From: Candidatus Aegiribacteria sp.
GTDB taxonomy: Bacteria; Fermentibacterota; Fermentibacteria; Fermentibacterales; JCC-6
Reading direction: 5' to 3'
Assembly: GCA_030613065.1 (NCBI GenBank)
Contig: JAUWMQ010000001.1
Span: 15,648-79,647 of the forward strand
DNA length: 64,000 nt
Shown here: positions 1 through 64,000 of the stretch, in pieces
Layout: every line of letters begins with the position of its first letter
Position numbering within the stretch: the stretch's first letter is position 1
The notes under the pieces: generated by a model
What the model was told of the DNA's origin: nothing
Database searches by the model: none
The model's input: only the letters and a program-made list of their open reading frames with translations
Program-made: the position numbers and the translations under genes

Positions 1-584
1 GATTCCTCTTTCACAGCCTTATCTTTCTCAGCGGTTCCATCATCCTCGTGTGTACTTATGCTACTCTGTTTTCCCTTGTTCACCTCATTGTTCTGCTGAA
101 CGCCCTCCTGGGCATATTGCTTTATAAGATCCCTGGCAGAGTCACTGCGTATATTTCTTACCAGGGCTACCTCACCGGCGAATACACTGATTGCTTCGTT
201 AAGTACGCGTTTCTCGGATGGGTTCATTTTGTTCAGAATGGACCGGGCAATTATATCTCTAATGGCTTTAGCCACTTCCCTTGGCTCCCCCGAATGAACC
301 CTGTCTTTAAGTTTTTCTATTCTTCTCCGCCAGTCCTTGGGCAGTTCGTCCGGCTCCCTGAAAAGCTCCTGAAGAGCATCATCAAGTTCCTCCTCGGAAA
401 CAACCGGTCTCAGTTCGGCTTCATCGAGACTCTCAGTAGGCACCATCACTCTTTTCTTTCCAACTACAATATCAATTACAACGCATTCACAAATCTCACC
501 GGAAATCATCTGATCGGATATCTCCGTAATGACTCCGGCGCCATGAATCGGATCAACAACTTTACCATTTATAGAATACTTCAT
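1..584 (-). CDS. carD: CarD/CdnL-family transcription regulator (3' end cut by window edge)
   Basis: Absent from the ORF track because it has no stop inside the window. Reverse-strand ATG at 584-582 is preceded by GAGGAGG (589-595). My translation MKYSINGKVVDPIHGAGVITEISDQMISGEICECVVIDIVVGKKRVMVPTESLDEAELRPVVSEEELDDALQEL... stays open to position 1. The KVV.P.HGAGVI..I start is typical of the CarD_CdnL_TRCF domain. The 48..602 plus-strand ORF is its antisense shadow. Confidence 0.75.
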   Translation of the reverse strand, partial: MKYSINGKVVDPIHGAGVITEISDQMISGEICECVVIDIVVGKKRVMVPTESLDEAELRPVVSEEELDDALQELFREPDELPKDWRRRIEKLKDRVHSGEPREVAKAIRDIIARSILNKMNPSEKRVLNEAISVFAGEVALVRNIRSDSARDLIKQYAQEGVQQNNEVNKGKQSSISTHEDDGTAEKDKAVKEE

Positions 585-662
585 CAATCCTCCTCAAAAT
601 AACAATTTTCAGTATAATATTCAAGTTTTAAAAATAAAAGTCAATGATAAGAATATGTTTTT

Positions 663-2282
663 CTAGTTACCAAGAAGGATCCAGATATCAGGCGCGTTCG
701 GTGCGGCTGCCCTGGAATGTTCGCCTGCGTCACTCTCAAGAAGCAATTTTCTGAACTCTTCCTCAGCAGCAGACAGCAGGGGCAGATTATTACGGTAAAG
801 AAAGAGTGTGTAATCAAGGCTTGCAGGTATCCCCAGTTCCGTGTTCAGTCTGTCTCCGTTACGAAAATCCACGACAGTTATCAGCCATTCCTCTCCATCG
901 AGGATAATGCTCATGTTATTCAGAACTGATCTCACCCAGGTTGCAGCTCCCACCCCACCGTATGTACCTTCCAGACCGTGATTCACTATGTCAACGTACA
1001 ATGTGCCCGCAGGGTCTGAAACGGGCACTACGATACCAGACAGTAAACTGTCATCGGTGAGGTCGCTGCCAAGAAGCAGCGATATATCAACGGGTTTAAT
1101 CACTATTGCGGAATCTTGAGAAGCCAGGTTTTCCGCGATAGAGCGAATCCTTCCCTGGTTCTCATGTGAAAGATACGGATCATCCCTGCGGGCCAACAGT
1201 ATTGAATTGCTGCGGGGGGTTCCCGTACATGTGTAGACGATGGAATATTCAGATGCCGGACCCTGACGGAATTCACTTGCCCTGCCCGGCTGAGCGGTAC
1301 CGTTACTTAGCCATATAACAGGTTCGGCAAGGGTATCGCCTTGAAGAGAACCTGTTCCCTCCAGAGGTGGGTTCTGACCGGTCAGAGAGGAATCACTCTC
1401 CTGTATCAAAGCACAGGAGTCAGGTTCTGTGCTCTGCTGTTCCTGCGGGCGGCCGGGATGCCTGATCAGGAGTAATGTGGTTATCACTGCAATCATGATT
1501 ACTGCAATAATCAGAAGAGACTTTTGCTTCCTTCTGTTCCAGAAGTGCTTTCCTTTGCCGCCTGTTTCCACTTGTCTGGTCAAGTCTTCCGGTTCAATAC
1601 GCTTCAGTTCATTCGCAAGAACTATCAGATTGGGAAATCTATTGTCTGCTTCAGGGGAAACCATACTCTCAAGCAGTTCAAGAACCCTGTCTGAAAGGCA
1701 GTTCCATACTTCAACCTGGATCTCACGGTTGTCACTGCCGGCAATTAGCCTGAAAATCAGCAGACCCAATGCGTAAATATCACTTCGTGGATCATCGGCG
1801 GTTCTTCCCACTGCCTCTGGAGGCGAGAAGGGAGTGTCCGGTATGCCTCTTGCGCCACCGAGAATAAGGTGTTTGCCAGTGTCAGTTCTGAGAACATTCT
1901 CTGGTCCCAGGTAACCAACTCTGTACCCGTCATCATGGATCCTTCTCAGGATATCAAGTAATTTTATTCCCGTTTCAAGTGCATTCGCCTCGGAAAGCCC
2001 TCCCTCATTCATAATTGCTTCAACGTACAGTTCCGCGCTGTCTGGAATGGAAAACAGAAGGATCCTGGTTCCGCTGTCATTTCCGGGATGGGTCAGGGAA
2101 TCGGGAAGGAGAACACCGTCTATCTCCGGCCAATCTCCGGGGGGTAATCCGCCTGAAGATCCGCTGCTGATTTCAGCAAGTATTGCTCTTCCATCAATTG
2201 AAACCCTTGCGAGGAGATAGTTTTCCTCCTCTATAAGGATTTTTCCGCCCTCTGCAACGGTTGAAAGCAGGTCAGAAAGCAT
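663..2282 (-). CDS. Membrane-anchored Ser/Thr-kinase-like protein, probable pseudokinase, with two extracytoplasmic LytR_C-like domains
   Basis: 539 aa. The N-terminal ~230 aa align by eye to kinase subdomains VI-IX (IHDDGYRVGYLGPENVL, ILGGARG, FSPPEAV, SDIYALGLLIFRLIAG). A single TM follows (LLIIAVIMIAVITTLLLI). The C-terminal region has two LytR_C-like segments ending ISLLLGSD and DIWILLGN. It overlaps the guaB stop by 11 nt. Confidence 0.8.
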   Translation of the reverse strand: MLSDLLSTVAEGGKILIEEENYLLARVSIDGRAILAEISSGSSGGLPPGDWPEIDGVLLPDSLTHPGNDSGTRILLFSIPDSAELYVEAIMNEGGLSEANALETGIKLLDILRRIHDDGYRVGYLGPENVLRTDTGKHLILGGARGIPDTPFSPPEAVGRTADDPRSDIYALGLLIFRLIAGSDNREIQVEVWNCLSDRVLELLESMVSPEADNRFPNLIVLANELKRIEPEDLTRQVETGGKGKHFWNRRKQKSLLIIAVIMIAVITTLLLIRHPGRPQEQQSTEPDSCALIQESDSSLTGQNPPLEGTGSLQGDTLAEPVIWLSNGTAQPGRASEFRQGPASEYSIVYTCTGTPRSNSILLARRDDPYLSHENQGRIRSIAENLASQDSAIVIKPVDISLLLGSDLTDDSLLSGIVVPVSDPAGTLYVDIVNHGLEGTYGGVGAATWVRSVLNNMSIILDGEEWLITVVDFRNGDRLNTELGIPASLDYTLFLYRNNLPLLSAAEEEFRKLLLESDAGEHSRAAAPNAPDIWILLGN

Positions 2283-3747
2283 GTTCTTCAGTAGAGTAGT
2301 TCGGAGCTTCCTTTGTTATTATTACATCATGTGCATGGCTTTCCCTGAGACCGGCTGATGTAATTCTTACTATTCGTGCTTTCCCGGGCAATTCTACAAC
2401 AGTACTGCTTCCCATATAGCCCATACCCTGTCTGAGCCCTCCGATGAGCTGGTTCAGATAATCAACAAGGGGACCCTTGAAGGGAACCATTCCCTCTATA
2501 CCTTCCGGCACAAACTTCTTCTCGGTTCTATCATTCTGGAAGTATCTGTCGGCACTGCCTTGCTTCATAGCCCCAATTGATCCCATTCCACGGTATACCT
2601 TAAACTTTCTGCCCTTGTAAATGGTTGTTTCCCCGGGGCTTTCTGATATTCCGGCAAGAAGGCTTCCTATCATTACGGAGGAAGCCCCTGCAGCAAGTGC
2701 TTTCACTATGTCTCCCGAATACTTGATACCACCATCAGCAATAACAGGTACGTTGTAAGCGGCAGCAGCCAATGCGCATTCTTGAACAGCGGTAAACTGG
2801 GGGCATCCGACACCTGCGATAACACGAGTAGTGCAGATCGATCCGGGACCCACACCAACTTTTATCCCGTCCGCACCTGCCTTGATCAGATCAACAGTAG
2901 CATCGGCTGTAACAATGTTACCGGCTACGATAGAAATATCAGGAAATTCTTTCCTAAGGATTGATACCATTTCAATCACTTTAACCGAGTGACCGTGGGC
3001 TGTATCGATAAACAGGCAGTCCACTCCGGCTTCTACCAGAAGGCAGGACCGGGCGATGGTTTCATTACCAGCGCCCACGGCAGCTCCGACTCTTAGACGA
3101 CCAGATGAATCTTTGCATGCACTTGGATAGTTGATTGCATTGTGTATATCCTTGACGGTTATCAAGCCGATAAGATGCTGCTCTTTGTCAACGAGAGGGA
3201 GCTTTTCGAGCCTGTGTTTCCTGAGAAGCACGAGAGCTTCTTCAAGATCCGTCTCGGGCGGGGCGGTTATAAGCCGCTCACGCGGAGTCATAAGTTCTTT
3301 TACTGGAGTTGATGAATCGGCCTCAAACTGGTAATCACGGTTAGTCAGCATACCAACCAGTCTGCCGCCCTCCAGAATAGGAAAACCGGAAACTCCCTCC
3401 TGCTGCGAAAGCTCAAGGGCATCGGCGATAACAGCATCTACTGTAAGCGTGACAGGATCAATGATCACGCCGCTTTCAGCTCGTTTAACACGCCTGACAT
3501 GCTTTGCCTGATCGATGGGTGAGAGATTTTTATGAATTACTCCCATTCCACCCTCCTGTGCAAGAGCTATTGCCATGTCAGCTTCAGTCACCGTATCCAT
3601 TGCGGCGCTCAGAATCGGAATATTAAGGATTATCTCACTGGTAAGCTTTGTTTGAAGATTCGCTTCGGAAGGGAGTATTTCGGATCTCCCTGGAAGAAGC
3701 AGAATATCATCATATGTGAGTGCTAATCTGGTGCTGGACAGTTCCAT
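2272..3747 (-). CDS. guaB: IMP dehydrogenase
   Basis: 491 aa. N-terminal [11 protein letters not shown], a CBS pair, the catalytic loop [12 protein letters not shown], and C-terminal [10 protein letters not shown]. Confidence 0.97.
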
Positions 3748-3777
3748 ATTCAGATCTCCGTTCAGAATTTATCGGCT

Positions 3778-4149
3778 TCAATCGCACCAATAGATGAATC
3801 TGCCGCATGAAGGGCATGTTTCAACCTGATTGTTCCGTTCTGGAGATGCGAAATACGCGGTCGGCAGCTGTGTGAAACAGCCGCTGCATCTCAGGTTGAC
3901 AACTGGCACAACAGCATTTCCATAATGTCCGGCAAGCTGATCGTAAATATTTCTGTGTTTACGATCGATAGTTGAGGCCAGTTCGTCCCTCATTTTCTGC
4001 AGTTGCTCCGCAGCTGAGTCTGGTGATAACCCGAGCTTTTTCTCCTGCTTACTGATGTCTTTGTTAACCAGATCGGATATCATGACATCGAGATCATGAA
4101 GGCTTATCAGTTTTTCAAGTGCTCTATTCATCCGTTTGGTTTCCCTCAT
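3778..4149 (-). CDS. Zinc-ribbon protein with an N-terminal coiled coil (DUF164/COG1579-like C-terminal half)
   Basis: 123 aa with two CxxC pairs (CSGCFTQL ... CPSCGRFIYW) after a helical region. It overlaps the upstream gene by 26 nt; an alternative start at M7 (4131) shortens the overlap. Confidence 0.6.
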   Translation of the reverse strand: MRETKRMNRALEKLISLHDLDVMISDLVNKDISKQEKKLGLSPDSAAEQLQKMRDELASTIDRKHRNIYDQLAGHYGNAVVPVVNLRCSGCFTQLPTAYFASPERNNQVETCPSCGRFIYWCD

Positions 4150-4570
4150 GTTCGAATTTCAGTATTGAAGCTGCTTCAGATGAAGAGCTGGCGGACAGTA
4201 TCTTTTCTGCACCCCCCGAACGGAGGGTTTTTGCAAGGTGTTTGATCAGCTCCATGTGTTCGATCGGTCCTGATGGTTTAACGGGAGTGATGAAAAGTAT
4301 GATAACTGTTACATTTTCCTCAGGCCATGGGATACCTTCTTCGGATTTCCCGATGATAATCATGAAATCATCAACCAGTATGCTGCGGCAATGTGGCATG
4401 GCAATGCCTTCATGTACGATAGTCGGTCCCGCCAATTCCCTCGTTTCCAGTGCGGTTTGAATCAGGCTCTCAGTTGTTTTCTGAAAGGAGAATTCTTTTA
4501 GCAGCTCCGTGATAGCATCTTCCCGGTTTTTTGAGCACATATCCCATTTGCCCAGGCACTCTCTTTTCAA
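4124..4570 (-). CDS. ptsN: PTS EIIA type-2 domain protein (EIIA-Ntr/PtsN-like)
   Basis: 148 aa with the EIIA-2 active-site context HEGIAMPHCRS. TTG start at 4570 is preceded by AAAGGAGG with a 5-nt spacer. Confidence 0.65.
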   Translation of the reverse strand: MKRECLGKWDMCSKNREDAITELLKEFSFQKTTESLIQTALETRELAGPTIVHEGIAMPHCRSILVDDFMIIIGKSEEGIPWPEENVTVIILFITPVKPSGPIEHMELIKHLAKTLRSGGAEKILSASSSSEAASILKFEHEGNQTDE

Positions 4571-4655
4571 TTATACCTCCTTTTTGACTTGGTCTTTAAT
4601 ATAGAATTTGTGTATCGTCCTGCAAGTGGCGTATTGAATCCATGTGAGGTGAATA

Positions 4656-7217
4656 TTGTCAGATAAAAATGAAGCCTGTTGCTTTTCCATTTCAGACGAA
4701 TCCTACGCTCTGCTGCTTAACAACAACGCAGTCACTCGAATATCCCGGCCTCTTTCGCGTCTTCTGGATCGGATTCCGGTTAATCGTGACGCTGTGATAA
4801 AGGCTCTTTCCTTTCAGGAGGACGGCTCACTTCCAATCCTTCTGGGTGATCAGATCTGGCTCTCCTCCACAGTAAGTGCCGGCAACGGAAGGATTGTAAT
4901 ACTGAAAAACCCATCCAAACTGGAACTGGAGGAATGGCTGGAAGTTATTCAGGGGGGCAAACCGAGCTTAATAACCGATGGATCAGGAAATATATTTGCC
5001 TTGACCGAATCCGCAAACGCGCTTTTTGCAGGGTATGAATTAGCCTCCCTGAAAGATTTTCTTGATCAGGTCTCAATGACTGCTTACCTGTCGGCAAGTT
5101 CGAAATGTCTTTCAGGAAACCAGACCAGGGATTTCTCCGTACTGACAAAGAAAGGGCGGAAGAGTAGAAAATCCCATGTGATTTCCCTCAGAGAATCAGG
5201 TGTTCTGAACGAACTGCTCATAGCATCATTCTCATCCCCATCAATGGCTATGAGTACATTCGAGCAGGATGATTCAAAGTTCATCCGCACACTGTTTTCA
5301 GTAATACCCATACCTGCTATTAGAATTGATGACAAAGGCACCATTATAGCCATGAACACTCATGCTGTTCACCTGATTTCAAAGGTTGACGGCAAGGATC
5401 CCATTTCAACTAAATTCATTGACTGGATTACGGAAGAAGACCGGAACAGGGTGGCCAAACTCTATGAAAACCGGATTAGTTCTCTGGTTACTCCATATCT
5501 GTTCAAGGCAGGTATAACCATTTCAGATAACGTTATACAGCAGTTCGAATTAACAAGCCTTCTCATGCCTGAGAGGGAAATGTTACTCGTTTTTCTCGTA
5601 CCAGTTGACAAGATAGAGGGTTCCGATACCGCTCCTCTTATCAGCCAGACAATCAATAAACTGATAGATGTTCTTCGTGAGCCAAATCAGGATAACAACT
5701 CTGCAAGGGACATCCTGGAATTTCTAAGAGTTGGTGCAAGTGCAAGGGGAGCTGTCTACGTTTCAAAATCCAGGAGAATTACCGTCGGCGAGGTGACGCT
5801 ACCTGCCCAGGAAGAACAACTCAAGACAAAGAAAACTGTTTTCTGGACTGATGACTCGCTGGGTCACAATATTACGGTCCCGGTAAATAAGAAGCATGAC
5901 CAGGCTTACATAACGATCACAGGTATGTCTTCTCGAATTTCAGATCAACTCGGAAGACTCGTACTAAGTCTTGCGCCTGTGCTGGCTGAATACATTCAGT
6001 CAAACCATTACATACAGGCTGAGTTCAAGCTTCTCAATGCTATTTCGGTCTTCATGACCAGCCTGCAGGGCCGTGAGCGGAATGTCCGGACTCTGCTTGG
6101 TGAGATAGGATCGATCATAGGCGCTGATTACCTGGTTGTTCATACGGTCAGTTCCAGGGAACCTGTTCTCAAGCAGCTGGTTTCATTCGGTACTTCGACT
6201 GAACCCGGTATTCTGCGAATTGAGATTCCATCTATAGCATCATGGGCGTATACACATACTGAGATATGCTGCGTTCCGGATACAGCAGTTGATCAGAGAT
6301 TCTCCCCCATTTTTCCTTCTTCAAGAAGTGAATTGTCCATCCCGCTCATATCCAACGGGAAAACCATGGGAACACTGACAGTTGGCTGCACCAGGAGGGA
6401 TGCTTTCGGTTACCCTCTGGGAGGATTTCTTCAGACGATAGGCACAGCTCTTTCGCTTTGGTTGTTCATGGACAGCAGTGGAATGCGGGATGCAGGGAGC
6501 GTTCATAGTAAGAATAAAGCCGACGAAAACAACCCGGGGCTGGAAGATCTGTTATTGAGTCTTTCATACCGCATGAGAGCTCCCATTACTACTCTCAGAG
6601 GTCATACGGACCTTCTCTTTTCAGAGAAACTCGGTAAACTGACAGAAGAACAGAGAAAATCACTTGTCTCAATGAATACCGCTCTGATAAACCTGGTTGA
6701 ATATGCCGAAAGAATGCTTAACTTCATGAAGATTGAATTGAGCGAGGAAAACCTTGAAATATTGTGGGCCAGGCCTTCTGATGTGGTTTCCTCACTGCTG
6801 CCGATCCTCTCAGAGAAGGGCAGAACCCAGGGTGTTACCGTTAGCGCAGAACTTCCTTCTGAGCCATTCACTGCACCCTTCGATAGATCCATGCTCGAAC
6901 AGATAATCGGCAATCTTGTAAACAATGCCATACAGCATAACATATCTGGCGGATCCGCCAGGATAGAAATCAAATTAGAAGGCAGCAATTACTGGATACT
7001 TGAGGTTTTCAACACTGGAGAAGGAATTGCCCCCGAGGATCTTCCAAACGTTTTTGACAGGTTCTATACGGGCAGCAGTTCAGGCAGATACGCAGCAGGG
7101 CTTGGAATCGGTCTGACCATTGTAAAAAGCTTCGCCAGTCAGATGGGCGGTACGGTCAGTGTCCGGAGCAGGCCGGGATTCGGTACCTGGTTCACAGTTC
7201 GGCTTCCATTATCCTGA
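4656..7217 (+). CDS. Cytoplasmic PAS/GAF sensor histidine-kinase-like protein (H-box His replaced by Tyr)
   Basis: 853 aa with no obvious TM. Contains a PAS-like segment (FIRTLFSVIPIPAIRIDDKGTIIAMN), a GAF-like segment (LLGEIGSIIGADYLVVH...ELSIPLISNGKTMGTL), a HisKA-like helix (LSYRMRAPITTLRGHTDLL) and HATPase_c (NLVNNAIQH, FNTGEGI, GLGIGLTIVK). TTG start at 4656 lies after GAGGTG. The stop overlaps the queA ATG (TGATG). Confidence 0.85.
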   Translation: MSDKNEACCFSISDESYALLLNNNAVTRISRPLSRLLDRIPVNRDAVIKALSFQEDGSLPILLGDQIWLSSTVSAGNGRIVILKNPSKLELEEWLEVIQGGKPSLITDGSGNIFALTESANALFAGYELASLKDFLDQVSMTAYLSASSKCLSGNQTRDFSVLTKKGRKSRKSHVISLRESGVLNELLIASFSSPSMAMSTFEQDDSKFIRTLFSVIPIPAIRIDDKGTIIAMNTHAVHLISKVDGKDPISTKFIDWITEEDRNRVAKLYENRISSLVTPYLFKAGITISDNVIQQFELTSLLMPEREMLLVFLVPVDKIEGSDTAPLISQTINKLIDVLREPNQDNNSARDILEFLRVGASARGAVYVSKSRRITVGEVTLPAQEEQLKTKKTVFWTDDSLGHNITVPVNKKHDQAYITITGMSSRISDQLGRLVLSLAPVLAEYIQSNHYIQAEFKLLNAISVFMTSLQGRERNVRTLLGEIGSIIGADYLVVHTVSSREPVLKQLVSFGTSTEPGILRIEIPSIASWAYTHTEICCVPDTAVDQRFSPIFPSSRSELSIPLISNGKTMGTLTVGCTRRDAFGYPLGGFLQTIGTALSLWLFMDSSGMRDAGSVHSKNKADENNPGLEDLLLSLSYRMRAPITTLRGHTDLLFSEKLGKLTEEQRKSLVSMNTALINLVEYAERMLNFMKIELSEENLEILWARPSDVVSSLLPILSEKGRTQGVTVSAELPSEPFTAPFDRSMLEQIIGNLVNNAIQHNISGGSARIEIKLEGSNYWILEVFNTGEGIAPEDLPNVFDRFYTGSSSGRYAAGLGIGLTIVKSFASQMGGTVSVRSRPGFGTWFTVRLPLS

Positions 7218-8269
7218 TGAACTCAAAGAGACTTTCCAGAACCAGCATGCAATACAGCCTCCCTCCGGAGCTGATCGCTCAGAAACCCCTGAATGACAGA
7301 ACAGGAAGCAGACTTCTCACAGCGGATATCAGTAAGGGCAGCCTCGGGGACACGGTTTTCAGCAGACTGCCCGATTTTCTTGTTCCTGGTGATCTTCTGG
7401 TTCTGAATAATACAAGAGTTTTCAGAGCCAGGCTCTCGGGCAGGAAGGCTGAAACAGGAGGCAAGGCGGAAATATTCCTGTTGAAAAAACTGGATGAAAG
7501 CAGATGGAAAGCACTTGTCCGTCCCGGCAGGACGGCAAAGCCGGGAATGCGGCTGGAATTCGGAAATGGCCTTTACTGTACTTTGGAAAAGCGTTTGAAG
7601 CAGGGCAGGGCAGTAATCAGATTCAACCCCGGGAAGGATACTGAACAGAAGCTCCGGGAAACAGCGCAGATTCCGCTGCCTCCCTACATTAAACGGGATC
7701 CTGAGAAGCTGGATGACACGAGATATCAAACCGTCTACGCATCTGAAACCGGAGCGGTAGCTGCACCCACTGCTGGACTTCATTTTACATCAACTCTTCT
7801 TGCCAACCTTCAGGATGCCGGCATAGACAGTGTTCATGTAACTCTGCACGTGGGACCCGGGACATTTCAGCCGCTCCGTCAGGAGATTCTTGAAGATAAC
7901 AACCTTGATCCGGAGGAATACCATATTTCCGCGGAAAGCCTTGCGGCAATTAGAAAGACGCAAAGTGCCGGAGGAAGGATAGTGGCTGTGGGAACAACAA
8001 CCACCAGGGTTCTCGAGTCCATTGACATTGAATCGGGAGAGTCTTTATCAGGTGAGACTGAAATCTTTATATTCCCTCCATACAGATTCAGGAACGTGGA
8101 TGTGCTGATAACGAATTTTCATCTTCCCGGAAGTTCTCTTTTGTGCCTCGTAGCAGCTTTTATGGGATATGAATTCATGATGAAGGCCTATCAGCATGCT
8201 ATTTACGAATCCTACCGCTTCTACAGTTACGGAGATGCAATGCTGATTGAACAGGAGTCCAGAAAATGA
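7217..8269 (+). CDS. queA: S-adenosylmethionine:tRNA ribosyltransferase-isomerase
   Basis: 350 aa with YSLPPELIAQKPL..R..SRLL, AAPTAGLHFT, VGTTTTRVLES and FHLPGSSLL. An alternative start at M11 (7247) is possible. Confidence 0.95.
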   Translation: MNSKRLSRTSMQYSLPPELIAQKPLNDRTGSRLLTADISKGSLGDTVFSRLPDFLVPGDLLVLNNTRVFRARLSGRKAETGGKAEIFLLKKLDESRWKALVRPGRTAKPGMRLEFGNGLYCTLEKRLKQGRAVIRFNPGKDTEQKLRETAQIPLPPYIKRDPEKLDDTRYQTVYASETGAVAAPTAGLHFTSTLLANLQDAGIDSVHVTLHVGPGTFQPLRQEILEDNNLDPEEYHISAESLAAIRKTQSAGGRIVAVGTTTTRVLESIDIESGESLSGETEIFIFPPYRFRNVDVLITNFHLPGSSLLCLVAAFMGYEFMMKAYQHAIYESYRFYSYGDAMLIEQESRK

Positions 8270-9588
8270 CCGTCACATCCAGAAAATACGCTCTGCGTAA
8301 CAGAATATCCCCCAGTGTACAGCAGCTTGCCGGACTGTATATACTAGAGTTCGCTGTAATTCTTTCCTGGACACTCCTTCTGAACACTGTTTTCAACTTC
8401 ATTTCAGGAAGCTGGTTTATCCTCCTGCCTGTCAGCTACCTTCTTGCCGTTACCATGCTGGCATGGCTGGAAAGGGCTCGGACAGGTACCAGGGGACAGT
8501 GCCCTCTTGAGGCATTCGGCCTTGCCGAGATCAGCTTGAATGGCTTCAAGCCTTCCGAATGGCAGACTCTGATCAGGCTACTTCTGACTCCTCCCCTTCT
8601 TTTACTTCTGTGCGCCGGACTGGTACCGGTATCTCGAACGGGTAAAACTATTCTACAAATGATCTCAGGCACAAGGATAGTACCTCTAGATTCCGATATG
8701 GACCCCAGACCAAATGTGGAGATTTTCCGGAGCAGGAAAAAAGCTTTGATGAAAGTGATCTCGTACACCATGGTTTCCCTGATGGTTGCGACCATAATTA
8801 TTCTAGTTCCTTCGGAACTCTCAGTAGTCGGAACCGGAGGAAGGATAGCTTCTCTTCACAGCCTGCCTTCGACCGAAAGAGACCTTCTTGCCAAGTATCT
8901 GGAAATCAAGGCGATGTATCCGGACAGTCTTGAATTCCATGTCAGGCTTGCAAGCCTTTACTACAGAAACAATATGGAAGAGGACCTGCGGCTTGAGCTT
9001 GAACAGATAAGGAGCCTTGATCCGGATCACTCAATTCTCATGCTTGAGGAAGACTTTTCGGTCACCATGGAGGATCTCATGGTTGAGCAGGACTCCTCTT
9101 TCGCCGATTCAATACCGGCAGTTATTACGGTAGCTACTGTACCTGCTGTTGAGGAAACTACCGCTGTGCAGGATTCTGTGGTTCTTCAGCCGGATTCAGT
9201 ATCGCCCGACCCGGGGCTTGCAGCCTCCGATTCAATCGCCACACCTCTGGATTCAGTTCCAACAGCAGATTCAACTGAGATAGATGACATTGTCGATACG
9301 GGTTCCCCTGGTGTATCGACAGCAGAAGACAGCATACCGGAAATTGAAACCCCGCTTTTCCATCCTGATGAAACTGCCCCGGAAGAAATCCCCGATAGTA
9401 CCGTTATCGAAGATAGTACAGCCCCAGAAGACAGCACAATTCCCGTTACCGAAGACACCACTACGGTTGTAAGCGTGGACACCACTGCGGTTGTAAGCGT
9501 GGACAGCACGGAATCTCCTGCGGATATTGAAAGCGATGATACTTCAGAAGATTTTCCGCAGCCGGAACCTGAAACTGAAGGGATATAG
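8266..9588 (+). CDS. RDD-family-like membrane protein with a TPR-like segment and a long acidic, T/S/D/E-rich tail
   Basis: 440 aa. ATG overlaps the queA stop (ATGA). Contains hydrophobic helices plus an RDD-like end (GKTILQMISGTRIVPLD). The C-terminal ~170 aa is low-complexity and acidic. Confidence 0.6.
   Translation: MTVTSRKYALRNRISPSVQQLAGLYILEFAVILSWTLLLNTVFNFISGSWFILLPVSYLLAVTMLAWLERARTGTRGQCPLEAFGLAEISLNGFKPSEWQTLIRLLLTPPLLLLLCAGLVPVSRTGKTILQMISGTRIVPLDSDMDPRPNVEIFRSRKKALMKVISYTMVSLMVATIIILVPSELSVVGTGGRIASLHSLPSTERDLLAKYLEIKAMYPDSLEFHVRLASLYYRNNMEEDLRLELEQIRSLDPDHSILMLEEDFSVTMEDLMVEQDSSFADSIPAVITVATVPAVEETTAVQDSVVLQPDSVSPDPGLAASDSIATPLDSVPTADSTEIDDIVDTGSPGVSTAEDSIPEIETPLFHPDETAPEEIPDSTVIEDSTAPEDSTIPVTEDTTTVVSVDTTAVVSVDSTESPADIESDDTSEDFPQPEPETEGI
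9454..9501 (+). repeat. 2 x 24 bp tandem duplication inside the acidic tail of the RDD-like gene
   Basis: gacaccactAcggttgtaagcgtg (9454-9477) is followed by gacaccactGcggttgtaagcgtg (9478-9501). This encodes DTTTVVSV/DTTAVVSV. Confidence 0.85.
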
Positions 9589-9590
9589 TT

Positions 9591-10718
9591 CTGGAACCCA
9601 TTCCTTCGTTCACTCTCCTGGGAAGGTCGGGAAAAGCCCGAAGAGGCCTTCTGAATCTTGCCCATGGAAAGATTGAAACGCCGGTATTCATGCCTGTTGG
9701 CACCCAGGCCAGTGTAAAGACCGTCAGAAATTCCGATCTTCTAAAGGATAACTGGCAGATAATTCTCAGCAATACATACCATCTGTATCTCAGGCCCGGC
9801 GCTGAGGTTATTGCAGATGCCGGTGGTCTTCATCAATTCATGTCATGGGATAGGAATATCCTCACCGACAGCGGCGGATTCCAGCTGTTCAGTCTTTCAA
9901 AACTTAGAAAACGTTCCGAGGAGGGTTACCATTTCCAGTCACATATCGATGGCTCCAGTCATCTTCTTACACCGGAGAAGGTCGTTGAACTCCAGAAGAT
10001 ATTCGGGAGCGATATCATGATGATACTTGACGAATGTCTTGAACAGCCAAGCGACAGGCCTCGAACTGAAGAATCCCTGGATCTGACTCTCAGGTGGGCT
10101 GAACGGGCCAGAAAAATTCACCCCGGGGGTCAGCAGGCGCTTTTCGGTATCGTACAGGGAGGAGCTTACCCGGATCTCAGAAAAAAATCGGCAGAAGTTC
10201 TTGCAGGAATGGATTTCGATGGGTACGCAATAGGGGGAGTATCCGTGGGTGAACCCAGAAATCTGATGATGAAGTCGGTCAGATCCTGTATCGATCATCT
10301 CCCTGAAGAGAGACCAAGGTATCTGATGGGAGTGGGAAAACCGGAGGATCTCGTCGATTTTGTCGCTCTTGGAGTGGATATGTTCGACTGCGTCGTCCCC
10401 ACGAGAAACGCCAGGGGCGGAGCCTTCTTCGTTCCGGGGGGGCATATCAACATACGGAATGCCCGATTCAGAAATGATACCGCTCCGGTTCAGCAGGGAT
10501 GCCGATGCTATACATGCAGCACCTATTCAAGATCCTACATCAAGCACCTTTTCAACGCGAAGGAATGGCTGGCACCCATTCTCGCGACACTTCACAATCT
10601 CCACTATTTCTCCGTACTCATGGGTAAGATAAGAATGGCTGTTGAAGAGCGCCGCTACACCACTTGGAGAAGAGAGTGGCACAGGAAACGGCGGAGTTTT
10701 GACCCGGGAATCTTCTAG
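9591..10718 (+). CDS. tgt: Queuine tRNA-ribosyltransferase (tRNA-guanine transglycosylase); start codon non-canonical or unresolved
   Basis: ATG-ORF is 9690..10718 (MPVGTQASVK..., DCVVPTRNARGG, zinc site CRCYTCSTYSRSYIKHL). The same frame is open from 9579 and encodes LEPIPSFTLLGRSGKARRGLLNLAHGKIETPVF, which is the conserved Tgt N-terminus. No ATG/GTG/TTG lies in 9579-9689. Candidate starts are CTG 9591 (after GAAGGGA, 7-nt spacer), ATT 9600 and ATA 9585. Confidence 0.9.
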   Translation: MEPIPSFTLLGRSGKARRGLLNLAHGKIETPVFMPVGTQASVKTVRNSDLLKDNWQIILSNTYHLYLRPGAEVIADAGGLHQFMSWDRNILTDSGGFQLFSLSKLRKRSEEGYHFQSHIDGSSHLLTPEKVVELQKIFGSDIMMILDECLEQPSDRPRTEESLDLTLRWAERARKIHPGGQQALFGIVQGGAYPDLRKKSAEVLAGMDFDGYAIGGVSVGEPRNLMMKSVRSCIDHLPEERPRYLMGVGKPEDLVDFVALGVDMFDCVVPTRNARGGAFFVPGGHINIRNARFRNDTAPVQQGCRCYTCSTYSRSYIKHLFNAKEWLAPILATLHNLHYFSVLMGKIRMAVEERRYTTWRREWHRKRRSFDPGIF

Positions 10719-10722
10719 GAGC

Positions 10723-11964
10723 ATGTCCGACAATGAGATCATTGTTGAGATAACCGCCCTGGGCAACAGGGTGGGAGGAATTTCCTCCGGCCTGGGAGGA
10801 AAAACCGTATTCGTCCGCGGAGCCCTTCCCGGAGAGACGGTCAAATGCAGAACGGTAAAGGTCAGAAAGAATGTTATCGAGGCCGACCTGGTAGAAATCC
10901 TTGATCTATCACCCTATAGAACAGAACCTTTCTGCAGCTGTTTTGGTAAATGCGGCGGTTGCTCACTACAGAATCTCCTGTATTCAAGGCAGCTATTCTG
11001 GAAGCGGAACTGGATTGATAATGTACTTACAAGAGCCTTTATCGTTTACCCCGATGAGCTCATGAAAGATGTTATTCCATCACCTGCTACAGCGGGCTAC
11101 AGGAACCGTGTTTCCTTTGATATCCTTAACTGCAAACCGGGGCTTCACCGCTTCAGGGGAGACGTTATGGTCGTTGATGGCTGCCCGCTGCTCAACAGAA
11201 GGGGACAGAAGGCATTCGAAAGGCTATTTGAAAAACAGCTGGATGGTAGCAGGAGAGTGTCTGTAAGAGCATCTGAGAGAACGGGAGAAGCAATGCTCGA
11301 GTTTTCAGGCCTCTCATCTATGAAAATTGCCAGCGGACGTGATTCAGATATCATCGCATGGAAAGATATCAGTGGCTGGCAGATTGATCCTCGCGGATCT
11401 GTACTCCACGAAATCGTGGGCGGTTTTACGTATCCCGTTAGACCAGGTACGTTCTTCCAGGTGAATACCGGCTGCGCTGACATCATTATCTCCATTGTCA
11501 CAGGCTTGTGCCGGGAAGACAGGAAGACCCTGGACCTTTACGGAGGTTGTGGTACCTTTGCTCTGCCCCTGGCCTCTGGGGGGGCTGTAGTGACCTCTGT
11601 CGAGTTAAACCCTGATGCGTCAGCATCCGGAAAAGAAGCTGCCGAACTCTCTGGAATTAGTGGAGTTAACTTTCTGACCGGCAGAACAGAACATTTTCTG
11701 CTGGATACCGTACGGGCGAAACAGGCCTGGGACACTGTTATCGTGGATCCTCCGCGGGCGGGGCTGGGAATCAGTATCTCACGCCTTCTGCAAAGAGTCA
11801 TCGCGAAGAGGATTGTTTATATAAGCTGCAACCCCTTCACAATGGCCAGGGATCTGAAAGTGTTATGTGAAGGCAACTGGGCTGTTGCCGGGATACAGCC
11901 AGTTGATATGTTTCCACAGACGGATCATGTGGAGACAGTGACTGAACTGAAGAGGAAGGAATAG
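10723..11964 (+). CDS. RlmD/RumA-family 23S rRNA (uracil-5)-methyltransferase (TRAM + 4Fe-4S + SAM MTase)
   Basis: TRAM-like N-terminus, Cys cluster CSCFGKCGGCSLQ, SAM fold DLYGGCGTF, VIVDPPRAGL, and catalytic YISCNPFT. Start moved to ATG 10723 (AGGAG at 10717-10721), just after the tgt stop, in place of the track start 10642. Confidence 0.85.
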   Translation: MSDNEIIVEITALGNRVGGISSGLGGKTVFVRGALPGETVKCRTVKVRKNVIEADLVEILDLSPYRTEPFCSCFGKCGGCSLQNLLYSRQLFWKRNWIDNVLTRAFIVYPDELMKDVIPSPATAGYRNRVSFDILNCKPGLHRFRGDVMVVDGCPLLNRRGQKAFERLFEKQLDGSRRVSVRASERTGEAMLEFSGLSSMKIASGRDSDIIAWKDISGWQIDPRGSVLHEIVGGFTYPVRPGTFFQVNTGCADIIISIVTGLCREDRKTLDLYGGCGTFALPLASGGAVVTSVELNPDASASGKEAAELSGISGVNFLTGRTEHFLLDTVRAKQAWDTVIVDPPRAGLGISISRLLQRVIAKRIVYISCNPFTMARDLKVLCEGNWAVAGIQPVDMFPQTDHVETVTELKRKE

Positions 11965-11966
11965 AA

Positions 11967-13385
11967 ATGGCGGCAGTTCTGATAGCGGCGGGAATACTAT
12001 TTGGAACAGTTCAGCAGGCGGGACTGCCACTTCAGGATCCTCTTAACTGGTGGCTTTACATGCTGGAAACAGATTCGGAAACCATGCTTCCCGGAACCTT
12101 CCCGCTTGTAGATTCCCACTTCCTTAATGACGGCAATTCGTCAACAGGCTCCCTCGGAAGCATGGAGGGATTCCTTTTCACCAGAAGCTCATCACCAAAT
12201 GTCTCCAGGCCGGAAAGCCCTGCATTCTCACTGACTGGAACGGTTGCGGGGGAGGTGCTCAATTCCTCCGACAGTTTCGAGACCAGAACCGGAGCAACAG
12301 CCAGACTTTTCGTCGATATTTTTCCCGGGTTGTATCTCGATGAAAGGCTATCGGTCTGGGCAGGTTCCGACGAGAGTCCACCCGATTACTTCTCACCCTA
12401 TCATGAGGGCATGGAGAGAGGAAGGCACCTCTATGTGGACTGGGGCTATCTCCGGTGGAATAACGAAACCGTTTCGCTGGGCTTCGGAAGAATACCCCAG
12501 AGATGGGGACCGGGCAGGTTTACGCAGCTTCTTATCTCGAATAACAGCCCGTCACTTGATATGCTGAAAGTTCAGTTCAATCTCTGGAACACGCTGAGAT
12601 TTACAGGATTCACATCCACGATCGACAGCGATTCCGGCACATACCTTTCCGCTCACAGGCTGGATATTTCTCCTCGGGAAAACCTTCGGATAGGGCTCTG
12701 TGAATCGATTCTTTTTAAAGCTGAAGGAATGGATTTCGCGTACATGAATCCTGTCATTCCATGGTATCCGGTGCAGTGGAACGAACGGGTGGATGACAAT
12801 GCGTTTTTCAGCTTTGACGTGTCATGGAAACCTTTCAGTGGTGTAGAAACCTACGGTGAACTCCTTATCGATGATATCCAGTACGAGAACACCGGCGACA
12901 GGCCCAACAAACTCGGCTGGACGGCAGGATTGTCCGCATACATCAATCAGCTTGATCTGGGTACGGTGATCGAGTACACAAGAATTGACAGATATGTGTA
13001 CGGCCAGCGAAGGCCCTGTAACTTCTACCTGCATCATGGAGAGATAATAGGCTCGGAGCTGGGACCCGATGCCGACAGGGTAACACTGTCCCTTGGAACA
13101 TCAGCCGCCTGGCCCCTGCTGGGTGAGATCACGCTGGATCACACAAGACATGGAGAGGGAACAGTTCAGGAGGGCTGGCCTGACTCGGCCTCCACCGCCG
13201 GAGTGTTTCCTTCCGGAATAATAGAATACACAACAGGTGCTGAGCTGCACCTTGGATGGTATCCTCTTGATTTTCTTGAAATTCACGGAAATGTCGGAAA
13301 TAAGTGGATAAGGAACCTGAACCATGTTCCGGGTGAATCAGACTCCGATTTCGGAACCTCCCTTGAAGCCATCTACAACTGGTAA
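11967..13385 (+). CDS. Wzi-like (capsule-assembly family) outer-membrane beta-barrel protein
   Basis: 472 aa. The segment LGFGRIPQRWGPGRFTQLLISNNSPSLDMLKV resembles the Caps_assemb_Wzi signature (GR..l.WGPG...sLllS.NA.P). It is beta-rich and ends in an aromatic residue (YNW). Confidence 0.55.
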   Translation: MAAVLIAAGILFGTVQQAGLPLQDPLNWWLYMLETDSETMLPGTFPLVDSHFLNDGNSSTGSLGSMEGFLFTRSSSPNVSRPESPAFSLTGTVAGEVLNSSDSFETRTGATARLFVDIFPGLYLDERLSVWAGSDESPPDYFSPYHEGMERGRHLYVDWGYLRWNNETVSLGFGRIPQRWGPGRFTQLLISNNSPSLDMLKVQFNLWNTLRFTGFTSTIDSDSGTYLSAHRLDISPRENLRIGLCESILFKAEGMDFAYMNPVIPWYPVQWNERVDDNAFFSFDVSWKPFSGVETYGELLIDDIQYENTGDRPNKLGWTAGLSAYINQLDLGTVIEYTRIDRYVYGQRRPCNFYLHHGEIIGSELGPDADRVTLSLGTSAAWPLLGEITLDHTRHGEGTVQEGWPDSASTAGVFPSGIIEYTTGAELHLGWYPLDFLEIHGNVGNKWIRNLNHVPGESDSDFGTSLEAIYNW

Positions 13386-13575
13386 ACGGCAGGGGACGTA
13401 GCACACTTCTTCAACTTATGGGTTGTTTACAGTAACTATAATAATTAATAAAGTGTCTTTGTCAGAGGGCATAGTAAGTCGAAGCTGGCAGAATTTGACG
13501 ATCTATTCAGCCTACTGCAACATAGTTATATAATTAACTGATAATAATTAGATAATAATGCTCAAATGCAAGACC

Positions 13576-13627
13576 TGGCCCTAGAGGGTGGCCCTAGACG
13601 GTGGCCCTAGAGGGTGGCCCTAGAGGG
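13576..13627. repeat. 4 x 13 bp perfect-phase tandem repeat TGGCCCTAGAGGG (copy 2 has one mismatch)
   Basis: Copies lie at 13576-13588, 13589-13601 (..TAGACGG), 13602-13614 and 13615-13627. The last copy supplies the TAG stop (13622-13620) of the GNAT gene. It sits next to a ~190-bp AT-rich convergent spacer. Confidence 0.9.
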
Positions 13628-14084
13628 GATTGCCGTATATTCCCGGTGTACTGCCTTCGATGACCCTTGCGTCACATATCCTCTGGAAGAACTCTACGGG
13701 ACCCGCGTCACCTATGACAGCGTAACCGTAACCAGCTTCCCTCATGCTGTGCAGCGCAGCGATTACAACTGCTTTTCCGACACCTTTTCCGCAAGAGTCG
13801 TCGTGAACCCCAATAGGTCCCAGAAATCCCTTCGCGGTACAGTCCCAGCAGCAGAAACCGGCAAGTCTACCGGATACACTATCCACGGCAACGATTATCG
13901 TGGGCGGTACGGATCCAAAGGCGGCCCCGGCTTCCGCCTTCCAGCCGCTGCTGAAATTATCTCCAATGAATGAAAGGACATAGGGTGACTGGTGAGCGAG
14001 CGGTTTCCCTACCCACAAACCATCCTGTTCCGGGTTACCAGGCAGATCGTACAGCGGGACCAGGAGATCAGGCAAATAAACCAA
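13620..14084 (-). CDS. GNAT-family N-acetyltransferase
   Basis: 154 aa with an acetyl-CoA binding-like motif (IGVHDDSCGKGVGKAVVIAAL) and C-terminal YAVIGDAGPVEFF. Confidence 0.8.
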   Translation of the reverse strand: MVYLPDLLVPLYDLPGNPEQDGLWVGKPLAHQSPYVLSFIGDNFSSGWKAEAGAAFGSVPPTIIVAVDSVSGRLAGFCCWDCTAKGFLGPIGVHDDSCGKGVGKAVVIAALHSMREAGYGYAVIGDAGPVEFFQRICDARVIEGSTPGIYGNPL

Positions 14085-14180
14085 CCCCTCCAGAAACCAT
14101 TATTCCTCGGTTTCTACATCAATTGTTCTGAAGCAAGCTTAACTGGCATATTATGTTATCCGGGAAGTAGAAAAGGTAGC

Positions 14181-14624
14181 TTATTCTATTCGCGTTCCCA
14201 AATATTCATCCCCTATCAGCACCTTGCTCATAACAGCAATATCGCTGCGCCTGTGCCAGCCTGTCTTCTCATAGAACTCAATTGCGGTGTTGTCAGTGTA
14301 TATGAAGAGGTGGATCTTTTCGATGCCGGCATCCTTTAACGCGTTCTCTGAAGCGGTCATTAGTTTCATGCCGGTTCCCTTCCCCTGCTGCGATTGACCC
14401 ACCGCCAGATGGTAAATGTACCCTCTTCTTCCGTCGTTACCAGCCATCACAGATCCGATAAGATTAGCGTTTTCGAATCCTGAGAAACAGTAATCACCAT
14501 TCCTGCTCAGAAACTTCTCAAAATCCTTCCTGCTGTCGGCACCGGTCATGGTTGTACCAGGAAAGCTGTTCCATAACGCTGTCAATTCATCGTAATCGTT
14601 CTTTTTCATTGTGACAATATTCAT
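14181..14624 (-). CDS. GNAT-family N-acetyltransferase
   Basis: 147 aa. YIYHLAVGQSQQGKGTGMKLM (Q/RxxGxG/A motif) and NTAIEFYEKTGW. Confidence 0.85.
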   Translation of the reverse strand: MNIVTMKKNDYDELTALWNSFPGTTMTGADSRKDFEKFLSRNGDYCFSGFENANLIGSVMAGNDGRRGYIYHLAVGQSQQGKGTGMKLMTASENALKDAGIEKIHLFIYTDNTAIEFYEKTGWHRRSDIAVMSKVLIGDEYLGTRIE

Positions 14625-14636
14625 TCAGCGCTCCTT

Positions 14637-15749
14637 TTACAGGATATTCTCATACAGCTCAAGGTACTTATCAGTTGTGATCTCAATACTGAAGGTGTCA
14701 GCACGTTTTAAAGCAGTGGATCCCATTCTCCACGACAACATGTCATTTTCAAGTAGACACCGCAAAGCTTCCGCCATTTCGGGGGGGGAACCGGGATCAA
14801 CAAGAATGCCACAATGCTGGTCTCGTCCAACCACGTCACCTATTCCAGGAAGGCTGGAGGCAACGACAGGCAGCCCTGAAGCCATAGCCTCGACAGCGGC
14901 TATTCCGAACCCCTCCCTGGAGGAAGGCATGAAGAATACGTCAGCCCGTTTCATCAGGGAGGATATATCACTGACTTCTCCTAAAAATCTAACACTGCCG
15001 GAAACCCCAAGTTCGAAGGCATGTTTTTTCAACATCGCCTCAAGCTTACCGCTACCGGCAATACAGTACTGTAGATCAAGACTGCTTCTGGCGCGCAGAA
15101 GAGAAAAGGCTTCAATTGCAGAGTGATAGTTCTTTGCTTCCGTCAGCCTTCCAACGGAAAGTATAGTTTTTTGATCGATATATCGCGGAGGAGGTTTCCT
15201 GCTGAACTCCTTTAGATCAATACCGTTGAATATAACCTCCAGTTTACCTGATACTTCCGGAATCCATTCAGCCAGTCCGGAAGCAGCTGCCTTGCTTACG
15301 CAGATGATCCTGCAGAATCTCTCATAGAACCAGCGATCAAGCAGCCTGCCCACTGGGGTTCCTCTTCGCCTGTTGGCCGTACTGTGTTCGGTGGTTACAA
15401 AACGAGCCCTGAGGGGTATGGCTTCACATAAAAGTCCTGTAATAAGCTGTGATGGAAACAGATGGGCATGTATGATATCAGCTTTAGAGAGGTCAAGCTC
15501 GCCAATAAGATCTAAAAGAGAGGGAAAGACAAAAGGATCGTAAGGCGTACTGAAACCAAGCGAAAAAACACCCTTACCTGTCCACCCGCTTTCTTTCCCT
15601 GCAAGGGAAATAAGAATACTGTCATGATTCCGCTCAAGGTACCGCTGATGAAGGCACAGAGCTAATTTCTCAGCTCCTCCCATCTGAAAGCTGTTGATAA
15701 TTTGAAATATCCTCAAGCGGTTCTCTCCGTTATCCTCCGATTGAATCAA
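14637..15749 (-). CDS. Glycosyltransferase, GT4 (GT-B fold) family
   Basis: 370 aa. N-terminal GGAEK, C-terminal EGFGIAAVEAMASGLPVVAS. Confidence 0.85.
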   Translation of the reverse strand: MIQSEDNGENRLRIFQIINSFQMGGAEKLALCLHQRYLERNHDSILISLAGKESGWTGKGVFSLGFSTPYDPFVFPSLLDLIGELDLSKADIIHAHLFPSQLITGLLCEAIPLRARFVTTEHSTANRRRGTPVGRLLDRWFYERFCRIICVSKAAASGLAEWIPEVSGKLEVIFNGIDLKEFSRKPPPRYIDQKTILSVGRLTEAKNYHSAIEAFSLLRARSSLDLQYCIAGSGKLEAMLKKHAFELGVSGSVRFLGEVSDISSLMKRADVFFMPSSREGFGIAAVEAMASGLPVVASSLPGIGDVVGRDQHCGILVDPGSPPEMAEALRCLLENDMLSWRMGSTALKRADTFSIEITTDKYLELYENIL

Positions 15750-15826
15750 ATTGACAATGAGCAGTTCATATGTAAATCTATATCAGACTGTTGGGAATGG
15801 AAAGTTCCGAAGATCGAAAATCGAAA

Positions 15827-15902
<76 letters not shown>

Positions 15903-15914
15903 ACCGTTCGAGCC

Positions 15915-15943
15915 AATTTACGAAAATAGATTCAAAAGGTCAA
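15915..15943 (-). promoter_or_regulatory. Sigma70-like promoter for tRNA-Phe (TTGACC-N17-TAAATT)
   Basis: Minus-strand reading: TTGACC (15943-15938), a 17-nt spacer, then TAAATT (15920-15915), 12 nt upstream of the tRNA 5' end. The same hexamers and spacing occur upstream of tRNA-Ser(UGA) at 63651-63679. Confidence 0.5.
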
Positions 15944-15951
15944 GCTTTATT

Positions 15952-15978
15952 GGGGCCGGGCCTTTTCGACCCGGCCCC
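15952..15978 (-). terminator. GC-rich hairpin downstream of the four-gene membrane operon (terminator-like, no U-tract)
   Basis: GGGGCCGGG (15952-15960), loop CCTTTTCGA, CCCGGCCCC (15970-15978). It lies 10 nt after the stop of the 15989 gene and just upstream of the tRNA-Phe promoter. Confidence 0.4.
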
Positions 15979-15988
15979 TTCTGCTACA

Positions 15989-16618
15989 CTAATCTATCAC
16001 ATGCAGCCAATCACCCAGCAGATACTGTATCCTGCCGATGAGCAGGCTGATACGGCCCATAACGGTAAAACCGAAAGTGGCGCCGAAACCGAGCATGATC
16101 ACCCAGATACCGATTTTGGAACCCGTTCCGAAGAACAACCCCTTGTGCGGTTTGGAGAAGAAGAAGTAGATCAGCGCAGCAAGGGTTCCCAGAATCATCA
16201 CGCTGTTGCCAAGCACCTCATACCAGGGCATGCCCGACTGATAGAGGGGTACCATGGCGCCTTCCACCTGGCGAAGCACGTTAGCTTTCATGGTAAGAGG
16301 AAAACCAACACCCATGGCCGTTCCCATATAGAAACCTATGGGATATCTGGACAACCAGGATATCCGCGGAATGAACCTTGTTATGTACAGGAGTCCCAGA
16401 ATTCCCGGAATGAGCAGTATCCAGTGGTCACCGCTCAGGAGGGGATCTATGAGTCTTGGCTTCACGGTTATCTGGTATGTGATGGCCATTCCGTATCCTG
16501 CGGATATACCCACCACGAGGTGCTCCGCTAGCCTGTAGATAGGATTCTCCTTGTAAAGAAAGGAGTAGATGGCAAGCGTGAATAACGCGCCTACCCAGAT
16601 GCCTATGGTCTCATACAT
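15989..16618 (-). CDS. Polytopic membrane protein, unknown family (operon gene D)
   Basis: 209 aa with ~6 hydrophobic helices. ATG at 16618 is preceded by GGGAGGGAGG with a 7-nt spacer, 3 nt after the stop of gene C. Confidence 0.75.
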   Translation of the reverse strand: MYETIGIWVGALFTLAIYSFLYKENPIYRLAEHLVVGISAGYGMAITYQITVKPRLIDPLLSGDHWILLIPGILGLLYITRFIPRISWLSRYPIGFYMGTAMGVGFPLTMKANVLRQVEGAMVPLYQSGMPWYEVLGNSVMILGTLAALIYFFFSKPHKGLFFGTGSKIGIWVIMLGFGATFGFTVMGRISLLIGRIQYLLGDWLHVID

Positions 16619-16621
16619 TTC

Positions 16622-17623
16622 CTACCTCCCTCCCTTAAGCAGGGTCTTCTTATGAAAACCTCCTGCGAAGAACGCTAGGTTACCCATTATGATCAGCAGA
16701 ATAATGAATATATGTGCTGCTGACTGGACATCCATCCCGGTGAACGCCTTATCGGTGGAGGGTGTAATGCCGTTCTCGGCCAGAAGCACCTCATACTCGG
16801 CGGCACCCCGCAGACCTCCCATCTGGCCTATCACCTGTCCCGCCTGCAGGTACGGATAGTAATCCGTAGCCATAACGGCTGTAAGACCGAAAGCTATGGG
16901 CAACCCTATCTTCTCCCGGGCGTAGGTGACCCACCATACGCAGGCACCGGAGCCTGAACTGGTAAGGGCCATGTCCACTTCCCTGAGGCTTTTGTGTTCC
17001 TGAAGCATTGGCATTTCCCCCGTGGAGTTCCCGTGCGCGTCTACTGGGTACTGCGTTTCTATGGAAACGGTCATTCCCAGTATCACGAGGTTGAAAACAG
17101 GTGCATACCCCATAGCAGCATAATCCCTGCCTTCGAAAACCCATCCGAGGGCTCCTTCCGAAAGCTGGTTCCCCTGATTTTCCCAGGCCTCAACCAGCTC
17201 ACCCTTTGCTGTAACATCTGCTTCGCGAAGCTCCCTCCAGTCATCGAAAGGAACTTCCTGATAGAATCCTACCGTACTCGGATTGAATACATACTCCATG
17301 GCGGCAAGCATCATTCCATGATGCAGCGGCCAGTTCGCGGTCATGAACACCGGAACATTGTTATGGAACGCGTGGCGCATCACAGCCACTGCCATGGGCA
17401 TGTTCTCCGCCTGTGTACCGGGGGCGAAATCGAAACTTACGAAGATGGCATTATCCGGACCCAGATCATCCATGTAATAGAAGATATCCTCGACTTCGGT
17501 GGTAGTAACTACAGGCATTCCGAAGTTGATGAAGAACGGAACTATTGACACAACTGCTATCCCAAGGAAGATCCAGCGCCGGTCAATATTAAGCATTTTT
17601 TCCCAGATATTCACGGCACTCAC
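16622..17623 (-). CDS. Bitopic membrane protein with large central domain, unknown family (operon gene C)
   Basis: 333 aa. N-terminal TM (WIFLGIAVVSIVPFFINFG) and C-terminal TM (AAHIFIILLIIMGNLAFFAGGF). The GTG start directly abuts the TAG stop of gene B (TAGGTG). Confidence 0.75.
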   Translation of the reverse strand: MSAVNIWEKMLNIDRRWIFLGIAVVSIVPFFINFGMPVVTTTEVEDIFYYMDDLGPDNAIFVSFDFAPGTQAENMPMAVAVMRHAFHNNVPVFMTANWPLHHGMMLAAMEYVFNPSTVGFYQEVPFDDWRELREADVTAKGELVEAWENQGNQLSEGALGWVFEGRDYAAMGYAPVFNLVILGMTVSIETQYPVDAHGNSTGEMPMLQEHKSLREVDMALTSSGSGACVWWVTYAREKIGLPIAFGLTAVMATDYYPYLQAGQVIGQMGGLRGAAEYEVLLAENGITPSTDKAFTGMDVQSAAHIFIILLIIMGNLAFFAGGFHKKTLLKGGR

Positions 17624-18268
17624 CTACTTCCCTGCTCCGCCGAGCCAGTTACGCTCGACGCCGAATATTATTTTAAGATTTGTTGCCAGCATACCGAACC
17701 CGACTCCAAGCATTATAGCCCGTTTGGCCGCAAGGTTCGGGTAACGGAGTATCCAGAGACCCGTCTGGGGGAACCATTTACCTAACAGTTCTCCGATAGG
17801 TACCTGGCCCAGCATTACAATTATTGCCGAAAGCAGCAGCACTGTGGCAAGTGCCGATTTAGCCCTGAACGCCCTGAAGGCGGCACTTGCTATATAGAAG
17901 GCCAGCAGGCTGAACATGGTTGCCTGTATGGGAACCTGCACGTGCATGAATATGAAATGGAAAATACTGGGTGAATCCATCCCCCCGCTGAGGGATCCGG
18001 GCCATATGTGCGCCAGGACCGGCATCAGATAGAGCGGTATCAGCACGGCCCAGCTGTACTGCCAGTTCTTTGATTTCCTCCGTATCTTGTGTGAATGAAT
18101 CCTTGTGAGACTTCCGACTCCGAGTACGAGCGCGAACGCAAGAATTATAGGAGTCCAGTCCGTGTAGTACGCGAAAATAGTCTGCGATATCTGGTGAGGA
18201 ATGAAATACTGCAGGATCATCAGTATTCCGCCCACCATCACAATCATAAGCGGAACAGTTCTTTTCAC
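17624..18268 (-). CDS. Polytopic membrane protein, unknown family (operon gene B)
   Basis: 214 aa with ~6 hydrophobic helices. GTG start is preceded by AAGGAG with an 8-nt spacer. Confidence 0.75.
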   Translation of the reverse strand: MKRTVPLMIVMVGGILMILQYFIPHQISQTIFAYYTDWTPIILAFALVLGVGSLTRIHSHKIRRKSKNWQYSWAVLIPLYLMPVLAHIWPGSLSGGMDSPSIFHFIFMHVQVPIQATMFSLLAFYIASAAFRAFRAKSALATVLLLSAIIVMLGQVPIGELLGKWFPQTGLWILRYPNLAAKRAIMLGVGFGMLATNLKIIFGVERNWLGGAGK

Positions 18269-18292
18269 TGTTCTTTCTCCTTTCTGGTGGGC

Positions 18293-19552
18293 TTACTCTA
18301 TAATCGGACTGGTTACAAGAGCACGGAGCCAGTCCAGAATGTGAGTGTTCGCTACAACATCTATTATGCCGAATATCAGTGCTAACGTTATGAATCCCAT
18401 TATAATGCCCTTGCAGGCATCCTGCCCCTTCAGAGCGCCTATCTGTTTGGGCTCCCGCCCGAGGTACGCGCTGGCGGCGTACAGTTCCTCGCCTATCAGC
18501 GTATAGTCACAGGTTGTTATGAAGAAGGGCAGCTGGGTTACAGCATCGGTTCCGGCTATCTGAATGGCTCCGGAGAGGGAACCGGTCTCGGCAAGCAGCA
18601 GCGATTCGGCATAGAACATCCCGAGGTAGAAATTGGTGGCCGGTTTCTCTCTCATCATCATGCCATTGACACCCGCGACATAAGCGAACTGGCTGGTGGT
18701 GAGGAAGAAGACCGAATCCGGATCGTACGCGTCGGGACGTCCGGCTTCGAGGTATGCCTGTTTTACCACTTCCTCGGCTACCGTAAATACGATAGGATCA
18801 CGGTTGGGTACAATGAGCGGCGTCTGATACAGAGCTATCTTCTTGGCCACCCTTCCCAGAATGGTGAGGCTGGCGATGGTTGCCACGTCTGCGATGCTGG
18901 AAATCCCAGGTACGTAGAGAATAGGTTTCCCCATTTCGGTGGCTCTTCCTATAGCCTCATCGATGGCCTCTATACCGGCGATGGGCCGCATGTACATCTT
19001 TATGCCCCTCTGTGCTCTTCCGAAGTAGTAGAAGATGAGCAGGATGAACAGCAGACTTGCAATAAGTATCCTTGTTTTGCCGGTATGGTATATTTCACCC
19101 ACCGAGACAGCACCTGCTTCGAAAACAGGTCCGAAGAACTCCTCGCCATCAAGGGTTGCAGACGCAATCCTGTATTCGTACAGAACTCCCGGTTCGATCG
19201 GAAACTCGGGATCGAAACCATCGATGAACTCTGTCGGTTCAATCACAGGGATAATCTCTGCCAGTGTCCAGGAGTCTTCACCCTCTGCACCGGCAACACG
19301 CCGGTAGACATTGTAGGCAAAAACACCTGCAGTATTTTCCGGCGGTTCGAAGGAAACCACAAGCTGGTCTCCGGCATCGTTATCCTTATCCAGCACTGTG
19401 ACAATACCAGGCACATCAAGTCCGGGATCAGGTTCCTCCAGCTGTTCTCCTGCTACTGGTGTCAATATTTCGTCAACGCCCTGAGCAACTGACAGAGAAG
19501 GCAGCAGAAGGAGAATCATGAGGGCTGGAATACCTATCCAGTTCTTCCGCAT
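18293..19552 (-). CDS. Secreted/membrane protein: signal peptide + Ig/FN3-like ectodomain + TM + conserved-looking domain, unknown family (operon gene A)
   Basis: 419 aa. Signal peptide MRKNWIGIPALMILLLLPSLSVAQG, a beta-rich ~140 aa region (FAYNVYRR...YEYRIASATLDG), TM ILIASLLFILLIFYYFG, then ~230 aa ending in another TM. ATG lies after AGGTGG. Confidence 0.75.
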   Translation of the reverse strand: MRKNWIGIPALMILLLLPSLSVAQGVDEILTPVAGEQLEEPDPGLDVPGIVTVLDKDNDAGDQLVVSFEPPENTAGVFAYNVYRRVAGAEGEDSWTLAEIIPVIEPTEFIDGFDPEFPIEPGVLYEYRIASATLDGEEFFGPVFEAGAVSVGEIYHTGKTRILIASLLFILLIFYYFGRAQRGIKMYMRPIAGIEAIDEAIGRATEMGKPILYVPGISSIADVATIASLTILGRVAKKIALYQTPLIVPNRDPIVFTVAEEVVKQAYLEAGRPDAYDPDSVFFLTTSQFAYVAGVNGMMMREKPATNFYLGMFYAESLLLAETGSLSGAIQIAGTDAVTQLPFFITTCDYTLIGEELYAASAYLGREPKQIGALKGQDACKGIIMGFITLALIFGIIDVVANTHILDWLRALVTSPIIE

Positions 19553-19586
19553 GGATCCACCTTTCAGTTGAATGATCTTATACTTT

Positions 19587-20495
19587 TTACTCGAAAAATT
19601 CGTTTATCTCGCGGGCCACTTCGGCACCCACACGCTTTGAGGCGGCAGCGCTTCCGGCTCCGATATGAGGTGTAGCCACTGTTCTTTCGTATTCCACAAG
19701 GGTATTTCCTTTGGCTGGTTCCTCTTCGTAAACGTCAACTCCCGCGGCGAATACCTTCCCGGATTTCATTGCTTCCAGAAGGGCTGTTTCGTTTACCGTA
19801 CCTCCTCTGGCGCAGTTCACTACGATCACTCCATCCTTCATCATATCGAACTGAGGAGCGTCCAGAAGGTAATGTGTTTCCTTATTGTGAGGAATGTGAA
19901 GGCTTACGAAATCGGATTGTTTGCAGAGGGTATCAAGATCAACCTTCTGCGCACCTTCTGCATTATCAACAAAGGGATCGAAGAAAATTACGTTCATCCC
20001 GAATGCTTTTGCCCTTATAGCCACTTCCTGCGCGATTCGTCCGTATCCGATAAGACCCAGTGTCGAATTCCAGAGCTCTTTGCCTTTACCGTACGCTTTC
20101 TTGTTCCACTCGCCTTTTTTCATGGTGCAGTTCGCCGGACCAAGAAAGCGGCTGCATGCCAGCATATGGGCAAATGCAAGCTCGGCTACGGCAACGCTGC
20201 TGGCTGCAGGAGTATTCCGGACCGCTATGCCCAGTGCGGCGGCGTCATCAAGGTCGATGTTATCAAGTCCTACTCCGCCGCGGACTATCAGCTTCAGATT
20301 ACCTTTTGCAGCTTTTTCGAGTACGGGCTTTCTGACCTTCGTTGCGCTGCGTACAACCAGAGCGTCGAACTGCGGGGCAACCTCCATCAGTTCTTCCGGT
20401 GACATACCTGTTTTCTCAACAACTTCATGGCCGCCTTTTCGGATAGCTTCAAGAGCATCCTCGGCAACCGCATCACAAATGAGCACTCGTGCCAT
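19587..20495 (-). CDS. D-isomer-specific 2-hydroxyacid dehydrogenase (short SerA-like phosphoglycerate dehydrogenase, no ACT domain)
   Basis: 302 aa. NAD-binding site GLIGYGRIAQEV, LVVRSATKV, catalytic region ARGG...PHIGA. Confidence 0.85.
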   Translation of the reverse strand: MARVLICDAVAEDALEAIRKGGHEVVEKTGMSPEELMEVAPQFDALVVRSATKVRKPVLEKAAKGNLKLIVRGGVGLDNIDLDDAAALGIAVRNTPAASSVAVAELAFAHMLACSRFLGPANCTMKKGEWNKKAYGKGKELWNSTLGLIGYGRIAQEVAIRAKAFGMNVIFFDPFVDNAEGAQKVDLDTLCKQSDFVSLHIPHNKETHYLLDAPQFDMMKDGVIVVNCARGGTVNETALLEAMKSGKVFAAGVDVYEEEPAKGNTLVEYERTVATPHIGAGSAAASKRVGAEVAREINEFFE

Positions 20496-20556
20496 TTAAT
20501 CCCTCCTGTTTTCATTATTTGAATAACGATCAGCAACTCATCCCAAGATATTAAGC

Positions 20557-20585
20557 ATACTACAGATGACCCGGATTCAAGTCAA
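20557..20585 (-). promoter_or_regulatory. Sigma70-like promoter upstream of the serA-like gene (TTGACT-N17-TAGTAT)
   Basis: Minus-strand reading: TTGACT (20585-20580), a 17-nt spacer, then TAGTAT (20562-20557), ~60 nt upstream of ATG 20495. Confidence 0.4.
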
Positions 20586-20597
20586 TAACATAGGGAG

Positions 20598-20625
20598 TTT
20601 CACTGCATTCATCCGACCAGTGAAA
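20598..20625 (-). terminator. Hairpin 9 nt downstream of the transketolase stop (terminator-like, no U-tract)
   Basis: TTTCACTG (20598-20605) pairs with CAGTGAAA (20618-20625) across a 12-nt loop. Confidence 0.35.
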
Positions 20626-20633
20626 GGGGTTCT

Positions 20634-21572
20634 TCATTGAAGTAACCTTTGTGCTTTCTCGACTATTGCAGATGCTGTAAGCCCGAATTTCGCCATCACT
20701 TCGGAGGGTGACCCGCTTGTGCCGAAACTGTCCCGGACAGAAACGGTATCCATGGGAACCGGCATTTCAAGCGCAAGGGTTTCCGCAACTGCGCAGAAGA
20801 GACCTCCTGTTGACTGGTGATCCTCGGCTACAACGACGGCTCCCGTCTTCTCAACCTGTCCCAAAAGCAGTTCTCTGTCCAGGGGTTTCACTGAAATCAT
20901 GTCAATAACTCCTGCGGAAATACCTCTTCCATTAAGAATGGATGCCGCCTCGATGGATAAACTCACCATTGCTCCACACGCAACAAGTGTTACGTCATTC
21001 CCATCAATCAGCAGATTTCCTCGGCCTATCTTCACCTTTTCATCACTGGTGTAAAGCTGAGGAACGGGATTTCTTCCGAAGCGTATGTAAACGGGACCCT
21101 CAGCTTCAATAGACGCAAGAACCGATGCCCTCGTCTGATTGGAGTCCGCCGGTACGAGGATCTTCATGTTGGGGAGCACCCGCATGAGGGCCACATCCTC
21201 CAGAGCCTGGTGGGTTGCTCCATCCGGCCCGACGCTCAACCCGCCGTGCGCGCCGGCGATTCGAACATCAAGGTTCATATAGCAGATGCCTGTCCTTATC
21301 TGATCCCACGCACGGCCGGCAATAAATACACCGTACGTTCCCACAAATGGTATGAACCCCTCGAGGGCAAGACCTGCCGCTTCGCCCAGCATATCCTGCT
21401 CGCTTACTCCAAGGTTGAAAAACCTGTCGGGGAATGCCTCTCTGAAAGAATTGCTTCCGATGGATCGGGATACATCTCCTTCGACCACAACAACCCGGCT
21501 GTTCTCTCTTCCAGCCTGCATAATCCCCTCAACATACCCTTCCCTCGTCGGTTTCAGGTTAAGATCCTTCAT
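20634..21572 (-). CDS. Transketolase, C-terminal (pyrimidine-binding) subunit
   Basis: 312 aa split-transketolase B subunit (FNLGVSEQDMLGEAAGLA, GPDGATHQALEDVALMR). Overlaps the N-terminal subunit by 4 nt. Confidence 0.9.
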   Translation of the reverse strand: MKDLNLKPTREGYVEGIMQAGRENSRVVVVEGDVSRSIGSNSFREAFPDRFFNLGVSEQDMLGEAAGLALEGFIPFVGTYGVFIAGRAWDQIRTGICYMNLDVRIAGAHGGLSVGPDGATHQALEDVALMRVLPNMKILVPADSNQTRASVLASIEAEGPVYIRFGRNPVPQLYTSDEKVKIGRGNLLIDGNDVTLVACGAMVSLSIEAASILNGRGISAGVIDMISVKPLDRELLLGQVEKTGAVVVAEDHQSTGGLFCAVAETLALEMPVPMDTVSVRDSFGTSGSPSEVMAKFGLTASAIVEKAQRLLQ

Positions 21573-22390
21573 GAAAGACCTCCCTGAATCTCACTTACAG
21601 CTGCCGCATATTCCTTTTCATCCGGGCATCTGCCGTGCCACAGGCATGTGTTCTCCATGAATGAAACACCTTTCCCCTTCACCGTATCGGCGAGTATAAC
21701 CGATGGGAACGGAGTTTCTGAGCAGTGCTCAAATGCCTTTTCAAGGGACGGAAAACTGTGTCCATCGGCGACTATCACATCCCATCCGAATGCCAGCCAT
21801 TTGTCAACGAGAGGTTCTATCTCCATTACCTCCGAAACCGGCCCATCCAGCTGTACGCGATTCCGATCCACAATGGCTGTAAGATGTTTAAGATTGTAAT
21901 GGGATGCGGTCATTGCCGCTTCCCATACACTTCCCTCCTGCAGCTCTCCATCACCCAGCAGGCAGAATACGCGGCTCTTCCTGCCATCCAGCCTTAGCCC
22001 GTGAGCAATTCCGCACGCTATGGAGAGACCCTGTCCCAGGCTTCCGGTGGAGGCATCCAGACCTGGAAGGACGAGCATGTTTGGATGACCCTGCAGCCTG
22101 GATCCGAATTTCCTGAGGGTCAGAAGTTCAGCAGGATCGAAATACCCCCTTCTGGCGAGAACCGAATAGAGTGCGGGACACGCGTGACCCTTGGAGAGAA
22201 TGAACCTGTCCCTCCCTCCCCAGCGGGGCTCCTCTGGACGATTATTCATCACATTCCAGTACAGCTCAACAAGAGTCTCTACTGAGGAAAACGAACCCCC
22301 CGGATGGCCGCTTCCTGCAGCCCTGATCATCTCAAGCACATCCAATCGAACGCACAGGGCCAGGTCTTGCATTTGCGCATTATCTATCAT
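21569..22390 (-). CDS. Transketolase, N-terminal (TPP-binding) subunit
   Basis: 273 aa. GSGHPGGSFSSVE, GSLGQGLSIA, LLGDGELQEGSVWEA. Confidence 0.9.
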   Translation of the reverse strand: MIDNAQMQDLALCVRLDVLEMIRAAGSGHPGGSFSSVETLVELYWNVMNNRPEEPRWGGRDRFILSKGHACPALYSVLARRGYFDPAELLTLRKFGSRLQGHPNMLVLPGLDASTGSLGQGLSIACGIAHGLRLDGRKSRVFCLLGDGELQEGSVWEAAMTASHYNLKHLTAIVDRNRVQLDGPVSEVMEIEPLVDKWLAFGWDVIVADGHSFPSLEKAFEHCSETPFPSVILADTVKGKGVSFMENTCLWHGRCPDEKEYAAAVSEIQGGLS

Positions 22391-22444
22391 TTATTGACCT
22401 CATCAAAATAATAAACCAATTATTCCAGTCCAAAAGGAATTTTC

Positions 22445-24619
22445 TCATTCAAGGTCTTTCATTGAGCCTTTCTGCTTCAAAATGGGAATAGGCACATACC
22501 CGGTTACAAGTGTTTTGGGTTCATCAAATCCGAAATCAACCGTTATCCTCCATTCAGATCCGGTTCTCACAGCTTTTCTCACAAGTCCCCTGCCATACCT
22601 TGGATGACTGATGAGATTTCCGCTGCTGTAAGCAGTAATGTTCTCATTCGCGTCTTCAAAGTCATCTTTTACAACCCCGGCAGAGAATGAGCGCTTTGCA
22701 GGCGGTATTCTGGTCTCCCCGCTTGCGATTTCGGTTATGAACCTGGATGGACCCGATTGTGATACTCCCCCCCTTTTCCTGTTCATTGCACATGTCAGCA
22801 GCAGCCTTTCCCGGGCTCTTGTCATACCCACATAAAGAAGTCTTCTTTCCTCTTCCATATTCGAAGGTGCGAATTCACCCGGTCTTATGAAAGGAAGCAT
22901 GCCCTCCTCAAGTCCTGCGACAAAAACAGTATTGAATTCAAGACCTTTGGCACAGTGAAGGGTCATCAGGGCAATTTTGCCGCTGTTCTCTCCCTCATAC
23001 CCGTCAACGGTTGTAGCCAGGCTGATCTCCGTCATGAAACCGGGCAAGCCTCCACCTGGAACGGCCTGATCGTATTCTGATACACTTCTTCTGAACTCAG
23101 CGATATTCTCAAGACGTGATTGATCGGTGATATCTTCCGTGTTGTACTGCTCCGCTAAACCTGTGCTGTCAATAAGACTGTCAACTATTTCAGAAACTGA
23201 TACACCTTCCGCAGTTTTTTCTCCGGCAAGCCTGAACCATTCTCCAAGCATTTTCAGCTCCTTCGATGCCTTGGAAGTGATACCATTGATACCATCGGAA
23301 ATGAGCATTGCATCCAAAGGAGCCATTCCCTTCGAATCCATATAAGTAAAAAAGGATGCTCTCCCTTTCCCTCCCACACCCCTTGCAGGTTTGTTGATTA
23401 TTCGCTCAAGGCTGAGACGGTCTTCAGGATTGATAATGATTCGCAGATAAGCGATAATATCCTTAATCTCCATGCGCTCATAGAATCTCTGAGATCCCAC
23501 GACTTCGTAGTTAACACCATGCTTTCTGCTGGCAGTCTCGAACTGACGTGACTGTGCGTTCGTCCTGTATAACACCGCAATTGAATCACGCGGACATGAG
23601 CCGTCTTCAATCAGTTCCATTATTTCATTAAGTATCCATTCCGCTTCTTCGACTTCATTGTAAAGGTATTTGACAGTTATCGGATGCCCTGCATCCTGTT
23701 TTGTCCATAGTGTTTTACCATGTCTTTTTAAATTGTGATTTACTAATGAGGATGCTCCTCGAAGAATATTTCCGGTAGATCTGTAATTCTCTTCCAGTCT
23801 GATAATCCTGGTTCCGGGAAAATCCTTAGAAAACTCCAGAATGTTCTCTACACAAGCACCTCTCCATGCATATATGGACTGATCATCATCACCCACAACG
23901 CAAACTCCCGCACCATCCTTTGCAAGTTCCTTCAGAAGTTCATGCTGAACTTTATTAGTATCCTGGTATTCATCAACAAGAATGTAAGAGAACATTGAAG
24001 AATAATGCTTTCTTGCGTCATTATTTTGACGAAATATACTAAGAACTCCTGTCAATAAATCGTCAAAATCAAATGCCCCGGAGGATTTCAATCGCTCCTG
24101 GTATTTAAGATATACTTCGGCCAGATCGATATCACTCTGACTGGATGCCTGCTGCATCGCTTCCTCAGCTCCAATACCTTCATTCTTGTTCCTTGAGATG
24201 TACCCCCTCATGAGACCGGGAGTAATTTTTGTTGATGAACTTATACTCTTCAGAAGCCTTCTAATCAGGGTTTTCTGATCATCAGCATCGTAAATTGTAA
24301 AATTCTCATTGTACCCAAGGTAGTGAGCTTCACGCCTCAGAATCCAGGCGCAGATAGAATGGAATGTTCCCAATTTAACCCTGGAGCCTTTTCCGGGAAG
24401 AATGCTCTCTACCCGTTCTCTCATTTCCTGCGCAGCTTTATTTGTGAAGGTCATAGCAAGAATCTCCCATGGCTCCGCATAACCTTCTTCTATAATACCT
24501 GCTATTTTGGCGGTAAGAACTCTTGTTTTGCCGCTGCCTGCACCGGCAAGAACAAGAAGAGGACCACCTGTATAATCTACAGCTTCCCTCTGCCTGGAAT
24601 TCAGTTCATCTTTAATCAT
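22445..24619 (-). CDS. pcrA: UvrD/PcrA-type ATP-dependent DNA helicase (SF1)
   Basis: 724 aa. Walker A GAGSGKTRVL, motif II DEYQDTN, YRTNAQSR, and C-terminal LYVGMTRARERL. Confidence 0.92.
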   Translation of the reverse strand: MIKDELNSRQREAVDYTGGPLLVLAGAGSGKTRVLTAKIAGIIEEGYAEPWEILAMTFTNKAAQEMRERVESILPGKGSRVKLGTFHSICAWILRREAHYLGYNENFTIYDADDQKTLIRRLLKSISSSTKITPGLMRGYISRNKNEGIGAEEAMQQASSQSDIDLAEVYLKYQERLKSSGAFDFDDLLTGVLSIFRQNNDARKHYSSMFSYILVDEYQDTNKVQHELLKELAKDGAGVCVVGDDDQSIYAWRGACVENILEFSKDFPGTRIIRLEENYRSTGNILRGASSLVNHNLKRHGKTLWTKQDAGHPITVKYLYNEVEEAEWILNEIMELIEDGSCPRDSIAVLYRTNAQSRQFETASRKHGVNYEVVGSQRFYERMEIKDIIAYLRIIINPEDRLSLERIINKPARGVGGKGRASFFTYMDSKGMAPLDAMLISDGINGITSKASKELKMLGEWFRLAGEKTAEGVSVSEIVDSLIDSTGLAEQYNTEDITDQSRLENIAEFRRSVSEYDQAVPGGGLPGFMTEISLATTVDGYEGENSGKIALMTLHCAKGLEFNTVFVAGLEEGMLPFIRPGEFAPSNMEEERRLLYVGMTRARERLLLTCAMNRKRGGVSQSGPSRFITEIASGETRIPPAKRSFSAGVVKDDFEDANENITAYSSGNLISHPRYGRGLVRKAVRTGSEWRITVDFGFDEPKTLVTGYVPIPILKQKGSMKDLE

Positions 24620-24702
24620 AATTTGTTTCTAGTAGTTGGAAAGAATCTTGCTTTACTATTAATCGTTCGGTGGAAAATACAAAAGTACAAGGAGATTTTC
24701 AA

Positions 24703-24792
24703 ATGCAGAAGCCTGGGTTGAAAAACTGGATGATGGTCATTATTGCAGTGATTATCGTGCCGGCTTTCATTCTTGTAGTATTGCCGATCTGA
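24703..24792 (+). CDS. Candidate 29-aa single-helix membrane micro-protein
   Basis: Below the ORF-track cutoff. AAGGAG (24689-24694) is followed 8 nt later by ATG. Product is MQKPGLKNWMMVIIAVIIVPAFILVVLPI, with stop TGA at 24790-24792. It lies opposite to both flanking genes in the 281-nt deoC-pcrA spacer. Confidence 0.3.
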   Translation: MQKPGLKNWMMVIIAVIIVPAFILVVLPI

Positions 24793-24840
24793 CCCCCTCC
24801 CTGATCGGCTGTAGAGAATGATTTGTGACCCAGGACATAA

Positions 24841-24873
24841 GCAGGCAACTGGTTGACCCCTCCAGTTGCCTGC
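24841..24873. terminator. Perfect 12-bp stem hairpin between deoC and pcrA
   Basis: GCAGGCAACTGG (24841-24852), loop TTGACCCCT, CCAGTTGCCTGC (24862-24873). It lies 27 nt after the deoC stop. No clear U-tract on either strand. Confidence 0.45.
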
Positions 24874-24900
24874 GCTAATATTACTGCACGAATTGTGTCA

Positions 24901-25554
24901 TCAGGCATTCAAAGACTCAATTATCTCTATGCTTCTGCTGCAGCCAAGTCTTCCAGCTCCAGCCTCTATCATCGCAAGTGCATCCATGAGAGTTCTGATC
25001 CCACCTGAAGCCTTCACACCAAGTGTTTTCCCGACAATACTTCGCATAAGAGCAACATCAGATACCGTAGCACCGCCGGTGTTGAAACCAGTGGAAGTTT
25101 TGACCCAGGAAGCACCGCTGTCCATAGCGATTCTGCATGCAAGAACCTTCTCCTCGTCAGTTAGAAGACAGGTTTCAAGAATAACCTTGACCGGTTTTCC
25201 TGAAGACGCATGGACAACATCCTGAATACAGCCTGCTGTTTTCTTAATATTACCGTCCTTCAGATGCCCTATAGGTATCACCATGTCCAGCTCGCCGGCT
25301 CCCAGGTCCACAGCTTTCAAAGCTTCTTCTCCCATGCAGTTTGTTGCACCGAGTGGAAATCCTATGACGGAACAGACTATGGATCCGGATTCCCTTAATA
25401 TCTCTGAAGCGACCGGCACCCACATTGGATTGATACAAGCGGAATAGAATCCGTAACGAATCGTCTCCTCGCAGAGTCTTTCAATTTCATTCTGAACGGT
25501 CTCTGGTTTAAGCAGTGTATGATCGATAAATGGAGCAAGTTCTGATCTGGTCAA
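24901..25554 (-). CDS. deoC: Deoxyribose-phosphate aldolase
   Basis: 217 aa. IDHTLLKPE, and the Schiff-base Lys context WVKTSTGF. Confidence 0.92.
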   Translation of the reverse strand: MTRSELAPFIDHTLLKPETVQNEIERLCEETIRYGFYSACINPMWVPVASEILRESGSIVCSVIGFPLGATNCMGEEALKAVDLGAGELDMVIPIGHLKDGNIKKTAGCIQDVVHASSGKPVKVILETCLLTDEEKVLACRIAMDSGASWVKTSTGFNTGGATVSDVALMRSIVGKTLGVKASGGIRTLMDALAMIEAGAGRLGCSRSIEIIESLNA

Positions 25555-25558
25555 ATAA

Positions 25559-26884
25559 CTAGCCTTCCCTTAGAAACAGCAGATTTATTCCGCCAGGATC
25601 AACAGACACGGATTCATCACTGTAAATAGTTCGACCATTTATTTCAATCCTGACAGGATGTTCTCCTGCGGGAAGCCTGAGACGGGCTACGAATATCTGA
25701 GAAGGCAGTGTAAGCCACGCTCTCAAGTCTGCCCGTTCAGTGACGGCACCTACAATACTCAGAAGGAACCCTGTAACACGAGAAATGTCACTGTTCTCCT
25801 CTGTAAGCTCCTCAACAAGCTGTTCCCCCGCCTCTGTCAAACCGGCCTTTACAGCCAGCCTGGCAACAGCTCTCGCGATATCACGTCCTGCATGATCCTC
25901 AAGGTTCTTTCTGGCTATAGCTGTAAGATCTTCTGCAAGGAATCCCTGAACCTGCGTGTTTCCAGAAGAAAGAGTGACCGACCAGGATTCATGCTGTTTG
26001 AGCGCTATTATGGCCGGGAGAGAGACTCTGTAAACCCGGTCGTTGAGAACAAAGGTATAGGATTTCTCTACCCTGGCAGGGATCATTCCAACTTCGAGAA
26101 TAACCACTAGTTCACCATGATCCTGATCTGGACCTTCGTTTTCCCAGCTCACTTCAGGCCAACGCGAGGAGTAGTCCTGAAACACCGATTGCATGCCAAG
26201 CACACTGGAAAGTCTCAGAATGTCGGATTTCACCCGCAAGGGGGCTGAAATGCCGTAATCCAATGCATACGAAGAATCGTATACATCGGCACTGTTCCTG
26301 TAAGCTATAAGGGCATTATTGAGATCTCCAGCTTTCTCGTAGAGAATACCCATGAGATATCTGATAAAGGCATCATCATTGTACCTGTTCTTGTTCTCTT
26401 CATAATTCTGGTTAAGCACTCGCAGCTTGTCGTTAACCCTTCTACATTCAACGAGAGCGTCCTCCATATTGTTTTCCGAGGCATAACTTGCTGCTAAGCA
26501 ATAATTAATAAAAACTTTCTCATAGTCTGCCCCTCGGAACTCGAGAGCCAGATCGCTGCTTAGAAATGCCTCAATTTCCTGCCCAAGTTCAATTCCCCGC
26601 TGCTGGTCGCTCAGTCTGTCAGCCTGAAGCAAAAGATTTTCAGCCGAGGAGAAATCACCTGAAAGCCGCATCAGATTGCCCAGTTCCATAAGGTAGAGAA
26701 GCCTGTTCCTGCCGGTTGAATCAGTAAAATTCTCTCTGAATTCCTCAAGGGCAAGATCAGGTCTATCCATCCTCAGATTTGAGGTTACCGGTCTCATTTC
26801 GCTGGTATAATCTGTTGCGCAGCCATATATTACAACTGCTAACGTAATTGCGATTATGGCTGATGAATAACATGGTCTGATCAT
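25559..26884 (-). CDS. TPR-like lipoprotein of unknown function (family often found next to LpoB-like genes)
   Basis: 441 aa. Lipobox VIYGC. The helical-repeat N-terminal half (LYLMELGNLMRLSGDFSSAENLL, YLMGILYEKAGDLNNALIAY) is followed by a beta-rich C-terminal half. Confidence 0.7.
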   Translation of the reverse strand: MIRPCYSSAIIAITLAVVIYGCATDYTSEMRPVTSNLRMDRPDLALEEFRENFTDSTGRNRLLYLMELGNLMRLSGDFSSAENLLLQADRLSDQQRGIELGQEIEAFLSSDLALEFRGADYEKVFINYCLAASYASENNMEDALVECRRVNDKLRVLNQNYEENKNRYNDDAFIRYLMGILYEKAGDLNNALIAYRNSADVYDSSYALDYGISAPLRVKSDILRLSSVLGMQSVFQDYSSRWPEVSWENEGPDQDHGELVVILEVGMIPARVEKSYTFVLNDRVYRVSLPAIIALKQHESWSVTLSSGNTQVQGFLAEDLTAIARKNLEDHAGRDIARAVARLAVKAGLTEAGEQLVEELTEENSDISRVTGFLLSIVGAVTERADLRAWLTLPSQIFVARLRLPAGEHPVRIEINGRTIYSDESVSVDPGGINLLFLREG

Positions 26885-26946
26885 AGCATTGCTATCTCCA
26901 TTACAGGACGGTCATTTAGAAGGTCAACAGGATTCGAGGGCTGTTT

Positions 26947-27549
26947 CTACCACTCAATCATTTTCTTGATCTCGAGGCTTCCAATCCAGGACTTAAGTGC
27001 TGTTTCAACATCGATAAGCTCCAGGCTGATCTGGTAGTAAATACTCCTGACACTACCTTCTTCATCAACTATTGATCCGACACTACCGGTCATGACATAG
27101 TCTGCACCGATCTCATGACCGAATGCAGCGGCAGTTGCCGGTGAGGCGAAGATTACCTGGTCTTCTCTTTCAGATCTGACTTCACCTCTGCTTGCTCCGC
27201 CTGCCGCTATCTGCACTTCACCCGATTCCAGAAGAGACTGTTCTATGGCATTCATGAAGATATCTGTGTTTATATGTTCTGAACTCTCGTTGAAGATGCA
27301 GCCTACAACAATTACCGGTCCTGCCGGGTGTTCCCCCCTGGTACCCCTGGATGCGAAATGCGTAAGCCATCTACCATCGAGACACTGGGTAATCATAGAG
27401 TCAGCCACCATGTGGGCATCGGTTTCATTCCAGTAACCGCTGAGATCGGTTACTGTATCAGGATCGGTTCGAGTAACTTCTCTGCCTCCACAGCCGGCAA
27501 TGAGAGCGATCAAGGCAGAAGTTACAAGGATCTTAAATGCATTATTCAT
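26947..27549 (-). CDS. LpoB-family lipoprotein (penicillin-binding protein activator LpoB-like)
   Basis: 200 aa. Lipobox LIAGC. The pattern VVGCIFNESSEHINTDIFMNAIEQSLLESG ... GADYVMTGSVGSI ... YQISLELIDVETALKSW matches the LpoB C-terminal domain architecture by eye. Confidence 0.7.
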   Translation of the reverse strand: MNNAFKILVTSALIALIAGCGGREVTRTDPDTVTDLSGYWNETDAHMVADSMITQCLDGRWLTHFASRGTRGEHPAGPVIVVGCIFNESSEHINTDIFMNAIEQSLLESGEVQIAAGGASRGEVRSEREDQVIFASPATAAAFGHEIGADYVMTGSVGSIVDEEGSVRSIYYQISLELIDVETALKSWIGSLEIKKMIEW

Positions 27550-27567
27550 AATATTTTCCTTTCGGTT

Positions 27568-28428
27568 TCAGTTCCCACTCTGTTCAATCCAGGGTATCGG
27601 TACTACTCCCCGGAAAACTACGTTGTAATATCCGCTTTCCCTCAGAGCTGTTCCTTCGATAGGAGGGTCAAGCGGCTTAAATATCAATGCGTACGGAGAT
27701 TGAAAATCTGAGATTGTGTCAGGGGACTGCTCCCATGAATCCCGTGTCCATTCCCACATTATTCGTTCCTCGGGCGTTTGATTCTCAGAGAACATGGCCA
27801 GTCTTGCTGGAGTTGTACCTATAATACCGGAGAGGGTCATCGATATGAAATCCGAATAGACATTCATAACTTCCCATGTATCCTCGAACCCTATTACACC
27901 GGCTGAAGTTGCGGCGGCTATTTCCACTCTTGTGGGAAGTCTTTTACCTTTGTCATTCAGAAAAAGTCTTGCGGCATCAAACGTGATTGAAGTAGCGGGA
28001 ATATCAAAACACCCGGTCTGTACGGTAAAGCCGGTTACTCCGTTCTGCTCGTCCTTGTAAACAACCCATGGCGTATATCTGATGAAGATGATGTTACTGA
28101 ATTCCTCACCCATGCTTTCACCGGGCATAAGCAGTTCTTCCTGTCCGGTAAGATAGACCGGTATCTGGTCGACATGGGATACCTCCAGGGCAAGCCAATC
28201 AAGAATATCTCTGCAGATAACAGGTTCCGCATCAATGAAAAAAGGATCTACAGAGATGGTTTCCCCACTAATTATTACGGTTGAAGGACCTATATACTCC
28301 ATCCCCAGGGGAGGGATGGGGAGGTCGCAATCAGTACAGAAATCCCCATTATTATCTGTACCGCATGCCGGGCAGGTCCATGCGTAAACAACAGATACAA
28401 GGATAAATATAAGATAGAGTATTTTCAA
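27568..28428 (-). CDS. N-terminal zinc-ribbon protein with a degenerate FGE-sulfatase/SUMF1-like domain
   Basis: 286 aa. A hydrophobic N-terminus is followed by CPACGTDNNGDFCTDC. KGKRLPTRVEIAAA, IMWEWTRDSW and VVFRG resemble the RLPTEAEWEYAA, NVWEW and RVxRGG motifs of FGE-like domains. Confidence 0.5.
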   Translation of the reverse strand: MKILYLIFILVSVVYAWTCPACGTDNNGDFCTDCDLPIPPLGMEYIGPSTVIISGETISVDPFFIDAEPVICRDILDWLALEVSHVDQIPVYLTGQEELLMPGESMGEEFSNIIFIRYTPWVVYKDEQNGVTGFTVQTGCFDIPATSITFDAARLFLNDKGKRLPTRVEIAAATSAGVIGFEDTWEVMNVYSDFISMTLSGIIGTTPARLAMFSENQTPEERIMWEWTRDSWEQSPDTISDFQSPYALIFKPLDPPIEGTALRESGYYNVVFRGVVPIPWIEQSGN

Positions 28429-28491
28429 ATCGATTTTCCTCCATATTTCATAATACTGTCGGCGTCTTAAATGGAATATACTTTATCCCCA

Positions 28492-31400
28492 TCAGAATTC
28501 AGCCCCGATGGTAATATTCTGCGCAGGCTTGCGGGAGATGCCGTGAAGATCGGTGCGCCAGGTGATATCATGCTTCAGCAGAAGGTAGCCAAGGTTGAAT
28601 CTGTATCCGAATCCAAGGCCTATCTTCAGATCATCAAGATGATAACCTCCTGCAGTGGAAGCTCCATGAAAACTGGAAAAGTCATCGAATGCGGAACCAA
28701 TATCGAAGAACAGAACACCTCTTCCGTTTCTGAAGGTAAGCGGAATGGGGGCATCAAGTGCCAGTACATTAACGAAGGGTACCCTTAATTCCGCTGAAAA
28801 GATGCCATATCTGCGCCCCTGAATACTGGCATAATCATACCCTCTCAGTAGGTCACCGTGGTTTGAATAAAAACCAAGAAGTTCATCTATGGTCTCTACT
28901 TTTCCCGATAGCAACCTGTGGGGTGTTGCGCCGCCAAGAAAGAATTTTTGCGCATCAGGTCCCCAGCTTGATCCACCAGCCAGCCTTGTGGCGAATGTCA
29001 CTCTCTGGGACACCCAGAGGTAATTTCTCAGATCAAATAGAATCGTACTGTAACTTGCTGAACCTGAAATAGATGGAGCATACTCAGCAACAACGCTTAA
29101 TCGGCTCCCAACCCTTGGTCCTACACTTCCCCAAAGGGCATTATCAATGACAGCCCCTGCCTGTAGAGAAAGGATGTCCTCATCAAGATCTGCGGTTGAA
29201 TTCCAGGTACCGGTTCGGCTTAAATGCCTGTACTCCAGTGAACCGCTGATGCTGAATGATGGACTGAACGGGTACCTGGCCGCAGTAAATCCGCCCAGAT
29301 CAACGTCTCTGACCTCTTCATAATGGCCATCGGAAAATCTGAACAGAAGCCTGTTTGATTGCCGCAAAAGACCGAAAACGTAATCGGTACGATGGGGAAG
29401 ATAAGCATAGAATACAGCCACATCCACATCACTGAGACTGCCTCCGTTCAGATTCGTATTAATTACAATCTGATGGTGAGCAAGAATATCGCTGAGAATG
29501 AACTGTGTATAGCCAGAAATGCCTAAGTATGAGTCGTATGCCGCCATGGCGCTGACGTAATCTATAGTCAGTCTTGGTGTATAAGGGGAAATTCTGCACT
29601 GGAACTCATCCTCGATGCTATGAGTGGATGTATCATCGGACTCTGCTGCTTCATGAATAAGCTCAGATGAAGCCGTAAGGCTCCGAGGTTCTGGACGGCC
29701 ACGGTTCTCTGATGTCCCCGTTGAATCAGCAATTGGATAAACCTCAGGAATGAGCCTGTTTTCCGTTCCAGCAGTTGTTATATGATAGCTCCCGTGTTCA
29801 CATTCAATCACCCTTCTTTCTGTAATGTCGTATGCAAGAAATACACCGCTACCACTCCAGTCACTGGATACGAAAGTCAGTATATCGGAGGAATCAGACC
29901 AGGAAGGGGAATCGATGGTTCGGTAAAGGGCTGTAAGGCGGACAATCTCATCGGTGGAACTCTGAAGCAGGTAAAGGTCAGGGAAACCACTCATGTCAGA
30001 TAGAAAGAGTATCCCATCCGGAACGCTGATGGGATATCTGATATCGGAAGAATCAGACAGTACAGTAACGGATTCTCCTTCAAGGGTATATTCGAGTATT
30101 CGAGTCTCTCCATTGACTGATTCAACAGCACAAAGGATTTTATCATCAATCCAGGACAGATCCCGTTCCCCTGATATATCATCACTTATCTGTGATAATT
30201 CCTGCTCCAGTATATCCCATACGTAGATATTAAGCTGACTATTTTCCATGCCTACAAATCCTATATACCGGCCGCAGGATGACCAGGCCGGATCACGGAT
30301 AAGATCCAGTTCAAAGGGCAGGTTTACCTTATTTCCATCAGAACAGATGATCAGTTGATTTCCGGAGACATACTGCACCGCTACGGCTATGGAATCAGCA
30401 GATGGGGAAAAACTGCATATCCGATACATTGGTGATATTGAAGCATCTGAGATTCCTCCGGATACGAACGGCCTGTCTTCTACCTCACCCGTCAAAGCTG
30501 ATCTGACGGTCACTGCAAAATGTGCCTGATGGTATTCAACACCGGCAACAAGCCTTCCATTACTTGATATTATGGAATTGATCTGCATTATTCTTTCATT
30601 ATCCCTGTAAATAGCGTTTGCAATATCACTTGGACTCTCACCACAGGCCAACTCGGACCAGTATGTTTCACGAGCCCATTCAAGGAATTTCTCATTGAAT
30701 TGAGTACTGGACATACCAAATACTGCATCGAAAGGATCTCCGGATCTGCGCCGTTCGTCGGAAGAATCATCCGATTCCATGGTTGAAACGAAATCTCTTC
30801 TACTTCGGAAATTGATACGATGGACGAATTCCCTGAGCTTCTCCTTACCGTACCTTTCGTTCATAAAATGGTAGATCGCCTGGCCTTCACGGTAAACAAG
30901 ATAATCCCCTCTTCTGGAAAGCTCATCAATGGAAACGATCTGATTCGAGATGACCATGTCTCTGAATTCGGCTTCGGAAGCCGCATCCCAGCCGAGGGAT
31001 GTGTATTCTGCAAGTCCCTCCATCATCCAGAGGGGTGTGCCTCCAGTAATGATGTTAAGCAGGGAACGCTTGTAAAGCATATCGAAGATGAAAGCATGGT
31101 TAATTTCATGGGCTACTACATGACGAAACTCGGACCAGTAACCTGTGAAAGGCACGACTACTCTGCCTTTATAAAACTCAGTGAACCCTCCAACTGCCTG
31201 GGATATTTCGTATGGATTGATATCAGTCTGCCTGAAATCGCCAGGGGAAATGTAAAGCACGATAGGTATCGGTTCTTCCGGCATGTAATTGAATTCCTCT
31301 GAAAGCTTAAGCAACTCTCTTTCTGTTTGTACAAGAAGAGTTTCCGCCGGTACTTCTCCGCCCTCAGGAAAGTAAATAGTAAAATGCCTGGCCTGAATCT

Positions 31401-31503
31401 CCCACCATTCCTGTTCCCCTACCTGGACTTTGTTACGTCCATAGGAAGTTGCGAAACAGAGTGTGAAAAGAACAGGCAGGAATATGATTAATGCCTTTTT
31501 CAT
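28492..31503 (-). CDS. Outer-membrane fusion protein: HExxH peptidase-like domain + TolB-like beta-propeller + Omp85 (bacterial surface antigen) barrel
   Basis: 1003 aa. Signal peptide MKKALIIFLPVLFTLCFA, zinc motif VVAHEINHAF ... EGLAEY, a central WD40/PD40-like repeat region, and a C-terminal Omp85-like region (LLRGYDY, ELRVPF, GVLFFDIGSAF, GLGFGYRF) ending ITIGAEF. Confidence 0.8.
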   Translation of the reverse strand: MKKALIIFLPVLFTLCFATSYGRNKVQVGEQEWWEIQARHFTIYFPEGGEVPAETLLVQTERELLKLSEEFNYMPEEPIPIVLYISPGDFRQTDINPYEISQAVGGFTEFYKGRVVVPFTGYWSEFRHVVAHEINHAFIFDMLYKRSLLNIITGGTPLWMMEGLAEYTSLGWDAASEAEFRDMVISNQIVSIDELSRRGDYLVYREGQAIYHFMNERYGKEKLREFVHRINFRSRRDFVSTMESDDSSDERRRSGDPFDAVFGMSSTQFNEKFLEWARETYWSELACGESPSDIANAIYRDNERIMQINSIISSNGRLVAGVEYHQAHFAVTVRSALTGEVEDRPFVSGGISDASISPMYRICSFSPSADSIAVAVQYVSGNQLIICSDGNKVNLPFELDLIRDPAWSSCGRYIGFVGMENSQLNIYVWDILEQELSQISDDISGERDLSWIDDKILCAVESVNGETRILEYTLEGESVTVLSDSSDIRYPISVPDGILFLSDMSGFPDLYLLQSSTDEIVRLTALYRTIDSPSWSDSSDILTFVSSDWSGSGVFLAYDITERRVIECEHGSYHITTAGTENRLIPEVYPIADSTGTSENRGRPEPRSLTASSELIHEAAESDDTSTHSIEDEFQCRISPYTPRLTIDYVSAMAAYDSYLGISGYTQFILSDILAHHQIVINTNLNGGSLSDVDVAVFYAYLPHRTDYVFGLLRQSNRLLFRFSDGHYEEVRDVDLGGFTAARYPFSPSFSISGSLEYRHLSRTGTWNSTADLDEDILSLQAGAVIDNALWGSVGPRVGSRLSVVAEYAPSISGSASYSTILFDLRNYLWVSQRVTFATRLAGGSSWGPDAQKFFLGGATPHRLLSGKVETIDELLGFYSNHGDLLRGYDYASIQGRRYGIFSAELRVPFVNVLALDAPIPLTFRNGRGVLFFDIGSAFDDFSSFHGASTAGGYHLDDLKIGLGFGYRFNLGYLLLKHDITWRTDLHGISRKPAQNITIGAEF

Positions 31504-31579
31504 TTAACCTCCAGATAACACTGTTCAGGCATTCGTAGTTCGACTATACTGCCAGGGTTCCCGTTCGAACAGGAGTACA

Positions 31580-31894
31580 ATGCGAATATACACAATTGCG
31601 ACAATTCCGTTGATGATCGCTCTTATTACACTGATGTCATGTGATAAACCCGATTCCTACAGTGCAATTCCGGATAACAGGAAGATTGAACTCCAGGAAT
31701 GGGCAGGAATCCTCGCGAGACACTGGGTTCTGCAACCAGGTGACAGCCTTCGCCCCGAGAAGCCTGAGGATAGTGAATTACTCTCTTTGATACAATCATG
31801 CGAATCAAATCCGGAAGCATGGGCTTACCTGTATAGTTGTATAGCCGACACGATTGCAGTTCTTGAACCCCCATCGCCAGCTTGCCAGCAGTGA
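31580..31894 (+). CDS. Small lipoprotein, unknown function
   Basis: 104 aa. AGGAG lies 4 nt before the ATG. Lipobox ALITLMSC. Confidence 0.55.
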   Translation: MRIYTIATIPLMIALITLMSCDKPDSYSAIPDNRKIELQEWAGILARHWVLQPGDSLRPEKPEDSELLSLIQSCESNPEAWAYLYSCIADTIAVLEPPSPACQQ

Positions 31895-31920
31895 AGATGG
31901 TGGAGTCAGGTCCCGCTCTG

Positions 31921-33156
31921 CTAATGTACCCGGGTTATTACTCTTGATACGTCCTTGAAGATTATCAGGAGGAAGAGCATCAGGATGATTACCATGCCGG
32001 TCTGCTGGATTATCTGAACATTCCTTTTAGAAATGGGTTTTCCCCTGATACCCTCAATGATGAGGATGACAACGTGTCCCCCGTCAAGGACCGGTATCGG
32101 AAGAAGATTAAATATCATTATTGCCATGGATATGCTTGCGAGAGTGTACAGGTAACTTGGTAATCCGGATCGGGCCTGCTGTCCCAGGGTTTCGGCCACA
32201 TAAATTGGACCTCCTGAACTCTCAACCAGCTCCGCAGGTTTCTTAAACAGTCTGAACAGCGTGATACATACATATATGGTACCATCACCTGCGGCTCTTA
32301 CTCCCTCCACGATGGCTCTGAAAATCGGAAGCCTGGCCCTCTCCGTGGGCAGCAGAACGGTAACTCCTGTCAGAATTCTACCATCGTACTCCCCGGGGGT
32401 TACATAAGCTGTATCAATTATACCGTTTCTGCAATATTCAATTGCGAGCTCATCAGTATTACCTGTCACCAGAGACTGAAAATCATACCAGATAGCTACA
32501 GGCCTTCCATCGACAGCTATGATACTGTCCCCGGCTCTTATCCCGGATTCGTAAGCCGGAAAGCCCACCAATGCTTCCCCTATCACCACAGGGATCAGGG
32601 CATAAAAAGGAACAGTTTCCGCCGGCAGAGAGTATTCCATCTCAAGAGTTCCCGCAGCTGTGGCAGCAGTCAAAGTTCCAGGAGCATCGGAATACATCCT
32701 GTTGAGCATGTCATAATAGTCAGTAACTGGATAACCGTTTACGGAAAGAACAGTATCTCCCACACACAGTCCGAGGGGATTGTCCACATTACCTACAACT
32801 GCAGGGGCTATATCTATATCCCACCCTACAATACCGAATACTGTTATAAGTATCAACACAGTGAGCGCAAGGTTGGCGAAAGGACCGGCAAGAGCCACAA
32901 GAGCACGCCTGAACCATGAGACTTCAGTAACCGGTTCGCCTGTGGTACCCAGATTAACCTTGCAGTATCCCCCCAGGGGTATCACTCCGATACAGTATTC
33001 CGTTCTGCCTATTTTTCTTTTGAAAATATGTGGCGGGAAACCTAATGAAAACCGTGGAACATCCAGGCCCACTGCCTTAGACATAAGTAGATGTCCCATT
33101 TCATGAAAAAACACAATCACACCAAGTCCGAAGATTATAGCCAGAATGCTCAGCAT
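31921..33156 (-). CDS. rseP: RIP metalloprotease RseP (site-2 protease, M50)
   Basis: 411 aa. HEMGHLL, PDZ region, NLLPIPVLDGGH. Confidence 0.92.
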   Translation of the reverse strand: MLSILAIIFGLGVIVFFHEMGHLLMSKAVGLDVPRFSLGFPPHIFKRKIGRTEYCIGVIPLGGYCKVNLGTTGEPVTEVSWFRRALVALAGPFANLALTVLILITVFGIVGWDIDIAPAVVGNVDNPLGLCVGDTVLSVNGYPVTDYYDMLNRMYSDAPGTLTAATAAGTLEMEYSLPAETVPFYALIPVVIGEALVGFPAYESGIRAGDSIIAVDGRPVAIWYDFQSLVTGNTDELAIEYCRNGIIDTAYVTPGEYDGRILTGVTVLLPTERARLPIFRAIVEGVRAAGDGTIYVCITLFRLFKKPAELVESSGGPIYVAETLGQQARSGLPSYLYTLASISMAIMIFNLLPIPVLDGGHVVILIIEGIRGKPISKRNVQIIQQTGMVIILMLFLLIIFKDVSRVITRVH

Positions 33157-34259
33157 AGCCTTCTCACAATCCTTTCAGCTTCAAACCGTGATTCCCTGTC
33201 TGCCTTCATAACGGTTTCAAGATCACTGATCTCGCAAGCCTTATGCCCGGCAAGTACTTCTTCTATAACCGCGGTAATATTTCCGAATCTGATCTTCCCT
33301 GCAAGAAACGCCGCAACAGCTACTTCATCTGCCGCGTTAGCTGCCACAGGCCAGGATTTTCCATCCTGTCCGGCTCGTACTACCAGATTGAAAGCGGGGT
33401 ACCTCTGCCTGTCAAGCTCACTGAACTCAAGTGTTCCCCAGTCAAGGGGACAGTCATCGGATATCACCTCAAGTATACGATCGGGATACTGCAGAGCGTA
33501 CTGTAAGGGGACCTTCATATCCGGCTTACCCATAAGAGCTTTCCACGAACCATCCTCAAGCCTTACGAAAGAATGAACTATACTCTGAGGATGCACAACC
33601 ACATCAATTTTTATCTCGCCGAACAGCCACCGGGCTTCTATGACCTCGAAGGCTTTATTCACCATGGTCGCCGAGTCAACAGTTATCCTGGCGCCCATAG
33701 CCCAGGTGGGATGATTCAGAATTTCATCAACACCTGCAGTCTGCAGTTTCCAGGCAGGAATATCTCTCGCGGACCCGCCGCTTGCCGTCAGGGTAATACT
33801 CCTGACTGGACGAGGTTCCCGATGCAGGCACCTGAATATAGTACTATGCTCGCTGTCAACGGGAATGACCCCGCCGGCGGTGATATAAGCCCGGAGCAAT
33901 TCACCGCCTACAACAAGGCTTTCCTTGTTTGCCAGGGCCAGTGTAATACCCAGGTCTCTGCAGATCAGGCTGGCTCGCAGGCCGGCGCTTCCAACTATGG
34001 CGTTAAGTACCGTATCAGCTCCGTCAATAACCTTCTCAAGGATTCCCTGACCGGTTATTACACCATCCGGACACACTCCACCTGGTGAAGCTATGGCTGT
34101 TACTGAAGGGGCGTACAGTTTCTTCTGCTTCATAAGAAGATCAATATTACTGTTACAGAGTAATGAATGCAGTTCTAGATCGGGACACGCTTCAATAATC
34201 TCAAGAGCCCGGGTCCCTATGGATCCGGTACTTCCCAGTACTGCCACCTTACGTATCAT
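33150..34259 (-). CDS. dxr: 1-deoxy-D-xylulose 5-phosphate reductoisomerase
   Basis: MIRKVAVLGSTGSIGTRAL... Start set to ATG 34259, which overlaps the cdsA stop (ATGA); the track start 34301 adds 14 non-conserved residues. Confidence 0.95.
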   Translation of the reverse strand: MIRKVAVLGSTGSIGTRALEIIEACPDLELHSLLCNSNIDLLMKQKKLYAPSVTAIASPGGVCPDGVITGQGILEKVIDGADTVLNAIVGSAGLRASLICRDLGITLALANKESLVVGGELLRAYITAGGVIPVDSEHSTIFRCLHREPRPVRSITLTASGGSARDIPAWKLQTAGVDEILNHPTWAMGARITVDSATMVNKAFEVIEARWLFGEIKIDVVVHPQSIVHSFVRLEDGSWKALMGKPDMKVPLQYALQYPDRILEVISDDCPLDWGTLEFSELDRQRYPAFNLVVRAGQDGKSWPVAANAADEVAVAAFLAGKIRFGNITAVIEEVLAGHKACEISDLETVMKADRESRFEAERIVRRLC

Positions 34260-35080
34260 GTCAGAATTCCCGCCTCGGAGAAGAGGAGCAGCAGAGCCCA
34301 AACAACTGGAACAACTGCCAGAATACTGTCGAATCTGTCAAGAAAACCCCCATGCCCTGGAAGTAATGAACCGGAATCCTTAACTCCCGCATCTCTCTTC
34401 ACTGCGGATTCCAACAGGTCTCCAGCGACGGCGGCGATACCTCCGACTGCTCCTATCGTTACCATCACTGCCAGAGGAAACGCAGCTCCGACAAAACCTG
34501 CCAGAACTGCTCCACCGACTGCACCCGCTATCCCGGCGAAAAAACCCTCCCAGGATTTAGCAGGGCTGATATCAGGCACCATTTTATGCCGCCCGAATGC
34601 GCTACCCACAAAGTAGGCAAGGGAATCCCCCAGCCAGCAGATCAGCAGAGGCACGAACATGACCCAGGGTGATTGGAAATCAAGCCTGAGCCTGGCCAGC
34701 AGGCCGAAGCCCAGAGCAAGAGCAACGGATATCCCTGCGATTCCTGAAGTTTTCCTTCGCGCATGGTCGACCCCGTCAACAAATATCCATACCGTTGAGA
34801 TAACGGTCCCCGGGAGCAGAATCAGAACAATCGAAAGAGCAGGTTCCAAAAGAGCGACAGCGACAGATGATCCTGCTACCATTAAGGCATGAAGCGCTTT
34901 CACCAGTATACCTGAACCGGGCCTGAAAAGGGTGACCGCTTCCATGGCACAGAGCGCTGCAATAAGTGAGAAAGAGATGATTGTCAGAGCAGGGATATTA
35001 AGAAACGCAACTGCTGCGAACAACCCCATACCGGGAACGGCGACCACTGTTCTTTTTGCAAGGGAATGAAATGATTTCAT
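34256..35080 (-). CDS. cdsA: Phosphatidate cytidylyltransferase
   Basis: 274 aa, polytopic. CTP-transferase signature SAVKRDAGVKDSGSLLPGHGGFLDRFDS. Confidence 0.9.
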   Translation of the reverse strand: MKSFHSLAKRTVVAVPGMGLFAAVAFLNIPALTIISFSLIAALCAMEAVTLFRPGSGILVKALHALMVAGSSVAVALLEPALSIVLILLPGTVISTVWIFVDGVDHARRKTSGIAGISVALALGFGLLARLRLDFQSPWVMFVPLLICWLGDSLAYFVGSAFGRHKMVPDISPAKSWEGFFAGIAGAVGGAVLAGFVGAAFPLAVMVTIGAVGGIAAVAGDLLESAVKRDAGVKDSGSLLPGHGGFLDRFDSILAVVPVVWALLLLFSEAGILT

Positions 35081-35862
35081 CGGTCGGAATCTAGATCGCC
35101 GAACCGTCTTCGTCTCTTTCTGTAATCCTCAAAAGCCTCTTCAAGATGTTTCCTTCTGAAATCAGGCCAGAGAACATCGGAAAAGTAGAGTTCGGAGTAG
35201 GCAGATTCCCACAGGAGGAAATTTGACAGCCTCTGCTCGCCGCTTGTCCTTATGATAATATCCGGGTCGGGCACGTCAGGGAGATACATGCTGGATGAGA
35301 TGCTCTCTTCAGTGATGTCGGAAATTTGCATCCGTCCTGCTTCGATTTTCCCAGCGATCTTCCTCATTGCGTCAGTTATCTCCGCTCTGCCCCCGTAGCT
35401 CAGGGCAAGAATCAGGTTGAGACCCTCGTTTGAGCCGGTTCGTTTCATCGCGCTCAGCAGTTCATTCAGTGGCCCCTGTGGTAGATCATCAAGCCGACCG
35501 GTGGCCTTGATTCTGACGCGGTTTCTGTCAAGATTGTCGATATTGCGCTTGATGAAGCTTTTTAAAAGAGTCATTATGAAAATGACCTCGGCCTTTGGCC
35601 TCTTCCAGTTTTCGGTTGAGAAGGCGTACAGAGTCAGGTATTCAACGCCCATGGAGCCGCAGTATTCAACAGAATCGTGAATAGCCTTCTCCGCGGCTTT
35701 GTGCCCCTCAATCCGTTTTAGACCATGAGATCTTGCCCCGCGACCATTCCCATCCATGATGATCCCCACATGGGTGGGAAATCCAGAGTCAGACTTCAAG
35801 TATTTCAGCTTCTTTTGATTCGAGGTATCTGTCGATTTCCGTGATGGCCTCGTTTGCGGCAT
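35077..35862 (-). CDS. uppS: Undecaprenyl-diphosphate synthase (cis-prenyltransferase)
   Basis: PTHVGIIMDGNGRGA, LTLYAFSTENWKRP, RTSGEQRLSNFLLWE. Start is uncertain. ATG 35862 overlaps frr by 74 nt; TTG 35799 is an alternative; the track start is 35940. Confidence 0.9.
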   Translation of the reverse strand: MPQTRPSRKSTDTSNQKKLKYLKSDSGFPTHVGIIMDGNGRGARSHGLKRIEGHKAAEKAIHDSVEYCGSMGVEYLTLYAFSTENWKRPKAEVIFIMTLLKSFIKRNIDNLDRNRVRIKATGRLDDLPQGPLNELLSAMKRTGSNEGLNLILALSYGGRAEITDAMRKIAGKIEAGRMQISDITEESISSSMYLPDVPDPDIIIRTSGEQRLSNFLLWESAYSELYFSDVLWPDFRRKHLEEAFEDYRKRRRRFGDLDSDR

Positions 35863-36346
35863 CCTGAATTTCGCTGAGAGCTTTATGCTCCTCATCCTCA
35901 GTGATATCACCGGCTTTGCTGAACTTGTGCAGTTCGTCATTGCCGCTTCTTCTGATATTCCTTATCGCGGTTTTTCCGGATTCAGCAAGTTTCTTTACGT
36001 GCCGGCTGAGTTCCTTTCTGCGCTCATCAGAGAGCTTTGGAACAGGTACTCTTACCACTGGTCCGTCTGCAGAAGCTCTGAGACCCAGATCTGATTTCTG
36101 TACAGCGCGAACAATAGCATCCGATGTCGAGGGATCGAAGGGCTGTATCACTATAAGCCGGGGCTCTGGAGCAGATATTCCGGCCACCTGCTTTATGGGA
36201 TGTAACCCTCCCCAGCACTCGACACGAATATTGTCCAGAAGTGCGGGACTTGCCTTGCCGGTCCTTATTACAGCCATTTCCCTTGCGGTGTTCTCTACAG
36301 CTTTCTTCATTCTGCTCTTCTGATCCTGCAGAATCTGATCAGTCAT
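35789..36346 (-). CDS. frr: Ribosome recycling factor
   Basis: 185 aa with a typical RRF sequence (KAVENTAREMAVIRTGKASPALLD...). Confidence 0.95.
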   Translation of the reverse strand: MTDQILQDQKSRMKKAVENTAREMAVIRTGKASPALLDNIRVECWGGLHPIKQVAGISAPEPRLIVIQPFDPSTSDAIVRAVQKSDLGLRASADGPVVRVPVPKLSDERRKELSRHVKKLAESGKTAIRNIRRSGNDELHKFSKAGDITEDEEHKALSEIQDAANEAITEIDRYLESKEAEILEV

Positions 36347-37070
36347 GATTAATTCCCCCTATCAGGCTTCCGATTGAAGGTTCTTTGAATATCCTTATAA
36401 TATTTTCAGGATTCCATATATCAAAAACGCTAATAGGAAGTCCTGCATCCCGACAGATGGCAATTGCGGCTGCATCCATCACCTTCAGATCAAGTCTGAG
36501 TACATCGTCATATGTCAGTGTTGAAAACCGTTTTGCTTCAGGGTTTTGTGCTGGATCTGAATCGTATACGCCATCAACCTTCGTACCCTTGAGCAGCCTT
36601 GAGCAGCCTGTCTGCACAGCTCTCAGTGCAGCGGCGGTATCTGTAGTAATACACGTGTTGCCTGTTGCTCCTGCATATATGACTACATATCCCTGGTTGA
36701 GGCATTTCTCGGCTTTCTCCGGGGAGAACGTTTCGAAAATACCTTCTACAGGTATGGATGAAAGTACAACAGCTCTGCCGCCGCGCTTCCTTACCGCATC
36801 TCTGAATGCCAGCCCGTTAATGAGCGTAGCCAGCATTCCCATCTGGTCACCGGTAATCCGGTCTGCTGATTTCAGATCCCTTCCCCTGATAAAGTTGCCT
36901 CCACCAGTGACTACTCCAACACTGCATCCGGTGGCAGCCAGAGCCAGAACGGCTCCGGCAAGTTCGCCTGTGATTTCAGGATCTATTCCGCGGCCGGATT
37001 CGCCTGCAAGAACCTCTCCGCTGAGTTTAAGAAGTATTCGCGGTTGAACAGCACCGTCATCCTCTGTCAT
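36339..37070 (-). CDS. pyrH: UMP kinase
   Basis: 243 aa. ILLKLSGE, VVTGGGNFIRG, and an amino-acid-kinase fold. Confidence 0.95.
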   Translation of the reverse strand: MTEDDGAVQPRILLKLSGEVLAGESGRGIDPEITGELAGAVLALAATGCSVGVVTGGGNFIRGRDLKSADRITGDQMGMLATLINGLAFRDAVRKRGGRAVVLSSIPVEGIFETFSPEKAEKCLNQGYVVIYAGATGNTCITTDTAAALRAVQTGCSRLLKGTKVDGVYDSDPAQNPEAKRFSTLTYDDVLRLDLKVMDAAAIAICRDAGLPISVFDIWNPENIIRIFKEPSIGSLIGGINHD

Positions 37071-37666
37071 CAGTTACCTATCGAAAACCTTGCGAATCTG
37101 CGAATCACAATGTTTTCGCGAAGCTTTCCTATCAGATCGGTAAGCGCGTCCTTCACAGTTCCAACATCCGGGTCATCCGACCATTCCTGGTCAAGAAGAC
37201 ATGTTTCCGAATAGAACTTATCCATCCGACCATCTATTATTTTCTCGATTATTTCAGCCGGTTTGCCCGAATCGTCAAGCTGCGCAAGGAGTACTTTCCG
37301 TTCAGCTTCGACAGCTTCCTCTGAGAGATTCTCGCGGGATACGACAATTGGGGGGTAAGCTGCAATATGCAGGGCAACCTGCTTCACGAATTTCTGGAAA
37401 TCCTCTGTTTTTGCGACGAAATCCGTTTCGCAATTCACTTCAACAAGAACTCCAAGTTTACCGGGGGGATGGATATACGATACTACCAGACCCTCTTCAG
37501 CATCTCTTGATGCTTTCTTGGACGCTACTTTTATACCCTTCTCACGCAGGATTGTAATGGCTTTCTGCATATCACCTTTACTATCATCAAGTGCTGTCTT
37601 GCAATCCAGCATGCCTGCTCCGGTGGCTTTTCTGAGCTGCTTCAGATCATCAAGTTTGACAGCCAT
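37070..37666 (-). CDS. tsf: Elongation factor Ts (short form)
   Basis: 198 aa. LRKATGAGMLDCKTAL. Start overlaps the rpsB stop (TAATG) and the stop overlaps the pyrH start (TGATG). Confidence 0.93.
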   Translation of the reverse strand: MAVKLDDLKQLRKATGAGMLDCKTALDDSKGDMQKAITILREKGIKVASKKASRDAEEGLVVSYIHPPGKLGVLVEVNCETDFVAKTEDFQKFVKQVALHIAAYPPIVVSRENLSEEAVEAERKVLLAQLDDSGKPAEIIEKIIDGRMDKFYSETCLLDQEWSDDPDVGTVKDALTDLIGKLRENIVIRRFARFSIGN

Positions 37667-38679
37667 TATTTACCTGTTTCCTTTCCCTCTTCAGAACCAT
37701 CCAAGTTTTCGACAGGGTTAACGGTACTCTCAGCAGCATTATCGTCTGCGGCTTTTTTCGTTGTTTTTTTCACAACAGTCTTCTTCACGGACTTGCTTGG
37801 AACCGGTTTCTTCTCGCTATTCTCGGAAGCTTTCGGTGTGGTTTTCTTTCTTGCAGGTTTCGCTATCTTCTTCGTGCTTTCTTCTTCCTTTTTGTCGGCA
37901 TCACTTTTTTCTTCTACTGCAGCTTCCATCGGCTTCGCAGCCGCTGGTTCCCTGGCCATTTCCTCTAAGGCTAAAGCATCCGCCTCTTTTGACGTAGAGC
38001 CTTCAGCACCTAGAAGCACGTGATCCGCCAGGGTTCCCACAATCATGGATATGGATTTTATTGCATCGTCGTTGCCGGGAATAGGATAATCGACTTCTGT
38101 CGGGTCACAATTAGTGTCTACTATGCCTATGCAGGGTATCTTAAGTTTTCGTGCTTCCCTTACAGCTATCTGTTCCTTCTTGATATCAACAACAATAATT
38201 ACTCCGGGGAGGTTTTTCATTTCGCGAATACCAGTAAGATCCTTCTCAAGCTTTTCCCTGTGCCTCTTCTTCCTGAGAATTTCCTTCTTAGTGAGGCTTA
38301 TCGGGTATCCTTCCTTCTCCGCTTTTTCGAGCTCTATCAGCGTCTGTATACCCGTTGAGATCGTACTGAAATTCGTAAGCATTCCGCCCATCCAGCGCTC
38401 GGTCACGTAATACTGACCGCATCTGATAGCATGCTCCTTCAGACACTCTCTTCCCTGCTTTTTCGTTGCCACGAAAAGAACGCTTTTCCCCGAGGCAACG
38501 GTTTTCGCGACCAGGTTTGCTGCATCTTCGAGGAGCACTCGCGACTTCTTAAGATCAATAATATGTATACCATTACGAGCCATGAAGATATAGCTTTTCA
38601 TCTTCGGGTTCCATCGACTCTTCTGGTGGCCGAAATGTATTCCGGCCTCAAGCATTTCCTTCATGGAAGGTATATTCAT
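37666..38679 (-). CDS. rpsB: 30S ribosomal protein S2 with ~100-aa Lys/Ala/Glu-rich C-terminal extension
   Basis: MNIPSMKEMLEAGIHFGHQ... from ATG 38679 (AAAGGAAC upstream); the track start TTG 38724 adds 15 aa. The S2 core ends near LLGAEG and is followed by a tail rich in K, A, E and T. Confidence 0.95.
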   Translation of the reverse strand: MNIPSMKEMLEAGIHFGHQKSRWNPKMKSYIFMARNGIHIIDLKKSRVLLEDAANLVAKTVASGKSVLFVATKKQGRECLKEHAIRCGQYYVTERWMGGMLTNFSTISTGIQTLIELEKAEKEGYPISLTKKEILRKKRHREKLEKDLTGIREMKNLPGVIIVVDIKKEQIAVREARKLKIPCIGIVDTNCDPTEVDYPIPGNDDAIKSISMIVGTLADHVLLGAEGSTSKEADALALEEMAREPAAAKPMEAAVEEKSDADKKEEESTKKIAKPARKKTTPKASENSEKKPVPSKSVKKTVVKKTTKKAADDNAAESTVNPVENLDGSEEGKETGK

Positions 38680-38810
38680 GAATTGTTCCTTTCGGTTATC
38701 CTCCAGCCGGCTTGATTGAACCAATTTCCATTTTTTCAGATGGAAACACCGAGGTTATCACCACCAACTGTGCGTATTAAGCGCACATTGTACTTAAGTG
38801 CGCAGTTATT

Positions 38811-39197
38811 CTATCTCTTGGAGAACTGGAATCTCTTTCTTGCCTTGGGCTGTCCGTATTTCTTTCTCTCAACGATCCTCGGATCACGCCTGAGCATCCC
38901 TTCAGCCTTAAGGGCAGGTCTGAAATCGGGATTGATTCCTACCAGAGCCCTTGCTATTCCAAGTCTGATTGCTCCGGCCTGTCCTGTTATCCCTCCACCG
39001 CGTACGTTTACTGTAACGTCGTAGTCCTTTGCTACTCCAGCAACCTCCATGGGTTCAATAGCATGCTCCAACTGCCATAAATCGCAAAAGTATTCTTTGG
39101 GATCTCTATGATTTACCCTGATCTGACCTTTTCCGGGTTTCAGGTAACACCTTGCTGTAGCGCTCTTTCGTCTGCCAACACCTATATGCTGTTTCAT
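38811..39197 (-). CDS. rpsI: 30S ribosomal protein S9
   Basis: 128 aa ending KYGQPKARKRFQFSKR. Confidence 0.95.
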   Translation of the reverse strand: MKQHIGVGRRKSATARCYLKPGKGQIRVNHRDPKEYFCDLWQLEHAIEPMEVAGVAKDYDVTVNVRGGGITGQAGAIRLGIARALVGINPDFRPALKAEGMLRRDPRIVERKKYGQPKARKRFQFSKR

Positions 39198-39214
39198 CTC
39201 ACCACCCTTGACCG

Positions 39215-39643
39215 CTAGACTTCCAGAACCTGTGGGCTCTGTGCCGTATGTGTATGTTCGCTTCCAGCGAATATTTTCAGCTTCTTTATCTGCTGTTGAG
39301 CTATTCTGTTCTTCGGCATCATACCCTTAACAGCTTTTCGGAGAATCCTGTCAGGGTGCTTTTCCAAAGTCACCTTCATACTTGTAGTCTTTCTTCCACC
39401 CGGATAGCCCGTATGGCGTCCATACTCCTTCTGTTCAAGCTTTCTGCCGGTGAAATTCATTTTCTCAACGTTTGTCACGACAATGAAATCACCGGTATCG
39501 ATATGAGGTGTATATACCGGCTTGTTTTTGCCCTGAAGAATCAGGGCGATCCTGGTTGCCAACCTACCGGGAGAATATCCGGTGGCATCAATCTGCCACC
39601 ATTTCCTCTCTATTTCTCCGGTTTTGGCTGTATAAGTCTTCAC
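39215..39643 (-). CDS. rplM: 50S ribosomal protein L13
   Basis: 142 aa. ERKWWQIDATG..GRLAT.IA..L.GK. GTG start after GGAGG. Confidence 0.95.
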   Translation of the reverse strand: MKTYTAKTGEIERKWWQIDATGYSPGRLATRIALILQGKNKPVYTPHIDTGDFIVVTNVEKMNFTGRKLEQKEYGRHTGYPGGRKTTSMKVTLEKHPDRILRKAVKGMMPKNRIAQQQIKKLKIFAGSEHTHTAQSPQVLEV

Positions 39644-39862
39644 TTTTCTAAAACCTCCACTACGAATCTTACTTTATCATTCCAGCAATCCGTGAGATGG
39701 ATATATATGGAATACAACTATTTAACAAGACAGCTAAATTTAGATCAAAAGCTGCATGAGCCCTTCTTTCTCCGCAAGTGATAATCCCCACAACGCATCA
39801 GGGTTTATCGACTATAAGAATACTTAGGGGAACCGGTAAACTGTTAGAATTTCAGTAGAAAG

Positions 39863-40711
39863 TCAAGGTCGAAACTGATGCTGGTCCTCAAGTATCCCTT
39901 TCACCTCTTCAATCAGTTCCCGCCTTCTGGCGGAATTGTATGTCACAGCCGCTCTTGAGCCGCCGTAAATATTGCCTCCGTAAAAAGATAAACCCAGCCA
40001 TCCAAGCAGAACCGAGGTGGTTGTATTATCCTCCTGCAGGGATTCGTAGAAAAGCCATGCCAGCGCTCCATTTACGCCGAACGCGATGATCCCATCGGTA
40101 TAGTGACCGCAGATCATCTGCCCGGAACCGGGAAGCAGCGCACTGGATATTCCACACAATAAAGGGCTGCGATGGGGAAGGTATTGTCCTTCGGCAACCT
40201 TCTCGGCAAGGTTTGCGGAGATCTCGGAAAAGGGATCTGCGGTTAAGGATAACATTCTGAGTTCCTCGGCGGAAGCCTCCCAATTACCCATCCGGGCGTT
40301 CATAAGACCTGCCATTATGCCGGCTCTCGCCATTGTTTCAGTATCTTCCGATGTAACCGCGGCATCTGTATACAGCTCTCTTGCACTATCAAAATTACCG
40401 GATTCTTCAAGTACCGACCCGGCACCCATCATCGCTCCTGCTCTAAGTTCAGCATCGGATAGATTCCTGTGAAGAAATGTATAAAGAAAGTAAGCGTCTT
40501 CCCTGCGTCCGAGTTCCTGCCAGCATCTGGCAAGACGAAGGGAGGCCTCGGGGCAGGCCAGTGTATCTTCATCATGGGTGTAGATAATCCTCAGATATTC
40601 CTGAGAAGCCATGTCGTATTCGCCCTGTCCGTACAGGTAATCAGCAAATCCTTCATCAGCCCCTTGATTCGGAAATGCTGTCAGAAGGGCAGCAAGAATC
40701 GTCCCCAGCAT
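39863..40711 (-). CDS. TPR-repeat protein with C-terminal membrane helices
   Basis: 282 aa. TPR-like helices (YLYGQGEYDMASQEYLRI, ARCWQELGRREDAYFLY) are followed by hydrophobic helices with LLPGSGQMICGHYTDG. Confidence 0.6.
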   Translation of the reverse strand: MLGTILAALLTAFPNQGADEGFADYLYGQGEYDMASQEYLRIIYTHDEDTLACPEASLRLARCWQELGRREDAYFLYTFLHRNLSDAELRAGAMMGAGSVLEESGNFDSARELYTDAAVTSEDTETMARAGIMAGLMNARMGNWEASAEELRMLSLTADPFSEISANLAEKVAEGQYLPHRSPLLCGISSALLPGSGQMICGHYTDGIIAFGVNGALAWLFYESLQEDNTTTSVLLGWLGLSFYGGNIYGGSRAAVTYNSARRRELIEEVKGILEDQHQFRP

Positions 40712-41100
40712 ATCACATCCTCTCCAGGATTCACCGGATCCGCGAGCTGGTTTCCTTCAGTAATCCTGTGGTCCCCATGGCTGAAAGCCGCAGAAGTACA
40801 CCTGGTCCACCTTTCAAAAGCCATCATGAGGCCGAACACCGCTCCACGGGATTCAATTGCCTCCTGCCCGTAATGGGAACAGCTTGGGTAATAAACGCAC
40901 CTTCTTCCAAGAAGATCCCTGAAGATTCCTCTGTACTGAATGAATAGAATATCGGAGAGGCTGCTGTTACCGTTGAGGTCGCCGGTACTTTCAGGATCAT
41001 CGGCGTAGTAAACAGAGATATTTTCATCCTGCGCCGCTACCGGCAGAAGGATGATCAGCAGACCTGATAAGAGCAGTTTCAAGAGAATCCTTTCCTGCAC
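40681..41100 (-). CDS. yidD: YidD-like (membrane protein insertion efficiency factor domain) protein with signal peptide and N-terminal extension
   Basis: 139 aa. The core CVYYPSCSHYGQEAIESRGAVFGLMMAFERWTRC matches the YidD motif (C.F.PSCS.Y...A....G...G.....R..RC). It is about twice the usual YidD length. Confidence 0.65.
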   Translation of the reverse strand: MQERILLKLLLSGLLIILLPVAAQDENISVYYADDPESTGDLNGNSSLSDILFIQYRGIFRDLLGRRCVYYPSCSHYGQEAIESRGAVFGLMMAFERWTRCTSAAFSHGDHRITEGNQLADPVNPGEDVICWGRFLLPF

Positions 41101-41588
41101 ACATCAGCCAGATTGTCAAGAGAAGAGGCTTTTATGCCTCCGCCGCTGAAAACTGAGAGAATGCCATCGTCCCAGTCAGCCGGGATAACCCAGAGGTAAT
41201 AGCCCATTTTAAGGGCTGCGGCCGATCTGCCCACAAGAGACAAGGCTCTTTTTTCAGGAGGTATTCTTCTGGAAAATGATTGGGGAATAACTCCGATGTT
41301 ACCTCTGTGAAACGGTATCAGCATGGTAACTCCGGGCCATGGCGTCAGCCTTAAAGAACGGCTGAATCCCTGTTCGCGCAGAACTTCCCACGTATAACCG
41401 TAAATATTCCTTGACTTTCGTGGAGAGAGTTTCGAGTTCAGTCGAAAGAGGCACTCTCCGGGCTCAGGTGGTTCGTTACGCAGAACCTCAGCCATTTCAT
41501 CCGGGAGATGCTCGGGAAGGACTGTTTCTGTCCCGGTTATTCTTCTGCCCAGTTCAGTCCAGAAGAAATGATACCATCTGTTCCTCAA
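41079..41588 (-). CDS. Hypothetical protein
   Basis: 169 aa. It is coupled to recX (4-nt overlap) and to the yidD-like gene (22-nt overlap). No recognisable motif. Confidence 0.5.
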   Translation of the reverse strand: MRNRWYHFFWTELGRRITGTETVLPEHLPDEMAEVLRNEPPEPGECLFRLNSKLSPRKSRNIYGYTWEVLREQGFSRSLRLTPWPGVTMLIPFHRGNIGVIPQSFSRRIPPEKRALSLVGRSAAALKMGYYLWVIPADWDDGILSVFSGGGIKASSLDNLADVCRKGFS

Positions 41589-42130
41589 TCCGTCTGTTCC
41601 TCCGAATTCCGAAAAGCCTCATCTATGACCCTGCTGATCAGGTCGTGCTGAAAACCTCTTCTCTGCAGATACGCCGCTGCCCTGCGCAACCCCGTTTGCT
41701 TATCCAGATAACCGTACTTGCTCTTTACAGTCTTCACAAGGGTTCGGTGCAGGTCGACCTCATCACGTTGAGAAAGCACTTCATCCGTGATACCGTCGGA
41801 AATACCCCGCTTCCTCAACTCCATTCTTATCCTGAAATTTCCCATAGGTGAATTTCGGGAATGACTGCGTATGTAGATTGTGGCATACCGCCGATCATCG
41901 ACCAGGGAGCATCGTTCCGCCCATCGAAGCGTATCATCGGTTACGCTTTCAAGGTATTCTCTCCCGACAAGATAGGACATGAGCTGATGCATTGTACGTT
42001 CCGACAGGGACAGAAACCTCTCCGTATCTCTATGGGCTGCAGGCAGCTGTTCCCGAAAAGCCGCTTCTTCAATTTCACCGGTATCCACGATTGAGCCCGG
42101 AAGCAGTTTCATTGCGGTGATACTCTTCAC
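41585..42130 (-). CDS. recX: RecA regulator RecX
   Basis: 181 aa directly downstream of recA, with three-helix repeat patterns (LSYLVGREY, IRMELRKRGISDGITDEVL, AAAYLQRRGFQHDLISRVI). Confidence 0.8.
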   Translation of the reverse strand: MKSITAMKLLPGSIVDTGEIEEAAFREQLPAAHRDTERFLSLSERTMHQLMSYLVGREYLESVTDDTLRWAERCSLVDDRRYATIYIRSHSRNSPMGNFRIRMELRKRGISDGITDEVLSQRDEVDLHRTLVKTVKSKYGYLDKQTGLRRAAAYLQRRGFQHDLISRVIDEAFRNSEEQTD

Positions 42131-42213
42131 AGGAAGCAGCCAGCGGCCTTCCGCTGTAATTACAAGACGCCACCCTTTCCTGATACTGGCAATCTCCTGA
42201 ACTGGAAGTTCTG

Positions 42214-43263
42214 CTATTCCTTCTCCTCCTGCTCTGTGTCAGAGGCTCTTTGCGTTCCGGGTATGTCAAGTAACTTCCTGATCTCAGCTTCGAGTTCATC
42301 GGCGATCTCTGGATTGTCAATAAGGAACTTCCTGGTCTTTTCCCGGCCCTGGCCCAGCTGTTTATCTCCCATGGAATACCATGTGCCCCTGCGCACAACC
42401 AGTTCATTATCAAGTCCGAGATCGATGAGTTCACCCTCTCGAGAGATTCCGTAGCCGTGAAGTAGATCGCATTCAACATTTCTGAAGGGAGGAGCCAGCT
42501 TGTTTTTTACAATCTTGATCCTTGTACGGCTGCCAACTACTTCATCCCCCTCCTTAATTGAAGCAATTCGCCTTACATCCAGCCGCACGCTGCTGTAGAA
42601 CTTCAGAGCCCTTCCCCCGGTTGTGGTCTCGGGATTTCCGAACATAACCCCTATCTTCATGCGGATCTGGTTAATAAACACTACTGCGCATTTGGACTGG
42701 GCAACAGCACCTGTTAGTTTCCGGAGGGCCTGGGACATCAGACGTGCCTGAAGGCCAACATGGCTGTCACCCATTTCGCCCTCAATTTCAGCCCTGGGGA
42801 CAAGTGCTGCTACAGAGTCGATCACGATAACATCAACCGCATTGCTCCTGACCAGCATTTCCGTAATCTCAAGAGCCTGTTCGCCGTTGGAGGGCTGAGA
42901 TACCAGGAGATCGTCAATGTTGACTCCCAGGTTCTGCGAATAGACCGGGTCAAGCGCATGTTCAGCATCAATAAAGGCAACTTCCCCACCCAGTTTCTGG
43001 GCGCTGGCAATTATATGAAGCGCAAGCGTTGTCTTGCCTGATGCTTCTGCCCCATATATTTCGGTAACCCTTCCCCTTGGAATACCTCCGATACCAAGAG
43101 CAGCGTCAAGCGCAATTGAGCCGCTCGGTATGATATCCACTTTCATATGGGTGTTTTCTCCAAGCCTCATAAGAGCTCCCTGACCGAACTGCTTCTGAAT
43201 CTGATGAAAGGCTGCCTTCAGCGCTTTATCCTTTTCAGCGGAACCGTCCTTTTTTCCAGCCAT
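42214..43263 (-). CDS. recA: Recombinase RecA
   Basis: 349 aa. [56 protein letters not shown]. Confidence 0.98.
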
Positions 43264-43280
43264 TGAATCTACCTTTCAGC

Positions 43281-43805
43281 TTAATGTAAATCGAATCTTT
43301 CTATGAACGTATACTCGGGACCAGTGGAGGTCAATCTGCTGTCAATTACAGCCGCTTCTATAAACACTCCCTTTATTTCACCCGGCGGATCAAGCTCAGG
43401 CAGCTCAACGGAATATTTCCCCCTTGCAACGGTAAGATGAGGAACGAAACTCTTCCCGCCTTTTCTTCCCTTTTCATCGGGAATCCAGCCCAGTTTAATG
43501 GCTATTTCGGAAACCTCTTCGGGAAAACAGCCTCCAAGCCAGAATACCGATGGAGACTCACTATTTCCGAACGAGCCGATGCTGTCAAGTGAGAATCCCA
43601 GGGGCGGGGGATGCCATGATGATAGAATACTGCATATTCTTTCAACCCCGGATTCAGGAATATCGCCGAAATAACGCAGTGTAAGATGCATATGATCTCC
43701 CGGGACCCATTTAAGGAAAGGATATCGTGCTTTCAGCGGTTTCTGCCAGTCAGTAATTTCTCTTCTGACCTGCACAGGTAACTCCAGAGCGGCGAAAATC
43801 CTCAC
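43281..43805 (-). CDS. thpR: RNA 2',3'-cyclic phosphodiesterase (2H family, ThpR/LigT)
   Basis: 174 aa. MRIFAALELP and two HxT motifs (HLTL, HLTV). Confidence 0.85.
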   Translation of the reverse strand: MRIFAALELPVQVRREITDWQKPLKARYPFLKWVPGDHMHLTLRYFGDIPESGVERICSILSSWHPPPLGFSLDSIGSFGNSESPSVFWLGGCFPEEVSEIAIKLGWIPDEKGRKGGKSFVPHLTVARGKYSVELPELDPPGEIKGVFIEAAVIDSRLTSTGPEYTFIERFDLH

Positions 43806-44296
43806 CTGACCTCTTTCTCCAGTATCCGGTACAACTTTGCAAGAAGATAGTCAGCTGCCTTCTTCCTGACCACATCCCTGTCTCCCTTGAGGATTTTCAT
43901 TTCAGCGGATACTGACTGACTGCTGCAAACAGCCATCCATACTGTACCAACAGGTTTCTCCACTGAACCGCCACCGGGACCCGCAATTCCGGTGACTGAA
44001 ATCGAAAAATCACTTCCAATGAGCTTTCTTGCACCTTCGGCCATAGCCACAGCAGTTTCTCTACTGACAGCACCCTCCGTTTCAATCAAAGAGGCGGGAA
44101 CATTGAGGACGCATGTCTTTACACTGTTTGAATAGGCTGTTACCCCCCCCATGAACCATCCTGAGGATCCGGGAACAGAAGTCAGAAGCATTCCCACCAT
44201 TCCACCGGTACAGGATTCCGCTGAAGAGAGTGTTTTCCCAGCTTTCAGCAGAATGGTTCCTATTCGCTTTACAAGTTCTATTTCAGAGAGCCCCAT
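43802..44296 (-). CDS. pncC: Nicotinamide-nucleotide amidohydrolase (CinA C-terminal domain)
   Basis: 164 aa. LSSAESCTGGMVG, SVTGIAGPGGG. Confidence 0.85.
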   Translation of the reverse strand: MGLSEIELVKRIGTILLKAGKTLSSAESCTGGMVGMLLTSVPGSSGWFMGGVTAYSNSVKTCVLNVPASLIETEGAVSRETAVAMAEGARKLIGSDFSISVTGIAGPGGGSVEKPVGTVWMAVCSSQSVSAEMKILKGDRDVVRKKAADYLLAKLYRILEKEVR

Positions 44297-44750
44297 GGAT
44301 CACACTTCCAAGGATAATAACAAGCGCTGCCATAATACCGGCCGCAACATCATCGAGGAGGATTCCTGCTGCTGATTTCATCCTGTCGAAAACTGAAACG
44401 GGCCATGGTTTAAAAATATCAAAGATCCTGAAAAGTATGAAGGCTGCGGCAATACCGGCAATTCCCCAATTGGATGGAACAGCCATGCATGATATCCAGC
44501 ACCCCGCGAATTCATCGATGACAACCTTTGACGGATCTCCCCCCCATTTTTTTCTTCCTGCACTGCAGCCCCAGTAGCCGAGAACAAGGAAACATAAGCA
44601 GAGTACCCAGGTAATTACAGATGTCTGCCGAATTATCAGGAAAAGTCCAGCTGATACAAGGCTGCCGGCGGTTCCCGGGGCAACCGGGATGCAGCCTGCT
44701 CCAAAAACCGTAGCTACAATTATACCAGCGGATGGAAAGGGATTCTTCAC
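44283..44750 (-). CDS. pgpA: Phosphatidylglycerophosphatase A
   Basis: 155 aa. APGTAGS, DPSKVVIDEFAG, FRIFDIFKPWP. Confidence 0.85.
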   Translation of the reverse strand: MKNPFPSAGIIVATVFGAGCIPVAPGTAGSLVSAGLFLIIRQTSVITWVLCLCFLVLGYWGCSAGRKKWGGDPSKVVIDEFAGCWISCMAVPSNWGIAGIAAAFILFRIFDIFKPWPVSVFDRMKSAAGILLDDVAAGIMAALVIILGSVIHGAL

Positions 44751-45352
44751 AGACCCAGTCTTTTCATTACCGATCCGTTGCGCCAGAAATAGTCAACTCC
44801 CGAAATGATGGTAAGGAGTACCGCCACAACCAGAAGAACATCAGCTGAAAACAGCAGAATACTCCTTCCCATGGAAAGGCCCATACCGCTGATGTGGAGA
44901 AAACCTGCCCTTCCAGTACTCCCTTGCACGGAAAATAACAGATAACAGAACATTGAAAGCATCTGTGATGATGTCTTGTATTTCCCCAAGCGGGATGGAA
45001 GAATAAGCACACCTGCATAGGCGGCGATGGACCTCAGGCCTGTAACTAGAAGTTCCCTTCCTATAATAAGATATAAAGCCCAGGCCGGGACGAGGTATAT
45101 CTGATTCAGACCAATCAGAGCAAGGGCTACCAGGAGTTTATCAGCCAGCGGGTCAAGAAATTTACCTAGGTTAGTGATCCATCCATATTTTCTTGCGAGA
45201 TATCCATCGTAAAGATCGGTAAGTGAGGCCGCAACAAATACAATGAGTGCAGCTATCCTTGATCCCTGTCTGTTATCAATCAGAAGGATCATGAAAAGGG
45301 GACTTAAAAGTATTCTGATTATGGTTAGACGGTTAGGCCAGTTCAACTGCAC
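44747..45352 (-). CDS. pgsA: CDP-diacylglycerol--glycerol-3-phosphate 3-phosphatidyltransferase
   Basis: 201 aa. CDP-alcohol phosphatidyltransferase motif DLYDGYLARKYGWITNLGKFLDPLADK. Confidence 0.9.
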   Translation of the reverse strand: MQLNWPNRLTIIRILLSPLFMILLIDNRQGSRIAALIVFVAASLTDLYDGYLARKYGWITNLGKFLDPLADKLLVALALIGLNQIYLVPAWALYLIIGRELLVTGLRSIAAYAGVLILPSRLGKYKTSSQMLSMFCYLLFSVQGSTGRAGFLHISGMGLSMGRSILLFSADVLLVVAVLLTIISGVDYFWRNGSVMKRLGL

Positions 45353-45356
45353 TTTT

Positions 45357-45944
45357 TCAAACTTTCTGTCGTCCCTGAAAGGCCTGGCTCAGCGTCAGGG
45401 AATCGGCAAATTCAATGGAGGCGCCGGGCGGAAGCCCCCTGGCAAGTCTTGTAACAGTCACCCCGCTTGTTTCCAGGATTCTGGCAATGTATGAAGACGT
45501 TGCCTCTCCGTCAGCGGTTGAATCCAGAGCAAGGATAACCTCATCAACCTCGAACCTGTCGATCATTATTTTTAGTCTATCAATTCCCAGTTCATCAGGA
45601 CCTACACCATCAAGTGGTGCAAGGAACCCATGAAGCACAAAGTATTTTCCTCTGTAAAGCCCTGCATCCTCGATAGCCCTCATGTCAGCCGGGTTATGAA
45701 CCACACAGACTGAATCATGACGTGAGCTGTTAGAGCAGATATCACAAATGTCATTCTCAGTGATATTCCTGCATGTTGAGCATTCACCGACATTCTGCCA
45801 CACCATTCCGAGGGCTTCGGAAAGATCTTTGGCCAGTTCGCGGTCATCAACAATACTGAACGCCAGTCTCATCGCGGTTTTTCTTCCAATACCGGGAAGC
45901 CTCTGAAACTGGTTGGCGAGCCTGTCAAAGAGAGCAGAGCTCAC
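45357..45944 (-). CDS. recR: Recombination protein RecR
   Basis: 195 aa. LPGIGRKTA, zinc finger CSTCRNITENDICDIC, Toprim domain. Confidence 0.95.
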   Translation of the reverse strand: MSSALFDRLANQFQRLPGIGRKTAMRLAFSIVDDRELAKDLSEALGMVWQNVGECSTCRNITENDICDICSNSSRHDSVCVVHNPADMRAIEDAGLYRGKYFVLHGFLAPLDGVGPDELGIDRLKIMIDRFEVDEVILALDSTADGEATSSYIARILETSGVTVTRLARGLPPGASIEFADSLTLSQAFQGRQKV

Positions 45945-46267
45945 ATCATACCTCCCATGTCGGGTATTCCCAGAGCCTGCATTCTATTTTCGGAGAGTTC
46001 CCGACTTGCAGAAACCGCATTCTTCACCGCCACCAGGATCATATCTTCCAGCATTTCAACATCATCTGGATCAACAGCTTCCGGAGATATGGACAGTTCA
46101 ATAAGCTCTCCCTGCCCTGTAACTACGGCTCTGATCAATCCGTCAGCAGCTTTTCCCTCCACTCTCGCATCAGCGAGCTCTTCCTGGGCCTGTATCATCC
46201 CGGCCTGCATTTTCTGCGCCTGTGCCATCATCTTCTGTAATTGTTTCTGATTCATGGATCCTCCCAA
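45941..46267 (-). CDS. ybaB: Nucleoid-associated protein YbaB/EbfC
   Basis: 108 aa. QKMQ...AQEEL, and placement in the dnaX-ybaB-recR string. Confidence 0.9.
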   Translation of the reverse strand: MGGSMNQKQLQKMMAQAQKMQAGMIQAQEELADARVEGKAADGLIRAVVTGQGELIELSISPEAVDPDDVEMLEDMILVAVKNAVSASRELSENRMQALGIPDMGGMM

Positions 46268-46286
46268 GTGTCACTACTATCGCTGA

Positions 46287-47645
46287 TCAGACGGCGTCAA
46301 AGAGTCCCAGAATTGTCCGGGATGTCTCCTTCTCCTTCTCTGCATCATCCGCAGAATCGTCTTCATCCTCGGCTGGAACGTTGTCTTCGATTATTCCGCT
46401 TTTCTCAGCAGCTTCTTCCGGAGTCGGCTTCTTCTCATCTTCACTGCTGTCCGATTCAGTAACTGCTACCTCTATCTGCGGTGGGGTTCCGTGCTCCGGT
46501 TGCCTGCATACTTCAAATACTTTATCTGCCACCGGAGGCAGCTCATCTATTGAGAATGCCCTGGACAGCTTCGACGCAGTTATTACGGCTGTCTCCAGAG
46601 TTACTCGAGGGAGGCTGCTGCGTTTAACCTCAATGGAGGCGCTGCTTAGTATCCTCAGGATATTGAGCACCGCTATATCAGGGAGGTTTTCCGACAGCTT
46701 CACAAGCAGTCTGCTTTCAGAGTCTGGAACTTCGATCAGGCTGTCTTGAGCGCCGGTTGCAACCAGCAGTAGATTCCGAAGGAATACGATTAATGCATCC
46801 AGGAGTTCGTCCACACTGTATCCCTTCGCAAGGGCACCGGACACATGATCAATAGCCCTGGAAGTATTCCCTGCCAGTATACCCGACGTGATATCATAAA
46901 GCAGGTCTGTTTCCACCAAGCCCAGGAGTTTCGTAACTTCTTCACCTTTTACGTCATTACCGGAAAAACTGACGAGTTGATCCATCAGCGAAAGAGCATC
47001 ACGCAAACTTCCTCCGCTGGCCCTGCAGACCAGGCTGAGGGCTGCACTGTCCAATGTAATCCCCTCACTTGCAGCTTCCTTTTTAAGATACTCCGACATA
47101 TCCGATACTGGTATACGCCTGAAATCGAATCGCTGACATCTGCTTAGAATAGTGTCCGGAACCTTTCTCGGCTGGGTTGTTGCAAAAATGAAAATAACCA
47201 TATCCGGTGGTTCTTCCAGAATTTTCAGGAGAGCATTGAATGCCTCATTGGTAAGCATGTGAACTTCATCGATGATATATATTTTATACTTTCCAGAAGC
47301 GGTCGCGTAACGAGCCCTTTCCCTGAGATCCCTTATCTGGTCAATACCCCTGTTGCTTGCTCCGTCTATTTCCCTGACATCCATATGATTGCCAGTTGTG
47401 ATACTTTTGCAGGAATCGCATTGCTGGCAAGGCTTTGAAGTTGGGCCCTTTTCACAGTTAAGAGCTTTCGCGAAAATTCTGGCAGTAGTAGTCTTTCCAA
47501 CACCCCTCGGACCGGTCAAGAGATAGGCATGACCTATCCTTTCCATATCAATTGCATTCCTTAATGTAATTGTAACATGATCCTGTGACAGGACTTCCTC
47601 AAATGACTGAGGACGCCATTTCCGCGCAAATACCAGGTAGCTCAA
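46287..47645 (-). CDS. dnaX: DNA polymerase III subunit gamma/tau
   Basis: Start re-set to TTG 47645 (GGAGG at 47655-47651, 5-nt spacer). This gives MSYLVFARKWRPQSFEEV, the usual DnaX N-terminus; the track start 47711 would run into the SRP RNA. Walker A GPRGVGKTT, zinc module CEKGPTSKPCQQCDSC, acidic C-terminus. Confidence 0.92.
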   Translation of the reverse strand: MSYLVFARKWRPQSFEEVLSQDHVTITLRNAIDMERIGHAYLLTGPRGVGKTTTARIFAKALNCEKGPTSKPCQQCDSCKSITTGNHMDVREIDGASNRGIDQIRDLRERARYATASGKYKIYIIDEVHMLTNEAFNALLKILEEPPDMVIFIFATTQPRKVPDTILSRCQRFDFRRIPVSDMSEYLKKEAASEGITLDSAALSLVCRASGGSLRDALSLMDQLVSFSGNDVKGEEVTKLLGLVETDLLYDITSGILAGNTSRAIDHVSGALAKGYSVDELLDALIVFLRNLLLVATGAQDSLIEVPDSESRLLVKLSENLPDIAVLNILRILSSASIEVKRSSLPRVTLETAVITASKLSRAFSIDELPPVADKVFEVCRQPEHGTPPQIEVAVTESDSSEDEKKPTPEEAAEKSGIIEDNVPAEDEDDSADDAEKEKETSRTILGLFDAV

Positions 47646-47711
47646 AAATGCCTCCGTTCCCGAATTAATGCCGGCCATACATGTCTGCTGGACAAGCTTC
47701 ACAAGATGCAA

Positions 47712-47940
47712 TCTGCAGCCAGCTCAGATCAGGTTATCCTGTATCGCCCATCAGACATCGCTTACCGCTGCTACCTTCCGGTTCTGACGGGATTCACGGG
47801 CTGACGCCGCACAGGTCCTGGTCATCAACACCACTTACATAAATACAGACTCGCTACGCATTGCCGCACAGATGTTTCAGCCCCGCTGTAGCGGATTGCG
47901 GGTACAGGGCACCGCTAGCTCCCCGCCTAGCACAGCCGGC
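47712..47940 (-). ncRNA. ffs: Signal recognition particle RNA, long (Alu-domain-containing, Bacillus-type) form
   Basis: The reverse complement contains GTGCTAGGCGGGGAGCTAGCGGTGCCCTGTACCCGCAATCCGCTACAGCGGGG and AAGTGGTGTTGA (Alu-domain motifs as in B. subtilis scRNA). It also contains the S-domain core GTCAGAACCGGAAGGTAGCAGC (cf. GUCAGGUCCGGAAGGAAGCAGC). The 5' GCCGGCT can pair with the 3' AGCTGGC. Ends are +/-10 nt. Confidence 0.85.
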
Positions 47941-47995
47941 AGTTTGAATATACAAGCACATAGTAAACTAGAGAAGAGGGTTAAACCCGCGAATC

Positions 47996-48784
47996 TCAAT
48001 CCAGAGGCATCACGATTTCCTCAGCGAATGCTGAATCGGTCCTGATAAGAACATCATTTTTCTTGTTGCTGTGACTTAGAGCAAGAACAGCTGCGGTGAC
48101 TGCAAGTAACAAAACAAGAAAGTATGCCAGGTATTTCCTTCCTGGCAAACCCAGTCTTCCTGAATCGGCGTACAATCTTATTGCGGCAGCGGAACCGCCC
48201 TTTTTTCTGAACCTTATTCGTGTCTCCCTGATCATCTCGGACAGGCAGAAGGATAATGGTTTTCTGCAGCTTGAAGAGAACTTCTGGGCCGCGAAGGATC
48301 CAACTTGCTTTCCAAGGCTGCCAGTCAGGAGAATGATCGACTGAGCTGGTTTCAATCTTAAGTGCCTTATACCCTCACATGTGAGATCCACGACATTTCC
48401 CGAACCTCTCCCGTCAGAATCAGCGCCTGATAGAAAGGCCAGACAGGTTCCACTGGTGTAGATCCACACCTCATCTCCTAGAATGGCCGCGGCTGCCAGG
48501 GAAAATAATACACGTTTCTCATCCGATACGAACGAATTGATTTCGCCAACAGCTTCCATGAGTACATCTGCAACACCGTATGCAACTCCTTCGGCGAAAG
48601 CATCCCTTACAATGGCAACCGCCTTCTCACCGTAACTGGAATCCGATGAATTGTTTTCCGCTACAACAATAGCTCCAGCGACAGCAGAGGAACCATGAAA
48701 CCCATCGGCAAGAGATTCCATTCTGGATATCATCCGGCCTGGCTGGTTCATCCAGGAGATTTCAGTTCGGGTTATGGCCAGCAA
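47996..48784 (-). CDS. Hypothetical C-terminally membrane-anchored protein (possible degenerate PP2C-like fold)
   Basis: 262 aa. TM YLAYFLVLLLAVTAAVLAL near the C-terminus. Weak PP2C-like spacing (ADGFHGSS ... LAAAAILGDEVWIYTSGTCLAFL), but the metal-binding Asp residues are not evident. Confidence 0.55.
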   Translation of the reverse strand: MLAITRTEISWMNQPGRMISRMESLADGFHGSSAVAGAIVVAENNSSDSSYGEKAVAIVRDAFAEGVAYGVADVLMEAVGEINSFVSDEKRVLFSLAAAAILGDEVWIYTSGTCLAFLSGADSDGRGSGNVVDLTCEGIRHLRLKPAQSIILLTGSLGKQVGSFAAQKFSSSCRKPLSFCLSEMIRETRIRFRKKGGSAAAIRLYADSGRLGLPGRKYLAYFLVLLLAVTAAVLALSHSNKKNDVLIRTDSAFAEEIVMPLD

Positions 48785-48880
48785 GTATTACCTGCTTTCT
48801 TTCGGGAAGATTTGTAGCAGTAATAGGCGGAATTCGCAGTACAAAGTGCTTCTTAATTACATTATTCAGGCTGAAATATC

Positions 48881-48956
48881 TGGTGGAGATGAGCGGGATC
48901 GAACCGCCGACCTCTGCCTTGCGAAGGCAGCGCTCTTCCAACTGAGCTACATCCCC
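48881..48956 (-). tRNA. tRNA-Ala (CGC), CCA encoded
   Basis: Reverse complement is GGGGATGTAGCTCAGTTGGAAGAGCGCTGCCTTCGCAAGGCAGAGGTCGGCGGTTCGATCCCGCTCATCTCCACCA. The G3:U70 identity pair is present, and the anticodon loop is TTCGCAA. Confidence 0.95.
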
Positions 48957-49011
48957 ACATTAAATTCTGTTCCGAATTGTTTGCCGTCAGTAAGACTTGG
49001 ACTGCTTCGAT

Positions 49012-50712
49012 TCACTCGATGAGGTACACCTTTCCAAAGCCGGTTATCTCAGTATAACCCTCTTGAGATCCAGTGTTGGAAAGCACTATTTCAGGATCGG
49101 TTGCCATAATGGATGAAGTCCTGACGTAATAAGCACGGTTATTGTCCCCAAGTAGAATAACTCGCATGGGATGATCAGTCTTAAATATAACTTTCTCACG
49201 AATTTTATCTTTAACGACATAAAGAGAATCATTTTTCGGAATATCCAACAACTCGATGTTAATAATTCCAGTGTGGAAAGCAACCGCATCTTTCCGGATA
49301 ACCATATTCTCATTCAGTTCTACTATTAGAGGTTCTTGAGAACCACAGTTAAGAAGGAATCTTCCTTTGCCGGAAAGTTCATGTATGCCTTCGCCGGAAA
49401 TTTCAACTTTAATTGAATTTTCATAAATTGATAACATAAAATGCTTTACGCGAGCGGTGCCCGATCTTAGGTGAACAGTTAGAAGTCCCGATTCAGGTGA
49501 CCAGGGATCAACGGTTAAATCAGCCTCCTGCTTTAATACGGCAGTACTATTTTCCTTAACTTCTTCTGCGGGCTCAGCTTCCTCTTCTTCCTCAGGCTCA
49601 TCGGCTTCGGGTTCGATTACCTCTTCTTCGGAAACGTCAGCCTCGGGTTCGACTTCTTCTTCGGTCTCATCGGCCTCGGGTTCGATTACCTCTTCTTCGG
49701 GCTCATCGGCCTCGGGTTCGATATTATCTTCCGCATCTGAGGGTTCCGGTGCTTTGAAAATTGCCTCCAGCGTATTGTCTGAACTGAGAGGGTAAGGCTC
49801 CGCTTGATCATCTTTTGCCGGTTTCGAAGCGAATGGAGAGTCATCGTCTTCCTCAGGTTCTTCTTCGAGTTCTTCTTCGAGTTCTTCTGCCTCCGGCTCG
49901 ACTTTGGTCTCTTCTTCCTCCATTAAGGATGAAGTGCCGAATATCTCATCAAGACTTATTTGAGCGTTCTTCTCAGTTTCGGTGTCTTCAGACTCTCCGT
50001 GAATGTCTGAATAGCCTTCATCCCGGGAATCTTCCGAATCTGCAAATTCAGACAGCAGGGTCTGGCTGGTGGATACTCCTATATTCTGCAGCAGTTCTGA
50101 AATATCATCCTCTTCTACCTCTGCTGAATCACCTGATAATCCAATATTCTTCAGAAGCCTTTCCACGCTGTCCTCTTCGTCAGCTCCAGAATCAGCGAAT
50201 AGTTCATCCGATGGAACATCAGGGAAAATCTGCAGTCCGTCTTTGAACTTATCCTCCGTATCATCAGTGTCTGTATCGCCGGACCCGTCACTCAGGGGAG
50301 CGTTGAAAACATCTGCAAGGTTAACCCCGGAGTCCTTGGTTCTGGTTTCAATTCTCTTAATGGCCACACTGGCACCGTGATGGTCAGGTTCATCATCAAG
50401 TACTACACTGTAATTATCCTGAGCCAGCTGGTATTCTCCCAGTTCTTCAAGAACCTGAGCCAGTCTGAAATTATTGCTGGTGTTCCCCTCATTGAGTGTA
50501 ATGAGTATTTCAAGCTGTGACCTTGCTTCAGACCAGAGTGCCATACTCATGCAGGTGTCTGCTAAAAGGCTCCTGGCCCTGGGTCTTGTTCCTATCAGGG
50601 AGATTGCCTTCTGAAGCAGTTCCCTGGCCTGCTCCGGAGATTCCTTTGTCAAGTATCCCTCGGCATCATTACACAGAGTATTATAAGTTTCCCCAGTAAA
50701 AGTATCGGACAT
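49012..50712 (-). CDS. TPR protein with hyper-acidic repeat linker and beta-rich C-terminal domain (possibly AIM24-like)
   Basis: 566 aa. N-terminal TPR (ARELLQKAISL..., LAQVLEELGEYQLAQDNYSVVL), a ~230 aa D/E-rich linker with EPEADEPEEEVI repeats, and a C-terminal ~190 aa domain ending EITGFGKVYLIE. Confidence 0.7.
   Translation of the reverse strand: MSDTFTGETYNTLCNDAEGYLTKESPEQARELLQKAISLIGTRPRARSLLADTCMSMALWSEARSQLEILITLNEGNTSNNFRLAQVLEELGEYQLAQDNYSVVLDDEPDHHGASVAIKRIETRTKDSGVNLADVFNAPLSDGSGDTDTDDTEDKFKDGLQIFPDVPSDELFADSGADEEDSVERLLKNIGLSGDSAEVEEDDISELLQNIGVSTSQTLLSEFADSEDSRDEGYSDIHGESEDTETEKNAQISLDEIFGTSSLMEEEETKVEPEAEELEEELEEEPEEDDDSPFASKPAKDDQAEPYPLSSDNTLEAIFKAPEPSDAEDNIEPEADEPEEEVIEPEADETEEEVEPEADVSEEEVIEPEADEPEEEEEAEPAEEVKENSTAVLKQEADLTVDPWSPESGLLTVHLRSGTARVKHFMLSIYENSIKVEISGEGIHELSGKGRFLLNCGSQEPLIVELNENMVIRKDAVAFHTGIINIELLDIPKNDSLYVVKDKIREKVIFKTDHPMRVILLGDNNRAYYVRTSSIMATDPEIVLSNTGSQEGYTEITGFGKVYLIE
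49596..49734. repeat. Four tandem 33-36 nt coding repeats (EPEAD.xEEEVI units)
   Basis: ctcatcggcYtcgggttcgattacctcttcttcgg recurs at 49597, ~49632 (degenerate), 49665 and 49701. Confidence 0.8.
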
Positions 50713-50811
50713 ATTCCCTCCCTGATGAAATGCTGAATTCGCTGGTATTGCAGATATTTACGAACATCAGCAACCCTAACGGTCCCTGATTGACCGCTAT
50801 ACCAGCCAGGG

Positions 50812-50904
50812 TGGCGGAGAGAGAGGGATTCGAACCCTCGAGAACGAATACACGCCCTACACGGTTTCCAACCGTGCTCCTTCGACCAGCTCGGACATCT
50901 CTCC
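50812..50904 (-). tRNA. tRNA-Ser (GGA), type II with long variable arm, CCA encoded
   Basis: Reverse complement is GGAGAGATGTCCGAGCTGGTCGAAGGAGCACGGTTGGAAACCGTGTAGGGCGTGTATTCGTTCTCGAGGGTTCGAATCCCTCTCTCTCCGCCA. Confidence 0.93.
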
Positions 50905-50973
50905 GCATAGACACTAAACCGCAAGAGACACCAGCAGATTAACCGTAAGATGCTGGTAATTCTTGCAGGTTAA

Positions 50974-51002
50974 TTGATAGGTAATATAGGAAAAACTGTC
51001 AA
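50974..51002 (-). promoter_or_regulatory. Sigma70-like promoter for tRNA-Ser(GGA) (TTGACA-N17-TATCAA)
   Basis: Minus-strand reading: TTGACA (51002-50997), a 17-nt spacer, then TATCAA (50979-50974), ~70 nt upstream of the tRNA 5' end. Confidence 0.45.
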
Positions 51003-51026
51003 CTTGCACACATTCAGCAGTTGGAG

Positions 51027-51180
51027 CCAGTGGGGTCGCCAGTGGGGTCGGGTCTCGAATCTTAGCATTATCGGGGTCTGGCGTCGAATCTTGCGTTTAA
51101 CTTTTTAAGACAGTAACAAATGCCAAGATTCGAGGCCTGACCCCGTTTGCTTATTATGCTAAGATTCGAGACCCGACCCC
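51027..51180. repeat. Composite repeat element: 2 x 12 bp tandem (CCAGTGGGGTCG) plus nested inverted repeats built from a ~25-bp GGGGTC..CTCGAATCTT.GCAT unit
   Basis: Outer arms 51044-51068 and 51156-51180 are perfect 25-bp reverse complements. Inner arms 51073-51093 and 51124-51144 match 19/21. The central loop is 30 nt (51094-51123). The element starts 3 nt after the maf stop. Confidence 0.9.
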
Positions 51181-51183
51181 TGT

Positions 51184-51774
51184 TTATTCCCCATTCAGAA
51201 GTCTGTCCCTTAATTCATGGACGAACCTGGAAACAGGTAAACCCATCACATTGAAGAAGCATCCCTCAATCCGTTCCACAAGTAGACTCCCGTACCCCTG
51301 TATACCGTATGCGCCTGCCTTATCCAAAGGTTCTCCTGTGGAAACATAGGCATTAATCTCATCGGCCCCAAGGTTTCTGAACAAGACCCTCGTCTCTTCA
51401 ACGAAGTGCATATCAAGTCCCTTTTCCGGCCAGAGGAGACAGACACCGCCGAATACTGAGTGCCATTCCCCGGAAAGCCTGCCAAGCATATCCCTGGCAT
51501 GGGCTTCATCATGAGGTTTCCCAAGAAGTTCATCACCCAGGGCTACCATAGTATCTGCACCCAGTACAGGATCACCGCTGATTGAGGAGAGGGCGTTTTC
51601 CGCCTTCTTTCTTGCCCAGTACTGAACGACTGTATCAGGTGATCCATCCACCCATGTTTCTATCACATTTCCAGGGATCTGTACAAACGGGATACCTGCC
51701 ATTTCCAGTATGACTCTCCTCCTGGGAGATTTACTGGCAAGAACAAGTGGAGAAGCTGCTGGATACCACCACAC
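51184..51774 (-). CDS. maf: Maf-family nucleoside triphosphate pyrophosphatase
   Basis: 196 aa. LVLASKSPRRRVILEMAGIPF, GADT, AGAYGIQG. Confidence 0.9.
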   Translation of the reverse strand: MWWYPAASPLVLASKSPRRRVILEMAGIPFVQIPGNVIETWVDGSPDTVVQYWARKKAENALSSISGDPVLGADTMVALGDELLGKPHDEAHARDMLGRLSGEWHSVFGGVCLLWPEKGLDMHFVEETRVLFRNLGADEINAYVSTGEPLDKAGAYGIQGYGSLLVERIEGCFFNVMGLPVSRFVHELRDRLLNGE

Positions 51775-51775
51775 T

Positions 51776-52231
51776 CTAACAGATCCGTTCGGAAGGAGAG
51801 TCTACCATAATGGTAACCGGGCCATCATTTACCAGGCTGATTTTCATCATTGCCCCGAATATGCCCGAACTAACCTTCAGTCCTGTGTGGGATACGATCT
51901 CGATAAAGAGATTGTAGAGCAGTTCAGCCCTTTCGGGTAGAGCGGCATTCATGAAGCTCGGCCGCCTTCCCTTTCTTGAATCGGCATGCAGTGTGAACTG
52001 GCTTACAATCAGGATGTCTCCGCCGATATCACTCACCGACAAATTCATGCTGTTTTTCGAATCGGGAAATATTCTCAGGCCGATTATCTTCCTCGACATC
52101 CAGGCAAGATCCTCTTCGGTATCCGACCTGCCGAAACTTACGAAGGCGAGCAGTCCTGGCCCTATTTCACCTGCTATACTGCTTACCGTCGCCACGGATG
52201 CACCTGAAACCCGCTGCAGAAGAGTTTTCAT
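51776..52231 (-). CDS. dtd: D-aminoacyl-tRNA deacylase
   Basis: 151 aa. MKTLLQRVS.ASV, VSQFTLHAD, NDGPVT. Confidence 0.93.
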   Translation of the reverse strand: MKTLLQRVSGASVATVSSIAGEIGPGLLAFVSFGRSDTEEDLAWMSRKIIGLRIFPDSKNSMNLSVSDIGGDILIVSQFTLHADSRKGRRPSFMNAALPERAELLYNLFIEIVSHTGLKVSSGIFGAMMKISLVNDGPVTIMVDSPSERIC

Positions 52232-52719
52232 ACATTGATTTCTTCATCAGACTGATCAAGTTCCTCATTGATAGAACCCGGAATACCAGCCGTAATTGCG
52301 ACCACTGTTCCAGCGATACTGCCAAGGGCAACAGGCAGGCCTGCAAGCTGAAGAAACCTCCCAAGCCTCAGGTGTTTCACCGATCTATTCCTGTACGCTG
52401 CCAGACGCATGACTGATCCGGATGCAAAAAGAACCAGGCCTGTCCAGCGGAGAATCCATGGCGGGCCATAGGTAGTGAGTTCAAGAAGAAAACCATCGAT
52501 TGCGCTGACAAGCAAAACAGCATAAAATACCGTATAGGGGAGGCTGGCAGAGCCTCCCCTGTATTTTGATTCAGATGCACTCCAGAAAAGGTACAGCAGC
52601 ACGGTGGCTCCACATATCTGGAATTCGCTCGAATGCAACGGCAGGGCTTCCGGGTCTATAATACCGAGTAACCACAGTACACCTATCAGAGCCAGAACCG
52701 TTAGTGATCGTAAAGCCAT
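52228..52719 (-). CDS. Small polytopic membrane protein, unknown function
   Basis: 163 aa with ~4 hydrophobic helices. It has a 4-nt overlap with dtd. Confidence 0.55.
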   Translation of the reverse strand: MALRSLTVLALIGVLWLLGIIDPEALPLHSSEFQICGATVLLYLFWSASESKYRGGSASLPYTVFYAVLLVSAIDGFLLELTTYGPPWILRWTGLVLFASGSVMRLAAYRNRSVKHLRLGRFLQLAGLPVALGSIAGTVVAITAGIPGSINEELDQSDEEINV

Positions 52720-52724
52720 GCGCC

Positions 52725-53951
52725 CTAAAGAACCCCCAACCAGTCATCCTCACCGGGAGTACCGCCAAGTCCGTTATTGTTACCATCAAACAGGTTTCCA
52801 TACTCATCGGCAACCATGCATGAAATGAACAGGGTAACCGTCCCTTCGGCATAACGCTGAAGCAGACAGTTAACTGCCGACGGATCCGCACCGGTTTCGA
52901 AGACGATTGGAATGGAGCCGTTATCATCGGTTACCTGAATGTTAGCAGCGATGAATGTTGCATCATCCATGACCACATCATCACCGGTCAGGCTCTCTTC
53001 GAATTCTATATGAACGGAAGTGTTTCCGGGCATAAGGGTCGCTTCCGACAGAGTCGGAGGTGTAGCATGGGTTGAGGAGTCATCTTCGTACTGGAAATCC
53101 CATACAACATCCGGTTCGTTGGGCCAGACTAATCCATCATTGTTAGTATCAAGATAGTTACCTGCGGAATCAGCGAGTTGCGCAGATAATCTGGCTGTGT
53201 ACCTGGTTCCGTAGGAAAGCTCACTCGTTGGTACGACGTTAATCTCGGTGCCAGTCGCAAACGACAGCTCTAGCTCTACTGAAGCCGAGTCAGAAGTTCT
53301 CACCAGAGTAAATTTATCAAGAGTAAGCTGCGAAACATCCATTGGTCCGTTAGTGAAGAAAACCCTTGGATGGGGAAGTAAATTAGTACCCCCCCCTGTG
53401 TTTGGAAAAGCGCCGGTAACACTCGGAGGGGTAATGTCTCGCATTTCTGCAGATCCGCAATAGAACGCAATCAATCTGTCATCCCAGGGGGATCCATCGT
53501 ACAGTGCGTTGTAATTGGGATCCAGCTCATTTCCTCCAAGATCAAGAATACTCCCTGCAGTAACGGTAAGAAGGTACGCCGTATTATCGGAGAATGTCCC
53601 CACAAGAACGGCTGTTCCATCCTCGGGATAGTAGCTGATGCTTTCGAATTGAACGGCACCTGTCCCCGGCTCCGTTTCAACCATCTCGAATGACGCGGCA
53701 GTGACGGTTGAGGGATCAATCTCCTTGTCGAAGCTCAATACCACCGCATCCTGAATACCCGCTGTTCCAGGATCAAGGTCGCTGAACTGAAAACTGCCGG
53801 GGCCATTGCTCTCCGTTCCGGCAATATCGATGTGGGGATGTGCGTTTCCGCCTTCCCACTGCACTTCAGGGTCGGCTTTGAAGGGGTTATCCTGTGCGCA
53901 CCCCAGAAGAAGCAGGAGCATAATTGAGATTCCTGCTGTTATCCTTTTCAT
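52725..53951 (-). CDS. Lipoprotein with tandem Ig-like (SbsA/Big_5-like) domains
   Basis: Start set to ATG 53951 (GAAGGA upstream), giving MKRITAGISIMLLLLLGCAQD (lipobox). The body is repeated beta-rich segments with D/T/G-rich loops. Confidence 0.65.
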   Translation of the reverse strand: MKRITAGISIMLLLLLGCAQDNPFKADPEVQWEGGNAHPHIDIAGTESNGPGSFQFSDLDPGTAGIQDAVVLSFDKEIDPSTVTAASFEMVETEPGTGAVQFESISYYPEDGTAVLVGTFSDNTAYLLTVTAGSILDLGGNELDPNYNALYDGSPWDDRLIAFYCGSAEMRDITPPSVTGAFPNTGGGTNLLPHPRVFFTNGPMDVSQLTLDKFTLVRTSDSASVELELSFATGTEINVVPTSELSYGTRYTARLSAQLADSAGNYLDTNNDGLVWPNEPDVVWDFQYEDDSSTHATPPTLSEATLMPGNTSVHIEFEESLTGDDVVMDDATFIAANIQVTDDNGSIPIVFETGADPSAVNCLLQRYAEGTVTLFISCMVADEYGNLFDGNNNGLGGTPGEDDWLGVL

Positions 53952-54135
53952 AGTATATCCTTCTTCCATCGGCTAGGAGTGTGTCCGGCAATGTGCATTG
54001 AGCAGAAGATACTCACGGCTGAGATAGAATGCTCGGAGATTTGAGGAGAATACTTGGATGTATTTGACGATGATATGCGAGTATTATAGCCAGCTGTGTG
54101 GGTTTTATGCCAATGTTTCATTGTCGGACATGCTC

Positions 54136-55839
54136 CTAGAAAGACAGTGTTGCTGAAAGGCGCCACTGGTTCAAACTGTCACCAAGACCCATCAGATCGA
54201 TCTGTATATAATCATTAGGTGTATATCCAACTCCGTAGGAGTAAGGTATTTCCGTATAGTTATCATCGGTTTCAACAAGAGTTCCGTCTATCGTTTCAAA
54301 CGGACTTTCAACGATCTGATCTTCGGTGCCGTCGCCGTATACGACATGCGTGACAAGTGGAGAGGCGTCGATCAATGATGTGGTTTCGGTTTCCATCTCC
54401 CACACGAATGCCGGACTTGCTCCCAGACGAACCTGAACTTTCGGGAGAACTTCGAACTCAAGCCCCACGGGAATGGATATCCTCTTGATATTCTCTGTTG
54501 TAGTGGTTTCATCCGTCTGACTCCATGTTGCAGTAGAAACGTAATCATCCGGATCGGCAAACTGAGCGTCTCCATCGGAGTAAGTCTCAACAAGAATATT
54601 GCTTGATGCATTATGTACGGTATTGCTGAGATCAATCATGGAAAATCCCATTCCCATGCTGATGGTGAATCTCTCAGAAGGATCAAGTGTCAATTTTGCT
54701 CCGATAGCGATGAGATCATCGCTGATATCGATATCGGTACTGCCGGAGCCGTTCATATCGATAATCGTGGAATCAATGAGTGAAGCGATCGTTTCGATAA
54801 AGGATGAATCCATACTGATCGAATACTGATCTGAACTTCCGCTCAAGCTCGTTGTGTAATACCCTCCAGAGGCTTCCAGAACCCAGTTTTCATCAAGCCT
54901 GAAAGCCATATTCAGACCACCACCGAATCTGTTTCCTCCAGGTGACACCGAGTATTGCTCAGAACCGCTCCATGTTGCGTAATCGTATACTCCGCTCTGC
55001 CCGGGAAGAAAATCCTCGATACCGGAAAGCTCAGCATTGTAGGCGATATCCGATGAAATGGACGTGAACATGAACATCCCGCCAATATCCATAACATCAG
55101 TTGCTGCACCGGTACCAGACAGGGATATTCCGAGAGCTGTTCTGTCATCCTTGAAAAGCCCGTTACCATTCGAATTCAGAGTATAGGTTTCAGCACCGGT
55201 TACAAGGTTGGAATCAGCTATGGCGATGGATCCGTTGTCATCCTCATCCAGAATTTCGGTACTGATAGTCATATAGGACACCCCAAGACCGAATCTCAGT
55301 GATTCATTCATCTCGTAGGCCCCGAAAAGACCAGCTGAAATCATTGACGAATCGGTTCTTGCTTCGGCTGTTTCATGAACGGTATGCCTTGAATCAAGTG
55401 TTCCGTCACCATTCGTATCGATATATTCCGACCAGGTCCCTTCTACCATTCCCTCTCCGGAAAGGTACGGCGCACCTCCTGGTCCAAGGAGCGTGATCTG
55501 ATCAAAGAACCTTTCATCCATGAATTCGGCAAGTATTCCGAGTCCGAAAGATGCTTCGAGCGGTACATAGCTTCCACCCAGCAGGAAACTCCCCCGGGTA
55601 TCAGCATTCTCATCAAAGACCAGGTCCGCACCTGTTGAGAGGTTAGAAAGCCCGGTATAAACCCTGATACCTTCCACCTCAAGCAATCTGTCAGGTACCG
55701 GCTGAGTAAACAGCATGCCCGAGAACCAACGGTCGAGATCATCAAGGATCAATCCGCTTGTGGACATGGATCTGAATGTCTGAGGCTGAGCTATAGTAAT
55801 CGAACTGATCACTATTACCAGCATAGCCAGTATTTTCAT
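54136..55839 (-). CDS. Putative outer-membrane beta-barrel protein, unknown family
   Basis: 567 aa. Signal peptide MKILAMLVIVISSITIAQP, alternating-hydrophobicity strands throughout, and a C-terminal beta-signal-like WRLSATLSF. Confidence 0.6.
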   Translation of the reverse strand: MKILAMLVIVISSITIAQPQTFRSMSTSGLILDDLDRWFSGMLFTQPVPDRLLEVEGIRVYTGLSNLSTGADLVFDENADTRGSFLLGGSYVPLEASFGLGILAEFMDERFFDQITLLGPGGAPYLSGEGMVEGTWSEYIDTNGDGTLDSRHTVHETAEARTDSSMISAGLFGAYEMNESLRFGLGVSYMTISTEILDEDDNGSIAIADSNLVTGAETYTLNSNGNGLFKDDRTALGISLSGTGAATDVMDIGGMFMFTSISSDIAYNAELSGIEDFLPGQSGVYDYATWSGSEQYSVSPGGNRFGGGLNMAFRLDENWVLEASGGYYTTSLSGSSDQYSISMDSSFIETIASLIDSTIIDMNGSGSTDIDISDDLIAIGAKLTLDPSERFTISMGMGFSMIDLSNTVHNASSNILVETYSDGDAQFADPDDYVSTATWSQTDETTTTENIKRISIPVGLEFEVLPKVQVRLGASPAFVWEMETETTSLIDASPLVTHVVYGDGTEDQIVESPFETIDGTLVETDDNYTEIPYSYGVGYTPNDYIQIDLMGLGDSLNQWRLSATLSF

Positions 55840-55907
55840 GTTTCCCCCTTTTTAGTAATTATGTATTTATTAAAATTCAACAAAGTGAAAGCTCAACGTG
55901 CAGAAAT

Positions 55908-57770
55908 CTATCTTACCAGAGAACATTTCAGCAAATGAACAGTAGCACCTGTTGTCAGAGATACAATATATACACCGGATGCGGCTGGACTGCCATCACT
56001 GCATGTTCCATCCCAGCAGAACGCCTCTGCTGGAAGGGGTGCTCTGAACGAACCGGGTCCGATACCACTTCTTACCGATTCATAAATCATCTGCCCGGTA
56101 AGATCGAATACTTTCAGTTCAGCATCCACAGGACCGTCATCAAGATCAAAACCGATATAAATACATTCAAATGATGGATTGGGATAAACAGATGGAGCAG
56201 CCGCGCTGAGTGTCTGATCAACAAACAGTTCGATTTCAACTCCGTCAGCTTCAAGGGTACCTGATAAAGGTATTACAGAACCGCTCCCTCCCCAACCACT
56301 GATAGTGAATTCACCAAGCTTTCCTGGACAGAAAGCAAACCACCCGGACTGATTCGTTTCGATCACGTATACGGAATCACCAATGTTCAGAGCAAGCGGA
56401 TATTCCGCTAAATACTCGCCAGAGAGGCTTGATCTGACTGACCCTGTTACAGAATTGTGTTTCAATGCAGCATAGGCGTTAATGATACCGTATCCTGCAC
56501 TGTTATCAGGGGAGCTGCTCATAGATGATGTTGATCTAAGAATTTCCATAATCTCAATCATGGACCACTCCGGATGGGCACCATACAAAGCCGCCGCGGC
56601 TGATGATACAAGAGGTGCAGCGAACGATGTGCCATCACCCTGGGAGTAACCGGATGTACCTTGATATGCAAGGCTGACATTCTGCCCGAGGGCGCATGCG
56701 TCGGGCTTTATCCTTCCGTCGTATGTTGGTCCCCTCGAGGAGAACTGGGTAACAGCTCCACCCGCATCAACGGCTCCCACTGCAAATACTGAATCCCCAT
56801 CGGACGGCGCCAGAAGAGACCCCGGATCGGGACCCGAATTTCCAATGGAGTTGAAAACGACCATTCCCCGTGAAGCAGCAGCATCCGCAGCTATTGTAGT
56901 CACAGCGGTATTACCGTCAAGATCTTCATAGGTGTACCAGTCTATATATGCAAGAGAGCTGCTGACAATATCTCCGCCATTCATCTCAATCCATTCAAGT
57001 CCCTGTACCCAGTAATCCTCCTCCGCCTGGTATTCATCGCTGATATCCTCTGTTTTCGCCAGTATAAACGAGGCGTCGGGAACACCTCCGCAGAAGGCAT
57101 CCTCAACGAACCCTCCGAGGATCGACAGAACAGCAGTACCATGGTCAGACTGACCGGGAGGATCTCCTGGTTGCTGTGACGGATCGCTGTCATTGTCTAC
57201 AAAATCGTACATCTGAAGAACAGTAATATCGCAGAATACATCATGCACAAGGTTGAAGCCGGAATCGAGAACACCAACGACAACTCCCGCTCCGGCCCAT
57301 CCTCGGATATGGAGTTCATCAAGTTTTATCTGCGCAAGCTGGGCCGTTGTAACTCCAGCAGTATTTCCCATGTAAGTGTGAAATTCCGGCAAACGGAATG
57401 TGCTGGAGGATACAGGCTGGACATGATCAACAAAAGGGAGAGCGAGAATTTCATCAAGGTTAGCGTCTGCAGTGTTTATGCTTACGGCGTTAAGGAATCT
57501 TGACCTGGTTCTGATTGTCCGGCAGACTGCAGCATCAGCTACCTGCTCCACATATAAGGACCATGGCTCAAGGTCCAGTTCATCCGCTCCAAGCAGACCG
57601 ACGGAAATCCGCCTTTCGTATGAAGGGGTATGCAGCATTTCTATGGACCTGGTTTCAAGCCTGCTCTCAAGATCAGGGCCTCTATCGGAAAAGAAAACCC
57701 ACCACGCCCCGGAAGGAACGGGGATGGATGTAACCAGAATACCGCTGAGTAATATCAGAGAGAGATTCAC
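55908..57770 (-). CDS. Subtilisin-like serine protease (S8) with C-terminal T9SS/FlgD-Ig-like sorting domain
   Basis: 620 aa. Catalytic triad contexts VGVLDSGF, HGTAVLSI and GTSFAAPLVS. The C-terminus has VYPNPSFE ... VFDLTGQMI ... CWDGTCSDGSPAASGVYIVSL ... LLKCSLVR. Confidence 0.88.
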   Translation of the reverse strand: MNLSLILLSGILVTSIPVPSGAWWVFFSDRGPDLESRLETRSIEMLHTPSYERRISVGLLGADELDLEPWSLYVEQVADAAVCRTIRTRSRFLNAVSINTADANLDEILALPFVDHVQPVSSSTFRLPEFHTYMGNTAGVTTAQLAQIKLDELHIRGWAGAGVVVGVLDSGFNLVHDVFCDITVLQMYDFVDNDSDPSQQPGDPPGQSDHGTAVLSILGGFVEDAFCGGVPDASFILAKTEDISDEYQAEEDYWVQGLEWIEMNGGDIVSSSLAYIDWYTYEDLDGNTAVTTIAADAAASRGMVVFNSIGNSGPDPGSLLAPSDGDSVFAVGAVDAGGAVTQFSSRGPTYDGRIKPDACALGQNVSLAYQGTSGYSQGDGTSFAAPLVSSAAAALYGAHPEWSMIEIMEILRSTSSMSSSPDNSAGYGIINAYAALKHNSVTGSVRSSLSGEYLAEYPLALNIGDSVYVIETNQSGWFAFCPGKLGEFTISGWGGSGSVIPLSGTLEADGVEIELFVDQTLSAAAPSVYPNPSFECIYIGFDLDDGPVDAELKVFDLTGQMIYESVRSGIGPGSFRAPLPAEAFCWDGTCSDGSPAASGVYIVSLTTGATVHLLKCSLVR

Positions 57771-57789
57771 TGCAGTCTGTAATCAGGAT

Positions 57790-58383
57790 TTAGGTATCCG
57801 ACAGATCCCACCACTGCCAGATATACCATTCACCCGAACTTGAATCCTCCCGGCAGATGAAAAGAGCAGAACCTGCTGCTATGTATCCATCAGATTTAGC
57901 CTCATCCGTATAAACCTTGAGGCTGAAGGTACGGGGTAGCTGTTGAGCCTGTCCGGTAGAATCACCTGTCCAGGGACTCTGTGCCGTTCCCGAAAGTGTA
58001 AGATCTATAGAAATAACACGACTGCTGCCGAACATGTTGATATGAAAATCTTCCTCCAGATCCAGTCCCCAGTACGTATCTACAGTACCGTCGCCATTGT
58101 AATCATCCCAGTCGATTTCCTGAAGATGAAACTCAAAATCATCTCTGAAGCAATTAAGGTAATGACCAATATCGCGGCTTATATATGCGAACTGAAGGTT
58201 CTCAAGAACTTTGTAAGCACTGTCCACGGGAGTGTGGTACAGCAGCGGTGGGGGACCAGGACCAGTTTTGGGAGAAAAAGGATTCCAGCATCCTGATACG
58301 ATAACAGCGGTAATAACAGCAGATGCTATTAGAGCGTTCGTTCGAATATTTCCGGCCATACGCGTCCTATTTTTCTGGTTCAT
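57790..58383 (-). CDS. Lipoprotein, unknown function
   Basis: 197 aa. Lipobox VIVSGC. No recognisable domain. Confidence 0.55.
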   Translation of the reverse strand: MNQKNRTRMAGNIRTNALIASAVITAVIVSGCWNPFSPKTGPGPPPLLYHTPVDSAYKVLENLQFAYISRDIGHYLNCFRDDFEFHLQEIDWDDYNGDGTVDTYWGLDLEEDFHINMFGSSRVISIDLTLSGTAQSPWTGDSTGQAQQLPRTFSLKVYTDEAKSDGYIAAGSALFICREDSSSGEWYIWQWWDLSDT

Positions 58384-58527
58384 ATGAAATGCACCTCCGA
58401 TTCAAATCGTACTAACACCATAAGAGGAAAATTGTTCCTGAACGGTTCTTCGTCAAGGGAATCTGAAATCAGTTGACGATTGCTTTCGCCTGCGTCATTT
58501 ATTAGACAGGAGGATAGAATTATTAAT

Positions 58528-59796
58528 ATGCTACTTTGTTTGTTAATATCGCTTATCAGCCAGATTTCCACCGTGGATCAGGCCATAGAGCTGTACCTCC
58601 TGGGGGACATGAACAACAGCATTATCGCGCTGGAGGACCTCCTGAACGGGGGGAACCTCTCTCTGGACGAGGAAATAAGAGCTTACCACAGACTGGGGGC
58701 TGCCTATTTCGGAGTGGGGGAACATGACAAAATGGTATCGGCATTCTACAGCCTGCTACAGCTTGATCCATATTACGATCTTGGTCCATGGGAGAACCCT
58801 CAACTTCGCAGACTGCTTGATAATGTCAGACAGGAAAGCATGTCAACTGTTCTGGTTCAGGGTGAACCTGGGAATGCTCTCGTTTTCATGAACGGGGATT
58901 ACGTAGGTTCAGCCCCATACATTCAGGACAATCTAATAAGCGGCCGGACATACACGTTCACCATTGTAGCGGATGGTTACGAGACCGCAACGCAATCCTG
59001 CACTACCCTTCCCGGGCAGCTTCATACGATGGTCTATCAGATGGACCCCGTTTCCCAATCCACAGAAGTCGCCCTGCTCGATACTGCAGGCGCAATCGGA
59101 GTAAACGATCAGATAGCTGAATTTGCAGGATACTCGCAGACAGCATCCTCACAGGAAACCTCTGCATCATCCGGGACAGGCGCTCATCCGGATATCATCT
59201 TGCCGGATACATCAACCTCCATCAGCTCAATTGATTCAGAAACAATGACCATCGATTGGCTTAATACACTTCTTCACGGCGGTATTCAGATGACATCACT
59301 TGGGGGAATCGGTTATCTATCTTCAGATACAGGGGATCGCGAATTAGCCGGTACAAATCAGGACCATGTAAGAGATCCCACCATATTTGAGAATGCCGGA
59401 AGCACTATCGAAACAGCATCCGAGAACCAGGTAAGTATGGTTTTCTCAGATGTGAATATGGATACGGTAAGCGTGCTTCAGACAGATCCCGGCTCTTCGT
59501 ACATGTCCAGAACCTCAAGCGAGGTGAGGGAAGTTCTGGTCTCCAAGGAAAGCGCAGTGATCTTTATTTACAACAAGCACCTCAGAGCCGACCCCTTGCT
59601 TTCCGGAACCGTTCTGATCGAAATGATAATCGAGCCGAGTGGTCGTGTTTCAGACGTTTCTATCCTGGATTCAACAACATTCAACCCTGCATTCGATCTT
59701 GAACTTGCCTCAGCAGTTGGAACGTGGAGGTTCGGTTCCGTAGACGCAAATGAAGGACCTCTTCCAGTGATATACCCGTTCATTTTCTCCCGTTGA
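58528..59796 (+). CDS. TPR + PEGA + TonB_C/AgmX-like C-terminal domain protein
   Basis: ATG 58528 is preferred over track TTG 58480. Contains a TPR-like segment (AYHRLGAAYFGVGEHDKMVSAFYSLLQLDP), a PEGA-like segment (VLVQGEPGNALVFMNGDYVGSAPY...YTFTIVADGYE), and a C-terminal segment GTVLIEMIIEPSGRVSDVSILDSTTFNPAFDLELASAVGTWRF. Confidence 0.6.
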   Translation: MLLCLLISLISQISTVDQAIELYLLGDMNNSIIALEDLLNGGNLSLDEEIRAYHRLGAAYFGVGEHDKMVSAFYSLLQLDPYYDLGPWENPQLRRLLDNVRQESMSTVLVQGEPGNALVFMNGDYVGSAPYIQDNLISGRTYTFTIVADGYETATQSCTTLPGQLHTMVYQMDPVSQSTEVALLDTAGAIGVNDQIAEFAGYSQTASSQETSASSGTGAHPDIILPDTSTSISSIDSETMTIDWLNTLLHGGIQMTSLGGIGYLSSDTGDRELAGTNQDHVRDPTIFENAGSTIETASENQVSMVFSDVNMDTVSVLQTDPGSSYMSRTSSEVREVLVSKESAVIFIYNKHLRADPLLSGTVLIEMIIEPSGRVSDVSILDSTTFNPAFDLELASAVGTWRFGSVDANEGPLPVIYPFIFSR

Positions 59797-59880
59797 GCCC
59801 CGGGCAACAGTTCGGATGAGATACCGGTACACAATAACAGTCGGAAAACATGATCGTAACGAAGAGACCTGGAGGAAAAT

Positions 59881-60471
59881 TTGAGCGAGAAAAGAGTAAT
59901 CGAAATACTGAAATCATGCAATGCGTTGCTTGAGGGACATTTCAGGTATACATCGGGCCGACATGGAAAGCAGTATTTTGAGAAGATCCGTATAGTTCAG
60001 GAACCGCGATTTGTGGATGAACTGGGCAGGATGATGGCTGCGATGATGGATGACATAAGAGAAGAAATTGATCTGGTGTGCGCCCCCGCATACGGAGCTG
60101 TGGTTTTCGGATTCGCTACCGCGCTTCATATGGACAGAAGTTTTGCCTTTCTCCAGAGGGACAGCGAAGCAAAAATGTCTGTTAGATCAGGTTTCAGGGA
60201 TATTGTGCGTGGCAGCAGGATACTTCTTGTGGAGGATGTATGCACCACAGGAGGCAGTATCATTGAATCAATTGATGCTCTGAATTCCGCAGGTGCGGAA
60301 GTTGTTCAGGTAGGACTGATCGTAGACAGAACCGCGGGAAAGCTGAAGCTTGAATCACCATATAGAGCTCTGCTCAGCGTTGAGGCACTCAGCTGGGACA
60401 GTGTGGATTGTCCATTATGCAGAGAAGGTATTTCCATAACGGTACCTGGTTCATCGGATAAAAAGGGATAA
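59881..60471 (+). CDS. pyrE: Orotate phosphoribosyltransferase
   Basis: 196 aa. TTG start 4 nt after GGAGGA. EGHFRYTSGRHG..YF, and the PRPP loop ILLVEDVCTTGGS. Confidence 0.88.
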   Translation: MSEKRVIEILKSCNALLEGHFRYTSGRHGKQYFEKIRIVQEPRFVDELGRMMAAMMDDIREEIDLVCAPAYGAVVFGFATALHMDRSFAFLQRDSEAKMSVRSGFRDIVRGSRILLVEDVCTTGGSIIESIDALNSAGAEVVQVGLIVDRTAGKLKLESPYRALLSVEALSWDSVDCPLCREGISITVPGSSDKKG

Positions 60472-60489
60472 GGAATCATCCAGGTATTA

Positions 60490-61392
60490 CTATTTACAGG
60501 ATAAGACCTTATTTCTACCTACCTTTTTTGCGCGAAAAAGGGCTGAATCAGCAGCAGCCACCATTGAGGAAGAATGCTTTTCGGAATTAGCGGCAGTGCA
60601 GCATCCAATACTGCAGGTAACCCTGAGGTTTGCTATTTCATTATCGATCTGAAGAGTCTCGGCTCGCATCCTGATACGGTTGCCGATGGAGATGGACTCC
60701 TCCTCCCGCGTTCTTGGAAGAACTATGAGGAATTCCTCACCTCCGTAGCGGCCGATTCTGTCGAACGATCTGCAGCTCTCATTGAGAAGGTAGGCAAATC
60801 TTATAAGAACTTTGTCACCTGTCTGATGACCGTAGGTGTCGTTCACCGCCTTGAATCTGTCAAGATCCAACATCAGGATGCTCGTTGCGGTGCCATCTCT
60901 CCTGCCCCTTTCAAGCTCTATGCTCAACTCCTTGAGAATAGCGGCATGGTTCAGTAATTCCGTCAGGCTGTCTATCCTGACAAGATGCTTGAGACGATGA
61001 TTGAGGTCTATCAGCTTCATCTCCAGCTGTGCGGTTCTCACACCAACACCAATTCTGGCCTTGAGTTCTATTGAGTCCGTTTTCTTTGAAATGTAATCGT
61101 TAGCACCGGCCTTGAGAGCCCTGCGGATGTCATCCGATCCTTCCCTTGCGCTGTTAATGATGATGTAACAAATATATTCATTATCAAGTCTTCGAATTTC
61201 CCGACAGACTTCGATACCGTCCATACCAGGCATCATCCAGTCAAGCAGAACTACAGAACACTTGTTCTGCTTAACATGCTCAAGAGCATCTTCACCGTTG
61301 TTAACTGCAATGGGCTCGTAACCGAGATCCGTCACAACCTTAGAGAGAATCTTGCGGCTAATCGGATCATCATCCGCAATCAGTATTTTCAT
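60490..61392 (-). CDS. Response regulator receiver + GGDEF diguanylate cyclase
   Basis: Start set to ATG 61392 (MKILIADDDPISR). Phospho-acceptor context VVLLDWMMPGMDG. Active site GGEEF with an upstream RSFD I-site (RxxD, 5 residues before GGEEF). Confidence 0.9.
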   Translation of the reverse strand: MKILIADDDPISRKILSKVVTDLGYEPIAVNNGEDALEHVKQNKCSVVLLDWMMPGMDGIEVCREIRRLDNEYICYIIINSAREGSDDIRRALKAGANDYISKKTDSIELKARIGVGVRTAQLEMKLIDLNHRLKHLVRIDSLTELLNHAAILKELSIELERGRRDGTATSILMLDLDRFKAVNDTYGHQTGDKVLIRFAYLLNESCRSFDRIGRYGGEEFLIVLPRTREEESISIGNRIRMRAETLQIDNEIANLRVTCSIGCCTAANSEKHSSSMVAAADSALFRAKKVGRNKVLSCK

Positions 61393-61501
61393 ACTATCAC
61401 CAATCGGTAGAATTGCTACCAATATTAACCGGCTGAGAGACGGAAACAAGGCCCGTGCTATGCACCTGGAACATTCATGAGCGATAATACATAAAATTAG
61501 A

Positions 61502-62374
61502 TCATGGATCCTGATTGAAGAATGTCGACAGTTGTTTGAAGAGCAGAGGGGCTTTCTTCTTCATCATTTCAGGTTTTTCGAAAAAGGCTTCGACAGAACA
61601 TGCAAAGAACTCGGCTGGATTTGTGCCGGCATACTGGCGCAGCATGGATTTTCCTTTATGAACTTTCTCGAATTCCCTTTGCATCACTTCTATCCAGGGG
61701 CGATAGGCTCCCAGCGAGAGCTCATCCGGGATTCCATCGGGGTGGTATCCGTCAAGCACATGCGCGAATTCGTGATAACCAACATTGTAACCATCGTTAT
61801 CATGCTGAAATCCGCTAAGGAGGTGTGGCAGGGAGAGGATTACGTTTCCCGCGGAATGCACAAGTCCAGCAGCCACTGAATCACTGCCTTGGAGGTCGGT
61901 CGAATACGAGCCATCGGTCCTGAAACCTCCGGGATAGATGAGAATATCGCCGAAATCCCTGTACTCCCATTCAGGTCTTCTGAAAACGAGACGGACGGCA
62001 GTTGCGGCAACCAGCAGCTGCACTGTCCTGGTGATCTCCACATCATCCACACCTGTGATTGTATGTTCCGCCAGGAATACTGCTATATCAGTCTCATAAA
62101 TTCGTTTGTCATCATCGGACATCGAAGAGTAGAACGTAACGTATTTTAACAGTATAGCCCTGTCTTCGCTGCTGAGCGGATTTTCTGAGATTATTCTCCG
62201 TTTCCTGTACTTTGGATAATATATGCCCAGATAATAAACGGCACCGATCACAAAAATCACAGGTACAGCTATCAGCGCCCTGCGGGTAATCAGGAAAGGA
62301 AGACTGAAAAGAAGAGAGGCCAGGATCGTTACTCCCAGCCTTGTCTCTATCTTGCTGCGTGGAAATATCTCCAT
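61502..62374 (-). CDS. Membrane-anchored MtfA-like zinc peptidase (M90 family)
   Basis: 290 aa with two N-terminal TMs. HEFAHVLD and NPAEFFACSVEAFFEKP match the MtfA/M90 signature. Confidence 0.75.
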   Translation of the reverse strand: MEIFPRSKIETRLGVTILASLLFSLPFLITRRALIAVPVIFVIGAVYYLGIYYPKYRKRRIISENPLSSEDRAILLKYVTFYSSMSDDDKRIYETDIAVFLAEHTITGVDDVEITRTVQLLVAATAVRLVFRRPEWEYRDFGDILIYPGGFRTDGSYSTDLQGSDSVAAGLVHSAGNVILSLPHLLSGFQHDNDGYNVGYHEFAHVLDGYHPDGIPDELSLGAYRPWIEVMQREFEKVHKGKSMLRQYAGTNPAEFFACSVEAFFEKPEMMKKKAPLLFKQLSTFFNQDP

Positions 62375-62379
62375 GCAGT

Positions 62380-62943
62380 CTATACCTCTTTAATGAAATG
62401 CCGCTCTACATGAATACGCTTCAGTTCCCTTTTGAAGATTTCCCTGTCCGTCTGCTCACTTTCCAGTTCGTCACTGGCTTCTTCGAGCTTGTGCTTCTCA
62501 AGACGAAAGGCTCTCCAGGCTTTGCTGTAGGCTTCCTTGAGAGCTACCAGTTCTTCAGCTTCGAGTTTCTTGTCTTCAGCCTTCTCAGAGGCATCTCTCG
62601 CCTTTTCAAAAGCTATCCTTGCCTCAGTAGCAAGTTTGGTCTCTTCTTTGACTTCCAGTTTGAACTCCTTGATCTCATCTTCGCTGAAGCTCATCTCTTT
62701 CTTGATATCCTCTTCGAGTTCATCAAGCAGGGGTGCTAGAAAGGTTCGCATATCTTCAATGAAACCTCGGTACCTCTCAACGGTTTTCCTGAGTTTCTTC
62801 TCCTTGCGGATGTTGTGCAACTGATTGATTTTTTCCTGCCAGTCGTGCAGCTGTCGAATACTGTATACGAGATCTCGTCTTACAGCATTCTTGTAGTGAA
62901 TATCCGTTTTGAGTTTTTTCTCGAGTGTAGTGTGTTCGCTCAT
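62380..62943 (-). CDS. Coiled-coil protein, unknown function
   Basis: ATG 62943 (GGGAG upstream) is preferred over track TTG 62964. The protein is K/E-rich with a heptad-like sequence throughout. Confidence 0.55.
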   Translation of the reverse strand: MSEHTTLEKKLKTDIHYKNAVRRDLVYSIRQLHDWQEKINQLHNIRKEKKLRKTVERYRGFIEDMRTFLAPLLDELEEDIKKEMSFSEDEIKEFKLEVKEETKLATEARIAFEKARDASEKAEDKKLEAEELVALKEAYSKAWRAFRLEKHKLEEASDELESEQTDREIFKRELKRIHVERHFIKEV

Positions 62944-63090
62944 TAATATGCTCCCTTTAAACAAATTTTGAAAAGTATCTCGTATATTTTGCGCAACCCC
63001 GATAAATGGCTCAGAAAAGGCTTTCTGTCAAGGTTGAAAAGCGGGAAGTTACCGCAGCTGCCAGCAGCAGAGTATTGAGAATCATTAGTA

Positions 63091-63621
63091 TCAGGTTTCC
63101 CTCGAATCACGTGACTGTTCCGCATCCTTTTCAAGGGCAGCATAACTGAATCTTATCCCCTCCGACGGATCGAACCCGAGAATATCAACTACCTTCATGA
63201 CAGCTTCCTCCGATTCAGCCTCGATCTCAACGAATCGGCCGAACCAGAGTTCATCCAGGCATATCATGGCTTCATCGATCCTGCATTCCCTTCTCGTTTT
63301 CTCGTAGCTGTACACAACGCCGTAGCCCAGAAGCCCGAAGAGCTTAAGCGCGTCCTCCTGTGAGCACTCGAGAACTGCTTCCTCCTCATGACGCACCTTC
63401 AGTGCAGTCGCTGGAAGAGGTTTCTTTACCGTTACAAGTGTACCTCTTTCGCAATTCCTGAGACGAAACAGGGTATCCATCTTCCCAAGGGGTCCCCCCA
63501 TATGATCAAGTACCAGGTTATTCTCTCTGACTGGATCTCCCGGCGAGACCCCGATACTTTCCAGACGCTTCTCTACGTCACGGAAATCATCAACTCTGAA
63601 TTTCAACTCCATTTCGAGCAA
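63091..63621 (-). CDS. CYTH-domain protein (class IV adenylate cyclase / triphosphate tunnel metalloenzyme)
   Basis: 176 aa. TTG start 6 nt after GGAGG. N-terminal ExExK motif (LEMELKFRV), then RLR....LT.K and EIE strands. Confidence 0.8.
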   Translation of the reverse strand: MLEMELKFRVDDFRDVEKRLESIGVSPGDPVRENNLVLDHMGGPLGKMDTLFRLRNCERGTLVTVKKPLPATALKVRHEEEAVLECSQEDALKLFGLLGYGVVYSYEKTRRECRIDEAMICLDELWFGRFVEIEAESEEAVMKVVDILGFDPSEGIRFSYAALEKDAEQSRDSRET

Positions 63622-63650
63622 GATTACCTCCCCTTCGGTTATATTACTGA

Positions 63651-63679
63651 TTGACCTTTGTACTATGATAACTTAAATT
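63651..63679 (+). promoter_or_regulatory. Sigma70-like promoter for tRNA-Ser(UGA) (TTGACC-N17-TAAATT)
   Basis: TTGACC (63651-63656), a 17-nt spacer, then TAAATT (63674-63679), 10 nt upstream of the tRNA 5' end. The hexamers are identical to the tRNA-Phe promoter. Confidence 0.5.
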
Positions 63680-63689
63680 CCACCGTTGC

Positions 63690-63774
63690 GGAGGGCTAGT
63701 CTAATGGTAAGGCAGCGGATTTGAAATCCGCCGGGTTTAATCCCTTCGGGGTTCGACTCCCCGGTCCTCCGCCA
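63690..63774 (+). tRNA. tRNA-Ser (UGA), type II, CCA encoded
   Basis: GGAGGGCTAGTCTAATGGTAAGGCAGCGGATTTGAAATCCGCCGGGTTTAATCCCTTCGGGGTTCGACTCCCCGGTCCTCCGCCA. Acceptor GGAGGGC/GTCCTCC (one G:U), anticodon stem GCGGA/TCCGC with loop TTTGAAA, a 15-nt variable arm, and T-arm CGGGG-TTCGACT-CCCCG. The D-arm is unusually compact for a Ser tRNA. Confidence 0.85.
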
Positions 63775-63791
63775 GATTCATATCGGCGCAT

Positions 63792-63821
63792 AAAAAAAAG
63801 GAGCCCCTTGCGAGACTCCTT
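63792..63821 (-). terminator. Rho-independent terminator for the minus-strand gene ending at 63843
   Basis: Minus-strand reading: GGAGTC - TCGCAAGG - GGCTCC followed by TTTTTTTT (63799-63792). Confidence 0.7.
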
Positions 63822-63842
63822 CAATTATCATGCAGATACTTT

Positions 63843-64000
63843 CTAGAACATTCCGCCACTTGTAACAACCCAGCTGCCGTTCTCAAGCATGAGTTCGACT
63901 TCATCTTCATCGGTCTCGCCAAATATGGTAATCTCGATGGTTACAACTGCGATATCGCCGTCAATTTCGGTACCATTTATCTCGTACTCGATTGCGGACA
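63843..64000 (-). CDS. Hypothetical protein, C-terminal fragment (5' end outside window)
   Basis: The reverse frame is open from the window edge to TAG (63845-63843). C-terminus is ...IEYEINGTEIDGDIAVVTIEITIFGETDEDEVELMLENGSWVVTSGGMF. It is followed by a canonical terminator. Confidence 0.5.
   Translation of the reverse strand, partial: SAIEYEINGTEIDGDIAVVTIEITIFGETDEDEVELMLENGSWVVTSGGMF

Follow-up and report, generated by a model that had tools for sequence, protein, structure and literature searches.

A conserved four-gene membrane module built around DUF6754 in Candidatus Aegiribacteria, possibly a translocation complex

Several described families of membrane complexes share elements of architecture with the locus analysed here, a run of four genes (A to D) in a 64-kb window (the whole stretch of DNA examined) from Candidatus Aegiribacteria, a member of the Fermentibacteria. 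The Rnf and Na+-NQR complexes contain two subunits of about 200 aa with six transmembrane (TM) helices each and opposite orientation, together with a TM-anchored periplasmic alpha/beta subunit; the module is loosely parallel, with such components by prediction and, in some lineages, an RnfC_N/NqrA_N-like partner. ABC, ECF, TRAP and TTT transporters and the ABC-2/GldG-type auxiliaries place an outward alpha/beta domain beside small polytopic subunits and occur as paralogous, repeated operons. GldG-like auxiliaries consist of a TM helix, a periplasmic alpha/beta domain and a second TM helix, resembling protein C. Wzz/Wzc polysaccharide co-polymerases have the topology of C (N-in, TM, about 250 aa outside, TM, C-in), and capsule or glycan genes lie near the module in some lineages. 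However, the module is set apart from Rnf/Na+-NQR by its gene order and by the lack of a sequence relationship, Fe-S cysteines, flavin motifs, a 10-TM RnfD/NqrB subunit and an NADH/ferredoxin module, and from the transporter group by the lack of a nucleotide-binding subunit, Walker motifs and a Pfam match to these families. The periplasmic domain of Wzz is long and helical, whereas in the model of C short strands alternate with helices; C has no Pfam match to Wzz, and no Wzz structure was among the listed fold matches.

The four adjacent ORFs are separated by 24, 0 and 3 nt, and ORF calling returned exactly the positions, lengths and spacing of the initial annotation (Table 1). By hydropathy, all four products are integral membrane proteins. 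SD-like motifs precede A (AAAGGTGGA), B (AAAGGAGAAAG) and D (GGGAGGGAGG), as had been annotated. The GTG that was proposed as the start of C does abut the stop codon of B, but the second GTG (17614, 330 aa) is probably the true start, since the database entry for an identical protein (P0001, 100%) begins there and its SD (AGGTGA, 5 nt upstream) is better than that of the first GTG.

Table 1. Features of the four-gene module and its flanks, in window coordinates.
Feature	Position	Strand	Description
GC-rich hairpin	15952..15978	-	directly after D; 11-bp GC stem
Gene D	15989..16618	-	209 aa; 6-TM protein with C-terminal amphipathic helix, probably N-out/C-out
Gene C	16622..17623	-	333 aa; TM, acidic alpha/beta ectodomain, TM
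C alpha/beta domain, predicted extracytoplasmic	16751..17506	-	about residues 40-291
Gene B	17624..18268	-	214 aa; 6-TM protein, predicted N-in/C-in
Gene A	18293..19552	-	419 aa; signal peptide, FN3-like ectodomain, TM, DUF6754 region, terminal TM
A DUF6754 region	18347..19096	-	residues 153-402: TM1, predicted cytoplasmic alpha/beta sub-domain, ultra-conserved segment, TM2
A ultra-conserved acidic/hydrophobic segment	18428..18652	-	residues 301-375: ...AESLLLAETG..GAIQIAGT..QLPFF..CDYTLIGEELYAASAYL
A acidic FN3-like ectodomain	19103..19420	-	about residues 45-150
Short D-2-hydroxyacid/3-phosphoglycerate dehydrogenase-like gene	19587..20495	-	302 aa; 34 nt from A
Sigma-70-like motif TTGACT-N17-TAGTAT	20557..20585	-	upstream of the dehydrogenase gene; 9/12 positions match

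About 120 fetched loci, representing Fermentibacteria, Eisenbacteria, Planctomycetota, Bacillota, Acidobacteriota and WOR-3, keep the order A-B-C-D, and the evidence for this order includes 80 metagenome loci; rather than being absent from relatives, it is conserved across phyla. Under a strict ORF definition, 79 of the 95 C genes that have sufficient flanking DNA are preceded by A-B and followed by D. Among the other 16, several reflect ORF-calling overlaps or gaps of more than 200 nt, some lack a called D, and four lack a recognisable A beside B. Such an arrangement is far beyond chance. Stop and start codons abut or overlap in several phyla, and outside Fermentibacteria whole modules often stand in tandem, (ABCD)2-3. 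The initial view of a conserved, co-oriented and tightly coupled membrane module with no characterised relative was borne out, as was the statement that A-D carry no ATPase, cofactor or catalytic signature (Pfam, NCBIfam and defence searches); redox cofactor motifs and defence signatures were likewise not found in them. The four genes are a real 'known-unknown' membrane machine, with no match to a characterised family or to a solved structure.

The statement that a family could be named for none of the four proteins has to be amended for A and stands for B, C and D, which had no match in Pfam, NCBIfam, PADLOC or the PDB sequences. Residues 153-402 of A match Pfam DUF6754 (PF20539) nearly end to end (E 5.7e-114; 380 bits, cut-off 27). 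The domain is present in all fetched relatives of A, and at least 8000 database relatives exist under source names such as 'DUF6754 domain-containing' or 'fibronectin type III domain-containing'. That Pfam entry assigns no function and extends to A alone; neither the module as such nor its other members B, C and D are catalogued in Pfam or NCBIfam, and the literature searched did not mention the family.

Hydropathy agrees with the annotated architecture of A (signal peptide, acidic ectodomain, TM, about 200 aa, terminal TM). The Ig/FN3-like assignment of the ectodomain, which has about 24 D/E against 6 K/R, is supported by weak profile matches to the FN3 domains of neogenin and Robo (E 0.11-0.7) and by the FN3 naming at NCBI of proteins 88% identical to A. 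However, this module is a lineage-specific addition, missing from the A proteins of Bacillota (about 257 aa). It was also described as surface-exposed. The placement of Fermentibacteria in the FCB superphylum suggests an outer membrane, and if they possess one the module is periplasmic instead. The DUF6754 region would face the cytoplasm by the positive-inside rule. Its last 75 residues (301-375) are invariant or nearly so from Fermentibacteria to Bacillota, including E316, E322, D349 and E356, and are likely to be a functional core or a subunit interface. Modelled alone (AF2), A gave a poor model (pLDDT 63, below 50 for these 75 residues).

B and D each have about six TM segments, as annotated. 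In a relative of B (P0213), the loop between TM3 and TM4 contains an inserted Ig-like domain, which fits an outward-facing position of that loop. D probably has both termini outside, an assignment that is not secure and is suggested by Planctomycetota D proteins, in which a K/R tail comes after an extra seventh TM. Invariant polar or charged residues, H58, N178 and E205 in B and N25, E32, R81, R91, Q117, R189 and R196 in D, lie mostly on predicted cytoplasmic loops.

For C, whose family has 3972 representatives at 50% identity among 1.84e9 proteins, hydropathy and the AF2 model (pLDDT 91.3, pTM 0.87) agree with the annotated N- and C-terminal TM helices around about 260 aa. The model places an alpha/beta domain between helices 15-31 and 292-320, and by the positive-inside rule this domain would face outward. 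No PDB fold matched it at E<=1e-3; the best match, the periplasmic sugar-binding protein 4ru1, was non-significant (E 2.7e-3), and TM-scores were 0.28 or less. A Fermentibacteria-specific insertion (about 113-160) falls in the same loop that holds CARDB-like repeats in another relative (P0374). The conserved residues D65, D167, D195, D254, G269-G270-x-R272, E276 and E278 sit at the C-terminal ends of strands or beyond them, where in the model the acidic and glycine residues could form a ligand pocket.

Our preferred, still tentative reading is that A-D are subunits of one self-contained cytoplasmic-membrane complex, an uncharacterised 'DUF6754 module', most plausibly for translocation of a small solute or ion. 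Physical association is suggested by synteny, and the complex would total about 16 TM helices (2+6+2+6). C would be a tethered outer receptor with its ligand pocket at the strand ends, B and D would form the transmembrane path, and the DUF6754 domain of A would dock on their strongly conserved cytoplasmic loops, serving as gate or coupling module with an ion gradient as the driving force; the roles of path and gate are guesses, since C is the one subunit with a confident model. The near-zero spacing kept in at least six phyla, the modules repeated two or three times as is often seen for paralogous transporter operons, the topology with its outward insertions (CARDB-like in C, Ig-like in B, FN3 in A), the confidently modelled ectodomain of C with D/E/G/R residues clustered at strand ends, the non-significant 4ru1 match, the invariant polar and charged residues of A, B and D, and the lack of ATPase, redox or defence signatures in A-D are all consistent with translocation. 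On the other hand, homology to any transporter was not found, no riboswitch or regulator pointing to a substrate was found, neighbouring genes vary between phyla, and four loci have B-C-D with no adjacent A.

Some of the same observations would also suit a sensor, enzyme or scaffold, for example a receptor that relays ligand binding at its outer alpha/beta domain to the DUF6754 domain. The side facing the cytoplasm is conserved and that facing outward variable, the pattern in C resembles a ligand pocket, and most loci contain no energy-coupling subunit. We consider this unlikely, as an output domain (kinase, cyclase, DNA-binding) is neither fused nor conserved nearby, and two polytopic 6-TM subunits in tandem modules would be costly for a pure sensor.

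Accessory partners of the proposed translocation complex may be encoded directly upstream of A, where about a third of the non-Fermentibacteria loci have a GlmL/MutL-type ASKHA ATPase and a 375-aa barrel-sandwich protein, neither of which is in the window. The pair holds this position in at least 23 loci from several lineages. In one locus (L055) the two are fused, and the barrel-sandwich hybrid region of the fusion matches RnfC_N (E 2.4e-5) and NQRA_N (E 3.2e-3). This partner, together with a periplasmic subunit and two 6-TM subunits whose sizes and opposite orientations are like those of RnfA/E and NqrD/E, would be expected of a distant, cofactor-poor relative or analogue of the Rnf/Na+-NQR ion-translocating complexes. 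Yet a barrel-sandwich domain is a generic feature and the protein that carries it is absent from the window, no member has a Pfam Rnf-Nqr, FMN_bind or NQR2_RnfD match, and hhalign of the four profiles with E. coli RsxA-E and RsxG gave probabilities of 0.9% or less. No Cys is invariant in B, C or D, the SGAT flavinylation motif was not seen, and the module has no NADH or ferredoxin subunit. Such kinship is largely refuted at the sequence level and is very improbable.

The main rival to small-solute translocation comes from the neighbouring genes, which differ by phylum. Just downstream in the window are a GT4 glycosyltransferase, a GNAT and a Wzi-like capsule-assembly protein, an arrangement seen repeatedly among Aegiribacteria loci. 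Three distant metagenome loci also have a Wzi-like gene downstream of the module and on its strand, starting in L094 about 700 nt beyond C. In WOR-3, (ABCD)2 is followed by a PMT_2/TPR glycosyltransferase, and an NAD-dependent epimerase, FtsW/RodA and MreB are near Bacillota modules. The module could then export, polymerise or anchor a cell-envelope glycan or glycoconjugate, with the alpha/beta domain of A handling an activated precursor and the C ectodomain, together with the FN3, CARDB or Ig decorations, acting on the polymer outside. The TM-ectodomain-TM topology of C, as in co-polymerases and GldG-type auxiliaries, agrees with this, and the large FN3, CARDB and HEAT-type outer decorations, unusual for small-solute carriers, are typical of polymer-binding proteins and fit it better. 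However, conservation across phyla is seen for none of these neighbours, and in many loci envelope genes are missing from the vicinity. The neighbours in Eisenbacteria-like loci are GcvP and LplA. Pfam and fold similarity to Wzz, Wzx, Wzy, GT-A/B/C or GldG was not found, and the same core occurs in Bacillota and other phyla despite very different envelopes. We regard an envelope-polymer machine as a minority possibility.

An internal (A+B)/(C+D) duplication, proposed from segments that looked alike by eye, was not supported; in other phyla it is the whole module that is duplicated. BLASTP of A against C and of B against D found nothing. By hhalign, the probabilities for A/C (0.5-0.6%) and B/D (0.2-0.4%) were no better than the cross-controls A-B, A-D, C-B and C-D, and profiles of 71-139 sequences gave the same outcome. 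In both models the segments that looked alike in A and C form beta1 and beta2 within a beta-alpha-beta unit at equal distance after the first TM, a very common motif. A modified proposal, an ancient duplication into inverted-topology halves of a pseudo-symmetric complex, would suit the opposite predicted orientations in both pairs (A N-out, C N-in; B N-in, D probably N-out), the common layout of A and C (TM, about 29 aa, beta1, about 33 aa, beta2, helix; both ending in a helix, then a TM), and the similar size (about 210 aa) and six TM segments of B and D. But the loops of B and D are spaced differently (long after TM3 and TM5 in B, after TM4 in D), the orientation of D is insecure, and soluble folded domains on opposite membrane sides would be an unusual product. 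We regard this version as unlikely.

The transcription unit was proposed to start at a promoter before the serA-like gene. The dehydrogenase-like gene matches Pfam 2-Hacid_dh_C (E 1.6e-56) and scores 343.9 bits with TIGR01327, under its cut-off of 454. It lies directly upstream of A and is possibly co-transcribed with it, but this linkage is confined to Fermentibacteria, where it occurs in the loci with sufficient upstream DNA; loci of other phyla do not have it. The promoter motif is present, but matches of this type occur no more often than chance predicts (4, against 6.1 expected from shuffles), and the consensus may not be that of this phylum. The GC hairpin annotated after D is also present and is likely the end of the unit. 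It lacks a U-tract, which explains why a terminator scan made no call, and the 51-nt stretch containing it folds with -28 kcal/mol. A tRNA-Phe gene lies beyond it (15827-15902).

The four consecutive membrane-protein genes A, B, C and D, present in the window in one copy each, lie where the initial annotation had placed them, with gaps of 24, 0 and 3 nt, and the Shine-Dalgarno-like motifs described before A, B and D are all there. The C ORF is also at its assigned position, but the GTG that abuts the stop codon of B is a less likely start than the second GTG, at 17614. Since P0001, a database relative 100% identical to C, has 330 aa and the second GTG has a better Shine-Dalgarno motif (AGGTGA, 5 nt upstream), C likely starts there and would have 330 aa. 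With this start, the stop codon of B falls within the ribosome-binding site of C. The A-D ORFs share one reading frame, their starts lying multiples of 3 nt apart, which is probably a coincidence. The hairpin at 15952-15978 said to end the block is real: a 51-nt stretch that includes its 11-bp GC stem has a folding energy of -28 kcal/mol. No U-tract follows it. A TTGACC-N17-TAAATT motif at 15943-15915 precedes the tRNA-Phe gene. The motif proposed as the promoter of the block, TTGACT-N17-TAGTAT, is present at 20585-20557, but matches of this kind are no commoner than in shuffled sequence.

Coordinates of the module, its neighbours and other features. Locations are in the window unless a locus is named; L numbers denote fetched DNA loci that carry the module.
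Feature	Location	Strand	Remarks
Gene A	18293-19552	minus	ORF, 419 aa
Gene B	17624-18268	minus	ORF, 214 aa
Gene C	16622-17623	minus	ORF, 333 aa
Gene D	15989-16618	minus	ORF, 209 aa
tRNA-Phe (GAA)	15827-15902	minus	immediately after the module-ending hairpin
Split transketolase (two genes)	20634-22390	minus	the two overlap by 4 nt; adjacent to the serA-like gene, on its upstream side
Wzi-like capsule-assembly protein (PF14052)	11967-13385	+	opposite strand to the module, as in Aegiribacteria
Bacterial large SRP RNA	47675-47935	minus	
Further tRNA genes	48884-48956, 50815-50904, 63690-63771		
GlmL/MutL-type protein and 375-aa protein	L030 4720-7704; L050 586-3579; L055 7702-10452; many of L063-L131		upstream of A
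c-di-GMP-II riboswitches	L043 10611-10695; L044 16601-16684	minus	before giant surface-protein genes

The operon proposed from the window held up well beyond it, the A-B-C-D order being retained in related genomes and in other phyla. Searches with tblastn and phmmer (45 genome loci) found the four genes on one strand and in one order in Fermentibacteria, Eisenbacteria, Planctomycetota and Bacillota, and look-ups of individual relatives showed that Acidobacteriota and WOR-3 also carry them. Metagenome contigs scanned with a C profile provided 80 further loci (30-38% identity), in which the order was identical wherever the contig permitted. By a strict ORF-based criterion, A-B lay upstream and D downstream of 79 of the 95 testable C genes; of the remaining 16, several reflect overlaps in ORF calling or gaps longer than 200 nt, and in some no D is called. 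B-C-D without an adjacent A was seen at four loci (L087, L093, L127 and L128). By eye, the gene before B in L087 and L093 resembles a pseudouridine synthase, and the one in L127 a histidine kinase. Whole modules are frequently found in tandem: Eisenbacteria, Planctomycetota and WOR-3 have (ABCD)2, and one Bacillota locus and one metagenome locus have three modules each. A-D constitute a conserved, widespread four-gene membrane module. We define this DUF6754 module as co-oriented A-B-C-D genes with short or overlapping gaps, and the genes in the window belong to it. Its nearest public relatives are Candidatus Aegiribacteria/Fermentibacteria MAGs, in which A is 88% identical.

No family had been named for any of the four proteins. 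This remains the case for B, C and D but not for A, residues 153-402 of which correspond to Pfam DUF6754 (PF20539). The match scores 380 bits (cut-off 27, E 5.7e-114) and spans profile positions 4-253 of 257. At 90% identity the A family falls into 8000 or more database clusters, and within the library searched no paper on DUF6754 or PF20539 was found. Hydropathy and charge bias bear out the main layout originally described for A: behind a signal peptide come an ectodomain that is acidic and FN3-like, a TM, about 200 residues predicted to be cytoplasmic, and a terminal TM. Residues 301-375 are nearly invariant from Fermentibacteria to Bacillota, and the conserved motif reads AESLLLAETG..GAIQIAGT..QLPFF..CDYTLIGEELYAASAYL. 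Bacillota A proteins, of about 257 aa, consist of a TM, DUF6754 and a TM; as these short proteins lack the FN3-like part, it is an add-on. The NCBI label on proteins 88% identical to A is 'fibronectin type III domain-containing'. Pfam fn3 gave no match to the window's A at E<=1, and the A-family profile matched the FN3 domains of neogenin and Robo1 weakly (E 0.11-0.7). The AlphaFold2 model of residues 150-419 was poor (pLDDT 63, and below 50 in the invariant segment), which makes its Foldseek list uninformative. Several Aegiribacteria genomes contain a lone extra A paralogue of about 388 aa and about 65% identity, which lies approximately 2 kb downstream of D and has no B, C or D partners (L004 13458-14624; also L007, L009, L010, L011 and L025); it is missing from the window and its closest relative, L005.

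Hydropathy agrees with the earlier count of about six TM segments in each of B and D. The invariant residues of B (H58, N178, E205) and of D (N25, E32, R81, R91, Q117, R189, R196) are mostly on predicted cytoplasmic loops. B is predicted to be N-in/C-in; in its relative P0213 the TM3-TM4 loop holds an Ig-like insertion, which is consistent with an outward loop. In P0213 and P0125, another relative of B, insertions in this loop take the form of an Ig-like domain or of a Cys-rich ribbon. D is probably oriented N-out; in Planctomycetota the D proteins have an extra seventh TM and then a K/R tail. A B+D search gave 1517 matches, and a Pfam scan of 12 diverse B+D pairs at E<=10 returned scattered noise only.

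The AlphaFold2 model of C, built from a 121-sequence alignment, is confident (pLDDT 91.3, pTM 0.87). It places an alpha/beta domain between TM helices 15-31 and 292-320, and both the positive-inside rule and the insertion of CARDB-like repeats into one loop of relatives suggest that this domain lies outside the cytoplasm. In the model, the conserved D65, D167, D195, D254, GG-x-R272 and E276/E278 are at or just after the C-termini of strands, the usual ligand site in such alpha/beta folds. A Foldseek search of the model against the PDB had a best E of 2.7e-3 with TM-scores of at most 0.28, and no fold match at E<=1e-3. C is the one subunit with a confidently predicted fold, and that predicted fold is without a solved analogue. 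When every member of the C alignment was scanned against Pfam at E<=10, scattered noise only was obtained; the family has 3972 representatives at 50% identity. Among the C relatives P0374, P0465, P0453 and P0383, large insertions occur at a single loop, the one that holds a Fermentibacteria-specific insertion (residues 113-160); they consist of CARDB-like repeats, HEAT-like repeats or a helical segment. P0383 is a tandem C-C protein.

The initial annotation had also proposed, from similarities noticed by eye, an (A+B)/(C+D) duplication. These similarities were not recovered: BLASTP finds nothing for either pair, and profile-profile comparison of A with C and of B with D gave 0.2-0.6% probability, equal to the cross-controls, whether the profiles were small or large. 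The segments matched between A and C correspond to the strands beta1 and beta2 in a beta-alpha-beta unit that is equally spaced after the first TM in both models. This shared placement is suggestive, but a motif of this kind is generic. Within A/C and within B/D the predicted orientations are opposed, which leaves room for an inverted-topology duplication, a scenario supported by nothing measured.

At 23 loci or more, in several lineages, a GlmL/MutL-type ASKHA protein (PF13941, about 600 aa) and a 375-aa protein are encoded directly upstream of A; both genes are absent from the window. At L055 the two proteins are fused (916 aa), and the second part matches the RnfC_N and NqrA_N barrel-sandwich domains. 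Beyond the barrel-sandwich region the 375-aa protein has no Pfam or NCBIfam match, and a profile search found no significant PDB-sequence relative. In Eisenbacteria-like loci an LplA-like ligase gene is often downstream of the module, beside a GcvP gene. Lipoylation of the 375-aa protein by this ligase, prompted by a weak Biotin_lipoyl match, was rejected, the hairpin position being A-R-T in the consensus (by eye) and not the modified lysine. It is more likely that LplA acts for the glycine-cleavage genes next to it.

B, C and D had no match in Pfam, NCBIfam, PADLOC or PDB sequences, PADLOC defence models did not match A-D at E<=0.1, and profiles of all four proteins found nothing significant among PDB sequences. 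Kinship with Rnf/Na+-NQR was ruled out at the sequence level against the E. coli Rsx proteins. RnfA/RnfE/NqrD/NqrE Pfam matches are missing in the window proteins and in the 12 diverse B+D pairs, hhalign of the module against E. coli RsxA and RsxE gave a probability of at most 0.9%, no invariant Cys (Fe-S ligands) is found in B, C or D, and C has neither an FMN_bind match nor similarity to RsxG. No gene for an NADH- or ferredoxin-oxidising subunit lies beside the module in the window, and the likeness of the accessory 375-aa protein is confined to its generic barrel-sandwich region. With respect to ABC/ECF transporters, A-D have no ABC_tran or permease match in Pfam or NCBIfam, and none is listed among the Pfam-annotated flanking genes of seven loci or the ten recurrent neighbour families. 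The DctP/DctQ/DctM and TctA/B/C matches of TRAP/TTT transporters are absent. By comparison with Pfam, NCBIfam, PADLOC and PDB sequences, together with a fold search of C alone, the module appears to lie outside every known kind.

The four proteins would assemble into one complex, with the acidic alpha/beta domain of C facing outward, the DUF6754 domain of A facing the cytoplasm, and B and D between them. Our favoured reading, a tentative one, is that the module is a translocation system for a small substrate. A sensor or scaffold with no role in transport is quite unlikely. The main rival to a translocation system is a machine acting on envelope glycans, which we consider doubtful. C has the TM-periplasmic-TM topology of Wzz polysaccharide co-polymerases, but it has no Pfam Wzz match and no Wzz structure was among the Foldseek matches listed. 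GT4, GNAT and Wzi-like proteins are encoded near the module in the window and in Aegiribacteria, a Wzi-like gene is downstream on the same strand at three distant metagenome loci (L086, L090 and L094), and PMT_2/TPR proteins occur near the module in WOR-3. Neighbours vary between phyla and none is conserved across them; the one recurrent association is that with the GlmL/MutL-type protein and the 375-aa protein.

A more specific form of the translocation reading is unlikely, namely that the module represents a new class of translocation machine, unrelated to ABC, secondary-carrier, Rnf/Nqr and secretion systems. Its 16 TM helices in four subunits would couple the cytoplasmic DUF6754 domain to an outer receptor of novel fold, the GlmL/MutL-type actin-fold ATPase and the barrel-sandwich adaptor would join in many lineages, and the A/B and C/D halves might be inverted and pseudo-symmetric. 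If this were true, the ATPase and adaptor would be an undescribed way to energise transport. The module is found in thousands of sequences from at least six phyla, yet it has no function, literature or structural relative. These phyla are mostly uncultured anaerobes (Fermentibacteria, Eisenbacteria, WOR-3, anammox-related Planctomycetota, Acidobacteriota, Clostridia). Some members are assigned to Clostridia-class Bacillota and to Planctomycetota; Bacillota and Planctomycetota include cultivable organisms. Solving the module could reveal a new principle of transport or envelope assembly, and possibly also a new membrane use of an actin-fold ATPase, and four recurrent 'hypothetical membrane protein' annotations would become usable in metabolic reconstructions of these lineages.

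Linkage to the serA-like dehydrogenase gene, directly upstream of A in the window, is confined to Fermentibacteria. Both 2-Hacid_dh domains of its product match strongly in Pfam, and its score against TIGR01327, the D-3-phosphoglycerate dehydrogenase model, is 343.9 and so below the cut-off of 454, with only profile positions 1-300 of 525 covered; by these profiles it is a short 2-hydroxyacid dehydrogenase. The split transketolase consists of a Transketolase_N part (273 aa) and a pyrimidine-binding plus C-terminal part (312 aa), and at 21-24 related loci the genes two and three places upstream of A belong to families of corresponding size. Across the window and 11 diverse loci, no module is preceded by a riboswitch; the c-di-GMP riboswitches found belong to adjacent surface-protein genes. 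The giant surface proteins at L043 and L044, of 890 and 1509 aa, are encoded convergent to Bacillota modules; the shorter of the two carries SLH, VWA and pilin-like domains. L043 has a second riboswitch, c-di-GMP-I, at 13585-13669. In two Bacillota loci (L041 6885-7793; L038 11019-11924, minus strand) D is followed by a gene for a DUF483-containing 301-aa protein, the two being 47% identical to each other.

What the first reader, a model, noticed from the sequence alone, without database searches (positions are those of the whole stretch)
25559..31503. Envelope gene cluster: Omp85-peptidase fusion, zinc-ribbon/FGE-like protein, LpoB-like lipoprotein and TPR lipoprotein
Four co-directional genes lie upstream of deoC, with gaps of 63, 18, 62 and 4 nt. 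All have signal peptides or lipoboxes.

LpoB-family lipoproteins are known in enterobacteria as activators of PBP1B. Here the LpoB-like gene sits between a TPR lipoprotein and a protein that combines a CxxC...CxxC ribbon, placed directly after its hydrophobic N-terminus, with a degenerate FGE/SUMF1-like fold. All three are preceded by a giant outer-membrane protease-barrel fusion.

This combination suggests a trans-envelope module linking the outer membrane to peptidoglycan or lipoprotein processing. I do not recognise it as a described system. That the genes are functionally linked is inferred from adjacency only.
Basis: partly seen in the sequence, partly recalled or inferred. Interest (0 to 1): 0.6.

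Follow-up and report, generated by a model that had tools for sequence, protein, structure and literature searches.

The report
Envelope operon around a conserved lipoprotein pair
Four exported-protein genes do sit together in this uncultured Aegiribacteria (Fermentibacterota) genome, but only two of them, an LpoB-like and a TPR lipoprotein, form a gene pair kept across many bacterial phyla, so this is a local variant of a known but poorly understood envelope module and not a new four-part machine.

Summary
Four co-directional minus-strand genes with gaps of 63, 18, 62 and 4 nt lie upstream of deoC, and all four products have signal peptides or lipoboxes.

- **The pair.** The LpoB-like gene and the TPR lipoprotein gene are a strongly conserved pair. 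They were adjacent in 77 of 80 proteobacterial-type loci and in 34 of 40 loci from other bacterial families. The TPR protein belongs to the large COG3014 family. By published descriptions, not tested directly here, this family includes H. pylori HP0018 and C. jejuni Cj0089.
- **The Omp85 fusion.** It belongs to the described but uncharacterised "WD40-Omp85" subfamily. It occurs in about a third of unrelated genomes and is never next to the pair outside Fermentibacterales.
- **The zinc-ribbon/FGE-like protein.** It is specific to Fermentibacterales (70 of 70 genomes there, at most 1 of 231 elsewhere). It lacks any cysteine where FGE enzymes carry their catalytic pair.
- **Synteny.** Within the order the whole cdsA-to-tkt block is syntenic, and unrelated genes are inserted into the cluster in one family. 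Adjacency there is therefore not evidence of joint function.
- **LpoB mechanism.** No PBP1B-type UB2H domain exists in the genome, so the canonical LpoB-PBP1B mechanism is unlikely.

Verdict: a new variant of a known kind, of moderate-low interest.

The parts
28492..31503 (-). WD40-Omp85 family outer-membrane protein (1003 aa): signal peptide, gluzincin-type peptidase domain, TolB-like beta-propeller, variable linker and Omp85 barrel. No POTRA domain was detected.
   Evidence: - Pfam Peptidase_MA_2 34 bits and Omp85 40 bits; TIGR02800 TolB propeller partial match.
- PDB TolB hits down to E 1.8e-6.
- It is the third Omp85 gene of the genome, beside a canonical BamA with POTRA domains and a TamA-like gene.
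- Full-length homologues occur in many other families.
31096..31110 (-). HEINH zinc-binding motif of the peptidase domain (residues 132-136). A candidate third ligand Glu lies in MMEGLAEY downstream.
   Evidence: Direct reading. An HExxH motif is present at the equivalent position in all 18 distant homologues examined.
27568..28428 (-). Fermentibacterales-specific secreted protein (286 aa): signal peptide, Cys4 knuckle (C19, C22, C31, C34) and a degenerate FGE/C-type-lectin-like domain with no cysteine in the C-terminal half.
   Evidence: - Pfam FGE-sulfatase 25.3 bits against a cut-off of 23.3.
- Cys positions.
- The N-terminal motif is conserved in the order.
- Present in 70 of 70 order genomes and at most 1 of 231 others.
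- No PDB sequence hit.
- The single-sequence AF2 model was unusable, pLDDT 33.
26947..27549 (-). LpoB-family (COG3417-type) lipoprotein (200 aa): lipobox Cys20, short linker, globular domain at residues 44-194.
   Evidence: - PF13036 at 114 bits; TIGR02722 at 85.6 bits, below its 110.55 cut-off.
- It is the only LpoB-family gene in the genome.
- The subfamily is highly conserved, with 60% mean column identity across phyla.
- The subfamily profile barely detects the solved LpoB structure 4q6l (E 0.68).
25559..26884 (-). COG3014-family lipoprotein (441 aa): lipobox Cys22, TPR solenoid (residues 26-241), and a beta-sandwich with a helical hairpin (residues 256-440) that carries the family motif TExADxRxWxTLP (residues 382-394).
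   Evidence: - 3564 clusters at 50% identity match at E<=1e-3.
- Invariant residues.
- AF2 model with pLDDT 87 and pTM 0.86. Foldseek against the PDB returns only TPR matches.
- NCBI names homologues 'COG3014 family protein'.
24901..25554 (-). deoC, 4 nt downstream. Probably co-transcribed as a cytoplasmic passenger gene.
   Evidence: TIGR00126 at 254 bits. It follows the TPR gene in 12 of the 14 order loci where the contig extends past that gene; in a 13th (L030) its match is split in two, and in the 14th (L025) it lies out of frame with the deoC reading frame my ORF caller picked. It is absent from the pair's neighbourhood in other phyla.
31580..31894 (+). Small opposite-strand lipoprotein gene (104 aa, lipobox LMS|C). 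It separates rseP from the Omp85 fusion, so the cluster needs its own promoter.
   Evidence: ORF. tblastn and phmmer matches at the same position throughout the order. No Pfam or NCBIfam hit.

Best explanation
The locus is a composite Fermentibacterales operon. It most likely runs from its own promoter upstream of the Omp85 fusion through deoC. It strings together three separately evolving units.

1. **The conserved core: the LpoB-like/COG3014 TPR lipoprotein pair.**
   - It is the counterpart of C. jejuni Cj0091/Cj0089 and H. pylori HP1457/HP0018.
   - I infer that the two lipoproteins form a periplasmic complex tethered to the membranes.
   - In this reading the TPR solenoid is the docking surface, and the complex controls peptidoglycan remodelling or outer-membrane/cell-wall cohesion.
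   - It would not act as the enterobacterial LpoB-PBP1B activator.
2. **A lineage-specific secreted FGE-fold protein with a Cys4 knuckle.**
   - It is probably a non-enzymatic binding module.
   - It sits where other phyla carry an Lpp20-type lipoprotein gene.
3. **A WD40-Omp85 outer-membrane protein.**
   - Its periplasmic gluzincin and propeller domains most plausibly act in envelope protein quality control or processing.
   - It is inherited independently of the pair.

Shown: the gene structures, the domain content, the conservation of the pair and the independence of the other two genes. Inferred: the physical complex, the peptidoglycan-related role, the protease function and co-transcription.
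For: **Pair linkage**
- An LpoB-like gene sits immediately upstream of the COG3014 gene on the same strand in 77 of 80 loci. These come from Gamma-, Beta- and Zetaproteobacteria, Desulfuromonadota, Campylobacterales and Nitrospira. The other 3 loci are at contig ends.
- It is adjacent in 34 of 40 loci drawn from other families.
- The flanking genes are otherwise unrelated.

**Variant arrangements match the literature**
- Lpp20-like/LpoB-like/COG3014/Lpp20-like operons with overlapping stop and start codons.
- COG3014/DUF1425/LpoB-like, the same order as cj0089-cj0090-cj0091 (PMC3100323).

**Published phenotypes**
- An HP0018 deletion gives chains of outer-membrane vesicles and altered cell shape. 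[quoted passage not shown]

**Not canonical LpoB**
- TIGR02722 scores below its cut-off.
- The only UB2H matches in 36 order genomes lie in two reading-frame length classes. The two own-genome examples translate to Mfd and UvrB.
- The two class A PBPs are 694 and 645 aa.

**Independence of the other two genes**
- Profiles over 301 genomes.
- WD40-Omp85 homologues stand alone in 18 loci from other families.

**Outer-membrane association of the COG3014 family**
- One family member carries a C-terminal OMP beta-barrel domain.
Against: - No experiment or complex prediction links the two lipoproteins physically. No LpoB-like/COG3014 fusion protein was found among 150 family representatives.
- Cj0089 fractionated with the inner membrane and Cj0091 with the outer membrane (PMC3100323). 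A simple same-membrane complex is therefore not assured.
The equivalence rests on NCBI's COG3014 naming of homologues and on matching size, architecture and operon context.
- The four genes are kept together in all 70 Fermentibacterales genomes, with short gaps in most. A lineage-specific functional link therefore cannot be excluded.
- The peptidoglycan-related role rests on one co-immunoprecipitation study in a distant organism.
Confidence: 0.6

Rival explanations
1. One reading: all four proteins form one trans-envelope machine. The Omp85-protease barrel sits in the outer membrane, with the FGE-like, LpoB-like and TPR proteins beneath it. The machine links the outer membrane to peptidoglycan or lipoprotein processing.
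For: - Same order and strand in all 70 Fermentibacterales genomes searched.
- Short gaps, good ribosome-binding sites and no internal terminator-like hairpins.
- All four products are exported.
- Across 231 unrelated genomes the Omp85 fusion and COG3014 families co-occur more often than chance (33 with both; odds ratio 3.6, p 5e-5).
Against: - The whole 14-kb block, including cytoplasmic deoC, pcrA and tkt, is equally syntenic. Conservation within this shallow clade is therefore not discriminating.
- Passenger genes (Vut_1/YhhQ-type transporter, nitroreductase) are inserted between cluster genes in family f2. An insertion-sized gap of about 700-800 nt separates the barrel gene and the FGE-like gene in several genera.
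- Outside the order the barrel fusion and the pair are never neighbours. Two genomes with the barrel fusion lack COG3014 altogether.
- The co-occurrence is confounded by both families being restricted to bacteria with two membranes.
Confidence: 0.15
2. The LpoB-like lipoprotein is a genuine activator of a class A penicillin-binding protein, as in E. coli. The TPR lipoprotein is an accessory regulator, an LpoA/LpoB-like division of labour.
For: - Strong Pfam LpoB match at 114 bits.
- Two class A PBP genes are present.
- The authors of PMC11394524 propose that HP1457, as an LpoB homologue, may regulate PBP1.
Against: - It scores below the curated LpoB equivalog cut-off (85.6 against 110.55).
- No UB2H docking domain occurs outside Mfd and UvrB.
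- The linker between the lipid anchor and the domain is only about 24 residues.
- A profile of this subfamily detects the solved LpoB structure only at E 0.68.
- The near-obligate pairing with COG3014 is, from my own knowledge, not a feature of enterobacterial LpoB.
Confidence: 0.2
3. The neighbourhood is pure historical accident: none of the genes, including the LpoB-like/TPR pair, work together.
For: Operons in this clade carry unrelated passengers (deoC, Vut_1, nitroreductase).
Against: The pair is adjacent in 111 of 120 sampled loci across many phyla, while all other neighbours vary. Start and stop codons often overlap.
Confidence: 0.02

Closest known systems
C. jejuni cj0089-cj0090-cj0091 lipoprotein operon (Oakland et al. 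2011, PMC3100323) and H. pylori HP0018 / HP1457 (Rosinke et al. 2024, PMC11394524)
   Same: - A TPR lipoprotein of about 440-455 aa is encoded next to an LpoB-family lipoprotein of about 200 aa. Both have lipoboxes.
- The same pairing is seen in 111 of 120 loci here.
- The COG3014/DUF1425/LpoB-like order of C. jejuni recurs in four sampled loci.
   Different: - Here the order is LpoB-like then TPR.
- There is no DUF1425/YcfL-type gene and no Lpp20-type gene in the cluster. The genome has no LPP20 match at all.
- A lineage-specific FGE-like protein lies upstream instead.
- Direct sequence comparison with the Campylobacter and Helicobacter proteins was not done.
E. coli LpoB, the outer-membrane lipoprotein activator of PBP1B
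   Same: Same Pfam family (PF13036, 114 bits), and a lipoprotein.
   Different: - Below the TIGR02722 cut-off.
- Short linker.
- No UB2H-bearing PBP in the genome.
- Always paired with a COG3014 gene.
- The subfamily profile barely sees the LpoB structure 4q6l.
WD40-Omp85 subfamily of the Omp85/TpsB superfamily (Heinz and Lithgow 2014, PMC4104836)
   Same: An Omp85 barrel is preceded by a TolB-like beta-propeller instead of POTRA domains. The subfamily is functionally uncharacterised.
   Different: The text passages of that paper which I searched discuss the propeller and do not mention the N-terminal HExxH peptidase domain. Here that domain and its motif are conserved in all 19 homologues examined, the window's protein plus 18 distant ones.
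FGE/SUMF1 formylglycine-generating enzymes and non-enzymatic FGE-fold proteins (e.g. GldJ/GldK/PorK)
   Same: - Weak but above-threshold Pfam FGE-sulfatase match.
- Typical fold motifs are visible by eye: GM.F.P at the domain start, F.ID..PV, RLPT, WEWT.D and a terminal FRG.
   Different: - No cysteine in the C-terminal half, where, from my own knowledge, FGE enzymes carry the catalytic pair.
- No NCBIfam GldJ/GldK hit at E<=0.1.
- An N-terminal Cys4 knuckle follows the signal peptide.
- The family is restricted to one order.

Membership tests
LpoB (PBP1B activator, TIGR02722 equivalog) | Scores above the curated equivalog cut-off | tested here: not met
   85.6 bits against a cut-off of 110.55. 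Pfam PF13036, the broader family, is met at 114 bits.
LpoB (PBP1B activator, TIGR02722 equivalog) | Cognate PBP1B with a UB2H docking domain in the same genome | tested here: not met
   PF14814 matches in 36 order genomes fall in reading frames of about 1120-1180 aa or about 656-660 aa, apart from one 406-aa frame. In the own genome these two frames translate to Mfd and UvrB. The two class A PBPs are 694 and 645 aa.
LpoB (PBP1B activator, TIGR02722 equivalog) | Outer-membrane lipoprotein with a long flexible linker that spans the periplasm | tested here: inconclusive
   The lipobox LIAG|C is present. Only about 24 residues lie between Cys20 and the domain start at residue 44. Localisation is not testable here.
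COG3014 family (HP0018 / Cj0089 type TPR lipoproteins) | Full-length homology to family members, including the C-terminal TExADxRxWxTLP motif and the lipobox Cys | tested here: met
   - Full-length hits at 25-37% identity to hundreds of clusters.
- Invariant C22, D386, R388, W390 and P394.
- Homologues are named 'COG3014 family protein' by NCBI.
COG3014 family (HP0018 / Cj0089 type TPR lipoproteins) | Encoded next to an LpoB-family gene | tested here: met
   18-62 nt gaps here. Adjacent in 77 of 80 and 34 of 40 loci elsewhere.
COG3014 family (HP0018 / Cj0089 type TPR lipoproteins) | Direct sequence similarity to HP0018 or Cj0089 themselves | not tested
   Neither sequence was available to the tools. 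The link rests on the papers' descriptions (size, TPR, lipobox, LpoB-homologue neighbour) and on a Campylobacterales homologue, L098.
WD40-Omp85 subfamily | C-terminal Omp85 barrel with an N-terminal TolB-like propeller and no POTRA | tested here: met
   - Omp85 at 40 bits against a cut-off of 24; TolB propeller partial matches.
- No POTRA hit, whereas the genome's BamA shows four POTRA matches in the same kind of scan.
- A cryptic POTRA in residues 640-735 is not excluded.
BamA | POTRA repeats plus an Omp85 barrel; the essential OMP insertase | tested here: not met
   No POTRA was found. A separate 743-aa gene with POTRA domains (180 bits) and Omp85 (179 bits) lies on contig C95.
Formylglycine-generating enzyme (FGE/SUMF1) | Complete FGE-sulfatase domain with the catalytic cysteine pair near the C-terminus | tested here: not met
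   The Pfam match covers only profile positions 31-128 of 255. The cysteines lie at residues 19, 22, 31, 34, 72 and 140 only. The position of the catalytic pair comes from my own knowledge.
Lpp20-type four-lipoprotein operon (Lpp20-like / LpoB-like / COG3014 / Lpp20-like) | LPP20 (PF02169) lipoprotein genes flanking the pair | tested here: not met
   There is no PF02169 match in the whole genome at E<=0.1. The flanking genes here are the FGE-like gene and deoC.

The most novel reading that the evidence does not exclude
In Fermentibacterota the Lpp20/YcfL-type partners of the LpoB-like/COG3014 pair have been replaced by a secreted FGE-fold protein with a Cys4 knuckle. This trio would work with the WD40-Omp85 protease encoded at the head of the operon, in the slot after rseP that bamA occupies in proteobacteria. 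Together they would form a lineage-specific trans-envelope complex that couples outer-membrane protein processing to cell-wall remodelling.
Probability: 0.12. Interest if true: 0.6.

Novelty: new variant of a known kind. Interest (0 to 1): 0.33.

Why it matters
The LpoB-like/COG3014 pair is one of the more widespread envelope modules whose mechanism is still unknown. It occurs in about a quarter of the unrelated genomes sampled here, and the family holds thousands of sequence clusters.

Public annotation calls its small member "penicillin-binding protein activator LpoB". This locus adds to the evidence that the label is misleading outside enterobacteria, because the genome has no UB2H partner and the score is below the curated cut-off.

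The locus also documents that WD40-Omp85 proteins carry a conserved HExxH protease domain. That is a testable lead for periplasmic quality control.

The specific four-gene arrangement matters little beyond Fermentibacterota.

Tried and rejected
- **FGE-like protein fold.** Single-sequence AlphaFold2 gave pLDDT 33 and was unusable. This wasted one of two folding jobs.
- **The search for related loci with the 45-sequence alignment.** A 16-sequence sub-alignment centred on TExADTRSW worked, but the 80 loci it returned are biased towards Proteobacteria.
- **Foldseek of the TPR protein model against the PDB.** It returned only generic TPR matches such as kinesin light chain, MamA and PilF. The C-terminal domain remains unassigned.
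- **PDB sequence searches.**
  - Nothing for the FGE-like protein.
  - Only TPR noise for COG3014.
  - LpoB 4q6l only at E 0.68.
- **UB2H search.** It first looked positive in 29 of 36 genomes. The own-genome frames proved to be Mfd and UvrB.
- **Fusion-protein (Rosetta-stone) search.** No LpoB-like/COG3014 fusions were found. The only fusions were an OMP beta-barrel and DUF2846.
- **Conserved neighbours of WD40-Omp85 in other phyla.** None was found, apart from one genome with the cdsA-dxr-rseP context.
- **Literature.** A search for Omp85 with PD40 or Peptidase_MA_2 found nothing.

Full report
**1. Observation**

The four minus-strand ORFs exist exactly as described:
- 28492-31503, 1003 aa.
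- 27568-28428, 286 aa.
- 26947-27549, 200 aa.
- 25559-26884, 441 aa.

deoC follows at 24901-25554. The gaps are 63, 18, 62 and 4 nt.

Upstream lie cdsA, dxr and rseP. They are separated from the cluster by a small opposite-strand lipoprotein gene (31580-31894), so the cluster must have its own promoter. Each gene has a plausible Shine-Dalgarno sequence. No minus-strand terminator-like hairpin lies between 24400 and 32100.

Names attached to near-identical homologues place the organism in Candidatus Aegiribacteria, phylum Fermentibacterota.

**2. Domain content**

*1003-aa protein*
- Peptidase_MA_2 at residues 63-228, with HEINH at 132-136.
- A TolB-like propeller, with PDB TolB hits down to E 1.8e-6.
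- An Omp85 barrel at residues 735-984.
- No POTRA domain was detected.
- The genome also holds a canonical BamA (743 aa, POTRA 180 bits plus Omp85 179 bits) and a TamA-like gene elsewhere. This protein is therefore a third, non-BamA Omp85.

*286-aa protein*
- A cleavable signal peptide (AxA|W), then CPxCG-x7-FCxxC. This motif is conserved through the order.
- A weak, partial FGE-sulfatase match (25.3 bits against a cut-off of 23.3).
- All six cysteines lie in the N-terminal half, so an FGE-type catalytic pair is absent.

*200-aa protein*
- A lipoprotein matching Pfam LpoB at 114 bits.
- It scores below the curated TIGR02722 LpoB cut-off (85.6 against 110.55).

*441-aa protein*
- A lipoprotein with only sub-threshold TPR hits.
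- An AlphaFold2 model built on a 40-sequence alignment is confident (pLDDT 87, pTM 0.86).
- The model shows a TPR solenoid (residues 26-241) followed by a beta-sandwich with a long helical hairpin (residues 256-440).
- Foldseek against the PDB finds only generic TPR proteins.

**3. Conservation within the clade does not discriminate**

The 1003-aa protein, the FGE-like protein and the TPR protein are found in all 70 Fermentibacterales genomes searched. In the 16 order loci read in full, all four genes lie in the same order.

The entire block from cdsA to transketolase is equally conserved. That block includes the cytoplasmic deoC and pcrA genes.

In family f2 a Vut_1 (YhhQ-type) transporter gene lies between the barrel gene and the FGE-like gene. 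A nitroreductase gene lies between the FGE-like gene and the LpoB-like gene. Several genera show an insertion-sized gap of about 700-800 nt after the barrel gene.

The operon therefore tolerates unrelated passengers.

**4. The real conserved unit is the pair**

The TPR protein belongs to a very large family that is not in Pfam. It has 3564 clusters at 50% identity at E<=1e-3. The family shows an invariant lipobox Cys and a C-terminal TExADxRxWxTLP motif. NCBI names its members "COG3014 family protein".

*Loci retrieved with this motif.* Eighty loci came from Gamma-, Beta- and Zetaproteobacteria, Desulfuromonadota, Campylobacterales, Nitrospira and others.
- 77 have an LpoB-like gene immediately upstream on the same strand. 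The other three are cut by contig ends.
- The operon there is usually Lpp20-like / LpoB-like / COG3014 / Lpp20-like, with overlapping stops and starts.

*Less biased sample.* I took one genome per family from 231 non-Fermentibacterales genomes.
- 59 carry the family.
- In 34 of 40 loci examined the LpoB-like gene is adjacent.
- The remaining neighbours are unrelated housekeeping genes, with no FGE or Omp85 domain.
- Four loci have the order COG3014 / DUF1425 / LpoB-like. This is the arrangement published for C. jejuni cj0089-cj0090-cj0091 (PMC3100323).

*Published work on the pair.*
- In enterohepatic Helicobacter species, the homologue of HP0018 (itself the homologue of Cj0089) lies next to the homologue of HP1457, which is an LpoB homologue.
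- Deleting hp0018 causes chains of outer-membrane vesicles and loss of helical shape.
- HP0018 co-immunoprecipitates with MltD and AmiA (PMC11394524).

I could not align HP0018 or Cj0089 directly. That link rests on matching descriptions and on the COG3014 naming.

**5. The LpoB label**
- A profile of the COG3014-associated LpoB-like subfamily is very conserved, with 60% mean column identity across phyla. It detects the solved LpoB structure 4q6l only at E 0.68.
- The only UB2H-domain matches in 36 order genomes fall in two reading-frame length classes. In the own genome these frames translate to Mfd and UvrB.
- The two class A PBPs are 694 and 645 aa.
- The linker after the lipid anchor is about 24 residues.

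The enterobacterial mechanism, in which LpoB reaches through the cell wall to dock on the UB2H domain of PBP1B, is therefore not supported here. The near-obligate partner is the COG3014 protein.

**6. The other two genes are independent**

*FGE-like protein.* It is found in 70 of 70 Fermentibacterales genomes and at most 1 of 231 others, and that one hit is marginal. The genome has no LPP20-family gene. The FGE-like gene occupies the position that Lpp20-like genes hold elsewhere, but this is positional evidence only.

*Omp85 fusion.*
- It matches the "WD40-Omp85" subfamily described by Heinz and Lithgow (PMC4104836).
- 78 of 231 other genomes match at E<=1e-10. Many are full-length matches; the weakest may be partial.
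- The HExxH motif and an N-terminal FGKNKVQY-type motif are conserved in 18 distant members.
- In none of those loci is it next to the pair.
- In genomes with both families where both matches were listed, the two lie on different contigs or more than 600 kb apart.
- The families co-occur more often than chance (33 genomes with both; odds ratio 3.6, p 5e-5). Both are restricted to bacteria with two membranes, which confounds this figure.
- One unrelated genome also places the fusion directly after cdsA-dxr-rseP.

**7. Mechanism**

*Shown*
- Four exported proteins.
- An intact gluzincin motif on a POTRA-less Omp85.
- A conserved lipoprotein pair.
- No UB2H partner.

*Inferred*
- The LpoB-like and COG3014 lipoproteins form a periplasmic complex, with the TPR groove as the docking surface. 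The groove carries many invariant acidic and aromatic residues.
- The complex influences peptidoglycan hydrolases or outer-membrane/cell-wall cohesion, by analogy with HP0018.
- One family member fused to an OMP beta-barrel supports a location under the outer membrane. The published inner-membrane fractionation of Cj0089 argues for caution.
- The FGE-fold protein is probably a non-enzymatic binding module.
- The Omp85 fusion is probably a periplasm-facing protease or scaffold for envelope protein quality control.

Whether these two cooperate with the pair in this lineage remains open. I put that at about 0.12-0.15.

**8. Earlier notes from this scan**

Earlier notes describe the same cluster in other Fermentibacteria, and the same pair in many phyla. 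I treated them as leads. My own searches reach the same conclusion independently.

**9. Verdict**

The cluster is a lineage-specific variant built around a known but mechanistically unexplained lipoprotein pair, preceded by a member of a described Omp85 subfamily. Interest is moderate-low.

Noticed in passing
window 31580-31894 (+): A 104-aa lipoprotein gene (lipobox LMS|C) lies on the opposite strand between rseP and the Omp85 fusion. It is conserved at this position throughout the order (26-56% identity) and has no Pfam or NCBIfam match.
   Followed up: partly
L166 (G134:C1:2332000-2345000), 5003-11647: In one genome of an unrelated family the WD40-Omp85 homologue also sits directly downstream of cdsA-dxr-rseP. 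That is the slot bamA occupies in proteobacteria (from my own knowledge). The other 17 distant homologues lack this context.
   Followed up: partly
P0203 (677 aa), P0196 (831 aa), P0245 (951 aa): Some COG3014-family proteins carry C-terminal extensions: an OMP_b-brl_2 outer-membrane barrel domain (P0203) or DUF2846 (P0196, P0245). This points to an outer-membrane location for the family.
   Followed up: partly
L029 6778-7494 (-) and 8165-8851 (-): In family f2 of the order, a nitroreductase gene and a Vut_1 (YhhQ-type) transporter gene are inserted inside the cluster. The FGE-like protein there has a lipobox (LLAG|C) instead of a type I cleavage site.
   Followed up: yes
L037, L038, L040, L041 (same-genus genomes), between rseP and the small lipoprotein gene: A 3.7-4.2 kb insertion is present in several congeners but absent from this window. 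Its content was not examined.
   Followed up: no
L125 5539-6789 and L136 4764-6029: Two genomes of other phyla have tandem duplicated LpoB-like genes upstream of the COG3014 gene.
   Followed up: no
G000 contigs C98:8540-11935 and C51:15914-17884: The Pfam UB2H model hits the domain-2 regions of Mfd and UvrB at E 1e-2 to 1e-4 across the order. A genome-wide UB2H hit is therefore not by itself evidence of a PBP1B.
   Followed up: yes
window 24620-24900: A 281-nt spacer follows deoC before pcrA. It may be the terminator of the operon, but my consensus scan, which requires a T-run, did not flag it.
   Followed up: no
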